DNA from: a virus | Taxonomy: Duplodnaviria; Heunggongvirae; Uroviricota; Caudoviricetes | DNA: 10,381 nucleotides | IMG/VR virus record: IMGVR_UViG_2531839265_000011 | Location: 1 to 10,381 of that record | Reading direction: 5' to 3' (one strand) | Part shown: one piece after another, positions 1 through 10,381 of the stretch | Layout of the letters: each line of letters opens with the position of its first letter | Position numbering within the stretch: position 1 is the first letter of the stretch | Translations under genes and position numbers: made by a program | The notes under the pieces: model-generated | What the model was told of the DNA's origin: nothing | What the model saw: only the letters and a program-made list of their open reading frames with translations | The model's database searches: none

Positions 1-573
1 TTAGCAAATACCAAATGCTCGAATAGAACTCAAATCATCTAGGTTATTCAGTTCTTCCTTCATCTCCCGCTGACGCCGATAAATCTCATCGTTGCGATCG
101 ACCTGAGCCTGCGCCATTGCAGTAAGCAGCTCATCCAGTTTCTGCATCGACAGTTTCACCTGCTGGTTTTCCGCATCGCCCCATACCATGGTTTTTCGCG
201 CTGTGTCAGACTTTGATGCCATTACTGCCGGATAAAGACGAGCCATTGAGTCGGGGCCAGCGTTCCAGGTGCGACCGTTCCATTCGAACGTGAACGGCAG
301 TGCCTCCTGTTCTGTGCGCCATGCCTCGATTTCCCGCTTTTTGGCATCCTTCGCCGCGGCGATAAGTTCCGGCGTGACGGTGAACGGGGCGATTTCACCC
401 CATTTGCCGCTCTGCAACTCTTCCCAGATGCGTTGGCCTGTCGGGGCGGTATCATCTTGCATGGCGGTATACGGGACGAATTCCCTTTCACCTTCAAATA
501 ACACCTCGCAGTCAACCGCACCATTTTCGAGATAATGGGCGTTTCTGATGCCCTTTACCGCTCTGATTTTCAT
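1..573 (-). CDS. putative tail fibre assembly/chaperone-like protein paired with the second side tail fibre
   Basis: 190-aa ORF; ATG at 573-571 with AAGGAG 7 nt upstream; starts 14 nt after the TAA of the 654-aa fibre gene, the canonical position of a fibre chaperone; stop TAA at 3-1. Lacks the canonical Tfa C-terminal WP..P motif seen in the other Tfa (8518..9069), so the call is mainly positional. Confidence 0.5.
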   Translation of the reverse strand: MKIRAVKGIRNAHYLENGAVDCEVLFEGEREFVPYTAMQDDTAPTGQRIWEELQSGKWGEIAPFTVTPELIAAAKDAKKREIEAWRTEQEALPFTFEWNGRTWNAGPDSMARLYPAVMASKSDTARKTMVWGDAENQQVKLSMQKLDELLTAMAQAQVDRNDEIYRRQREMKEELNNLDDLSSIRAFGIC

Positions 574-587
574 GTTCTATCTCCTTG

Positions 588-2552
588 TTACTCAATGCGC
601 ACGAACAAACAGATAAAGCCTCTGTCGCCATACGTTCCACGATAACCTGACAGGGCCTGATAACGACCGGGAAAACTGAATGCACCAGCACCCCCCGCCT
701 TTACTGAAGGTGTGGAAACATATGTCCCGGAATTATTAATTGCACAGTCGATAGCCACAGGACCAAGTCGCGACCCCGCCACTACATCCCCAAGGCCAAT
801 TTTTATTTCCTTATCTCCTGCCGCTGTTCCCTGATAGACCGCGAGAATAAGAGAGCCAACTGCCGGATATTTGTAATATGAGGACGGGCCGTTGCCCGCC
901 GTCCGGGACAGCAGGAAGGCCAGCGAATCGCTGTCGTAAATGACGGGGCTTACTGTTGCATTCCAGTTATTTTCACTCCAGCGATAAGTCAGGCGATGAA
1001 TACTATGTTCGCCTTCGTAATACTGGTTAAAACACAGCAGCATTTTGAATTTGCGCGTTGTGTCTGATTCATCGTTATCAAAGGGCGACCACATCACATC
1101 AATAATGCCGTTAAATTTTGTGGTGCCAATCAGTAGCGAGGAAGAGTCCACAATACTGACCGCATAACGCCCCGGCGTGGCCTCTTTCAGCCATTCAGCA
1201 AAATCGGCCTGCCCGTTAAATGCCAGGGCTTCGGTGCTGGTAAATGCCTGACCGAATCCGTACATGCCGGACAGTGCCAGTCTGCCTGGTGTGCGGTCGC
1301 GGATATCGCTCTGGGGTTCCATCGTCGCAGCCGCTTTCAGTTCAAGCTCCGTGCGCATGGCCTCAGACGTGTCCAGCGCCAGTAATGCGCGGGCTTTTTC
1401 TGACAGCTGCGCCAGTAAAATCCGGCCCTCTGCACTGAAATAAGGCAGTGTGTTTTCTTCCGGTGTTATCTGGCTGACAGCCGTTAACACGTCATTAAGC
1501 GGCTGTTTACCTGCCAGTGCTTTAGTGACGGTTGTCGCAAAGTTCGGGTCATTACCCAGCGCCGCTGCCAGCTCGTTCAGCGTGTCGAGGGCTTCCGGTG
1601 ATGAGTCAACCAGCGCGGCGAGCAGTTTGCGGACAAATGCCGCGTTCGCGGTTTCCAGACCGACTGCATCGTCCGGTGGGGTTGGTGTGGTTGGCGTACC
1701 CGTGAACGCCGGGCTGTCCAGCGGCGCTTTTGTTTTCGTCTCGTCCATGACGGCTTTGACAGCCTTTGGTGTGGCGGCCAGTTCTTCGCTGTCGTTGTCT
1801 GTATCACTACAGAGTTGCACCAGGCCTTTTTGCGTCGTGCTGGCGCTGGTTCCTTTCAGGTCATCGACTATCCGTTGCGCCTCGTCCCTGTGCTGTTTCG
1901 CGTTCTGCTCGCTTTTTGCTGCTGCTTCGGCGCTGGCCTTTGCCTCGCCGGTCAGCGTTGCGGCTTCACCGAGTTTATCGACCGCTTTCTGGACTATCGT
2001 GTCAGCATCTTTGACCGCCTGTTCTGCGCGGGCCGCATCCTGTGTGGCAGATGACGCCAGTAACGCCACCTGCTTTTTGTCTTCGGCAACGGCTTCTGCG
2101 TTCTGCTGTACGTTATCCGCCAGCGTCTCGCAGTCGCTTTTAATTTGTTGCGCATCAGCGACATGTTTCCCGGCCTGTCGTTCGCTTTCCGCTGCCGCTT
2201 CCGCGCTCTGCTGCGCCTGCGCCACCATTTCCTCAAAGCGTTTCACTACATCCGGCTTTAAATCGCCTTCATCAAGGGCGGTCAGAAAGTCGTTCAGTGT
2301 GCCGGGCTTTGAATCGTCGTAAACCGAAATATCACCAACACAATATTCTCTTTCAATACATGACCGGAGATAAACGTCATATCTTCCGGTCTGGGCCTCA
2401 AATGCATATTCTCCTGCCGCCCCTGTCACTACTGTTGCCACCGTTCTCATGACCACTGCGGATGTATTCTGTCGGGCTTTCAGAATAATATGGTATCCGG
2501 ACATGGGGAGTCCCGTGCCATCCGTCAGCACACCCGAAATTAATACAGACAT
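588..2552 (-). CDS. side tail fibre protein, mosaic (Stf-type N-terminal domain, Ala-rich coiled coil, P2-H/Stf-type shaft motifs, distinct C-terminal domain)
   Basis: 654-aa ORF; ATG 2552-2550 with AGGA about 7 nt upstream. N-terminus MSVLISGVLTDGTG...ILKARQNTS...PGTLNDFL resembles the N-terminal domain of lambdoid prophage side tail fibres as I recall it; long Ala/Gln/Glu-rich coiled-coil region; central KGLVQL...ELAATPKAVKAVMDETKTKAPLDSPAFTGTPTTPTP...ALVDSSPEALDTLNELAAALGNDPNFATT block typical of P2 H / Stf fibres. Confidence 0.85.
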   Translation of the reverse strand: MSVLISGVLTDGTGLPMSGYHIILKARQNTSAVVMRTVATVVTGAAGEYAFEAQTGRYDVYLRSCIEREYCVGDISVYDDSKPGTLNDFLTALDEGDLKPDVVKRFEEMVAQAQQSAEAAAESERQAGKHVADAQQIKSDCETLADNVQQNAEAVAEDKKQVALLASSATQDAARAEQAVKDADTIVQKAVDKLGEAATLTGEAKASAEAAAKSEQNAKQHRDEAQRIVDDLKGTSASTTQKGLVQLCSDTDNDSEELAATPKAVKAVMDETKTKAPLDSPAFTGTPTTPTPPDDAVGLETANAAFVRKLLAALVDSSPEALDTLNELAAALGNDPNFATTVTKALAGKQPLNDVLTAVSQITPEENTLPYFSAEGRILLAQLSEKARALLALDTSEAMRTELELKAAATMEPQSDIRDRTPGRLALSGMYGFGQAFTSTEALAFNGQADFAEWLKEATPGRYAVSIVDSSSLLIGTTKFNGIIDVMWSPFDNDESDTTRKFKMLLCFNQYYEGEHSIHRLTYRWSENNWNATVSPVIYDSDSLAFLLSRTAGNGPSSYYKYPAVGSLILAVYQGTAAGDKEIKIGLGDVVAGSRLGPVAIDCAINNSGTYVSTPSVKAGGAGAFSFPGRYQALSGYRGTYGDRGFICLFVRIE

Positions 2553-2576
2553 TTTTATTTCCTGATTCAGAAAACA

Positions 2577-3665
2577 TTAACCAAAATAATTGACGCCTTT
2601 TTTCTTGCCACTGGCTTTCCCCTTTGCAGAAATATCCGTGGTCAGTGACAGATTCAGCGTAAATCCCTGTCCCGGTACCAGTGAAAACTCCACAGACTCA
2701 GCCTGCCAGTGATGGTCCTCACGCACACCAAATCCCTGCGTGACAAAACGCATCTCCGCCCCTGCTTTCAGCAGTTCCGGCCTGCAGGGCAACGTTATCG
2801 TCATCTGGCGTCCGGCTTTCTGCACACGTTTAACCTTCGACTCTGCACAGTGTTTTGCGGTGCCCTGGTCAGGCTGGGTAAACGGATGCCGCTTATCTGT
2901 TGACTCCACGTCAACTTTAACTTCACGTGTGCGTCCGTCACGGGCATCAAAATACCGGACCCCAACTTTCCCGCTCTTTTTATCCCCCTTCGCACCACCC
3001 GCAGCGCCCTGTCGCTCACCTTCACGATAATCCCAGTCTGATGCCATACCCGGCGTAATGGTTATCTCAGGCGCATTTCTGCCCCCCGTACTCTGTGATG
3101 CCCCGTATTCCAGAAATAACCAGTAGCCATTGGTCGGTTTACTGGTGGCGCCGTACATACCTGCAATGCGGGACAAGAGGGCAGCATCAGATTCTGATGA
3201 CTGCATCACCCACGGGATATGAATATCAGCAAGCACCGATGAGACGCGCGCCACCAGATTATTTTCAGTGGCGATGGTTTTCACCAGGTCGCCCAGTGTG
3301 ATATCGCTGAAAGCCCGGGTTTTCAGTGCGGTCACGTCTGCGCCATGTTTTGACGCATTCATGGGGGCTGCGGTGGCATAAATGGTGAGCCGGCGGGGAG
3401 GACCACCGCTTGCCACCTGACAGACGGTAAAACTGCCTTTATTGACCAGATTTCCGTTGAACCCCAGTCCCAGCGTTAGCACCGCGCCTTTCGGTGGCAA
3501 CGCCAGCGTCTCGCTGAACAGCGTTACCATCAGTTCATCGGACCGCTTTGTGCCAGCACCATTATCGGTATATCGCAACTCAGCCAGCCCACGTTTTATT
3601 GCCTTCGTGATATCCTGACCTTCCGCTGTCAGACTGAAATCCGGCTGATATTCATTCAGTCCCAT
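2577..3665 (-). CDS. gpD-like tail protein (P2 late control gene D family)
   Basis: 362-aa ORF; ATG 3665-3663 overlapping the end of the gpX-like gene by 10 nt; AAGGAG upstream; size, N-terminus (MGLNEYQPDFSLTAEGQDIT) and position at the end of the sheath-tube-chaperone-tape-measure-U-X block match gpD-type proteins of P2/phiCTX/R-pyocin clusters. Confidence 0.8.
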   Translation of the reverse strand: MGLNEYQPDFSLTAEGQDITKAIKRGLAELRYTDNGAGTKRSDELMVTLFSETLALPPKGAVLTLGLGFNGNLVNKGSFTVCQVASGGPPRRLTIYATAAPMNASKHGADVTALKTRAFSDITLGDLVKTIATENNLVARVSSVLADIHIPWVMQSSESDAALLSRIAGMYGATSKPTNGYWLFLEYGASQSTGGRNAPEITITPGMASDWDYREGERQGAAGGAKGDKKSGKVGVRYFDARDGRTREVKVDVESTDKRHPFTQPDQGTAKHCAESKVKRVQKAGRQMTITLPCRPELLKAGAEMRFVTQGFGVREDHHWQAESVEFSLVPGQGFTLNLSLTTDISAKGKASGKKKGVNYFG

Positions 3666-3874
3666 AACTGAAACGTCTCCTTCACTTCCGGTTCATATGT
3701 CCAGTCAGGCAACACGATTTCCACCCCGGCGGGATACACCGGACCAAAGTCAGCCAGCCCGGGATTGGCTTCCAGTACCGCCGCCAGTGACTGGTTAAGC
3801 CCGGTACTGCCATAGTGTCTCTGACAGATATCATCCAGCATATCGCCGTCAGTAGTCCGCCAGTTTTTCGCCAT
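3656..3874 (-). CDS. gpX-like small tail protein with LysM-like motif
   Basis: 72-aa ORF; ATG 3874-3872; sequence DMLDDICQRHYG...LAAVLEANPGLADFGPVYPAGVEIVLP has a LysM-like pattern; lies between the gpU-like and gpD-like genes as in phiCTX/R-pyocin-type tail clusters. Confidence 0.65.
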   Translation of the reverse strand: MAKNWRTTDGDMLDDICQRHYGSTGLNQSLAAVLEANPGLADFGPVYPAGVEIVLPDWTYEPEVKETFQLWD

Positions 3875-4343
3875 AGTATTTCAGCTCCAGTGTGAACGTT
3901 TTGTTCTTCGGCGCACCGCCGGGAAGAAAGGACGTGGTGTTATCTGAATAGGCGGTTGCCACGAAATACCCCATCACATCACCTGTGCTCGAGACCAGAA
4001 GATGCGGGGCCGGATTGTCATCCACCATCTGAACCAGTGTATCAAGGGCATCCATTCCCACACCGTCACGAAATCCCGCGTGCGCCATACCTTCAAGGGT
4101 TATTGTTCTGGCCCCCTTGCCGGTATACTGCAGCAGATCGTTTTTTCCGATAAGCTGTTGTTCATCCCATCGCCATTCCATCGTGCGCTTCATGGCGTTA
4201 TAAGCAGCAGTATCAATACTGAATTCAAACTCACCAAACGACAGCATGACGCGGGAGGCGACATCCGTTAATGATCCCACCGCGTCCCATGCTTCACGCT
4301 CAAGCCGGTTTACGCCCCAGCCCAGCAAATCCACCATATTCAC
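3849..4343 (-). CDS. gpU-like tail protein (tail terminator/tube-cap family)
   Basis: ORF-track frame 3849..4343, start as listed is GTG overlapping the tape-measure stop; a more plausible start is ATG 4337-4335 (GGGGGTG 3 nt upstream) or the internal ATG 4247-4245. Size and position immediately after the tape measure gene fit gpU. N-terminus uncertain. Confidence 0.6.
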   Translation of the reverse strand: MNMVDLLGWGVNRLEREAWDAVGSLTDVASRVMLSFGEFEFSIDTAAYNAMKRTMEWRWDEQQLIGKNDLLQYTGKGARTITLEGMAHAGFRDGVGMDALDTLVQMVDDNPAPHLLVSSTGDVMGYFVATAYSDNTTSFLPGGAPKNKTFTLELKYYGEKLADY

Positions 4344-5994
4344 CCCCAGAATGCATCGCCATCGGTCATGCGGGAACGCTGACCAAAATGAATATCTCCC
4401 AGATTTTTCGTTACCCTGTCAGCCAGTTGTCCGGCATCCTCGCCAGGCTTCTGAGTGATGTTAAATTCCGCCCGTATCTGATATGTGGGTTTTACTTCCA
4501 CCTGGCTGACACTGCCGGGGGTATACTGAAGAGCCGAGAGAGGATCCGAATTACCCTGCCCCTGAACTGCTGCAGGAAGTCCGTCAATATAGGTGCGGGA
4601 TTTCTCTTTTATCGCCTTAAAATCAGGTTCTTCTTTCGGCCCCAGCAGAGGGTCGAGAAATGCATCAAACTTTTTATCGTCATGATTCCAGGGGAGATAA
4701 CCGCGGGTGTCTTTATAGGCCTGTACAACCTGTTTTGTCAGGTCAGGATTTTGCCTGAGCAGTTCATCAAACCATTCACCCTGACCGTTTTTCTGCGCCA
4801 CTGCTCTCGCCAGCTCCGGCGACCCCATTTTTGCCAGATACTCCAGCACTTCCCGTCGGTCCTCTCGCGGATCATCCGCCAGCCCCCACTCAATGGCTTT
4901 TTGTGTAATTCCGGCAAGAACTTTTCCAAATTTCCACATCCAGGCAGCCATGTCGATCAGCGCCGGCAGGGCATCATCACGAATAAATGCCCGGATTTTT
5001 TTCCAGCCCACCATTCTTAAACCAGGCCGCAAGGTCATCCGTCACCTGTTGAATATGTGGGGCAAGTTCATTACCCAGCTGTCCGCTGATTTCATCAATG
5101 GAAGAACTCAGAACATTACGGAGATTTGACAGTGCCACATGTCCCTGAACTGCGCCATCAGCCCCTGCCTTTGTCACCAGGTTATAGCGTTTCTGCTCAC
5201 TGATAAGCTCCCGGTAAGTTTTCCCTGACAGACGCATCCAGGTCAGAATTTTATTGGCCTCACCACCGAACAACGCATCTGCCATTCCGGCAGCCACCTG
5301 TTCATTCTCCACCTGCAGTAAGCGATCAAATAAAAATTCGACCTGCTCCTGGTTGCTTTTCCCTGTCATCACCCCGGCTTTCAGTCCCAGTTTGCCAAAG
5401 ACCTCCTGAATGGCCCCTTTATCCGTGGCACCATTATCATCGTCAAAAACCTTGTTCCGGTACTCCTCAAACAGATCACCGATGTTTTCACCGTTCAGCC
5501 CCATCAGTCGGGCCAGAGAATCCCATGACGCATAGGTTTCATAATCCACCCCATAACTGCGGGCTATCCCTGCCCGCTCTGCCGTCTCCGTATTCCGGTT
5601 AAGCACAGCGGCAGTGCCCGCTGCCAGCGTCAACCCGGAACCAACCGAAAGCCCAAAACCGGTTTTAAGGACCGTCCCCGCCCGCCCTTTCCAGCGTTCC
5701 AGGCGTTCCGCGCGCGCCAGTTTACGGTTAAATTTGTCCTGCTCTCCGGTGGCATCATGAATTTTTTTACCCAGCTTTTCATACTGCTTTCGCAGATCAG
5801 TAATATCCTGTCCAGCCAGTACGCCAGCCTGAATTTTTCGTTTCAGTACGTCCTGCTGGCGTGTCAGGCGAGCCACTTCCTGTGTTGCCCCTGATAATCC
5901 GTGCTTCAGTCCATCAACCGATTTTTTTCCACGACGGATCTATCGTGCCTCCGATCCGGATATTCGCTTTAAGGTTATCGCCCACCGTTGCCAT
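4340..5994 (-). CDS. tail tape measure protein, reading frame interrupted twice at A7 runs (frameshifted gene or homopolymer sequencing error)
   Basis: Position directly after the E/E' chaperone; strong RBS (AGAGGAAG, 9-nt spacer) before ATG 5994-5992; three consecutive open segments (5994-5917, 5939-4980, 5041-4343) in different frames joined by single-nt shifts at A7 runs 5922-5928 and 4996-5002; Gly/Ala-rich hydrophobic stretch GFGLSVGSGLTLAAGTAAV typical of tape measure proteins; conceptual product about 548 aa. Confidence 0.6.
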
Positions 5995-6420
5995 AACGTT
6001 GCTTCCTCTCTTCCGACTCCGCCAGCATCATTGCCACAAAATCCGTATACGGCAGCGCCATCACATCTCCGGGAGACCACCCGAACCAGGCACCGGCACG
6101 CCGTATCGCTGTCAGGATGCTTTCTTCTTCCGCCGGACCGGCGGCAGCAAAAAAACATTAAACTGACGCTCCAGGGCCAGGTAATCACACGCTTCCATGT
6201 TCATCATGTCTGCCGCGTCCATCCCACACAGACCGGCAATCATATCCAGATCAGCCTCTGCTTCCGGTTTGTTACTCCGGCGATGCAACAGACGATCGCG
6301 GACAGTGGGCGCACGCATAGTGACGTGCGTGATCGTCTGTCCTGATGCGGTGACATACGGCACGGATAACACAATTTCCACGCTGCTGGCAGGAACGCTG
6401 TTTTTTTCCGACATAAGCAT
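5975..6420 (-). CDS. tail assembly chaperone E+E' fusion produced by programmed -1 ribosomal frameshift
   Basis: After a -1 slip at T_TTT_TTG (6154-6148) the -1 frame stays open for 57 codons (FFAAAGPAEEESILTAIRRAGAWFGWSPGDVMALPYTDFVAMMLAESEERKQRYGNGGR) to TAA 5977-5975, ending just inside the start of the tape measure gene; this is the standard E/E' (G/GT-type) arrangement. Confidence 0.6.
6112..6420 (-). CDS. tail assembly chaperone, gpE-like
   Basis: 102-aa ORF between tube and tape measure; AAGGAG at 6426-6421; first ATG at 6420-6418 is too close to the SD, so ATG 6414-6412 (6-nt spacer) is the likelier start; contains the T_TTT_TTG slippery heptamer 12 codons before its stop, as in P2 E. 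Confidence 0.75.
   Translation of the reverse strand: MLMSEKNSVPASSVEIVLSVPYVTASGQTITHVTMRAPTVRDRLLHRRSNKPEAEADLDMIAGLCGMDAADMMNMEACDYLALERQFNVFLLPPVRRKKKAS
6148..6154 (-). other. -1 programmed ribosomal frameshift slippery heptamer T_TTT_TTG
   Basis: Minus-strand sequence GTT TTT TTG in the E frame; heptamer X_XXY_YYZ with X=T, Y=T, Z=G, identical in form to the P2 E/E' site. Confidence 0.6.
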
Positions 6421-6427
6421 CTCCTTT

Positions 6428-6455
6428 AAAAAAGAAAAGGCGGCCTGAGCCGCCT
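6428..6455 (-). terminator. intrinsic (rho-independent) terminator between tube and chaperone E genes
   Basis: On the minus strand: AGGCGGC-TCAG-GCCGCCT (perfect 7-bp GC-rich stem, 4-nt loop; 6455-6438) followed by TTTCTTTTTT (6437-6428), then the RBS of E. Lies 19 nt after the tube stop. Confidence 0.6.
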
Positions 6456-6473
6456 GAATGACAGGATCCCGGA

Positions 6474-6968
6474 TTAAACCCGGATGATTTTTTTCAGATC
6501 CGCCAGAACATTAACGCCATTAATACGACGTACAAACTCCTCCGGAATAATGCAGATGGTTTCCACACCGTCGACAGCCTGGCGGTAATAACTCAGCGAC
6601 ATTTCCACCGTCACCGAGGCGTCTGCCTGCGATGTTGCCGGACGTGCATCCGGCGTGATACTGGTGATCATCCCCTGCAGGGTTTCCACCTGTCCGCTGG
6701 TCGCATTCCCCACCTGATAGCCCTGGCGGACAACAATCTCCGGCGAATAAAGCCCGGCCTGTAATCCCAGCAGCGTCAGCATGGCAACATCATAGCCATA
6801 AATCTTAAACGAACAGGTCAGCGCTTCCATGCCGTCATCCACTGCCACCGGTGCATCCATTGCGCCGGTTTTGATATCCACTGTCGTGATATTAATGGCT
6901 GGCGGCGTGTATTCATGCGCCCCCTGAAGGCGGATCCCGCCAGGAAGAAATAACGCCCATGCGCGCAA
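6474..6968 (-). CDS. tail tube protein (FII-like)
   Basis: 164-aa ORF directly after the sheath gene; C-terminal MSLSYYRQAVDGVETICIIPEEFVRRINGVNVLADL resembles the conserved C-terminal region of P2-type tube proteins as I recall them. The in-frame ORF has no ATG (only TTG at 6968-6966); a strongly RBS-backed ATG at 6991-6989 lies in another frame (see findings). Confidence 0.75.
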   Translation of the reverse strand: MRAWALFLPGGIRLQGAHEYTPPAINITTVDIKTGAMDAPVAVDDGMEALTCSFKIYGYDVAMLTLLGLQAGLYSPEIVVRQGYQVGNATSGQVETLQGMITSITPDARPATSQADASVTVEMSLSYYRQAVDGVETICIIPEEFVRRINGVNVLADLKKIIRV

Positions 6969-6987
6969 CAGTTTTTTTCACCCGTCA

Positions 6988-8463
6988 TCATACTGTCAGT
7001 TCCTCCAGCGCCAGTTTATTGTTAATCATTGCCCGCAGTGTCAGGCGCTCCAGTGGTGACTTCGGCCCAAAGTCATAATCAATATACAACTGCCCTGCCG
7101 CCAGGGTTTCTGCAGTGTTCAGTTCATCGTTCAGCCATGCACTGCCACCGTGGATCGCGCCCAGATTTTTAAGCTGACGCATATAGGCATTAATGCTGCC
7201 AAGAATGTCGTCTGCCACATCCCGATCAAGCGGGCGATCGACATAAGGCAGCATGGCCTCCTGGATGCTGTCCTCAATCACATCTGCAGTGCGGCGTACC
7301 GGCTCAAAACGCCACTGACTGTGGGATGTGCACAGACGGTTACCCCAGTGTTTAAAACCGTCATGGCGAATAATGGTGGAGATATTTTCCATGTTCAGCA
7401 GGTTTGCCGTGCAGTTCTGCTCCCCGAGAATAAACGTATCCACCTGCTCCAGACCGGTGATATTCATCACGTCCTGGTTTGATTTGGACCACCACCACCC
7501 TTTTTCGTAATCAATACGGGCACGCAGCCCGGCAGCACGAGCCGAATATGGACGAAATATCGTTTGCCCGCTGTCATCCGTCACTGACACGCGCGGACGC
7601 AGCAGCTCCACACGCCCACCAAATGACGCGCGCCGCTGAACCACATCCTGCGGTGTTGCCATTGAGGGCGAGTCAATATAGGCCACAGCCCGCAGCTTCG
7701 CGGCATACGTTTCCAGCGCCTTTGCCACGCCATCATCCTCACTGTACCCCGTGGCGATGAGGATGCGCGGTTGATAGCCTGTCACGCCCTTACTTTCTGT
7801 CAGCGCCTCCATGGCCTGAATCACCGCCGCACGCTGTTCGGCCTCTTTCGCCTTTGTTTTACTTTCTGCGCGCACCACAATCACCAGCGCCCCAGTCTGG
7901 TCAAAAATATCTCGCAGGGCCGGGTATAATGTTCCGGCTGTGCCCAGTTTCCCGGCCTGAGTAATGGCCCCTGCCACCACCACTGGTGTATTGACCGGGA
8001 ACGCCTCATCTTCTCCGCCGGATAACGTCAGGCTGAACGGCAACACCACTTTATTTTCAGCGTCTCCTGCATTCAGGGTGCTGACAGCCGCCGTCACAGG
8101 CGAATCCCCCAGCGCATTCACCACTTCAGTCACACGGTCCGCCGTGGCGTTAACCTGGCTGTGTTCGTCCGTCCCCAGTGTTATCGTCAGGGTCGTACCT
8201 TTCAGCGAGGCCACTGTCTGCGCATTTTGTTCTGTGGCAGCCACAGCAACAACCGAAATCTTATTACCGGCCCGACCTTCCTGTTTCGCCGTGAAATCCA
8301 GCGCCGTTCCCAGCAGCCAGGAGCCGGCTGTGCCGGAAGCGCACACACCACCAGAGGCGTCCGGCGCTGTCCCCACCAGGCCAATCACTGCCGTGGAGAT
8401 GGTCTGCACGGCAACCGTGCCTGTCGTCAGTTCAATGGTTTCAACACCATGTAATCCGGACAT
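6988..8463 (-). CDS. tail sheath protein (FI-like)
   Basis: 491-aa ORF; ATG 8463-8461 with GGGAGA 5 nt upstream; N-terminus MSGLHGVETIELTTGTVAVQTISTAVIGLVGTAPDA, central PRILIATGYSEDDGVAKALETYAAKLRAVAYI, GWWWSKSNQ, IRHDGFKHWGNR and C-terminal AETLAAGQLYIDYDFGPKSPLERLTLRAMI blocks match the conserved segments of P2 FI-type sheath proteins from memory. Confidence 0.9.
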   Translation of the reverse strand: MSGLHGVETIELTTGTVAVQTISTAVIGLVGTAPDASGGVCASGTAGSWLLGTALDFTAKQEGRAGNKISVVAVAATEQNAQTVASLKGTTLTITLGTDEHSQVNATADRVTEVVNALGDSPVTAAVSTLNAGDAENKVVLPFSLTLSGGEDEAFPVNTPVVVAGAITQAGKLGTAGTLYPALRDIFDQTGALVIVVRAESKTKAKEAEQRAAVIQAMEALTESKGVTGYQPRILIATGYSEDDGVAKALETYAAKLRAVAYIDSPSMATPQDVVQRRASFGGRVELLRPRVSVTDDSGQTIFRPYSARAAGLRARIDYEKGWWWSKSNQDVMNITGLEQVDTFILGEQNCTANLLNMENISTIIRHDGFKHWGNRLCTSHSQWRFEPVRRTADVIEDSIQEAMLPYVDRPLDRDVADDILGSINAYMRQLKNLGAIHGGSAWLNDELNTAETLAAGQLYIDYDFGPKSPLERLTLRAMINNKLALEELTV

Positions 8464-8476
8464 ACATTTCTCCCAT

Positions 8477-8498
8477 AAAAAAACCGCCCTCAGGCGGT
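8477..8498 (-). terminator. intrinsic (rho-independent) terminator between Tfa and sheath genes
   Basis: On the minus strand: ACCGCC-TGAG-GGCGGT (6-bp stem, 4-nt loop; 8498-8483) followed by TTTTTT (8482-8477); 20 nt after the Tfa stop and 13 nt before the sheath ATG. Confidence 0.65.
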
Positions 8499-8517
8499 CA
8501 GATGATTAACTTCTTTT

Positions 8518-9069
8518 TCAGGTATTTTGTGGCTGCTCAGGCCAGCTAATATTGTTGTATGTGGTCTTATCCGTAATAGCGCTGAAATCCATCGCCTGCA
8601 GCGATTTCGCGTAAATGCGGTACGCTTTCAGCTTCTCCCTGTCTTCGTCACTGATTAATCCCGGCAGCAGGTCTTTTTCCCATTCGCTGGTCATGATGCT
8701 GACCTGTTTTAACAGAGCATCGCGCTCATCTTCCGCTTTAAGTTTGTAGTCGAAGACAAATTTATCGTCGCGGTAAAACCAGTAACCAGGCACGGTTATA
8801 CGGCGATTAGCGGTAATATCAGGAACTTCAATAACACTGGCGTTACGGGGTTCAATGCCTGTCACATCCTTACCGACCCACACCACGCGCCCGTCTCCGG
8901 TGTAAACCATTTTTATGGTGTCACTGGCAAAATTCTTCTGTTCTTCATACCAGTTTTTGTCATCTTCCGAAAAAAGCCAGGTGATACCATGTTGTTTTGT
9001 CATCTGATATTGTTCTGCGGTTTTCGGATTGCCCGCAGTAATATTTTTAAATGCAACATTGTTAAACAC
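8518..9069 (-). CDS. tail fibre assembly protein (Tfa, gpG-like)
   Basis: 183-aa ORF starting (GTG 9069-9067) 8 nt inside the end of the upstream fibre gene; C-terminus ...TTYNNISWPEQPQNT carries the W-P-x-x-P ending characteristic of Tfa chaperones; position immediately downstream of a fibre gene. Confidence 0.8.
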   Translation of the reverse strand: MFNNVAFKNITAGNPKTAEQYQMTKQHGITWLFSEDDKNWYEEQKNFASDTIKMVYTGDGRVVWVGKDVTGIEPRNASVIEVPDITANRRITVPGYWFYRDDKFVFDYKLKAEDERDALLKQVSIMTSEWEKDLLPGLISDEDREKLKAYRIYAKSLQAMDFSAITDKTTYNNISWPEQPQNT

Positions 9070-10381
9070 TCGCCACGTTATACCAGGTGCCGTTAATCAG
9101 TTTCTGAAGCGGACGGTAATACACGCCGCCGATGTTATCTGCCGAATTACTTCCGGTTTCCTGCACATTAATACCGGATAACCCGTGGCCTGAAGGTGAG
9201 CGAAATGTCCAGGATACCTGGTTACCTCCCGGGTTGTAATACATTTCGGAACCATAACGCACATCCTGTACGCCGCCATTTCGCTGCTGATAACGGGCAT
9301 CGAAATTTCCATAGTTTGATGGGGTCATCTGTCCGTTTACAGCGAATGTGATACTGCCATCGGTATTTCTCTGGCTGTAAAAATGCCAGCCGGAATCATC
9401 ACCAAGCTCTGCAACTACAGGTCGGGATGAATTACCCCATAAATTAAACGTTGCGTTTTTCGTCGAGTTGTTGGCGCTGGATAACGTGAATTTTTTAGCA
9501 TTTCCGGCCTGAATATTTTTTAACGCTATCGCCACACCATTCTGGAAACGAAATACATGCTGTCCATTCGCATAAACATCCAGAATGCCGTCGCCGTTTT
9601 GTTTTATACCTGTATCGTTATCCCCGAAAGCAATTGAGTTTCCGCCCAGCGCGTTCTGAACGCCGATACCCAGCGCACCATTGACCTGAGAACCGCCGCC
9701 AACAGACACTTTATGCGACATAGATATTTCACCCGTCCGCAGATTAATAGTGAACGGGCGAAGTGGACCAATATCGCCATTTTCACCTTGGTTTTCCTGT
9801 GTTGGAATAAGGTGCAGGCACTCTTCCGAACGACGAAAAATCAGCCCAAAGGCTTCGTTGAAAATCCTCAGCGCATTAACACCACGGATTTTCAGTTCCC
9901 CGGTCATGGTGTCACCATCACGCTGAACGGCATTTTTTGCCTTGTCCACCGTGGGTTTTAATCCGAGGTTTTCAACAGCCTCATCCTTGTCTTCCACATC
10001 CGAAAGATTCTTTTTTCGTTGCAGATAGCGTCTGTCTCCGATTTCCTGAGTAATAATGGCCCTGTCCGGATCAACTTCCAGCACCACGTTTTGTGCGTGC
10101 GTCAGCCCAAGAACCAGCGTCAGAATAACTTCCTTGATAACGGAGTCCGTCTGGTCTGGTAAAAAGGTGTCGGGATAACGTCCGTACGCGATAAGCGTAC
10201 CTCTGTCGCTGATCATCCCCAGTTCACGAAGGGTTTTACCGGGGTATGATTTACAGTCAATCACAATATCCCCGCTGATGAAGCCCTCCTCCACCGCACC
10301 GTCGGAAAAGGGTTCCTGCCCGAATTCGCCGTACAACGATGTCATTGCTGCCATTTCATCCGGCGTGGATGGCAATGCCCG
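9062..10381 (-). CDS. tail fibre protein, P2 gpH-like (5' end truncated by window edge)
   Basis: Open to the window edge (no stop between 10375 and 10381; the listed M is a TTG, so the true start is probably upstream). N-terminal region (TLRELGMISDRGTLIAYG...) resembles the P2 H baseplate-attachment region; DGDTMTGEL collar motif; C-terminal region (NALGGNSIAFGDNDTGIKQNGDGILDVYANGQHVFRFQNGVAIALKNIQAG...VVAELGDDSGWHFYSQRNTDGSITFAVNGQM...LINGTWYNVASV) matches the conserved distal domain shared by P2 H / Mu S-type fibres as I recall them. Confidence 0.85.
   Translation of the reverse strand, partial: RALPSTPDEMAAMTSLYGEFGQEPFSDGAVEEGFISGDIVIDCKSYPGKTLRELGMISDRGTLIAYGRYPDTFLPDQTDSVIKEVILTLVLGLTHAQNVVLEVDPDRAIITQEIGDRRYLQRKKNLSDVEDKDEAVENLGLKPTVDKAKNAVQRDGDTMTGELKIRGVNALRIFNEAFGLIFRRSEECLHLIPTQENQGENGDIGPLRPFTINLRTGEISMSHKVSVGGGSQVNGALGIGVQNALGGNSIAFGDNDTGIKQNGDGILDVYANGQHVFRFQNGVAIALKNIQAGNAKKFTLSSANNSTKNATFNLWGNSSRPVVAELGDDSGWHFYSQRNTDGSITFAVNGQMTPSNYGNFDARYQQRNGGVQDVRYGSEMYYNPGGNQVSWTFRSPSGHGLSGINVQETGSNSADNIGGVYYRPLQKLINGTWYNVASV

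Follow-up and report, generated by a model that had tools for sequence, protein, structure and literature searches.

The gene pair that follows gpD in this stretch of phage DNA is probably a host-recognition module at the end of a lambdoid prophage whose head is of the lambda type and whose contractile tail has the P2 order, and by its sequence the first gene of the pair encodes a side tail fibre of the lambda Stf type. The window, by which we mean the whole 10,381-nt stretch that was analysed, also carries a gpH-like fibre gene with its Tfa partner, and an earlier note on this DNA had described a further fibre gene, closely linked 3′ of gpD and followed by a chaperone gene of its own. The ORFs, gaps and domains agree with that description; the coordinates, the minus strand and the gaps of 24 and 14 nt all hold on ORF check, and the upstream pair is borne out by matches to PF12571 and Caudo_TAP. 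The features are as follows.

2577..3665, minus strand: gpD-like gene for a tail/baseplate hub protein, closing the P2-order tail module and followed by the cassette
2553..2576, minus strand: gpD/fibre spacer, 24 nt, with a purine-rich ribosome-binding stretch, ..CAGGAAATAAAA ATG
588..2552, minus strand: second fibre gene, 654 aa, assigned to the lambda-Stf-type side tail fibres
2268..2552, minus strand: collar/anchor domain, residues 1-95, of the Stf N-terminal type by PF08400 and PDB matches
1848..2267, minus strand: linker and Ala/Glu/Gln-rich proximal rod, residues ~96-235, aligned with the lambda Stf proximal rod
1305..1841, minus strand: Phage_fiber_2 repeat (PF03406) and shaft block '..LDTLNELAAALGNDPNFATT..', residues ~238-416
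591..1304, minus strand: variable C-terminal receptor-binding part, residues ~417-654, swapped jointly with the chaperone gene
574..587, minus strand: fibre/chaperone spacer, 14 nt, with an AAGGAG ribosome-binding site
1..573, minus strand: 190-aa DUF4376 protein (stop codon at 1-3), the putative cognate fibre chaperone
8518..10381, minus strand: first fibre and Tfa, of the P2-H / tail-collar type with a Caudo_TAP Tfa

The first fibre (9062..10375) is a tail-collar protein with PF12571 whose N-terminus is cut off by a scaffold gap and the end of the window; the partner gene at 8518..9069 encodes the Caudo_TAP Tfa. The gpD-like protein matches PF05954 weakly and phage family phrog_52 at E 3e-95, and its counterparts in E. 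coli relatives are annotated 'late control protein / VgrG-Pvc8 family'. The spacer between gpD and the fibre gene is kept in SC407 but is unlike the 23-nt one of phiP27, Rac-SA53 and pPE4, the ATG being the point at which homology between these cassettes and the present one starts. When this spacer was scanned, promoter-like and terminator-like sites were not above the shuffled expectation. Because the gaps are only 24 and 14 nt, with own ribosome-binding sites and no terminator between, we infer that read-through of the late tail operon would express both the fibre and the 190-aa gene. A 290-aa plus-strand ORF at 1450..2322 was set aside as a compositional artefact, since it lies antisense to the Ala-rich rod and is without family support. 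Some neighbouring tail genes are frameshifted in the source assembly, probably through sequencing errors; it is possible that the source prophage is defective for this reason. The exact 654-aa protein occurs on seven public contigs in identical context.

The assignment of the 654-aa protein rests on its domain order. Residues 1-133 match PF08400 phage_tail_N (E 9.4e-56, 188 bits against a 26.6-bit cut-off), and the whole protein matches phage family phrog_2636 full-length (E 1e-218); no NCBIfam model matched the fibre, the chaperone or gpD. The N-terminus had been called lambdoid side-tail-fibre in type, and this is confirmed by 47% identity to lambda Stf over residues 1-95 and by a match of residues 1-93 to the lambda Stf N-domain structures 9e7m/9mgh (E 7.9e-18). 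More distantly, residues 1-193 match chain positions 1-184 of the XM1 gp40 collar spike (7kjk_A3, E 2.6e-7). Residues 96-235 are rich in Ala, Glu and Gln and align at 29% identity with the proximal rod of lambda Stf, whose segments, including a proximal coiled coil, are taken from PMC12617516; by this likeness the rod here would be a trimeric coiled coil. The shaft carries the conserved block that had been claimed for it: PF03406 Phage_fiber_2 is found at residues 238-277 (E 4.2e-16; 70% identity to lambda orf-401 residues 356-395), the block with LDTLNELAAALGNDPNFATT is common to P2 H, Mu S and lambda Stf-type fibres, and PDB sequence matches fall on Mu S (5yvq, 225-280) and the tail collar fibre gp4 (9d93, 263-362). 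The tail-collar/DUF3751-type anchor by which P2 gpH-type fibres plug into the gpI/gpJ wedge is absent from the 654-aa protein, in which no match to PF12571, the domain of the first fibre, was found. The C-terminal part was modelled with AF2 as chiefly beta (pLDDT 74), and comparison with solved structures gave no convincing fold match; the last 240 aa match neither lambda orf-314 beyond its residue 54 nor solved tips.

The 190-aa protein was expected to be a chaperone without the canonical Tfa C-terminus, and the lack of that terminus is confirmed. It has PF14301 DUF4376 at residues 73-178 instead (E 4.7e-15, 56.4 bits against a 25-bit cut-off), matches phrog_1141 full-length (E 7e-88) and has 1798 homologue clusters. 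A search for Caudo_TAP (PF02413) in it gave no match, and BLASTP showed no similarity either to the Tfa in the window (E 0.68) or to lambda Tfa (E 0.53). In Alteromonas phage V22 and Campylobacter CJIE1 prophages, maturation of the fibre requires DUF4376 proteins (PMC7289586, PMC10579305, PMC7882524), with precedents for trimerisation and folding in PMC7289586 and PMC7882524. V22 gp27, A5 gp9 and the partner of the CJIE1 H-fibre resemble the 190-aa protein in having a C-terminal DUF4376, a length of ~190-240 aa and a gene directly 3′ of a fibre gene; however, they serve fibres with other N-terminal anchors, for example of the DUF3751/P2-H type, and the shared Pfam domain is the sole link. By analogy, the 190-aa protein, a member of this family, would act as a chaperone, with folding of the fibre starting at the fibre C-terminus, a role assigned from family membership and gene position. 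Homology of DUF4376 to Mu Tfa has been claimed (PMC7882524), but a Foldseek search with the AF2 model of the 190-aa protein (pLDDT 84, from a shallow alignment) gave no significant PDB match and did not recover Mu Tfa. The model weakly resembles prefoldin beta (prob 0.84, E 0.6).

The genomic setting had been framed as a P2-type genome, a frame that does not survive comparison with complete relatives. The tail module of the window is contractile (sheath, tube, gpU, gpX and gpD), and complete relatives, integrated at ompW or at a tRNA-Ser gene, join this P2-order tail to lambdoid regulation and a lambda-type head; they encode a Q antiterminator, holins, a lambda-type terminase, a portal, an S49 protease, a decoration protein, a capsid protein and FI. 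The element is a lambdoid prophage in which only the tail module is P2-like, and therefore the cassette, always the final one before host DNA, is in the normal lambdoid stf-tfa position. The window is the exact reverse complement of JH594577.1. Past position 1, where the beginning of a separate lambdoid prophage had been considered, lie the host genes potB (~235 nt past that position), potA, pepT and phoQP, and these host genes follow at the same place in nine other distinct contexts as well. An invertible or phase-variable segment of the Mu G / P1 C type was also considered and rejected: inverted repeats were sought in 1-2700, opposed fibre or chaperone genes in the window and an invertase in the complete relatives, and none was found. 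Tandem repeats were trivial.

Within E. coli the cassette goes with its tail. Variable presence within the lineage, which the earlier note had wished to see compared, is not what complete genomes display: 74 carry gpD and 74 carry the gpD/fibre junction, counting genomes that cover at least 80% of the respective query. Nevertheless, the idea of an added cassette finds support further afield, where comparison suggests that this lineage acquired it. A contig scan with the single gpD protein as query found no relatives, and a rescan with an alignment-based gpD query yielded 18 loci in other genera; all 18, like phages yong2 (Hafnia) and Chris1 (Citrobacter), are without a phage_tail_N or DUF4376 gene. 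These nearest gpD relatives, the 18 being Enterobacterales prophages, likewise have a P2-like contractile tail on a lambda-type head (gpD 44-51% identical, sheath ~51-62%), but their order is V-sheath-tube-E-T-U-X-D-W-J-I-H-Tfa, so that gpD is followed by W-J-I-H-Tfa, and they have a single fibre system, which in Chris1 is invertible. By position the cassette corresponds to lambda stf-tfa, and among phages of this P2-order tail type it is specific to the E. coli/Shigella lineage.

The combination is not unprecedented, however. The same cassette follows other contractile-tail modules in phiP27 (L56/L57; GenBank record of 2002), Rac-SA53 (tail3/tail4), 'Actinobacillus' phage pPE4 (gp69/gp70) and E. 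coli W/KO11, where a phage_tail_N fibre and a DUF4376 protein form the last late-gene pair ahead of the attachment site of lambdoid prophages with contractile tails, 23-24 nt past the preceding gene, with a first tail-collar fibre and Tfa also present. Chaperones in these elements are 71-94% identical to the 190-aa protein. On the other hand, their tail modules are Mu-order and not P2-order, the cassette there follows the Tfa of the first fibre and not gpD, and the C-terminal parts of the phiP27 and Rac-SA53 fibres are only 28-44% identical (in phiP27, 28% next to a chaperone that is 76% identical). For the second fibres of phiP27 and Rac-SA53, literature searches gave nothing beyond annotation.

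The fibre had been called chimeric, and its pattern of exchange bears this out: the first ~225 residues are conserved, and the C-terminal ~240 residues are swapped separately together with the chaperone. Alignments to many E. coli genomes are limited to the window from position 1303 onward, placing a breakpoint near nt 1303, and the C-terminal part plus chaperone (window 1-1300) occurs as one block with at least 80% query cover in 62 genomes. Fibre length among relatives ranges from 490 to 1061 aa, and homologues of the C-terminal part were found in Escherichia and Salmonella only. Within the P2-tail group, anchor domains (1-95) share 97-98% identity, against 74-77% with the different variant of the phiP27/Rac-SA53 group and 47% with lambda, whereas the proximal rod is 92-97% identical to those of Rac-SA53, pPE4 and KO11 and 61% to that of phiP27. 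The rod is closer to its counterparts in Rac-SA53, pPE4 and KO11 than the anchor is, and a recombination joint is therefore placed at the domain boundary. Among the matches listed, N-terminal matches of at least 89% nucleotide identity are all contiguous with gpD; one match, H98, at 88.9%, is set apart from these, and matches elsewhere reach at most 82%. The anchor variant follows tail type, and on its sequence we regard it as matched to tail type. With dN/dS of 0.06-0.18, the anchor domain is under purifying selection; the chaperone gene has values of 0.10-0.24.

How a lambdoid-type anchor would attach to a contractile-tail baseplate had been raised as a puzzle. This puzzle loses its basis when it is considered that the homologous domain is a collar former on tube or neck rings and not a part for a baseplate socket. 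In Ur-lambda, the gpV/gpM junction is encircled by a collar of 12 Stf N-domains (PMC12617516). Stf resembles the present fibre in its conserved fibre block and in its genomic place at the end of the late operon, and would be like it in linker and coiled coil and in its role as an additional receptor-binding protein that accompanies the main one. The differences are that the lambda tail is non-contractile and exposes the gpV/gpM junction, that the lambda C-terminus is a T4 gp37-like tip binding OmpC, to which the C-terminal part here is unrelated, and that the lambda chaperone is a Caudo_TAP Tfa. In Vibrio myophage XM1, 18 N-domains of gp40 bind the neck proteins gp4 and gp5 (PMC10457771). This protein, a second host-sensing appendage of a contractile-tail phage, has an N-terminal Ig-like domain and a long trimeric coiled coil; it is more distant than lambda Stf and has a tailspike-like C-terminus, and neck docking, shown for XM1, would here involve lambda-type head/neck proteins unrelated to those of XM1.

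By analogy with these two systems, we propose that the fibre would be assembled into particles and give them a second receptor-binding protein in addition to the gpH-type fibre anchored in the baseplate. It would not use the P2-H-type baseplate socket; copies of the collar domain would instead encircle the virion at an exposed ring of six-fold symmetry, and the fibre would speed or broaden adsorption, as Stf does in Ur-lambda. For the docking site our tentative preference is the neck, at the head-completion / tail-terminator rings, with the baseplate-proximal region next and not far behind; arrangements other than these two, or none, are unlikely. Sequence similarity does not favour the neck, since XM1 gp40 (E 3e-7) is a more distant match than lambda Stf (E 8e-18). 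A fibre mounted at the neck, with an estimated length of 35-45 nm, would end short of the baseplate plane, given a tail whose length is fixed by the 550-aa tape measure.

A possible alternative, to which we give appreciable but lesser weight, is that the fibre docks distally like lambda Stf, at the baseplate periphery or the hub/tube junction, so that the baseplate would bear two fibre sets. Its sequence is indeed nearest to the tail-tip-placed lambda Stf, its length fits cell reach from the baseplate and not from the neck, and its gene follows that of gpD, a hub component. However, the tube/hub junction of a contractile tail is buried by sheath and wedges, 12-18 small domains would on geometric grounds suit a tube- or neck-wide ring, the only solved myophage homologue is neck-bound, and baseplate proteins are wholly different between phages with the same anchor variant. 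In an all-against-all BLASTP of the P2-tail prophage, phiP27 and Rac-SA53, no shared neck, sheath or baseplate protein was found, and the only virion proteins common to them were the distal part of the first fibre, Tfa, the second fibre and the DUF4376 protein. Given that phiP27 and Rac-SA53 share an anchor variant, a strict lock-and-key partner is thus not evident.

This same lack of a detectable shared docking protein would fit the cassette being a leftover of a siphovirus-type lambdoid ancestor, carried or even expressed, with its fibre not assembled onto the contractile-tail virion; the nearest tail-module relatives need only one fibre, and lambda PaPa has lost Stf and still forms plaques (PMC12617516). 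We consider this improbable, as the ORFs are intact, the anchor domain is under the purifying selection described above, retention is seen in the counts of 74 and 74 genomes, the anchor variant segregates with tail type with a joint exactly at the domain boundary, and the receptor-binding part and chaperone are actively exchanged, as is typical of a host-selected part. Branching of the second fibre off the first or its Tfa, like branched fibre systems, would explain its presence on very different tails that share only fibre and chaperone proteins. It is nonetheless very improbable, since the shared distal part of the first fibre is more simply an exchange of receptor-binding modules among phages with a common host, the two N-domain homologues of solved structure attach to axial rings and not to fibres, and the Tfa of Rac-SA53 has no more than 36% identity to its counterpart in the P2-tail group. 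Finally, although phage records with such an N-domain are mostly lambdoid siphophages, the notion that a separate siphovirus-type lambdoid prophage owns the cassette and merely abuts the P2-like tail cluster at gpD is ruled out by the flanking sequence, in which lambdoid genes beyond the cassette are absent and host genes start ~235 nt beyond the DUF4376 stop, and by the conservation of the gpD-fibre junction, spacer included, at three different integration sites.

Returning to a ring-docked second fibre, we consider it conceivable, if speculative, that the Stf collar is a plug-in adaptor of general use, re-tuned so as to give contractile tails a second fibre set, most plausibly as a neck collar, with one variant for P2-order tails and another for Mu-order tails. 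If so, many temperate myophages of E. coli and Shigella, including phiP27 and the LT-II phages, would bear an unrecognised neck- or side-mounted receptor-binding fibre, and the docking rules could allow Stf-type fibres to be grafted onto tailocins or therapeutic myophages. Both phiP27 and the LT-II phages are toxin-converting.

For annotation, our findings mean that a fibre gene after gpD is a regular stf-position module and not an anomaly in this widespread family of lambda-head/P2-tail prophages, whose members are found in Shigella-like genomes and in E. coli, STEC and ETEC strains among them. The solved homologues dock at the siphophage tube tip (Ur-lambda) or the myophage neck (XM1), and knowledge of the site on a P2-type tail would be useful for fibre engineering. 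The C-terminal part and the DUF4376 chaperone move as an exchangeable unit, and with two independent fibre systems the host range of these phages is not predictable from the gpH-type fibre alone.

The element, a lambdoid prophage whose tail is P2-like, ends on a lambda-Stf-type second fibre (fibre 2) followed by a DUF4376 gene. The window matches positions 2172..12552 of its source locus, L009 (GCA_000243195.1, scaffold JH594577.1), exactly, in reverse complement. The host chromosome genes potB, potA, pepT, roxA, phoQ/phoP and purB begin about 235 nt past window position 1, so this cassette is the last gene pair of the prophage. That flank refutes a scenario raised in the earlier note, in which a separate lambdoid prophage merely abuts gpD. 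Complete E. coli genomes have this late region at other sites too, with 92-95% identity, the SC407 copy adjoining a truncated ompW and the CEA224S copy adjoining a tRNA-Ser gene beside hyaA. Complete copies encode a Q-type antiterminator, RusA, holins and an endolysin, then lambda-type small and large terminase, a gpW-like joining protein, portal, S49 protease, decoration protein, major capsid protein and FI, then a tail in P2 order (V W J I H Tfa, sheath, tube, E, T, U, X, D). After D come fibre 2, the DUF4376 gene and host DNA, with three small accessory genes preceding the host DNA in SC407. Two hypothetical genes of SC407 between 'head-tail joining' and gpV (L002 32538-33823) are candidates for tail terminator and tail completion. 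With lambdoid regulation and a lambda-type head, the P2-type genome assumed earlier is not what these copies show. The cassette occupies the position of lambda stf-tfa, past the last tail gene and ahead of the b region and attachment site.

All genes of the window lie on the minus strand.

Genes of the window
10375..9062, minus: fibre 1, tail-collar type, N-terminus cut by the window end
9069..8518, minus: Caudo_TAP Tfa
8463..6988, minus: sheath
6968..6474, minus: tube
6420..6112, minus: gpE-type chaperone
5876..4340, minus: tape measure, as two ORFs
4343..3849, minus: gpU
3874..3656, minus: gpX
3665..2577, minus: gpD
2552..588, minus: fibre 2, 654 aa
573..1, minus: DUF4376 protein, 190 aa

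These coordinates bear out the gaps of 24 nt after gpD and 14 nt after the 654-aa ORF, and family searches confirm the second fibre and small gene that had been read 3′ of gpD. Pfam places PF08400 (phage_tail_N) at residues 1-133 of fibre 2 (E 9e-56), PF03406 at residues 238-277, and PF14301 (DUF4376) at 73-178 of the 190-aa protein; the other tail genes fall in the families expected. Both proteins have full-length PHROGs families, phrog_2636 (fibre 2, E 1e-218) and phrog_1141 (190-aa protein, E 7e-88).

Several further features of the region deserve mention. A 290-aa plus-strand ORF (window 1450-2322) opposite the Ala-rich rod of fibre 2 was rejected as a gene, being a by-product of GCN-rich coding on the minus strand; GC is 58-59% and AT skew reaches -0.5 over 1251-2250. 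The distal part of fibre 1 and Tfa (8500-10000) have a lower GC of about 46%, consistent with a foreign origin of that module. A T7G slippery run close to where the gpE-type chaperone gene ends (6146-6153, minus strand) is the expected site for a P2-type E/E′ -1 frameshift, and a gap of ~230 nt separates this gene from the tape-measure gene. Beyond position 1, about 40 nt out and directly 3′ of the DUF4376 stop, lies a perfect 15-bp-stem hairpin without a T-run, CTCTCCCCGACTATT GG AATAGTCGGGGAGAG (L009 12590-12621), which may be a terminator or an attachment-site-related element at the prophage end. The three chromosomal sites of the one late region, potB (L009 12553-12800), ompW (SC407, L002 16967-17092) and tRNA-Ser/hyaA (CEA224S, L019 19230-19317), imply different integrase modules on one structural backbone; potC was not seen in the potB-side flank of the source.

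The source assembly differs from an otherwise near-identical contig, L010, by 54 mismatches in 12.8 kb and by four single-base length differences, all in A5-A8 runs (window ~5002 and ~5928 in the tape measure, ~6979 at the tube start, ~9049 at the Tfa start). Two of these split the tape-measure gene into ORFs of 299 and 232 aa, versus one 550-aa ORF in relatives. They are probably homopolymer sequencing errors of a draft assembly, possibly real decay in a defective prophage; pepT, phoQ and mnmA of the host flank are likewise split. Fibre 1 lacks its N-terminus because the right window end (10376-10381 and beyond) meets a scaffold gap of JH594577.1, filled with N (L009 2103-2171).

Within its lineage, fibre 2 is a fixed part of the operon. 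At a cut-off of at least 80% query coverage, gpD was found in 74 of 5,426 complete E. coli genomes, and a junction query (running from 3′ gpD through the spacer to nt 400 of fibre 2) was likewise found in 74. The listed N-terminal matches of at least 89% nucleotide identity in E. coli genomes, H98 (88.9%) set aside, are contiguous with gpD, and copies away from gpD have 82% identity or less. Among sequenced phages, gpD is nearest to that of Hafnia phage yong2 (49%) and that of Citrobacter phage Chris1 (47%). Both phages have lambda-type heads like the prophage but only one fibre system instead of two (V-sheath-tube-E-T-U-X-D-W-J-I-H-Tfa). Scanning one genome per species with a profile recovered 18 further gpD relatives (44-51% identity) in Enterobacter, Citrobacter, Scandinavium, Pantoea, Rosenbergiella, Erwinia, Rouxiella, Providencia, Serratia and Tatumella; in all 18, the 6 kb that follow gpD contain neither a phage_tail_N nor a DUF4376 gene. 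The proposal of an added cassette thus holds as an evolutionary statement about the lineage, whereas the variable presence within it that was envisaged does not.

The same cassette is found on other contractile tails. Only four phage-database records match residues 1-133 of fibre 2 at 80-90% identity; the remaining ~300 records with this N-terminus fall below 60% and are mostly lambdoid siphophages, including lambda. Close matches include phiP27, Rac-SA53 and pPE4, a so-called Actinobacillus phage, and E. coli W/KO11 also has a Rac-SA53-type cassette. Each of these is a lambdoid prophage whose contractile tail module follows a Mu-like gene order, with a tail-collar fibre 1 and Tfa; their phage_tail_N fibre and DUF4376 gene, starting 23 nt past the Tfa gene, form the final pair before the attachment site. 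From one cassette to another, homology sets in at the ATG, whereas the spacers before it differ. The closest described equivalents, phiP27 L56/L57 and Rac-SA53 tail3/tail4, carry no annotation beyond tail fibre protein, and we found no functional or structural study of them in the literature. The pPE4 record (PP818812.1, 'Actinobacillus phage vB_Apl-pPE4') has ~83% nucleotide identity to E. coli prophage DNA and a Rac-SA53 layout of tail and fibres, odd for a Pasteurellaceae host, which suggests wrong host assignment or contamination. Full-length Rac-site prophages (Rac-SA53, E. coli W) have a contractile tail in Mu-like order and a terminal phage_tail_N fibre. In the K-12 Rac remnant, StfR would accordingly be a relic of a myophage's second fibre rather than a siphophage's.

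Relatives of the fibre range from 490 to 1061 aa and differ by segment.

Identity to fibre 2 by segment
Residues 1-95 (anchor): SC407/CEA224S 97-98%; phiP27/Rac-SA53/pPE4/KO11 74-77%; lambda 47%
Residues 96-225 (rod): SC407/CEA224S 92-93%; Rac-SA53/pPE4/KO11 92-97%, phiP27 61%; lambda 29%
C-terminal ~240 aa: SC407 88% (the sole P2-tail value); KO11 86%, Rac-SA53 44%, phiP27 28%; lambda no match

The joints are modular: the C-terminal part and the chaperone gene move as one block (62 genomes), the DUF4376 protein keeping 71-94% identity throughout the cassette relatives. Purifying selection acts on the cassette, with pairwise dN/dS of 0.09-0.34 across residues 1-225 and 0.10-0.24 in the chaperone gene; at 0.06-0.18 the anchor domain is maintained by selection and not decaying. 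Fibre 2 resembles lambda Stf in its N-terminal two-thirds and genomic position, placing it in the Stf-type (PF08400-anchored) side-fibre family, but differs in its C-terminal part, its chaperone class and the tail type that it accompanies.

As the earlier note had recognized, the chaperone lacks the canonical Tfa C-terminus: Pfam gave no Caudo_TAP match in the 190-aa protein, which has DUF4376 instead and no similarity to lambda Tfa. DUF4376 proteins are fibre chaperones with experimental support, examples being Alteromonas phage V22 gp27, A5 gp9 and the product of the gene 3′ of the Campylobacter CJIE1 H-fibre, which that fibre requires in order to function (PMC7289586, PMC10579305, PMC7882524). 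Homology to Mu Tfa has been stated (PMC7882524); our model (alpha/beta, long C-terminal helix, pLDDT 84) matched nothing in the PDB and did not recover Mu Tfa, and so does not support it, although a monomer model from a shallow alignment makes this a weak test. phrog_11571 (223 positions) aligns with residues 26-116 in the N-terminal part of the window Tfa and with residues 55-187 in the DUF4376 C-terminal part of the 190-aa protein. There are therefore hybrid chaperones that combine a Tfa-type N-half with a DUF4376 C-half, and the two C-domains may be interchangeable. Many partial NCBI proteins resembling the fibre 2 C-terminal part are named 'shikimate transporter, partial', and one 'phage portal protein', evidently propagated misannotations.

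How the fibre might be mounted is suggested by solved relatives, retrieved by searching the PDB by sequence with fibre 2.

PDB matches to fibre 2
Residues 1-93: 9e7m/9mgh, lambda Stf N-domain, E 7.9e-18
Residues 1-193: 7kjk, Vibrio myophage XM1 gp40 "collar spike", E 2.6e-7
Residues 225-280: 5yvq, Mu S, E 3.9e-5
Residues 263-362: 9d93, a "tail collar fibre", E 5.9e-10

In Ur-lambda, twelve Stf N-domains (residues 1-94) form a collar round the place where the last gpV ring meets the gpM ring, and flexible linkers connect them with four trimeric fibres, which speed adsorption through OmpC yet are dispensable (PMC12617516). In XM1, Ig-like N-domains of six gp40 trimers bind the neck, two per trimer on head-completion protein gp4 and one on tail terminator gp5, followed by a coiled coil of roughly 100 residues (PMC10457771). 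Together these structures mark the anchor domain as a ring-forming adaptor that fits three-fold fibres to six-fold axial rings. The cassette would be transcribed by read-through from the late tail operon, because the interval between gpD and fibre 2 holds no promoter-like or terminator-like signal above chance. The DUF4376 protein would then fold fibre 2, starting at the fibre C-terminus, and the three N-domains of the trimer would mount on an exposed six-fold ring, making fibre 2 a second receptor-binding protein.

Our tentative preference for that ring is the neck, since in a sheathed tail the tube/hub junction used by lambda is buried, a ring of 12-18 domains fits a cylinder of tube or neck width and not the sheath, and XM1, the sole solved contractile-tail example of the anchor domain, gives a precedent there. 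Docking near the baseplate is less probable but plausible: fibre 2 is nearer to lambda Stf than to XM1 gp40, and given the tail length that a 550-aa tape measure sets, it would be too short to reach the cell from the neck. Co-occurrence points to no docking partner: by BLASTP, the P2-tail prophage, phiP27 and Rac-SA53 have no neck, sheath or baseplate protein in common; their only shared virion proteins are distal fibre 1, Tfa, fibre 2 and its chaperone. The sole surprise is how a collar-type anchor would dock on a P2-type tail, which is now a well-posed structural question.

Follow-up and report, generated by a model that had tools for sequence, protein, structure and literature searches.

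A frame break in the tape measure gene of an Escherichia coli prophage is very probably a homopolymer miscall in a draft assembly

The locus and its tail genes

The window, by which we mean the whole stretch of 10,381 nucleotides analysed here, is part of the 31.4-kb draft scaffold JH594577.1 of Escherichia coli 4_1_47FAA (GCA_000243195.1), and corresponds to the reverse complement of positions 4658–15038 in scaffold locus L004. The prophage to which it belongs sits beside potB in the E. coli chromosome. On the minus strand of the window lies a contractile-tail module in the order fibre and fibre assembly, sheath, tube, gpE-like chaperone, tape measure, gpU, gpX, gpD-like and a second fibre set, including the following genes.

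6988–8463, minus strand: tail sheath gene
6112..6420, minus strand: gpE-like tail assembly chaperone (PF10109)
4340..5994, minus strand: tape measure gene, 1655 nt as assembled (1653 nt and 550 aa in relatives)
3849..4343, minus strand: gpU-like tail protein (PF06995), directly after the tape measure gene and used as a synteny marker
Minus strand: gpX (PF05489)

Across L011 1–5937 and the window, lambda-like head genes (gpW, portal_2, S49 protease, decoration protein, capsid E and FI) are joined to a P2-like contractile tail, making the prophage a mosaic. It has two separate sets of tail-fibre and assembly genes. A scaffold gap of 69 N (L004 4589–4657) directly adjoins the window edge at 10381 and cuts the N-terminal part of a tail fibre gene, leaving a 30-aa stub and a 439-aa fragment in place of the 475 aa found in the related locus L008.

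The identity of the tape measure gene follows largely from its surroundings. Within the chaperone gene, a slippery heptamer, T_TTT_TTG, lies at 6148–6154 (minus strand), and the −1 frame of the gene is open for about 58 codons, an E′ extension that overlaps the first 20 nt of the tape measure gene and stops at 5975. The T7 run of this heptamer has the same length in relatives. From these sequence features we predict that the heptamer and the open −1 frame are a genuine programmed −1 frameshift of the P2 E/E+E′ type, an arrangement that marks the next gene as the tape measure gene. The position of that gene, after the chaperone pair and before gpU, gpX and gpD, is also the one expected of a tape measure by synteny, and RefSeq calls the intact orthologue WP_000246684.1 ‘phage tail tape measure protein’. 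The chaperone frameshift, synteny and the RefSeq label together support the name given to the gene in a first-pass annotation made from the sequence, and we conclude that the gene encodes the tape measure of a prophage whose contractile tail is P2-like.

Family searches bear on the same protein. Once the breaks described below are repaired, it matches the unannotated family phrog_3654 over its full length (9e-215), with partial matches, weak but significant, to six tape-measure PHROGs (1e-9 to 1e-4). The PGAP name of the orthologue varies between genomes, from tape measure protein to hypothetical, and no Pfam family is on record for the product of the intact homologues. An NCBIfam search of the protein returned only a sub-threshold match to flagellin, which we rejected as spurious.

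A frame break at a run of seven A

The tape measure gene starts at 5994. Within it, two minus-strand open reading frames (ORFs), 4977..5876 (299 aa) and 4340..5038 (232 aa), overlap by 62 nt, and from the upstream to the downstream ORF the frame changes by +1. The 299-aa ORF begins at a GTG inside the gene and represents an internal fragment rather than the N terminus, and the protein of the 232-aa ORF is deposited as EHP62764.1 (HMPREF0986_05227 of E. coli 4_1_47FAA). Only one run of four or more bases, read as T7 on the plus strand, lies within the overlap.

4996..5002, minus strand: A7 run on the coding strand (T7 on the plus strand); A6 in relatives

The ORF pair, the 62-nt overlap, the sole A7 run and the +1 switch had all been noted in the first-pass annotation, and each is present in the deposited sequence. 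The coding strand reads CTG GAA AAA AAT CCG and is translated, as assembled, to ...GGLEKNPGIYS*; beyond residue 332, the extra A puts the tape measure in the +1 frame. That removal of one A restores a continuous protein had likewise been claimed, and is borne out by translation, with the junction ...AAWFKNGGLEKIRAFIRDD... (GGLEKIRAF). The junction proposed earlier, LEKKIRAF, has one K too many and would need A9.

The break falls at residues 328–332 of the intact 550-aa protein. A truncation at about residue 330, as had been suggested, is therefore correct in position, but the gene as assembled is already broken at codon ~24 by another A7 run. This run and two more in the window differ in length from those of relatives.

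5922..5928, minus strand: A7 run (‘site 1’ of the tape measure gene, codon ~24); A6 in relatives
6972..6978, minus strand: A7 run in the tail tube gene; A8 in relatives
9044..9048, minus strand: A5 run near the start of the tail fibre assembly gene; A6 in relatives

With A7 at 5922–5928, the tape measure protein would stop after 26 residues. The tube gene (true coding sequence (CDS) about 6474..6991) is broken five codons past its ATG at 6991, and gene callers give a fragment of 128 or 164 aa instead of 172 aa. In the fibre assembly gene, an upstream GTG gives rise to a 183-aa ORF with a false N terminus, instead of the 180-aa protein.

Relatives carry a single intact gene

Because the tape measure region had no nucleotide match in a collection of 50,697 phage records (megablast), the comparison is based on E. 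coli chromosomes and assemblies. Over the 1.7-kb region, 74 complete E. coli genomes match at 80–98% identity, with a single 1653-nt CDS, and the alignment to relatives contains exactly two indels, at 5928 and 5002, both A7 in the window versus A6. In 49 complete E. coli genomes, a 91-nt probe placed across the break site found a match, each time over 90 nt and never with full identity, which means that all 49 have A6. Nine close loci, which hold the same prophage at the same chromosomal site beside potB, were also compared. All nine have A6 (including the nearest relatives L008, L017 and L019) and a 550-aa tape measure gene, together with a tube protein of 172 aa, a fibre assembly protein of 180 aa and a pepT product of 408–409 aa. 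In all relatives examined, the tape measure is one continuous protein of 550 aa (or 553 aa). Alignment of the two ORF fragments to intact homologues, the check that the first-pass annotation had put forward, finds them colinear with one 550-aa protein in each of the 49 complete genomes and nine close loci.

The nearest relatives allow substitutions and indels to be counted side by side. Relative to L008, the window has three substitutions and four single-base indels over 10.4 kb; over the same length it differs by two substitutions from L017 and by three from L019. All four indels relative to L008 lie in A runs of 5–8 bases, and each of them shifts a reading frame. The tape measure gene itself has no substitutions and two indels, and removal of one A at 4996–5002 and one at 5922–5928 yields a protein identical to that of L008 at 550 of 550 residues. 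An exact look-up among about 15 billion proteins found the 232-aa fragment in one contig only. By comparison, 24 contigs carry the intact 190-aa protein from the left end of the window.

Run-length discrepancies across the scaffold

Discrepancies of the same kind occur in the rest of the scaffold, in both phage and chromosomal genes.

L011 5194: capsid gene, G6 versus G5 in relatives, near the gene end; an artificial 481-aa capsid–FI fusion results
L011 5926: head–tail joining gene, A7 versus A6 in relatives; protein truncated to 76 aa
L014 13583: pepT, T5 versus T4 in relatives; gene split
L014 16948 and 16964: phoQ, A6 versus A7 and T5 versus T6 in relatives; gene truncated
L014 20390: mnmA, T5 versus T6 in relatives; gene split

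One further discrepancy is intergenic (A5 versus A6 in relatives), which brings the total to at least 11 in about 30 kb, 10 of them gene-breaking, or approximately one break per 3 kb. The runs err in both directions, some too long and others too short. In a 14-kb block aligned to L008, 4 of the 24 runs of six or more bases are discordant, and no indels were found outside homopolymers. The breaks extend to three of the core genes that flank the prophage in the chromosome (pepT, phoQ twice, and mnmA). Extrapolated to a 5-Mb genome, this density corresponds to well over a thousand frameshifted genes; such a load in core genes is biologically implausible and not credible for a cultured isolate.

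These counts bear directly on whether the extra A could be a real slipped-strand mutation in a decaying prophage, which would have a truncated tape measure and a non-functional tail, possibly within a mismatch-repair-deficient mutator. Real spontaneous indels are commonest in homopolymers, several tail genes are broken together, as expected of a cryptic prophage, and in an unrelated strain (SRR12061428, considered below) the corresponding run is A5, an isolated frameshift. Against this, the same class of indel breaks pepT, phoQ and mnmA within 10 kb of flank, and the disabled genes implied by the extrapolation are far too numerous. Indels outnumber substitutions, by four to two or three in the window and by two to none in the tape measure gene, which is the opposite of what normal mutational spectra show; nonsense mutations, larger deletions and insertion sequence (IS) insertions are all lacking; and the fragment is found in this one assembly alone. 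We therefore consider a genuine truncation with a non-functional tail, the second of two alternatives offered in the first-pass annotation, to be very unlikely. The mutator-strain version of it is rejected, given that frameshifts are so dense in core genes and substitutions almost absent.

The first of those alternatives, a homopolymer indel introduced in the assembly, is strongly favoured by the similar single-base discrepancies on the same scaffold. We conclude from these comparisons that the frame break is very probably an assembly artefact, a homopolymer miscall of A6 as A7, rather than a truncation or a recoding site: the indel lies inside a homopolymer, is absent from every relative examined and is accompanied by similar errors across the scaffold. 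The four indels against two or three substitutions, the identity of the repaired protein to that of L008 and the restriction of the 232-aa fragment to this assembly point the same way. The discrepancies as a group change mononucleotide runs by ±1 base, recur across genes that include core genes, and are absent from near-identical independent assemblies. The real gene would most likely be an intact, ordinary 550-aa tape measure gene, which the miscalled run in GCA_000243195.1, a draft at scaffold level from about 2011, would have split in appearance only. Sequencing chemistry may be the cause of the run-length miscalls. We presume that the platform was 454 pyrosequencing, as for the Broad HMP reference drafts of 2010–2011; no statement of the platform used for GCA_000243195.1 or strain 4_1_47FAA was found in the literature.

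Recoding, phase variation and a strain with A5

A different possibility is that the A7 run is a functional element that controls production of the tape measure or the tail, through ribosomal frameshifting, transcriptional slippage or a phase-variable contingency tract. Poly-A tracts do support slippage, the run at this site is A5, A6 or A7 depending on the assembly, and the module does employ genuine programmed frameshifting close by, for the gpE/E′ chaperone. However, the arrangement of two ORFs is not conserved, as all 49 complete genomes and all nine close loci have A6 and one ORF. Restoring the frame needs a shift of +1, whereas an A-rich heptamer favours −1; the break at 5922–5928 and those of the tube and fibre assembly genes would each require an independent rescue as well; and runs of A6–A7 are shorter than typical contingency tracts. 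A conserved slippery run with a two-frame layout, as recoding would predict, was not found among the relatives, which have A6 and one frame. Nor was run-length polymorphism, as phase variation would predict, found among close strains, which have A6 throughout (49/49 and 9/9), the single A5 case being in a prophage variant of about 90% identity. We regard a recoding or switching role for the run as having next to no likelihood. Programmed −1 frameshifting at the A7 run is rejected, since the shift needed is +1, the two-frame layout is not conserved and the three other breaks would each need their own rescue.

The A5 case deserves separate mention. The Logan assembly of SRR12061428 (L012 6991; NCBI EOR9241439.1/EOR9241440.1) has A5 at the same tape-measure run, which splits the tape measure into 344 and 203 aa. 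This is the sole frameshift in the tail module of that strain, in which the neighbouring tail genes are intact. The occurrence of A5 at the same run in another strain makes a genuine change of length at this site possible, and the A5 may possibly be a real mutation, in which case indels may recur naturally at this tract. It seems to us extremely unlikely that the A6 tract at codon ~331 serves as a genuine hot spot of slippage, at which natural A5, A6 and A7 variants switch tail assembly off and on. The A5 strain leaves unchanged the conclusion that the break in the window is an artefact.

Implications for the prophage and the assembly

Between the scaffold and L008, L017 and L019, the prophage differs by 2–3 substitutions per 10.4 kb, and the adjacent potB–mnmA chromosome by 135–188 per ~10 kb. 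Strains with 1–2% divergence in their chromosomal flanks thus share an almost identical prophage, a pattern that suggests that it spread horizontally and recently into a conserved site beside potB. Near identity in strains with divergent flanks implies recent mobility, which in turn suggests that this may be a functional phage with functional tail genes.

HMPREF0986_05227 and HMPREF0986_05228 are best taken together as a single intact 550-aa tape measure gene. The apparent decay of the tail module (the tape measure twice, the tube and the fibre assembly gene) is no evidence for a defective prophage, and other frame breaks, fusions and ‘pseudogenes’ of this assembly should first be checked for run length against relatives. 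The result matters mainly for data quality. The feature is real in the deposited sequence and, biologically, almost certainly an artefact.

Comparison with known systems

The tail module resembles that of bacteriophage P2 (gpT, gpE/E+E′) in having the same order of sheath, tube, chaperone with a T_TTT_TTG −1 frameshift, tape measure, gpU, gpX and gpD. It differs from P2 in its tape measure, which is 550 aa here (P2 gpT is 815 aa long), and in its head genes, which are lambda-like and not P2-like. The discrepancies resemble the errors of flow-based drafts (454 or Ion Torrent type), in which mononucleotide runs change by ±1 in both directions, many genes including housekeeping genes are split or fused, and the indels are missing from independent assemblies of near-identical DNA; 454 is the presumed platform here. 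Frameshifted tail genes inside an integrated prophage are also what is seen in pseudogenized cryptic prophages. Unlike those, however, this prophage has only homopolymer ±1 breaks, which occur at the same density in the adjacent core genes and with almost no substitutions.

Follow-up and report, generated by a model that had tools for sequence, protein, structure and literature searches.

Where does the tape measure gene of this prophage start, and is the break in its reading frame a property of the phage or of the sequence in which it was read? The window, i.e. the whole stretch of 10,381 nucleotides that was analyzed, carries a P2-type contractile tail module whose genes of interest all lie on the minus strand. 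The tape measure gene of this P2-like prophage tail module occupies positions 4340..5994 of that strand, where relatives have one ORF of 550 aa. In the window, the same DNA is divided between several frames. The initial annotation had proposed that the true start is an ATG preceded by a ribosome binding site, in a different frame from the main ORF, and that the two frames are separated by one surplus base in a homopolymer. The coordinates on which this proposal relied were all confirmed on the minus strand. The ATG lies at 5992..5994, and a Shine-Dalgarno-like sequence, AGAGGAAG, can be read directly upstream of it at 6002..6009, its AGGA core being separated from the ATG by 9 nt. The frame opened by this ATG contains 26 codons, reads MATVGDNLKANIRIGGTIDPSWKKIG and is closed by a TGA (5914..5916, minus strand). 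The long middle ORF, which the ORF list starts at GTG 5876 and which ends at 4977 (299 aa), is in a different frame, open upstream as far as a TAG at 5940..5942 on the minus strand. A run of seven A at 5922..5928 (minus strand), hereafter site 1, shifts the frame after codon 24. Removing one A from this run joins the two frames and gives MATVGDNLKANIRIGGTIDPSWKKSVDGLKHGLSGATQEVARLTRQQ..., as had been predicted.

The start codon was then considered in the light of related loci. When the region was compared by megablast with complete E. coli genomes, 75 records were returned, the best of them about 98% identical. Two relatives (L001 and L002) each contain one ORF of 1653 nt (550 aa) starting exactly at the equivalent of ATG 5994, at locus position 4457. 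Three closer relatives (L011-L013) were found through the DUF4376 protein encoded in the window; their prophage sits at the same site beside potB, and their annotated start, at position 4582, is the same ATG. All relatives have six A at site 1. The N-terminus obtained after removal of one A is identical to that of the intact homologs, indicating that the arrangement of the start is not due to chance: the first 24 residues are the same as in the L001 protein, and the PHROG profile that recognizes the protein aligns from residue 3. No homolog was found that starts at the equivalent of the GTG without the upstream 24 residues, all full-length relatives carrying MATVGDN...SWKKSVDGL. Judged from the sequence, the correct annotation is thus one tape measure gene that encodes 550 aa from ATG 5994 and is 1655 nt long as written and 1653 nt long once one A is taken out of each of two A7 runs.

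The gene also stands where a P2 tape measure gene is expected. On the minus strand, the module begins with genes for the tail fibre (10375-9062) and tail fibre assembly (about 9059-8518), followed by those for the sheath (8463-6988, Pfam Phage_sheath_1), the tube (6991-6474, Pfam Phage_tube) and the chaperone E (6112..6420, Pfam Phage_TAC_7), whose listed ORF has 102 aa and is annotated with 100 aa in relatives. A T_TTT_TTG slippery heptamer within E (6149..6155, minus strand) predicts a -1 frameshift leading to an E+E' product, and the T7 run of this site has the same length as in relatives. In the -1 frame, E' ends with a TAA at 5977-5975, 20 nt into the tape measure gene, and so covers its first six codons; the overlap between the end of E' and the ATG, reported by the initial annotation, is therefore real. 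Downstream of the tape measure gene come gpU (4343-3849, Pfam Phage_P2_GpU, PF06995), gpX (3874-3656, Pfam Phage_tail_X) and gpD (3665-2577, Pfam Phage_GPD), then a 654-aa fibre-like protein resembling lambda Stf (2552-588, phage_tail_N and Phage_fiber_2 domains) and a DUF4376 protein (573-1), all on the minus strand. The whole can be regarded as an ordinary P2-like tail cluster, including the -1 frameshift signal expected in E/E'. The genes for the 654-aa fibre-like protein and the DUF4376 protein, located after gene D, lie at the prophage edge, immediately next to potB on the chromosome, and in L002 this fibre-like/DUF4376 region is interrupted by an IS66 element.

The tape measure gene thus occupies the place of P2 gpT, immediately following the tail assembly chaperone pair with its putative -1 frameshift and preceding gpU and gpD. 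The repaired protein matches phrog_3654 over residues 3-550 (E 9e-215), a family that bears no functional label, and is weakly matched by six PHROGs labelled tape measure (E 1e-9 to 1e-4); no Pfam family matched it. PGAP calls some of the orthologs 'phage tail tape measure protein' and others 'hypothetical protein', and even L001 and L002 differ in this respect, one bearing the first name and the other the second. Both the position and the weak matches to PHROGs labelled tape measure fit a tape measure identity for the encoded protein.

The same gene is interrupted a second time, as the initial annotation had also noted. At site 2 (4996..5002, minus strand), the window has A7 where relatives have A6, and the additional base shifts the frame again, detaching a C-terminal ORF of 232 aa (5038-4340). 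Alignment of the gene to L001 and L002 showed only two indels, each corresponding to one extra A in the window, at 5922-5928 and 4996-5002. With one A removed from each run, the gene is identical to that of L011 over its entire length (1653/1653 nt), and the 550-aa protein shares 544 of its 550 residues with the L001 protein. Codon differences from the more distant L001 and L002 are mostly silent (31-33 synonymous, 7-8 not), and by these counts the gene bears no sign of decay. The site 2 run also varies elsewhere: in another E. coli assembly (P0029/P0007, FKF17_RS15075/FKF17_RS15080), the same tape measure gene is split into products of 344 aa and 203 aa, and the junction (…GGLEK then SGHLLVMMPCRR) fits A5 at this run, indicating that more than one public assembly carries a miscount or a mutation at this run.

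The window belongs to the draft scaffold JH594577.1 of assembly GCA_000243195.1 (E. coli 4_1_47FAA, HMPREF0986 locus tags), and one of its ends abuts a scaffold gap of 69 N. The gene calls of this scaffold include several other split or shortened genes, each of which could be traced, by comparison with relatives, to a homopolymer difference of ±1. In the tail tube gene (ATG 6991-6989), a run spanning codons 4-6 (6972..6978, minus strand) has seven A instead of the eight found in relatives, which shifts the frame after codon 5, and gene callers propose a fragment of 128 aa or 164 aa in place of the intact 172 aa. In the tail fibre assembly gene, a run of five A, six in relatives, is located 9 nt after the ATG at 9059-9057 (9044..9048, minus strand); this puts the ATG out of frame, so that ORF callers take an upstream GTG (9069). 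Two further cases lie outside the window on the same scaffold (L003). There, the head-tail joining gene is cut to 76 aa, with A7 at L003 577-583 where L005 has A6, and its repair yields a 133-aa protein matching that of L005; the chromosomal gene pepT is split into products of 182 aa and 237 aa by a T5 at L003 18044-18048, T4 being expected. Once repaired, the tube and head-tail joining proteins are full length and match their relatives throughout. Over the six breaks, one base is gained four times and lost twice, in unrelated genes that include the core chromosomal pepT. The context TGG-A6-TC, which sites 1 and 2 share, was examined as a possible motif and rejected; the codon phases of the two sites differ (W-K-K-S vs L-E-K-I), and different contexts surround the tube, fibre assembly and pepT runs.

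Comparison with the nearest relative, L011 (GCA_017773005.1), gave the same picture at the scale of the region. The two sequences are 99.48% identical over 14,076 bp, and their alignment contains exactly five gaps, all of them ±1 homopolymer differences and each breaking an ORF: A5 vs A6, A7 vs A8, A7 vs A6, A7 vs A6, and T5 vs T4 in pepT. These are the four homopolymer sites of the window and the pepT site, and no other indel was found. The sixth break, in the head-tail joining gene, was seen against L005 (A7 vs A6). Farther along, the intergenic region between pepT and roxA is about 100 nt shorter on the source scaffold (L003 18731-18759) than in L011-L013 (L011 14265-14393), and past this point the identity to L011 falls from 99.5% to 97.8%; the difference may be one of repeat elements or mark a recombination boundary.

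Four of the broken alleles were searched for in complete E. coli genomes using one 101-nt probe per site. The window allele was present in none of the 28 matching genomes for tape measure site 1, none of 54 for site 2 and none of 56 for the tail tube, and the T5 allele of pepT in none of 5,425, all of which have T4. No match was identical to its probe: at the three +1 sites the matches lacked one base of the probe, and at the tube site they had one base more. The full-length matches to the site 1 probe in the 28 genomes all measure 100 nt, compared with 101 nt for the query, as a run of A6 would give. Six A were also read directly in three loci from complete genomes (L001, L002 and L005) and in five of five metagenome contigs, and the gap relative to L011-L013 likewise corresponds to A6. 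The surplus base that the initial annotation had suspected at 5922-5928 is therefore what breaks the gene. Run-length polymorphism, as in a phase-variable contingency locus, was not found at site 1: among all loci compared, only the source scaffold deviates, and it does so at every site. The two broken protein products occur in a single contig only within a collection of about 15 billion proteins. A megablast of the region against a phage collection returned no match. Among GTDB species representatives, an exact-pattern scan for the site gave no match, and a search for related loci with the repaired protein gave no confirmed relatives.

These comparisons bear directly on whether the A7 run could be real and functional. 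In such a case, a programmed +1 ribosomal frameshift on AAA_AAA_A, or slippage of RNA polymerase with deletion of one base, would restore the frame in a fraction of the products and thereby tune or switch tape measure synthesis. After a +1 shift, a tRNA-Lys paired with AAA can find AAA again, A runs do permit slippage, and the same gene module already appears to use a -1 frameshift in E/E'. However, conservation is the hallmark of programmed recoding and the shift is not conserved here, every relative examined being in frame with A6. Moreover, two independent events in the tape measure gene would be required for any full-length product, and the tube gene would call for the reverse shift. The site itself is equally poor in known stimulators. 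In the zero frame, the run is followed by the codon AUC, so that neither a stop nor a rare codon occupies the A site; the GGAGG at 5952-5948, about 20 nt upstream of the run, is too far away to act as a Shine-Dalgarno-like stimulator; the RNA flanking the run is no more stably folded than its shuffled versions (z = -0.74); and Rfam detected no RNA family anywhere in the window. Seven A's are also short for efficient transcriptional slippage. We thus regard recoding at site 1 as highly improbable. A slightly less credible version still is that the A7 runs genuinely exist in 4_1_47FAA, with the tape measure and tube proteins made only upon rare slippage of RNA polymerase or the ribosome; if it were true, tail production by this prophage would be a stochastic event of low frequency.

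Another explanation could be that the A7 is real and results from a very recent +1 replication slippage which knocks out the tape measure gene jointly with the A7 of site 2, either in a prophage at the onset of decay or in a strain defective in mismatch repair. Homopolymer runs are natural hot spots for slippage and the usual sites of spontaneous ±1 indels, and five of the six breaks are found in dispensable prophage genes, the sixth lying in 5.6 kb of chromosome. The A5 that the other assembly appears to carry independently at the site 2 run, with its 344-aa and 203-aa products, likewise indicates that such runs vary between assemblies, by error or by mutation. Nevertheless, the repaired gene has accumulated no substitution in 1653 nt relative to L011, yet it would have acquired two frameshifts, with two more in neighboring tail genes. 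pepT is broken in the same way, although its probe matched 5,425 of 5,426 complete genomes and T5 was seen in none. Furthermore, if the density of six frameshifts in 20.7 kb held for the whole genome, about one quarter of all genes would be hit, which we consider implausible for a culturable isolate. Owing to the absence of substitutions relative to L011 and to the similar fate of pepT, prophage decay is ranked low, and a real recent mutation at site 1 seems unlikely.

The remaining explanation, a homopolymer miscall, accounts for all six breaks at once. They consist of ±1 changes in mononucleotide runs only, they go in both directions, they affect unrelated genes including a conserved chromosomal one, and the alleles are unique to this assembly. 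Since ±1 miscounts of homopolymers appear in unrelated genes of the same scaffold, a sequencing or assembly error is the most likely origin of site 1 as well. We propose that the six A's at 5922-5928 were miscounted as seven and that the error was kept in the draft assembly; an error of the same kind would have occurred at site 2 (4996-5002), and likewise in the tail tube, tail fibre assembly and head-tail joining genes and in the chromosomal pepT. The A7 of site 1 is thus very probably a miscalled A6, with sequencing chemistry or assembly as the presumed cause. In the living strain, the tape measure gene would then most probably be intact and translated normally, without any recoding. Searches of the literature on the assembly accession and the strain name returned nothing on the sequencing platform; we presume that most Broad HMP reference genomes from those years were obtained by pyrosequencing, a chemistry that gives such errors.

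The value of this result lies mainly in quality control. Within the window, four single-base miscounts of homopolymers would be enough to split or truncate three tail genes, and they would wrongly be taken for pseudogenes, recoding sites or signs of a defective prophage. Other apparent frameshifts at A or T runs in GCA_000243195.1 should be held suspect until they are compared with reads or close relatives.

Finally, the locus can be set against the systems that it resembles. It has the gene order of P2-type tail modules (sheath FI, tube FII, E and E+E', T, U, X, D), and it shares with them the T_TTT_TTG heptamer in E and the overlap of E' with the start of T. It departs from them by a tape measure protein of 550 aa that has no Pfam match and falls in the unlabelled phrog_3654, and by the presence, after gene D, of the lambda-Stf-like 654-aa fibre protein and the DUF4376 protein. 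With programmed +1 frameshifting of the prfB type and with transcriptional slippage on long A or T runs, site 1 shares only two frames overlapping at a slippery-looking run; unlike those sites, it lacks a conserved shift, a suitably spaced stimulatory Shine-Dalgarno sequence, a stop or slow codon in the A site and a structure downstream, and its run is only 7 nt long. In contrast, draft-assembly homopolymer errors, such as the over- and under-calls of the pyrosequencing type, show the same pattern of ±1 changes in mononucleotide runs, in both directions and in unrelated genes. Like the breaks described here, such errors are unique to one assembly and come without accompanying substitutions. 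We found no difference in pattern between the two and, although this attribution is inferred, the break at site 1 matches this well-known class of errors and is very unlikely to be a real biological feature.

Follow-up and report, generated by a model that had tools for sequence, protein, structure and literature searches.

The window analysed here, a stretch of 10,381 nucleotides, comes from an E. coli-type prophage lineage, and the prophage that surrounds it is not P2. It carries a P2-type contractile tail module made up of sheath, tube, E, tape measure (T), U, X and D, with Pfam matches for the sheath (PF04984/PF17482), the tube (PF04985), E (PF10109), gpU (PF06995), gpX (PF05489) and gpD (PF05954). 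Gene E, encoding the tail assembly chaperone, occupies positions 6112..6414 on the minus strand, between the tail tube gene (6474-6968) and T, which begins at 5994. Its product matches PF10109 (Phage_TAC_7), the family of chaperone proteins E, 41 or 14, over residues 14-89 with 52 bits against a cutoff of 25, passing the gathering threshold, and it also matches PHROG 166, 'tail protein'. A search of a phage collection with the DNA of the E region returned zero matches, and the lineage is known as prophages only.

The maximal E ORF (6420..6112, minus strand) opens at ATG 6420 and encodes 102 amino acids, the length given in an earlier note on this DNA. That length holds for the ORF, but the protein itself is likely to have 100 residues and to start at the second ATG (6414), which sits 6 nt 3' of AAAGGAG. 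The 303-nt version (100 aa) is the one annotated by RefSeq in relatives, where it is named 'phage tail assembly protein'.

Within E lies a slippery heptamer, T_TTT_TTG (6148..6154, minus strand), formed by the E codons GTT TTT TTG in the X_XXY_YYZ register; it is part of a run of seven T (T7, 6155-6149) followed by G6148. On the 3' side of TTG there are 11 sense codons and then TGA 6114-6112, the E stop being the 12th codon. The -1 frame starts with GCT at 6148 and remains open for 57 codons (AAAGPAEEESILTAIRRAGAWFGWSPGDVMALPYTDFVAMMLAESEERKQRYGNGGR) up to TAA 5977-5975, and this extension is referred to as E' (5975..6148, minus strand). The conceptual E+E' fusion (5975..6414, minus strand) has 146 amino acids and reads ...QFNVFL-AAAGPAEEE... 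across the junction. The end of E' overlaps the start of T (ATG 5994-5992) by 20 nt (5975..5994, minus strand), and the SD-like sequence ahead of T, AGAGGAAG (6009-6002, minus strand), lies inside E'. E. coli 52F4 has an annotated tape measure protein, MATVGDNLKANIRIGG..., and identity with it confirms the T start. On the coordinates and register of the heptamer, its distance of 12 codons from the E stop, the length and end of the -1 frame, and its overlap with the ribosome binding site and start of the tape measure gene, the earlier note was accurate throughout.

T itself (4340..5994, minus strand) matches tape measure PHROGs, and its product is presumably the client of both E and E+E'. In E. 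coli 52F4 and SC407 the gene forms one uninterrupted ORF of 550 aa; in the window two insertions of one A each, near 5928 and 5002, break it into three ORFs. The window appears to carry homopolymer length errors outside the T7 run, and its A7 runs at 6979, 5928 and 5002 may reflect either sequencing error or decay of the prophage; the length of T7 was confirmed by 31 near-identical IMG/VR loci and by the two RefSeq loci examined.

Taken as a single sequence, the pattern is statistically unremarkable. The window contains two copies of TTTTTTG where 2.7 are expected, the genes of the window hold 12 in-frame XXXYYYZ heptamers, and the -1 frame is open for at least 57 codons at 5.8% of codon positions. 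A look-alike, A_AAG_GGG near the end of gene D (2625-2619), is followed by a -1 ORF of 73 codons that overlaps the fibre gene out of frame; it is not kept in strain SC407 and was put down to chance. The same view was taken of A_AAA_AAC at E codons 3-5, with its 42-codon -1 ORF, given its location at the 5' end and its implausible -1 peptide. Since the single-sequence pattern is unremarkable, its significance comes only from comparison with relatives.

The heptamer is conserved and the -1 frame behind it has a coding signature

The comparison set comprised 12 lineages with fusion proteins that are 27-90% identical to that of the window. All of them keep an unchanged run of six T (T6) in the E frame, followed by G or A as the seventh base, which gives T_TTT_TTG or T_TTT_TTA. 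The codon before T6 is GTT, GAT, AAT, GCT or CGT (V/D/N/A/R), always T-ending, and the slip-site leucine is always encoded by TTR, which makes up only 15% of the leucine codons in the window's genes. On these alignments, conservation of the heptamer is seen in the nucleotides themselves; it does not depend on the preceding amino acid and exceeds the needs of the protein sequence.

The E stop is the 12th codon past the heptamer in 10/12 lineages; the two most distant ones have it as the 11th and the 24th. The -1 frame is uninterrupted from the heptamer to the E stop in 12/12 and stays open for 52-74 codons in all of them. The T start was identified in 10 of the 12 relatives, and in these the end of the -1 ORF falls within -29 to +2 nt of that start, from 29 nt into T to 2 nt short of it. 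The -1 peptide is itself conserved (…RRAGAWFGWxPxE.MALP…). Both outcomes that the earlier note had named as refuting were looked for, and neither was seen: E' has homologues in the -1 extensions of related prophages, and none of the relatives with a T6 site has an early -1 stop past the heptamer. In a sister group, Hafnia phage yong2 and its relatives, the -1 E' ORF is kept but the site reads GTT TTT ATG, a non-canonical heptamer, so that the wider family does not follow one exact slip rule.

Substitution rates were compared over a block of 40 codons that spans the 38 gap codons from the E stop to the T start in 10 lineages. It can be seen that the -1 frame has a pS of 0.68 and a pN of 0.30 (pN/pS 0.44) with 0 stops, whereas the other two frames each contain 20 stops and have pN/pS values of 1.23 and 1.54. 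Of the three frames, only -1 shows purifying selection in the E-T gap by this measure, and it evolves as protein-coding sequence. We regard the comparative evidence as decisive.

We consider it highly probable (roughly 0.88) that gene E makes both E and E+E' by a -1 ribosomal frameshift of the P2 type, and we infer the ribosomal nature of the slippage, its efficiency and the chaperone roles of the products. The majority of ribosomes would read E to its TGA and release the 100-aa protein, while a minority would slip back by 1 nt on U_UUU_UUG, with the P-site tRNA-Phe moving from UUU to UUU and the A-site tRNA-Leu from UUG to UUU. The shifted ribosomes would then read the -1 frame through the annotated E-T intergenic gap and stop 20 nt inside the tape measure gene, yielding the 146-aa E+E'. 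Such tandem slippage predicts the junction peptide ...QFNVFLAAAGPAEEESILTAIR, whereas NVFFAAAG would point to P-site-only or transcriptional slippage. The junction is thus more likely NVFL-AAAG than NVFF-AAAG, both under standard tandem slippage and on the description of P2, and the ...NVFFAAAGPA... of the earlier note probably needs to be corrected to ...NVFL-AAAGPA.... If P2 E/E+E' and lambda G/GT are a guide, the E part common to both products would bind the tape measure protein and the E' part would recruit the tube protein; judging from the same two phages, a fixed low ratio of the products would support polymerisation of the tail tube, and neither product would be present in the virion.

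The class against which the locus was tested is the frameshifted tail assembly chaperone pair, of the lambda G/GT - P2 E/E+E' kind. The locus has the position of such a gene, a -1 ORF that runs to the T start and lacks a conserved start codon, a conserved heptamer and a coding extension. That both products come from one start, in a fixed ratio, and are needed for tail assembly is known from P2 and lambda only (PMC5009743). With the T6 site and open -1 frame present in 12 lineages, and the same heptamer in P2, the assignment by the earlier note to the conserved P2 E/E' type of chaperone frameshift is upheld.

Other routes to the E' peptide

The same fusion could be made if the polymerase added an extra U on the T7 run, in which case the junction would read ...NVFF-AAAG.... 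Slippage of the polymerase on homopolymer runs is known to lead to this outcome (PMC5009743). The run is 7 T long in the clade of the window; in several lineages, however, it is down to 6 T, with A or C in front (GAT, AAT, GCT). Six T are short for efficient polymerase slippage, judging from other systems. The seventh base is moreover restricted to G or A, the register fits the tRNA re-pairing rule, and the P2 frameshift, at T6G, is described as translational (PMC3091744); a transcriptional origin of the fusion is very unlikely. Alternatively, E' might be a separate small protein that is not fused to E, translated from an internal start such as GGAG-N5-ATG at 6062-6060, or else through coupling or re-initiation at the stop of E. 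Gene callers do find an ORF of 45-51 amino acids in the E' frame in Salmonella, where it begins at an ATGA overlap with the E stop, in one contig (L091) and in 3/38 E. coli records, and 18 such fragments are present in the database. No conserved independent start of E' was found, however: the ATG at the E stop is present in a few strains only, and it is absent from 35/38 E. coli records and from the window, which has CTG instead. A separate E' would also leave unexplained both the nucleotide-level conservation of the heptamer and the unbroken -1 frame between heptamer and E stop in 12/12 lineages, and P2 makes a fusion; we find this reading hard to credit.

The single-sequence statistics given above, with the number of heptamers at chance level, long -1 frames at 5.8% of positions and a look-alike in gene D, would be in keeping with mere coincidence, the E-T gap being non-coding or the true extension being the 82-aa ORF of the third frame (5940..6188). 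This explanation is effectively refuted by the strong coding signature in the gap, seen in the -1 frame only, and by conservation of the heptamer beyond protein-sequence need. The third frame contains 20 stops in 10 relatives, has a pN/pS of 1.54 and is open over anything from 6 to 68 codons, and the 82-aa ORF was discarded as the extension, just as the earlier note had argued.

Candidate stimulators and annotation of the gap

A G+C-rich hairpin (6127..6147, minus strand; stem CCGCCG/CGGCGG, 6144-6139 with 6135-6130) begins 3 nt past the heptamer and, at -11.4 kcal/mol, is a candidate stimulator. It is present in the close clade and in Trabulsiella and missing from the other lineages. The earlier note had proposed a search for a stimulatory hairpin or pseudoknot just downstream of 6148, and none that is conserved was found: the RNAalifold consensus fold is weak (-4.5 kcal/mol), the downstream region of the window is no more stable than shuffles (z = +0.5), and the stable conserved stem-loop 5-9 nt downstream that marks dnaX-type sites is absent. 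Downstream RNA structure was rejected as a conserved stimulator on the strength of this weak consensus and shuffle-level stability.

An internal SD-like GGAG (6169..6172, minus strand), 14 nt upstream of the heptamer and within CTG GAG (Leu-Glu), is a further candidate stimulator, on the upstream side. All of the 10 lineages compared carry CTG GAG unchanged at the nucleotide level, while most neighbouring synonymous sites vary, and GAG accounts for 37% of glutamate codons in the window's genes. It is possible, but on present showing rather doubtful, that E' forms a separate sub-family unknown to the curated models (Pfam, NCBIfam, PHROGs) and that the frameshift is at the same time tuned in a dnaX-like manner by the GGAG and not by downstream structure.

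As the earlier note had noticed, the frameshift is unannotated. The 117-nt E-T 'gap' has no annotated feature in 35/38 RefSeq E. coli records with the prophage, and an unnamed 45-aa ORF lies there in the other three; an essential tail-assembly product would therefore be systematically missing. The main value of the present analysis is thus in annotation, and pipelines could add the E+E' join if given a profile made from the E' alignment. Nothing new is added to the biology of frameshifting, the mechanism being well known; the locus does provide another set of natural T_TTT_TTR sites without conserved 3' structure and a testable hint of an upstream SD-like stimulator.

Comparison with dnaX, lambda and P2

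The gamma and tau products of E. coli dnaX arise by a -1 frameshift at A_AAA_AAG, aided by an upstream SD-like element and a downstream hairpin. The dnaX site is likewise a homopolymeric heptamer of the X_XXX_XXG type decoded by E. coli-type ribosomes, and the GGAG 14 nt upstream of the heptamer is a possible counterpart of its SD-like element, although, unlike in dnaX, this role is suggested by synonymous-site conservation only. The counterpart of the dnaX hairpin is not conserved, and the biological purpose of dnaX is unrelated to that of a tail chaperone.

In lambda, gpG/gpGT is encoded at the same position, between the major tail/tube gene and the tape measure gene, and is made by a -1 frameshift at G_GGA_AAG (Levin et al. 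1993; Xu, Hendrix and Duda 2004, 2013, 2014; as cited in PMC5009743). The heptamer differs and there is no detectable sequence similarity to the E system of the window; lambda is also a siphovirus with a non-contractile tail, in contrast to the contractile-type tail here. The lambda frameshift is reported to be less efficient than that of P2, whose efficiency is put at 2-3 times the lambda value (PMC5009743).

Although E is recognised by PF10109 in both phages, E' of the window appears to resemble that of P2 only remotely. Pfam PF06528 (Phage_P2_GpE; threshold 23 bits) gives no match to the E' of the window even at E <= 10, and P2 E' scores 78.7 bits against it; four other members of the clade show sub-threshold matches, the best at 16 bits (E 0.0088). 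E' alone returned zero matches in Pfam, NCBIfam and PHROGs, none of the database fragments of E' carries a Pfam domain, and a PDB sequence search with the E+E' profile likewise returned zero matches. When the clade E+E' profile was aligned with P2 E+E' by hhalign, however, 116 columns were covered at 22% identity (E 1.9e-5, probability 78%), with the FL residues of the slip site in register. With E' only, hhalign aligned 21 columns on an F.W.PSE motif that is common to P2 and the lineage of the window (probability 58%, P 1e-4), and profile-profile P values for E' against P2 E' are about 1e-4 to 2e-5. The alignment to P2 foreseen by the earlier note holds over the fusion and its slip site, and is distant and tentative for E' itself, on which PF06528 is silent.

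The tail module departs from that of P2 in having a sheath of 491 aa, a tape measure of 550 aa and a gpX gene placed between U and D, and the gene order is otherwise the same: sheath, tube, E and T, followed by U and D. From the slip-site TTG, P2 reaches its E stop at the 7th codon and the window at the 12th, and E' overlaps the T start by 8 nt in P2 and by 20 nt in the window. E' is 57 amino acids long in both, and neither P2 nor the lineage of the window has a convincing downstream hairpin. P2 is the experimentally established case: its frameshift in the FETUD tail operon is attributed to Christie et al. 2002 (as cited in PMC3091744 and PMC5009743) and occurs at TTTTTTG without a downstream hairpin, giving a 91-aa E and a 142-aa E+E' (PMC3091744). 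Both E and E+E' are entered in the GenBank record of P2 (NC_001895), with the -1 frameshift placed at GGT TTT TTG, and the T_TTT_TTG heptamer of gpE/gpE+E' is identical to that of the window, in the same register.

The tail module and the E/E' site

Every gene of the window lies on the minus strand, and Pfam recognises a P2-type contractile tail module comprising a tail fibre (9062-10375; several families including PF12571), a fibre assembly protein (8518-9069; PF02413), the sheath (6988-8463; PF04984/PF17482), the tube (6474-6968; PF04985), the tail assembly chaperone E (6112-6420; PF10109 Phage_TAC_7, 52 bits), gpU (3849-4343; PF06995), gpX (3656-3874; PF05489), gpD (2577-3665; PF05954, a weak match under Pfam's cutoff) and a second fibre (588-2552; PF08400). 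The gene between E and U, also on the minus strand, is the tape measure gene T (ATG at 5994); an E. coli copy 98% identical to it is annotated as tape measure, and it matches tape measure PHROGs. A hairpin resembling an intrinsic terminator (AGGCGGC-TCAG-GCCGCCT then TTTCTTTTTT; 6455-6428, minus strand), kept in the E. coli relatives, lies between the tube stop (6474) and the E start (6414). By attenuation it could lower transcription of the low-copy chaperone and tape measure genes relative to that of sheath and tube, which are abundant.

E likely starts at its second ATG (6414), which sits 6 nt past AAAGGAG and is the start used by RefSeq in relatives. The E-frame codons at the site are AAT GTT TTT TTG CTG CCG CCG GTC CGG CGG AAG AAG AAA GCA TCC TGA, and therefore T_TTT_TTG (6154-6148, minus strand) is an in-register X_XXY_YYZ heptamer, with the E stop as the 12th codon past the slip-site TTG. 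Read in the -1 frame, the sequence from G6148 gives AAAGPAEEESILTAIRRAGAWFGWSPGDVMALPYTDFVAMMLAESEERKQRYGNGGR, followed by a TAA (5977-5975) that lies 20 nt inside T. An earlier note had proposed an unannotated P2-type -1 frameshift here, and when the heptamer, the stops and the -1 frame were checked every one of its coordinates proved correct.

On the window sequence by itself the site is no more than chance. TTTTTTG occurs twice against 2.7 expected, 12 XXXYYYZ heptamers stand in frame within the window's genes, and the -1 frame is open for at least 57 codons at 5.8% of codon positions. The case therefore depends on comparison with relatives. Two look-alikes were judged to be chance occurrences: A_AAG_GGG near the end of gene D (2625-2619; 73-codon -1 ORF), where the heptamer is not retained in strain SC407 and the -1 extension runs into the fibre gene in a different frame, and A_AAA_AAC within E codons 3-5 (6406-6400; 42-codon -1 ORF).

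The stretch between the E stop and the T start is without annotation in 35 of 38 E. coli RefSeq records; in the other three, an ORF of 45 aa with no name is called in the E' frame. E' is represented in the protein database by only 18 fragments, each of them 'hypothetical' or unnamed and lacking any Pfam domain. The finding is a valid annotation correction within an already well known class, and brings no new biology.

The window departs from E. coli 52F4 and SC407 at three homopolymers on the minus strand, each time by a single base, and in every case its run is A7. One, A8 to A7 in the tube gene (6979), removes the first codons of tube to leave a small ORF (6991-6818) and ORF 6968-6474, while two A6 to A7 changes (5928 and 5002) break T into three ORFs (5994-5914, 5876-4977 and 5038-4340). 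These changes look like homopolymer miscalling or, alternatively, prophage decay. The slip-site run is unaffected, being T7 in every locus examined, 31 near-identical ones from IMG/VR and two from RefSeq. A 122-aa database variant of E (P0003; 25 member sequences, E. coli) reads ...QFNVF then CCRRSGGRRK..., which corresponds to E continuing in the third frame and would follow from a T run shortened by one base (T6) in the assemblies concerned, an indication that the slippery run itself varies in length or is miscalled.

Conservation of the heptamer and the -1 frame

Prophages in E. coli chromosomes are approximately 94% identical to the window, at least 80% of which is present in 47 of 5426 complete genomes; no isolated phage gave a DNA-level match. 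Graded relatives were gathered by protein and locus searches, and their E proteins range from 80% identity to the window's (Salmonella) through 55-64% (three metagenomic contigs) and 51-60% (Citrobacter, Trabulsiella, Cedecea and Dryocola) to 35-39% (a second Citrobacter and one IMG/VR contig). All 12 lineages carry NNT TTT TTG or NNT TTT TTA in frame. In 10 of them the E stop is the 12th codon past the slip-site Leu, and in the two most distant it is codon 11 and codon 24. Every lineage keeps the -1 frame open, for 52-74 codons, and where the T start could be identified (10 of the 12 relatives) the -1 ORF stops no further than 29 nt into T and no earlier than 2 nt ahead of that start. The earlier note's proposed extension is indeed homologous among relatives: the -1 peptides align without gaps across the core I..(A/G)(I/L/V)RR.G.W(F/Y)GW.P...(I/V/L)(M/L).(L/M)P...F, and none is cut short by an early stop.

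Nei-Gojobori counts were made on a gap-free 40-codon block from 10 lineages, spanning 38 intergenic codons free of E and T overlap. Here the -1 frame has pS 0.68, pN 0.30 and pN/pS 0.44 with no stops, against pS 0.31, pN 0.39, pN/pS 1.23 and 20 stops for the 0 frame (E continued). At the slip site itself the T6 columns do not vary. The residue preceding Phe may be V, D, N, A or R, yet the last base of its codon is T every time; Phe is always TTT; and Leu is only TTG or TTA, although TTR makes up just 15% of Leu codons among the window's genes. These constraints indicate selection on the heptamer nucleotides and not on the protein alone.

Variant sites are seen in the wider chaperone family. 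In a sister group comprising Hafnia phage yong2 (L005, 1510-1931) and IMG/VR loci L044-L059 (minus L055, L056 and L058), a homologous E' is kept in the -1 frame and ends inside the tape measure gene, and the shared site, GTT TTT ATG (T5A), is non-canonical, not X_XXY_YYZ; the yong2 GenBank record covers E' with just a 39-aa 'hypothetical protein'. Among more distant E homologues, in Escherichia phage PhiKM (L003), Klebsiella phage KP12 (L004) and the IMG/VR loci L073 and L079 (Pseudomonas-type YFRLV group), no canonical heptamer was found, and E'-like peptides (e.g. ARWFRFQPGEIDALDTDDLEMWLEQ, YGFQPSEIDRMTCADLLWWL) are encoded not in the -1 frame but in +1 (the same as -2) with respect to E. 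Judged from these sequences, branches of this one chaperone family seem to recode in different directions.

Probable ribosomal slippage, its alternatives and candidate stimulators

The best supported explanation is that ribosomes slip back by one in tandem on U_UUU_UUG, which would yield a 100-aa E and a 146-aa E+E'. If P2 and lambda are a guide, these products would serve as chaperones for the tape measure and the tube. Tandem slippage predicts the fusion junction ...NVFL|AAAGPA..., in place of the NVFFAAAGPA given in the earlier note. Chance is ruled out by the open -1 frame in 12 lineages, its coding signature and the nucleotide conservation of the heptamer. That note had also dismissed the 82-aa third-frame ORF (5940..6188) as the extension, rightly so, since the +1 frame has pS 0.27, pN 0.42, pN/pS 1.54 and 20 stops, and an open length of 6 to 68 codons across the lineages.

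Slippage during transcription of the T7 run could also occur but is unlikely, as several lineages have only T6. It is also unlikely that E' is translated independently. PGAP does call a separate 'hypothetical protein' of 45 aa in the E' frame from the last base of the E stop in E. coli 08-00022 (L097) and Sx181-0-1 (L098), and a Salmonella locus (L090) has ATGA at the E stop region, where the gene caller reports a 51-aa ORF. However, this ATG is seen in few strains and is missing from the window (CTGA) and from 35/38 RefSeq records, and independent translation leaves the conservation of the heptamer unexplained.

A conserved stimulatory structure just past the heptamer, which the earlier note proposed to look for, is not borne out: a G+C-rich hairpin (6144-6130, -11.4 kcal/mol) does begin 3 nt past it, but is confined to close relatives and Trabulsiella, the consensus fold downstream of the heptamer in 11 lineages is weak (-4.5 kcal/mol), and the 63-nt segment following the window's heptamer is no more stable than shuffles (z = +0.5). 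Upstream, CTG GAG, containing a Shine-Dalgarno-like GGAG (6172-6169, minus strand) 14 nt ahead of the heptamer, has the same nucleotides in 10/10 lineages, whereas most neighbouring synonymous sites vary. In dnaX, a Shine-Dalgarno-like element at about such a distance can stimulate -1 slippage. We regard this GGAG as a possible frameshift stimulator, and as a lead instead of a result.

Comparison with P2

In its GenBank record, P2 carries an annotated -1 frameshift site, with E of 91 aa and E+E' of 142 aa. The P2 site, GGT TTT TTG, is the same heptamer in the same register as that of the window; in P2 the 57-aa E' ends in a TAA that gives an 8-nt overlap with the T ATG. P2 shifts at TTTTTTG, a site conserved in Burkholderia P2-like phages and lacking downstream hairpins (Lynch et al., PMC3091744), and the P2 shift belongs to the conserved G/GT class, with an efficiency 2-3 times that of lambda (Atkins et al., PMC5009743). 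At the sequence level the window and P2 are only remotely similar, and Pfam PF06528 (P2 GpE), which scores 78.7 bits on P2 E' itself, misses the window's E' and gives only sub-threshold matches, in four other clade members. With hhalign, the clade E+E' profile matches P2 E+E' (E 1.9e-5, probability 78%, 116 columns), the FL slip-site residues being aligned; E' alone matches P2 E' with P 1e-4, placing WFGWSPGDV against IFHWPPSEL.

Follow-up and report, generated by a model that had tools for sequence, protein, structure and literature searches.

Internal terminators that are overridden by Q are part of the established biology of lambdoid phages, and the P2-like phages are known for late transcription that is controlled by activators. 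Hairpins are also found between cistrons as 3' stabilisers of the message, as in the malE-malF REP and the puf operon; these have no U-tract and are not terminators. The late operons of lambdoid phages are turned on by Q antitermination (PMC2629481; PMC7547250). Termination within a structural module has been mapped in the Listeria phage CKA15, where ONT-cappable-seq identified intrinsic termination sites after the tail-tube gene (PMC12282133).

The locus described here is a hairpin and T-tract that lies between the gene for the tail tube and that for a tail assembly chaperone, within 10,381 nt of viral DNA (IMG/VR record IMGVR_UViG_2531839265_000011, positions 1 to 10,381), a stretch that we refer to as the window. 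It resembles the late-operon terminators of lambdoid phages (lambda, 82, 21 and the Stx phages) in that the hairpin and U-tract are co-directional with a long late unit, and in its complete relatives Q is found upstream, with terminator-like sites directly past Q and others flanking stx2e and the lysis genes. It differs from them in lying deep within a P2-type contractile-tail module and not near pR', in being one of a conserved pair around the sheath and tube genes, and in that read-through under Q would here be expected by analogy. With the stabiliser hairpins the locus shares a stable stem immediately 3' of a cistron that is needed in excess, a stabilising effect in the window being a prediction from that structure. 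The likeness to CKA15 is in having an intrinsic terminator directly past the tail tube gene in the structural module (PMC12282133); CKA15 is, however, an unrelated virulent phage of a Gram-positive host, and its next unit begins from a mapped transcription start site of its own, whereas the junction in the window has no room for a promoter.

Gene content and phage background of the window

All of the long ORFs in the window are on the minus strand. They encode a tail-fibre assembly protein (8518-9069, identified by Pfam), the tail sheath (6988-8463; Pfam Phage_sheath_1 and Phage_sheath_1C), a tail tube of the Phage_tube FII family (6474-6991; PF04985, E = 1.9e-23 on an intact relative), a gpE-like tail assembly chaperone (6112-6414; PF10109 (TAC_7), E = 2.1e-12), the tape measure (4340-5994; from the ORF list, and intact at 550 aa in relatives), a gpU-like protein (3849-4343; Pfam GpU), tail protein X (3656-3874; Pfam Phage_tail_X) and a gpD-like protein (2577-3665) for which the match to Pfam GPD is weak and below its cut-off; for these last three the way in which relatives are annotated is further evidence.

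Two of these genes are interrupted. Alignment shows that the tube reading frame is broken at codon 7, where the window has seven A residues and two relatives have eight (6972-6978), and the tape measure is split into ORFs at 4977-5876 and 4340-5038 by two 1-nt homopolymer insertions, at about 5916-5922 and 4990-4996, where the plus strand has T7 compared with T6 in the prophage L069. These three homopolymer frameshifts may reflect either a defective or decaying prophage or homopolymer errors in the assembly. The end of the chaperone gene carries a P2-type slippery heptamer, T-TTT-TTG (6148-6154, minus strand), and the -1 frame remains open for ~55 further codons, to about 5975 beside the tape-measure start, as expected for a programmed frameshift of the gpE/E' type; in the annotation of another relative, L162, this extension is a separate 45-aa ORF.

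The initial annotation had placed this module within the framework of P2, a framework that does not hold for the phage as a whole. The tube protein is 22% identical to P2 FII, its best phage match is to that of Citrobacter phage Chris1 at 48%, and a megablast search with the window DNA against 50,697 phage records returned no match. The region is present in 74 of 5,426 complete E. coli genomes at 80-99% identity, and the complete relatives are lambdoid phages that carry Q. The prophage L069, found at ompW in E. coli STEC276, has a tail module that is 97.5% identical to that of the window and is Stx2e-converting. Its early part comprises an integrase, a lambdoid early region, RusA, a Q antiterminator, tRNAs, stx2e, lysis genes and the terminase, its head is of the lambda type (portal, S49 protease, decoration protein, major capsid and FI) and is followed by the contractile tail, and all genes from Q onward are on one strand, with the late genes running from 31 kb to 3.2 kb. 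The stxA/stxB2e genes and three tRNA genes of L069, which are located between Q and the lysis genes, each have terminator-like hairpins on either side (the stx2e, tRNA and Q stretch is at 28020-29255, 29346-29599 and 31274-32095). Positions 1-2100 and 8833-9536 of the window do not align to L069, the remainder being 95-97% identical, and these unaligned stretches correspond to the distal 654-aa ORF (588-2552) and to the boundary of the tail-fibre and assembly genes, a pattern which indicates probable mosaic exchange of receptor-binding parts.

The second prophage, L162 of strain Sx181-0-1, shares this late module and occupies a different attachment site, with another Q and without stx; it is integrated near prfC and yjjG and has a Dsr1 sirtuin anti-phage defence gene beside its integrase (40662-44489). 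A further E. coli genome, STEC316, has a complete Mu-like prophage (L068 252-24228) that adjoins the lysis region of a lambdoid prophage and appears to be inserted into it. Citrobacter phage Chris1, despite a tube that is just 48% identical, is also lambdoid.

Q-like antiterminators were found in all three of the complete relatives (PF03589 in L069, E = 1.9e-52; phrog_79 in L162, E = 1.6e-44; phrog_753 in Chris1, E = 5e-60). The three Q proteins belong to a different family in each case, and each is encoded in the standard position with the late genes on one strand; in L069 terminator-like sites at 31240 and 31193 lie just past Q with the late genes co-directional behind them. The window does not include the Q region, and its own genes are likely to be under Q control by extension from relatives that are 95-99% identical to it across the tube junction.

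A predicted terminator between the tube and chaperone genes

The element was characterised from the sequence itself, a consensus scan and RNA folding. Read along the minus, or coding, strand it is a stem-loop, AGGCGGC-TCAG-GCCGCCT (6455-6438), which is abutted by the T-tract TTTCTTTTTT (6437-6428), in which 9 of the 10 bases are T, including 7 of the first 8 positions past the stem. The interval 6428-6455 that had originally been proposed as a terminator is therefore exactly the hairpin and its T-tract, and the orientation agrees with that of transcription. The earlier description of a perfect 7-bp GC stem with a tetraloop is right as to the seven base pairs, the 4-nt loop and the T-tract, and slightly overstated as to composition, as six of the pairs are G-C and the closing pair is A-U.

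The position between the tube stop and the chaperone ribosome-binding site was likewise borne out. The tube stop codon, TAA at 6476-6474, is followed by an 18-nt spacer (6473-6456) and then by the hairpin; beyond the T-tract there are just three bases, AAA, before the Shine-Dalgarno sequence GGAG at 6424-6421. The six bases ATGCTT separate GGAG from the chaperone start codon, ATG at 6414-6412, which matches the 303-nt CDS annotated in relatives, and an alternative ATG at 6420 abuts the Shine-Dalgarno sequence.

The consensus scan ranked this hairpin as the best terminator-like site on the minus strand of the window. The 35-nt junction RNA folds at -14.3 kcal/mol, as compared with -5.1 +/- 1.9 for shuffled sequences (z = -4.9), none of the 200 shuffles being as good. 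The sequence features by which an intrinsic terminator is recognised are all present: a G+C-rich stem and a loop within the usual range (about 5-14 bp and 3-8 nt), an adjoining U-tract, co-direction with transcription and a location after a stop codon. By its anatomy the element is a genuine Rho-independent terminator, and it would be expected to bring about termination.

Other roles for the sequence were considered and rejected. The plus strand has no T-run past the hairpin, which rules out a bidirectional terminator, and a dispersed repeat is ruled out because the stem sequence is found once in the window. A scan of the whole window against Rfam at gathering thresholds found no family. Sequestration of the Shine-Dalgarno sequence by the U-tract is weak in the minimum free energy fold of 96 nt, and would be impossible in the distant subfamily, where the tail is TTTTTATTGGAG. 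A small RNA derived from the 3' end of the tube message is unlikely, as no part of the junction varies more than the region 5' of the stem. No promoter-like site was predicted on the minus strand near the hairpin, for which the 3-nt gap would leave no room; the size of the gap and the absence of such a prediction together rule out a promoter between the hairpin and the chaperone gene.

There is also an antisense hairpin within the tube CDS, on the plus strand at 6847-6869, with a 9-bp stem, ACCGGTGCA-TCCAT-TGCGCCGGT, that is followed by TTTGATAT. It is found in L069 as well (9530-9552) and may be due to chance or be a stop for antisense transcription.

Conservation of the junction

Homologues of the tube were gathered from IMG/VR (60 loci), from genome contigs (5 loci) and from annotated records; the scan of genome contigs with the tube protein supplied the 5 distant loci only, with the close relatives coming from IMG/VR and E. 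coli genomes. They split into a close group with 90-100% tube identity and a distant group with 43-48%. All 66 of the loci that extend to the junction carry there a GC-rich hairpin, its loop 4 nt long, with a T-tract after it, and these loci represent 41 distinct junctions in two subfamilies, down to 43% tube identity. Conservation of the hairpin in related prophages, which the initial annotation had named as a check on its proposal, is thus complete in this sample.

The number of T residues in the first 8 bases past the stem is between 6 and 8 across the 66 loci. In L066, where the automated scan had chosen another stem, the T-tract was read directly from the sequence, and the hairpin of this locus has a single A-C mismatch. 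The Shine-Dalgarno sequence comes directly after the T-tract, and in 65 loci out of 66 the end of the hairpin and the ATG are separated by 16-24 nt. The exception is L034, an IMG/VR contig from a close relative, where the distance is 66 nt in an enlarged junction of 104 nt that has a second hairpin. The first hairpin of L034 is GGCGGC-CTGT-GCCGCT followed by TTTTTATTTT, and the second is AACGTCCG-GTAA-CGGACGTT followed by TTTAC.

Different groups of relatives have their own stems (AGGCGGC/GCCGCCT, AGCGGCC/GGCCGCT and ACGGCC/GGCCGT). In an alignment of 20 sequences 95.7% of the cells are paired, with compensatory two-sided changes at 3 of the 7 pairs, one of which is within the close group, where G-C has become A-U in L013. 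The covariation score was reached by none of 500 shuffles, and control registers, in which the alignment was slid, pair at 24-80%. Among the 21 haplotypes of the close group 15 of the 19 alignment columns of the spacer between the tube stop and the hairpin (6456-6473) are variable, so that this spacer is unconserved, as against 1 of 7 and 2 of 7 in the stem, where changes are compensated. On this pattern of substitution the hairpin is under purifying selection, because the stem is far less variable than the spacer that adjoins it and the changes that it does have are compensated.

It might be supposed that the hairpin is a chance palindrome or a relic, for example what is left of an ancestral operon boundary of the P2-type tail module. 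P2 does have such a boundary, a terminator together with the PF promoter, upstream of FI, and at least the hairpin nearest to the sheath gene (see below) could descend from one. A relic would nevertheless not be expected to be retained in all 66 loci across so deep a divergence, nor to have compensatory substitutions in its stem beside a spacer that varies freely, nor to fold better than each of the 200 shuffles; we regard this explanation as highly improbable, and a chance origin is ruled out by the presence of both hairpin and T-tract throughout the related loci.

Predicted terminators across the late unit

A second element of the same kind lies upstream of the sheath gene. This partner (minus strand, 8476-8499; identified by sequence, scan and fold) consists of the stem-loop GACCGCC-TGAG-GGCGGTT (8499-8482) and a T-run, with seven T residues at 8483-8477 and an A at 8476, after which come GGGAG and the sheath ATG at 8463. 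It starts 18 nt past the stop codon of the fibre-assembly gene (8518-8520) and is directly before the sheath ribosome-binding site, so that the 54-nt gap before the sheath gene is taken up by the terminator and that site. A hairpin and T7 are found here in every relative that reaches the junction, even where the upstream gene differs, with the exception of L023, in which the recovered sequence upstream of the sheath shows no hairpin. The stems of this second element also covary (CCGCC/GGCGG, CCCGC/GCGGG and CCTGC/GCAGG). The sheath and tube genes are thus bracketed by a conserved pair of what are, by their sequence features, terminators.

Such elements are not confined to the two ends of the sheath-tube segment. 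A stringent terminator scan over the 28.2-kb late unit of L069 found 13 terminator-like sites on the sense strand as against one on the antisense strand; of these 13, 9 lie wholly between genes and a tenth overlaps the end of a CDS, although the non-coding share of the unit is just 8.6%. The sites are found past Q, around both stx2e and the lysis genes, on either side of the major capsid gene, ahead of the sheath gene and past the tube gene. Three of these places, namely past the capsid gene, ahead of the sheath gene and past the tube gene, hold terminator sites in the distant Chris1 too. An internal terminator at this place had been thought noteworthy in itself; with about ten intergenic terminators on the sense strand of the late unit, internal terminators are the rule and not the exception.

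The initial annotation had offered a stoichiometric explanation, in which partial termination after the tube gene would be the main reason that the phage makes more sheath and tube than chaperone, tape measure, U, X and D. The anatomy of the element and the selection upon it accord with this proposal: the hairpin is directly 3' of a gene for a protein needed in very high copy, hairpin and U-tract are both conserved, L069 and Chris1 have a terminator of a similar kind past the major capsid gene, and the termination sites mapped after the tail-tube gene of Listeria phage CKA15 (PMC12282133) provide a precedent. What does not accord with it is the terminator upstream of the sheath gene, equally canonical and conserved, which as an attenuator would, contrary to the proposal, lower the amounts of sheath and tube relative to the baseplate and fibre genes. 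Furthermore, the last genes of the unit need to be expressed, yet there are about ten terminators in series, and the Q-like antiterminators of the three complete relatives should largely suppress termination that depends on hairpins. Nor does the hairpin look leaky; at -14.3 kcal/mol it appears strong, when compared with -11.2 for a tR'-like site of the same phage family. We therefore consider it unlikely that partial termination is the main source of the excess. Any step in dosage at this junction is probably modest, because Q antitermination is expected to suppress termination, and RNA stability may contribute to it as much as termination does.

Comparison with P2-like phages

The record for P2 annotates one F-operon transcript, running from FI as far as D, and one terminator only, past ogr, which agrees with the statement in the initial annotation that P2 transcribes FI through D as one unit. 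The likeness of the window to the P2 F operon is considerable: the gene order of sheath, tube, E/E', T, U and D, the Pfam families, the slippery site T-TTT-TTG and a GC-rich hairpin in a tube-chaperone gap of ~55 nt are common to both. P2 differs in having an activator-dependent promoter before FI, whereas the corresponding gap before the sheath gene of the window holds a terminator instead. The phage of the window also differs from P2 in its extra X gene and, if the relatives are a guide, in its lambda-type head and Q control; head, lysis and regulatory genes of the P2 type were not encountered, the relatives having a lambda-type head and control by Q.

In P2 there is a stem-loop 12 nt past the FII stop, CCGGTCAGC-CTG-GCTGGCCGG (L067 385-402; -15.9 kcal/mol). 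It is followed by TTAACCC and so has no U-tract, and the terminator scan did not report it. A scan of viral contigs with P2 FII yielded near-identical copies of P2 only, and ten phage records were sampled across the identity range of the P2 FII homologues, the comparison within the Peduoviridae being of nine genomes including P2. A stable GC-rich hairpin is present in a tube-E gap of 52-67 nt in eight of these nine (P2, L152 and L154-L159), and none of the nine has 6 or more T residues in the 8 bases past the stem. The exception to the presence of a hairpin is Yersinia phage 42.18, in which the tube-E gap is just 14 nt. Two of the sampled records show other arrangements: in Vibrio phage MAR a small ORF comes next to the tube gene on its 3' side and is itself followed by a canonical terminator, and in Escherichia phage ECOO78 the hairpin is followed by ATTTTCAA. 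It looks from these comparisons as though a hairpin after the tube gene is a general feature of the P2-type tail module, with the full terminator form in the Q-controlled lineage. The contrast with P2 fits the idea that the hairpin is useful in itself and that a full terminator is tolerated only where antitermination exists.

The same contrast could be taken to mean that termination is irrelevant in vivo, and that the element acts after transcription, as a stabiliser or processing boundary of the mRNA, with the U-run serving as an A/U-rich translational enhancer for the chaperone. Since a stable GC-rich hairpin (with the junction folding at -16 to -20 kcal/mol) is kept without a usable U-tract in eight of the nine P2-like phages sampled, it is the hairpin and not the terminator that contractile-tail modules have in common, and in the window's own family the U-tract runs directly into the Shine-Dalgarno sequence at a fixed distance. 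Against this, 6-8 T residues in the first 8 bases past the stem of 66 out of 66 loci are a signature specific to termination as opposed to stability, one that is repeated upstream of the sheath gene and at other sites in the late unit, and the bias of 13 to 1 towards the sense strand among complete terminators is as expected of transcriptional signals. If the element were a stabiliser alone, conservation of the U-tract would be needless. A role restricted to events after transcription is in our view quite unlikely.

Proposed late transcription under Q

The reading that we prefer, to which we would give a probability of roughly 0.45, is that the element is a conditional terminator, one of the conserved pair and of about ten in a late unit controlled by Q, which would be read through during late transcription and whose stem would then stabilise the message. 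The 3-nt gap between the T-tract and the Shine-Dalgarno sequence, together with the absence of a predicted promoter, means that the genes from the chaperone to the fibres would be transcribed only through this terminator and the nine or so that come before it. So many terminators in series are workable only with processive antitermination, which these phages encode. Read-through under Q would be required because the essential genes past the terminator, from the chaperone, tape measure, U, X and D to the distal fibres, lack a separate promoter, and for the tube-chaperone site in particular we infer it because there is no promoter between the hairpin and the chaperone gene.

Under this conditional scheme the hairpin and U-tract would release any RNA polymerase that had not been modified by Q at the late promoter. 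In a lysogen, or where transcription starts spuriously at an internal site, the genes from the chaperone to the distal fibres would stay silent, and during lytic growth polymerase modified by Q would pass the terminator. The read-through transcript would keep the stable stem, which is most likely to act as a barrier to 3'-to-5' exonucleases. This barrier, and such termination as escapes Q, may together make the sheath-tube segment more abundant than the segment for the chaperone and tape measure, with the residual termination adding a modest step-down in downstream RNA. A role as a fail-safe only would leave unexplained why the element has a fixed place after the tube gene and not in any other gap.

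Significance

Terminators overridden by Q and termination after a tail-tube gene are both known, and the locus does not open a new class of mechanism. What is mildly new is limited to two points, the pair of terminators around the sheath and tube genes and the contrast in hairpin anatomy with the Peduoviridae.

One way of bringing these two points together is to suppose that the hairpin after the tube gene is an ancient cis-element of P2-type contractile-tail modules, which governs, at the level of RNA, how much sheath and tube is made relative to chaperone and tape measure, and whose anatomy has co-evolved with the strategy of transcription. We offer this tentatively and think it somewhat doubtful. 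Were it true, the element would be a bare stabiliser stem in the activator-driven Peduoviridae, and with Q it would be a full terminator with a second upstream of the sheath gene, giving an insulated sheath-tube segment of RNA.

For the relatives of this phage, Stx2e-converting prophages among them, conserved intrinsic terminators throughout the late unit are an aid to annotation. They also call for caution, in that predictions of terminators inside lambdoid late operons are not to be taken as the ends of operons. Given the number of terminators, the late genes, with stx2e among them in L069, would need read-through mediated by Q in order to be expressed. Finally, the full terminator of the Q phages and the hairpin without a U-tract of the P2-like phages provide a way to ask whether it is termination or RNA stability that sets the ratios of structural proteins.

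Follow-up and report, generated by a model that had tools for sequence, protein, structure and literature searches.

An adenine run one base short at the tail tube start of a P2-type Escherichia coli prophage, probably reflecting homopolymer miscalling in a draft assembly

Phage P2 provides the closest known system for the locus considered here. The sheath and tube pair of P2, FI and FII, belongs to a tail module in which the chaperone gene bears a -1 frameshift site (E/E+E'), and in Citrobacter phage Chris1 the sheath and tube genes meet in an ATGA overlap. A different kind of precedent is IS1, where the heptamer A_AAA_AAC is a proven -1 frameshift site (PMC4066793). IS1 is described as a low-efficiency case, and bacterial ribosomes tolerate the shift from AAC to AAA poorly (PMC4066793). 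In a survey of E. coli, background frameshifting was about 0.05%, and motifs lacking a stimulator reached only 2.1-10 times this background (PMC4066793). E. coli genes contain fewer long runs of A and T than expected, in part because such runs are prone to slippage (PMC4066793). Homopolymer length errors in draft assemblies, from flow-based or long-read sequencing, are a third point of comparison.

The DNA analysed here, a single stretch of 10,381 nucleotides referred to as the window, carries a contractile tail module of the standard P2 type. Here a run of seven adenines separates the reading frame of the tube gene from its expected ATG. This break at the start of the tube gene is almost certainly not biology and not a real feature of the phage.

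Layout of the tail module and the tube start

The genes of the module are arranged in the order tail-collar fibre, tail-fibre assembly, sheath, tube, tail chaperone (Pfam Phage_TAC_7), tape measure, gpU, gpX, gpD, a second fibre gene and a DUF4376 gene (coordinates of the main features are given in Table 1). The tube gene thus lies directly downstream of the contractile sheath gene, and the identical sheath protein in other assemblies matches Pfam Phage_sheath_1 and Phage_sheath_1C.

Read from the window on the minus strand, the tube start has the context ...CTGGAGGAACTGACAGTATGATGACGGGTGAAAAAAACTGTTGCGCGCATGG..., in which a spacer of 9 nt (7000-6992) separates GGAGGA from the ATG. The tube frame is closed upstream by TGA 6980-6978, and its translation across the break reads as a stop followed by KKLLRAWALFLPGG..., so that the ORF list contains a tube ORF of 164 aa starting at TTG (6474-6968). 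Translation from the ATG gives MMTGEKNCC... in the A7 version and stops after 57 codons, and this short ORF is a by-product of the missing base. The initial annotation had located the ribosome-binding site, the ATG, the sheath stop, the A7 run, the TGA and the TTG, and all of these positions are correct on the minus strand. Its observation that the ATG overlaps the sheath stop and that the tube lies in another frame is borne out by the ORF list and the translation. It had also described the TTG as preceded by a weak ribosome-binding site. The TTG is indeed the only in-frame start, yet by our own reading of the sequence GGTGA (6983-6979) lies 10 nt before it and matches part of the extended Shine-Dalgarno sequence, so that the TTG does not entirely lack a ribosome-binding site.

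Table 1. Features of the tail module in the window, in coordinates of the window
Feature	Position	Strand	Basis or remark
Break in the tail-fibre assembly gene, A6 to A5	9044..9048	-	Four codons after ATG 9059-9057; A6 in all relatives
Tail sheath gene, 491 aa	6988..8463	-	ORF list; stop TGA 6990-6988
Shine-Dalgarno GGAGGA	7001..7006	-	Sequence; 9 nt upstream of the tube ATG; invariant in five aligned relatives
ATG, probable true tube start	6989..6991	-	Overlaps the sheath stop TGA 6990-6988 as ATGATGA/ATGA; NCBI automatic annotation of A8 relatives starts here
A7 run, A8 to A7 (L018 against the window)	6972..6978	-	A8 in nearly all relatives; the missing base parts the ATG from the tube frame
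Out-of-frame ORF opened by the ATG in the A7 version, 57 codons	6818..6991	-	ORF list, translation
TTG	6966..6968	-	No other in-frame start remains with A7; corresponds to Leu9 of the 172-aa protein
Tail tube gene (P2 FII type), 172 aa with the run restored to A8	6474..6991	-	Pfam PF04985 Phage_tube
Chaperone -1 frameshift site T_TTT_TTG	6148-6154	-	In register with the chaperone ORF 6112-6414; conserved
First tape-measure break, A6 to A7	5922..5928	-	A6 in relatives
Second tape-measure break, A6 to A7	4996..5002	-	A6 in relatives

The heptamer T_TTT_TTG in the chaperone gene is a genuine programmed -1 site of the P2-type chaperone, and it is the only programmed recoding site that can be supported in the window. 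From this heptamer the -1 frame is open for 57 more codons, to about position 5977, and overlaps the tape-measure ATG (5994-5992).

Two further elements of the module vary among relatives. A GC-rich hairpin resembling a terminator, AGGCGGCTCAGGCCGCCT, lies between the tube and chaperone genes, with a T-rich tract after it (6438-6455, minus strand). The tract differs in length between relatives, and the hairpin may serve for attenuation inside the tail operon. Downstream of gpD (1-2552, minus strand) a second fibre set consists of a 654-aa protein (phage_tail_N, Phage_fiber_2) and a 190-aa DUF4376 protein, thus the prophage carries two fibre systems. This end of the window is mosaic among relatives.

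Run length and tube protein in related prophages

Comparisons with complete E. coli genomes show that the run is nearly always one base longer than in the window. A stretch of 901 bp across the junction matches 75 records at 80-99.9% identity, and in the best matches the sole difference is one extra base. Alignment with relatives places this single difference in the run itself, A8 against A7 in the window, in agreement with the original suggestion that one A is missing. With a probe of 81 nt, 49 of 50 complete E. coli genome records are one base longer than the window across the junction, corresponding to A8, and only TUM9812 has the length of the window. In STEC316, O8:H8 16F5M1D1 and A10, NCBI automatic annotation gives a tube gene of 519 nt with an ATG overlapping the sheath stop. 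A pattern scan permitting A6 to A9 found the A8 length in all five metagenome contigs, and the same kind of scan gave no match among contigs representing one genome per species. A DNA search of a phage collection was also without a match, and this type of prophage has no relative there at the DNA level. Among the loci selected for closer comparison, A8 was found at L005-L010 and L017-L019, and the six loci that carry an identical sheath protein all have A8 together with a 172-aa tube.

The A8 version encodes a protein of 172 aa, MMTGEKKLLRAW..., which is the same as the tube of the window downstream of the run. The N-terminus proposed in the initial annotation, MMTGEKKLLRAWALFLPGG..., is exactly the one found in the A8 relatives, beginning at the ATG that overlaps the sheath stop. 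The repaired 172-aa protein is recorded in exactly this form on 745 contigs. Look-up of the 164-aa TTG product of the window returned no exact record, and the gene caller applied to the source scaffold gave a product of 128 aa rather than the 164-aa one.

Pfam PF04985 (Phage_tube) matches the repaired tube with E = 1.9e-23 and 83.5 bits (cut-off 22.4), and residues 9-170 align to positions 4-164 of the 165 positions in the profile, which is almost its full length. Since the TTG codon is residue 9 and the match begins at profile position 4, three positions of the profile lie upstream of the TTG. The closest tube protein in the phage collection is 48% identical. With distant phage tube proteins (25-48% identity) the alignment begins at query residues 5-7 in most cases and at residue 1 in some, and the tube of Citrobacter phage Chris1 reads M-S-D-K-N-T-L-R-V-W from an ATG overlapping the sheath stop, the same ATGA arrangement. 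These alignments upstream of the TTG, together with the overlap in Chris1, indicate that the coupled ATG and not the TTG is the native start. The TTG was rejected as a native start because homologues reach 6-8 residues further upstream and begin at the ATG that overlaps the sheath stop. It had been proposed that the N-termini of homologues should decide between the two codons. They favour the coupled ATG, with a TTG start in one genome only, that of TUM9812, which also has A7; there the TTG start is a call of automatic annotation only.

In TUM9812 (NZ_CP128926.1; L004/L020) the tube gene has the A7 run and is annotated as the 164-aa TTG-start protein WP_252378060.1 (L020 9323). Two accessions are on record for this 164-aa tube, which is present on 2 contigs, whereas the 172-aa form is on 745. 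The nearest relatives that were fetched to judge the A7 run of TUM9812 are about 4% diverged from it. The prophage in TUM9812 also has an insertion of the IS66 family (ISCro1) in the side tail-fibre gene (L020 13742-16789).

Homopolymer indels in the source scaffold

Look-up of the side tail-fibre protein (654 aa) led to four places, L016, L017, L018 and L019. Read as its reverse complement, the window is contained without a single difference in L016, which is scaffold JH594577.1 of the draft E. coli assembly GCA_000243195.1. A literature search on the assembly and scaffold accession gave no match. L017 (a metagenome scaffold), L018 (GCA_040045675.1, E. coli) and L019 (GCA_012858745.2) share with L016 both the prophage and its chromosomal site. 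Judging from their Pfam content and the E. coli K-12 map, we take the host neighbours to be potB, potA, pepT, roxA, phoQ, phoP, purB, hflD and mnmA.

Over 10.4 kb, L018 differs from the window by two substitutions and four single-base indels; every one of the four indels falls in a homopolymer and disrupts a tail gene. L017 and L019 side with L018 at all four indel sites. L010 (GCA_015176185.1), the nearest of the relatives reached by way of the sheath protein, has two substitutions over 5 kb and exactly the three A-run indels that this comparison covers. The two breaks in the tape-measure gene, with A6 in relatives and A7 in the window at 5928 and 5002, are opposite in sign to the break in the tube gene, as had been noted at the outset.

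In the tail-fibre assembly gene (Pfam Caudo_TAP) the frame is lost after codon 4, at a run that is A6 in L005, L008 and L017-L019, and the ORF finder reports a 183-aa ORF with a GTG start (8518-9069) in place of the gene with its ATG start. Across this junction none of 109 complete E. coli genomes (0/109) matches the window exactly and no record reaches 99% identity; all 40 of the matches listed from these 109 genomes are one base longer than the window.

The same kind of difference continues into the chromosome. The host DNA of L016 has three further homopolymer indels (L016 15562, 18928 and 18944) that are private when compared with L017, L018 and L019. In pepT a T4 run has become T5, and the gene is called as two products of 182 and 237 aa rather than one of 408 aa. 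At its start, phoQ lacks one base at each of two sites 16 nt apart, and the gene is called with 453 aa rather than 486 aa. All seven indels in 19.8 kb are thus within homopolymers and private to L016 in comparison with L017, L018 and L019. A census of L016 against L018 shows that the length differs in 6 of 30 runs of at least 6 nt (20%) but in only 1 of 262 runs of 4-5 nt (about 0.4%). No indels were found outside homopolymers between these two loci, although runs of at least 4 nt make up only 6.6% of the bases.

The pattern therefore consists of several single-base indels, found in homopolymers only and in one assembly, with host genes included, as in a homopolymer artefact of assembly. The steep dependence on run length, the occurrence in both directions, the private character of the changes, the fact that housekeeping genes are hit equally and the excess of indels over substitutions in the prophage form a signature of miscalling rather than of evolution. 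The cause is accordingly likely to be base calling or assembly and not mutation, and the A7 run at 6972-6978 is with high probability a length miscall in the draft assembly, the real run most likely being A8. Low-coverage sequencing by flow-based or similar chemistry would be expected to give errors of this pattern, and the run is one of at least seven miscalls of this kind in 20 kb. Extrapolated to the whole genome, the same rate would leave well over a thousand genes frameshifted, which would not be viable. The initial annotation had preferred homopolymer noise or slippage to a programmed event. This preference is supported, and the seven private homopolymer indels in 19.8 kb of the source scaffold, including those in host pepT and phoQ, narrow it further toward noise.

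If the run is restored to A8, the tube in the real DNA would start at ATG 6991-6989, served by GGAGGA, and give a protein of 172 aa. The ATGA overlap would couple its translation to that of the sheath gene, as an ordinary tube gene of the P2-FII type, so the actual biology would be that of an ordinary, intact P2-type tail module. All homopolymer-associated breaks in the window share the same cause. The long homopolymers of the source draft must be treated with caution, with about one fifth of the runs of at least 6 nt wrong in length, and frameshifts, missing starts and split genes at A or T runs in the window should for this reason be discounted. This includes both breaks in the tape measure and the start of the tail-fibre assembly gene.

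Other irregularities of assembly were seen in this family of prophages. The right edge of the window (10381, corresponding to L016 2172) lies directly after a scaffold gap of 69 N in JH594577.1, where L018 has just 17 bases, G-rich and within the tail-collar fibre gene. The gap therefore divides this gene artificially, and the source assembly has it as two parts of 30 aa and 439 aa. In L009 (GCA_030346515.1) the tape measure is split into 191 and 366 aa by a single-base indel outside homopolymers, at a position matching 5427 in the window, and the call of the baseplate J gene is also shortened. L009 is thus a second example of frameshifts at the level of assembly in the prophage family.

Alternative explanations and comparison with known systems

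Two considerations speak against a miscall. In principle, a strain deficient in mismatch repair could truly carry all seven discrepancies, and a change from A8 to A7 can apparently exist in deposited genomes of high quality, as the complete genome of TUM9812 has A7.

A real one-base deletion, produced by slippage during replication, either in a defective prophage undergoing decay or in a mutator lineage, is an unlikely, minor alternative. The tube would then be a pseudogene, or its expression from TTG 6968-6966 would be poor and depend on ribosomes that re-initiate once past the sheath stop. An A8 run is intrinsically a hot spot for slippage, and this A tract may be a natural one. TUM9812 shares the A7 allele, and the IS66-family insertion in its side tail-fibre gene suggests that decay is real there. 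Expression from the TTG is made more plausible by the GGTGA 10 nt upstream and by the acceptance of the TTG start in automatic annotation. However, the window prophage differs from its nearest relative by more indels than substitutions, four against two, and all four indels are private and in homopolymers. The same scaffold shows the same defect in pepT and phoQ, both conserved host genes, with the two deletions 16 nt apart among the cases, and no other sign of decay (IS element, deletion or nonsense codon) is present anywhere in the 10.4 kb.

It is considerably less probable that the A7 run is both real and recurrent, arising in the window strain and in TUM9812, so that the A8 tract would be a slippage-prone off switch for tails. 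Residual tube would in that case be made by an IS1-like -1 shift, by transcriptional slippage or, in truncated form, by re-initiation at the TTG. The frequencies are not those of a phase-variable locus: A7 occurs in 1 of 50 complete genomes, and the surveyed loci span the lengths A7 or A8 only.

The least probable explanation is that A7 is functional in itself. Translation would start at the coupled ATG, and full-length tube would be produced by a -1 shift on A_AAA_AAC (6977-6971) or through the addition of an A by RNA polymerase; in a variant of this proposal, the run would be a phase-variable switch that turns tail production on and off. By our own reading, the heptamer, of the X_XXY_YYZ type, is properly phased with the ATG frame, and slipping back by one base leads precisely into the tube frame. 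The heptamer is also the one proven in IS1, and the A7 allele is found in two unrelated assemblies. The register carries no independent weight, because it follows automatically from the deletion of one A in an in-frame A8 run. The arrangement in two frames is not conserved, as a single ORF is found in 49 of 50 complete genomes, in all five metagenome contigs and in all near-identical prophages. A stimulatory structure is not supported either, since the 82 nt downstream fold no better than shuffled controls (z = 0.21), and no element resembling a Shine-Dalgarno sequence was seen 10-14 nt upstream of the heptamer. The efficiency reported for motifs of this kind is far too low for the tube, which is needed in roughly as many copies as the sheath. 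Moreover, the same kind of break is found in other genes of the window (both tape-measure sites and the tail-fibre assembly gene) and in two host genes. Programmed -1 frameshifting on A_AAA_AAC is therefore very unlikely and was rejected on account of the lack of conservation, the lack of a stimulator and the low intrinsic efficiency.

A homopolymer miscall in the source assembly thus remains the preferred explanation, and the locus compares with described systems as follows. With IS1 insA-insB' (PMC4066793) the window shares the heptamer A_AAA_AAC, its register and a downstream ORF in the -1 frame. Unlike in IS1, the arrangement in the window is unconserved, with single ORFs in the relatives, and nearby genes are similarly broken. 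The products also differ, as that of IS1 is a rare transposase, whereas the tube is a main structural component of which many copies are required. There is also a likeness to homopolymer errors of draft assemblies from flow-based or long-read sequencing. The changes are of a single base, restricted to homopolymers, of both signs (+1 and -1), private and spread over host and prophage genes, and the source scaffold has a gap of N over a short G-rich stretch; here we infer the cause from the pattern in GCA_000243195.1. The prophage resembles the FI/FII sheath-tube pair of phage P2 in the order of the module, with a chaperone bearing a -1 frameshift site, and in a tube that matches PF04985, and it has the same ATGA overlap of sheath and tube as Citrobacter phage Chris1. 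The only difference from P2 FI/FII is the A run that is one base shorter in the assembly of the window.

Follow-up and report, generated by a model that had tools for sequence, protein, structure and literature searches.

A conserved intrinsic-terminator motif in the leader of the tail sheath gene of lambdoid prophages with P2-type tails

Introduction

How is a tail sheath gene transcribed when a well-formed terminator motif stands directly in front of it and leaves no space for a promoter of its own? The question is raised by the junction between the tail fibre assembly gene (Tfa) and the tail sheath gene in the viral DNA studied here, of which we analysed a stretch of 10,381 nt (hereafter the window). 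Sheath is the most abundant protein of the tail, and a terminator at this position appears paradoxical. The original prediction, made from the letters of the window, took the hairpin to close a fibre/Tfa transcription unit and left two ways of expressing sheath: a promoter inside or upstream of Tfa, or read-through.

Here we describe the hairpin and its conservation, the gene with which it is associated, its counterpart behind the tube gene, and the regulatory context of related prophages. We then weigh the possible functions of the element and compare it with known systems.

Gene content of the window

The minus strand carries every real gene of the window (Table 1). In the order of transcription, the genes that follow the tail assembly chaperone are those for the tape measure protein, gpU, X, gpD and a second fibre, so that two fibre/assembly gene sets are present in the tail module. 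Collinearity with a prophage locus of E. coli SC407 (L001) extends over 8.5 kb at 95.3% identity; in the middle of the second fibre, the window is diverged from L001 or unaligned with it. The Tfa body is 82-95% identical to Tfa of numerous other E. coli prophages, among them one in DH5alpha. The Tfa gene and the 3' region of the fibre gene also match PP818812.1 ('Actinobacillus phage vB_Apl-pPE4') with 95% nucleotide identity over 745 bp, which is unexpected for a Pasteurellaceae phage and may reflect module exchange or a mis-assigned host.

Table 1. Coordinates of genes and RNA elements of the tail module
Feature	Coordinates	Strand	Basis or remark
Tail fibre	10375-9062	-	
Tfa gene	8518-9069	-	PF02413; called GTG 9069 start distorted by homopolymer indel at 9044
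Tfa stop (...ACC TGA)	8520-8518	-	Sequence reading
Spacer from Tfa stop to hairpin, AAAAGAAGTTAATCATCT, 18 nt	8500-8517	-	Sequence reading
Predicted terminator hairpin GACCGCC-UGAG-GGCGGUU, 7 bp, tetraloop	8482-8499	-	Fold of -10.8 kcal/mol
U7 tract of predicted terminator	8477-8483	-	First two U able to pair with stem base
Shine-Dalgarno (SD) GGGAG of sheath gene	8470-8474	-	6 nt 5' of ATG, 2 nt 3' of U tract (+A U)
Sheath start ATG	8463	-	Sequence reading
Tail sheath gene, 491 aa	6988-8463	-	PF04984, PF17482, PF22671; 58-100% identical in ~85 loci
Tail tube gene	6474-6991	-	PF04985, L001 annotation; frame broken at ~codon 7 by homopolymer difference at 6972
Post-tube hairpin AGGCGGC-UCAG-GCCGCCU	6438-6455	-	-14.3 kcal/mol; directly 3' of tube gene
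Post-tube T tract UUUCUUUUUU	6428-6437	-	Followed by SD and ATG of tail assembly chaperone
Tail assembly chaperone gene (gpE-like)	6112-6420	-	PF10109; first gene after post-tube terminator
Second fibre, lambda Stf-like	588-2552	-	PF08400 N-terminal domain and PF03406 repeat
ORF after second fibre	1-573	-	Aligns with L001 gene annotated as DUF4376 domain protein

Four single-base differences in A/T homopolymers set the window apart from nearly all of its close relatives: T7 where 22/22 relatives have T6 (position 4996), T7 where 19/19 have T6 (5922), T7 where 28/29 have T8 (6972) and T5 where 10/10 have T6 (9044). Each of them shifts the frame of a tail gene, namely the tape measure gene (twice), the tube gene near codon 7 and the Tfa gene near codon 5, and they are the cause of the split tape-measure ORFs and of the called starts of tube (TTG 6968) and Tfa (GTG 9069). 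These frameshifts are either sequencing errors or the marks of a decaying prophage copy. The pre-sheath terminator motif is unaffected by them.

The hairpin and U tract before the sheath gene

From the Tfa stop codon to the sheath start codon, the minus strand reads TGA-AAAAGAAGTTAATCATCT-GACCGCC-TGAG-GGCGGTT-TTTTT-A-TGGGAG-AAATGT-ATG. The gap measures 54 nt, with 18 nt between the Tfa stop and the hairpin and 13 nt between the last T and the sheath ATG. The original prediction, with a gap of 54 bp, a distance of 13 nt and an element at 8477-8498, was essentially right on the sequence; its GC hairpin is also present, and the accompanying tract, described there as T6, is in fact T7 (8483-8477). 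The 7 stem pairs comprise five G-C, one A-U and one G-U, and the hairpin has a free energy of -10.8/-10.9 kcal/mol. Intrinsic terminators are recognized by a GC-rich stem-loop of ∼5-12 bp with a short loop and by a U-rich tract directly 3' of the stem and co-directional with the genes, and the pre-sheath element has both features.

The element is unidirectional, since the plus strand has no T run 3' of the hairpin; a bidirectional terminator or a role on the plus strand, which also lacks genes, is ruled out. As had been claimed, the 13 nt between terminator and sheath, part of which is taken up by the SD, offer no room for a promoter. An apparent promoter that overlaps the hairpin (CTGACC-N15-TTTTAT) was discarded, as its start would fall at or past the SD. 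A scan of the whole window against Rfam 15 at the gathering threshold returned zero RNA-family matches. We regard the pre-sheath element as a conserved, bona fide terminator motif, at which transcription would be expected to terminate.

The frequency with which such a motif arises by chance was estimated by a strict terminator scan (stem of at least 6 bp with at least 5 GC, loop of 3-6, and at least 5 T among the next 6). The scan found exactly two sites in the window, 8499-8482 and 6455-6438, both on the coding strand and flanking the sheath-tube pair. Across 300 dinucleotide shuffles, a window averaged 0.017 sites and none contained two or more. A lax scan listed 19 terminator-like sites (10.6 expected), and the 71-nt context around the hairpin folds with ordinary stability (z-score -0.06), a measure that is uninformative for a short local hairpin and is superseded by the strict motif scan against shuffles. 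Because of this uninformative z-score, the case for a terminator is built on the local motif itself, on its location between genes and on its conservation. A functionless hairpin that happens to lie beside a T run would agree with the many lax sites and with the unremarkable context fold, but the strict expectation is only 0.017 per window and the element occurs with compensatory substitutions in every relative scored; conservation and covariation effectively refute a chance origin, to which we attach practically no probability.

Conservation and covariation of the pre-sheath hairpin

Related loci were gathered via the sheath protein and comprise 7 loci from genome contigs, 78 from IMG/VR, which supplies most of the locus diversity, and Hafnia phage yong2. 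The proposal of a canonical intrinsic-terminator motif between Tfa and sheath is borne out by this comparison, with the 7-bp hairpin and its U tract found in 77/77 related loci scored (sheath identity 58-100%). In all loci with sequence 5' of the sheath gene, the hairpin is followed by a T tract that ends 13-21 nt from the ATG and adjoins GGAG, and GGAG is kept at the SD position in all relatives.

Alignment of the 23 distinct leaders reveals five stem cores (CCGCC, CCCGC, CCTGC, CCAGC and CTCGC), each with a matching 3' arm. In these leaders 100% of the cells are paired and compensatory changes occur at 3/7 pairs, one of which shows four pair types (UA, GC, CG and AU). In control registers slid by 1-3 columns, only 29-65% of the cells are paired, and the number of double-change cells is 0-1 as compared with 18 in the true register. 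The loops vary freely (UGAG, UUAAG, UCCG, UGCG, UUCG and others) and the stability of the stem is held at -8.9 to -12.4 kcal/mol. Of the 23 leaders, 21 have a T7 tract, one has T9 and one T6. The T7 of the window is likewise T7 in 32/32 close relatives, an agreement that matters because the window carries homopolymer-length anomalies elsewhere. The pattern is the signature of a selected RNA hairpin with a U tract, i.e. of a predicted intrinsic terminator.

Association of the element with the sheath gene

The gene upstream of the element differs between lineages. In the E. coli group (sheath identity 89-100%, 28 loci) it is Tfa, whose stop codon lies 16-18 nt before the stem. In the groups with 58-63% identity, the upstream stop codon (TAA or TGA) lies within the 5' arm in 48 loci, at a distance of -2 nt, and 12 nt away in one. 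The upstream gene was identified by Pfam as gpV (PF04717) in yong2 and in one further locus (L004), and a gpV-type C-terminal sequence recurs across the 58-63% loci. The hairpin-SD-ATG block is conserved, while the sequence 5' of the hairpin is unrelated between the lineages with Tfa and those with gpV.

Homology breakpoints fall in the same region. Nucleotide homology between the window and yong2 spans the sheath gene and ends at 8485, inside the hairpin. Among E. coli genomes, matches to the Tfa of other prophages end at 8554, and matches that keep the sheath gene with a different Tfa start at 8532, which places a mosaic breakpoint at 8532-8554, in the last ∼12 codons of Tfa. Based on these breakpoints and on the differing upstream genes (Tfa or gpV), the gap and the hairpin are assigned to the sheath-side block. 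The comparison indicates that the pre-sheath terminator travels with the sheath gene and not with Tfa, the fibre/Tfa cassette being the exchangeable part. The view that the hairpin 'ends' a fibre/Tfa unit is not upheld, since the element follows the sheath 5' end whichever of the two genes is upstream and the homology to yong2 stops inside it.

The lineages also differ in gene order. In the lineage of the window, V-W-J-I-H-G is followed by the block from sheath to D; in the lineages of yong2 and Citrobacter, V is followed by sheath-tube-E-T-U-X-D and then by W-J-I-H-G. The Citrobacter phage Chris1 encodes a sheath homologue of 61.5% identity. This is a permutation within one phage family, and its breakpoint coincides with the pre-sheath hairpin. 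No cargo gene was found at the junction in ∼80 related loci or in the listed E. coli genomes, and the absence of cargo in the window, as originally reported, extends to all of these.

A second terminator after the tube gene

The other site of the strict scan reads AGGCGGC-TCAG-GCCGCCT-TTTCTTTTTT (minus strand, 6455-6438) and follows the tube gene. It is conserved in the same loci as the pre-sheath element, with the stem versions GGCGGC/GCCGCC, GGCAGC/GCTGCC, ACGGCC/GGCCGT and GCGACC/GGTCGC, and the sheath-tube pair is thus bracketed by two conserved terminator motifs. More distant phages vary in this respect. Vibrio phage Valp1 (46% sheath identity) has both terminators, the pre-sheath one ∼30 nt from the ATG. 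In Stutzerimonas phage ZRG1 (38%), 110 nt separate a hairpin from sheath, and a post-tube terminator is present too. Neither hairpin was found in Escherichia phage vB_EcoM-705R4 (47% sheath identity) or in a Sedimenticola prophage (39%). In P2, a hairpin lies 3' of FII and has no T tract.

Similar elements occur elsewhere in these operons. Both L001 and yong2 have coding-strand terminators that follow the capsid gene and stand on either side of sheath-tube; further ones lie ahead of the lysis genes in L001 and at the end of the operon in yong2. The post-tube terminator of yong2 is plainly visible and was not listed by the automated consensus scan, most likely as greedy stem extension consumed the T run. 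In both lineages a canonical terminator lies 3' of the major capsid gene, and in L001 an 11-bp hairpin lacking a T tract lies on its 5' side as well (elements at L001 27120-27138 and 28195-28219, minus strand, and at 6496-6518 of the yong2 locus L003). The arrangement points to flanking hairpins as a general feature of high-copy structural genes in such late operons.

Regulatory context: Q and the late operon

The L001 prophage sits by ompW/trp and has a lambdoid layout, with repressor-region genes (cI-type), replication genes, RusA, Q, tRNAs, holins and endolysin, terminase, a lambda-type head and a P2-type tail. All genes from Q through the tail fibres are on one strand. In the close lambdoid relatives, the co-directional late genes extend over ∼30 kb and contain several terminators of this kind. 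The Q protein of the L001 prophage (profile match on locus L089) belongs to PF03589 (E 2.5e-51); PF03589-type Q also matches a DnaJ-type zinc-finger domain. The Q of yong2 belongs to an unrelated family (PF06323, E 6e-48), with the same overall gene order and a homologous tail module. Valp1 and 705R4 also encode Q-like proteins. That the presence of the element tracks the presence of Q is ruled out by 705R4, which has Q and lacks the hairpins.

Within 120 nt of the Q stop codon (L089, 14675-14790), Q is followed by a putative PR'-like promoter (TTGATT-N16-TAAATT) and then by two hairpin/T-tract terminators, a context taken from relatives ∼95-97% identical to the 10.4-kb window, which itself contains neither Q nor PR'. 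The presumptive tR' hairpins have free energies of -8.5 and -10.6 kcal/mol, and the pre-sheath hairpin is equally stable.

Internal promoters appear to play no part. Promoter-like sites are not enriched relative to shuffles (6 observed and 8.2 in shuffles for the window; 7 observed and 16.4 in shuffles for L001). A search for sigma-70 promoters in and around Tfa gave best matches of 9/12 without the invariant final T of the -10 hexamer, none of which is credible. No Ogr-type site (TGT-N12-ACA, which in a P2-type junction lies ∼55 nt upstream of the transcription start) is present between 8464 and 9100, the nearest being at 8228-8245 (in sheath) and 9561-9578 (in the fibre gene), and no Ogr/Delta-type activator is annotated in the relatives, which carry Q. 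The late genes are co-directional and such promoters are unneeded in a Q operon; because Q heads a single co-directional late gene array, a promoter internal to the tail genes for sheath is unnecessary. The phage is not P2-regulated: its close relatives are lambdoid, with the Q antiterminator at the head of this array. Of the two routes originally offered for sheath expression, read-through is favoured, and the promoter in or upstream of Tfa is both undetectable and superfluous with Q.

Proposed mechanism

The element is probably a terminator within the sheath 5' leader, inside a long Q-controlled late operon, which Q-modified polymerase bypasses. The lambdoid context removes the paradox of a good terminator before the most abundant tail protein without promoter room. 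We infer the following course of events, from termination itself to Q-dependent read-through, an effect of ribosomes and any role in mRNA stability.

When polymerase unmodified by Q reaches the pre-sheath site, the hairpin would form over the U7 tract and the RNA would be released. Such polymerase could stem from leak-through at tR' in the lysogen or from spurious initiation within upstream genes, and its stopping would prevent expression of sheath, tube and the tail genes further downstream. In the lytic phase, Q-loaded polymerase would start from the PR'-like promoter with an exit channel that bars terminator hairpins, and would pass the pre-sheath site and likewise the similar sites after the capsid and tube genes. 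Q forms a nozzle on the polymerase exit channel that precludes pause and terminator hairpins and remains engaged over tens of thousands of nucleotides (PMC9388147), and the Q21-like antiterminator BrrG bypasses even an unrelated synthetic terminator (bioRxiv 10.1101/2024.11.20.624540). After read-through, sheath would be translated from its own SD, and a promoter of its own would not be needed.

A closely trailing ribosome is expected to weaken the terminator further on translated transcripts, because the stop codon is near (18 nt here, and overlapping the stem in the gpV-type relatives). In vivo, ribosomes suppress a terminator almost completely when it lies a few bp past a stop codon; efficiency ranges from 0.12 to 0.8 at 17-18 bp and becomes full beyond ∼27-30 bp (PMC4824070). 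The 18-nt distance between the Tfa stop and the hairpin lies in the range of partial ribosome repression reported there. Once read through, the folded hairpins would probably serve as barriers to decay and divide the polycistronic mRNA into segments.

As the Q-regulated 705R4 shows, a late operon can work without the element, whose benefit would therefore be accessory. Plausible benefits include control of leakage in the lysogen, insulation from the frequently exchanged fibre cassette and partition of mRNA stability. A point against Q-dependent bypass is that, with incomplete antitermination by Q, a terminator ahead of the gene for the most abundant tail protein would be a handicap.

Alternative explanations

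If the locus worked in the manner of P2, the hairpin would close a separate fibre/Tfa unit, and sheath and tube would be transcribed from an activator-dependent promoter in or upstream of Tfa. The G/FI junction of P2 does follow this logic, with a terminator, an Ogr site and then pF, and the tail genes here are P2-type by Pfam. However, a promoter upstream must still transcribe through the terminator, and no suitable promoter or activator site accompanies it, with TGT-N12-ACA missing near the Tfa 3' end and the final -10 T missing from the best sigma-70 match in Tfa (9/12). The relatives carry Q, with no Ogr/Delta-type activator annotated, and it is the hairpin-SD-ATG block that is conserved between lineages with unrelated sequence 5' of it. 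We consider P2-style control of this junction very improbable. The hairpin could instead act on the RNA, as a decay barrier or 5' stabiliser, and the U7 tract could raise sheath translation by serving as a ribosomal protein S1 or standby site; in combination, this element and the post-tube hairpin would yield a long-lived sheath-tube mRNA fitting the high copy number of the products. Two conserved hairpins do bracket sheath-tube, the L001 major capsid gene also lies between a hairpin and a terminator, the element adjoins the SD in all lineages (the strict U7 next to the SD could be a sign of a translational role instead), and the P2 hairpin after FII, which has no U tract, suggests a stability role in P2. 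Yet the same layout of hairpin, U tract and SD precedes the low-abundance chaperone gene and is not a specific mark of high expression, and a strict U7 directly 3' of a GC stem is a termination signature that would be superfluous in a decay barrier. A stem of only 7 bp is too short for RNase III, by which processing of the pre-sheath hairpin is ruled out, and a hairpin 5' of sheath would shield the upstream mRNA from 3' exonucleases and not the sheath mRNA. A device acting purely at the RNA level is therefore, in our estimate, unlikely.

Translation could also gate the terminator independently of Q: a ribosome finishing the upstream gene would occlude the 5' arm, and only untranslated or uncoupled transcripts would be stopped. 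All of the stop-to-hairpin distances (-2, 12 and 16-18 nt) are indeed below the ∼27-30 nt needed for full activity (PMC4824070), but genome compaction could explain short distances, and at the 18 nt of the window's lineage the measured repression ranges from strong to slight, too variable for a dependable supply of the most abundant tail protein. Read-through is already accounted for by the Q context, and gating by translation without Q seems quite improbable. A broader idea, which we put forward tentatively and think rather unlikely, would extend bypass by Q-modified polymerase: hairpin, U7, SD, sheath, tube and second hairpin would make up a conserved, gated cassette that is mobile, passing as one unit through changes of gene order. 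Expression of the contractile tail would then require both Q-modified polymerase and translation of the gene upstream, whose stop codon lies inside or near the stem, and the sheath-tube mRNA would be separately stabilised after read-through. If true, such a cassette would be an undescribed layer of stoichiometry and leak control within the Q-dependent operons of lambdoid myoviruses. Short of that, the distribution of these elements offers a modest, testable comparative observation on the way in which long antiterminated operons of phages divide up expression.

Comparison with known systems

The tail module resembles that of P2 in its gene order (fibre, Tfa, sheath, tube, E, T, U, X, D), in a rho-independent terminator after the fibre-assembly gene and in a hairpin after the tube gene. 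The resemblance does not extend to the junction itself. The G/fun(Z)/FI junction of P2 is 2.4 kb long and contains the V-operon terminator, a lysogenic-conversion gene, an Ogr binding site and the promoter pF, with a transcription start 26 nt before FI, whereas the junction of the window is 54 nt long and has no activator site and no promoter. The sheath proteins share ∼35% identity over the C-terminal 78%, and P2 is regulated by the Ogr activator, unlike the close relatives of the window with their Q antiterminator. With neither an activator site nor promoter space, the pre-sheath element is not a P2 pF-type junction. The statement that this junction carries Z/fun in P2 is true of P2; as a homologous site from which cargo was lost it does not hold, and the analogy is only a distant one. 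For annotation, it follows that P2-like tail genes need not mean P2-like regulation, and that terminator predictions inside such prophages are unsuitable for splitting operons.

A closer parallel is found in the lambdoid late operons (the Q proteins of lambda, 21 and 82 with PR'/tR'), which correspond in the relatives to Q, a promoter-like site, hairpin terminators and then a long co-directional lysis/head/tail array. Unlike the tR' sites of these phages, the pre-sheath site lies ∼20 kb into the operon and is joined to a P2-type sheath leader, and its dependence on Q would follow from the context of relatives. Tn916 and the Bartonella BaGTA with BrrG provide a further likeness, in that a terminator silences the genes of the element until a processive antiterminator is made (PMC11658703; bioRxiv 10.1101/2024.11.20.624540). 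The antiterminator families and the types of element differ, and those cases are supported by experiment, whereas the pre-sheath case is a prediction from sequence.

A literature search gave no paper that describes a terminator ahead of sheath in Q-regulated phages, nor one on yong2. The nearest likenesses are yong2 and Valp1 themselves, both with Q-type antiterminators, a hairpin and T tract before the sheath SD and a second one after tube; yong2 differs in having gpV as the upstream gene, with its stop codon inside the stem. Most likely, the element acts like the internal terminators of any processively antiterminated operon, which is ordinary biology of low novelty; what is mildly new is a terminator pair that is kept with sheath-tube across a permutation of gene order, within ribosome range of the upstream stop codon.
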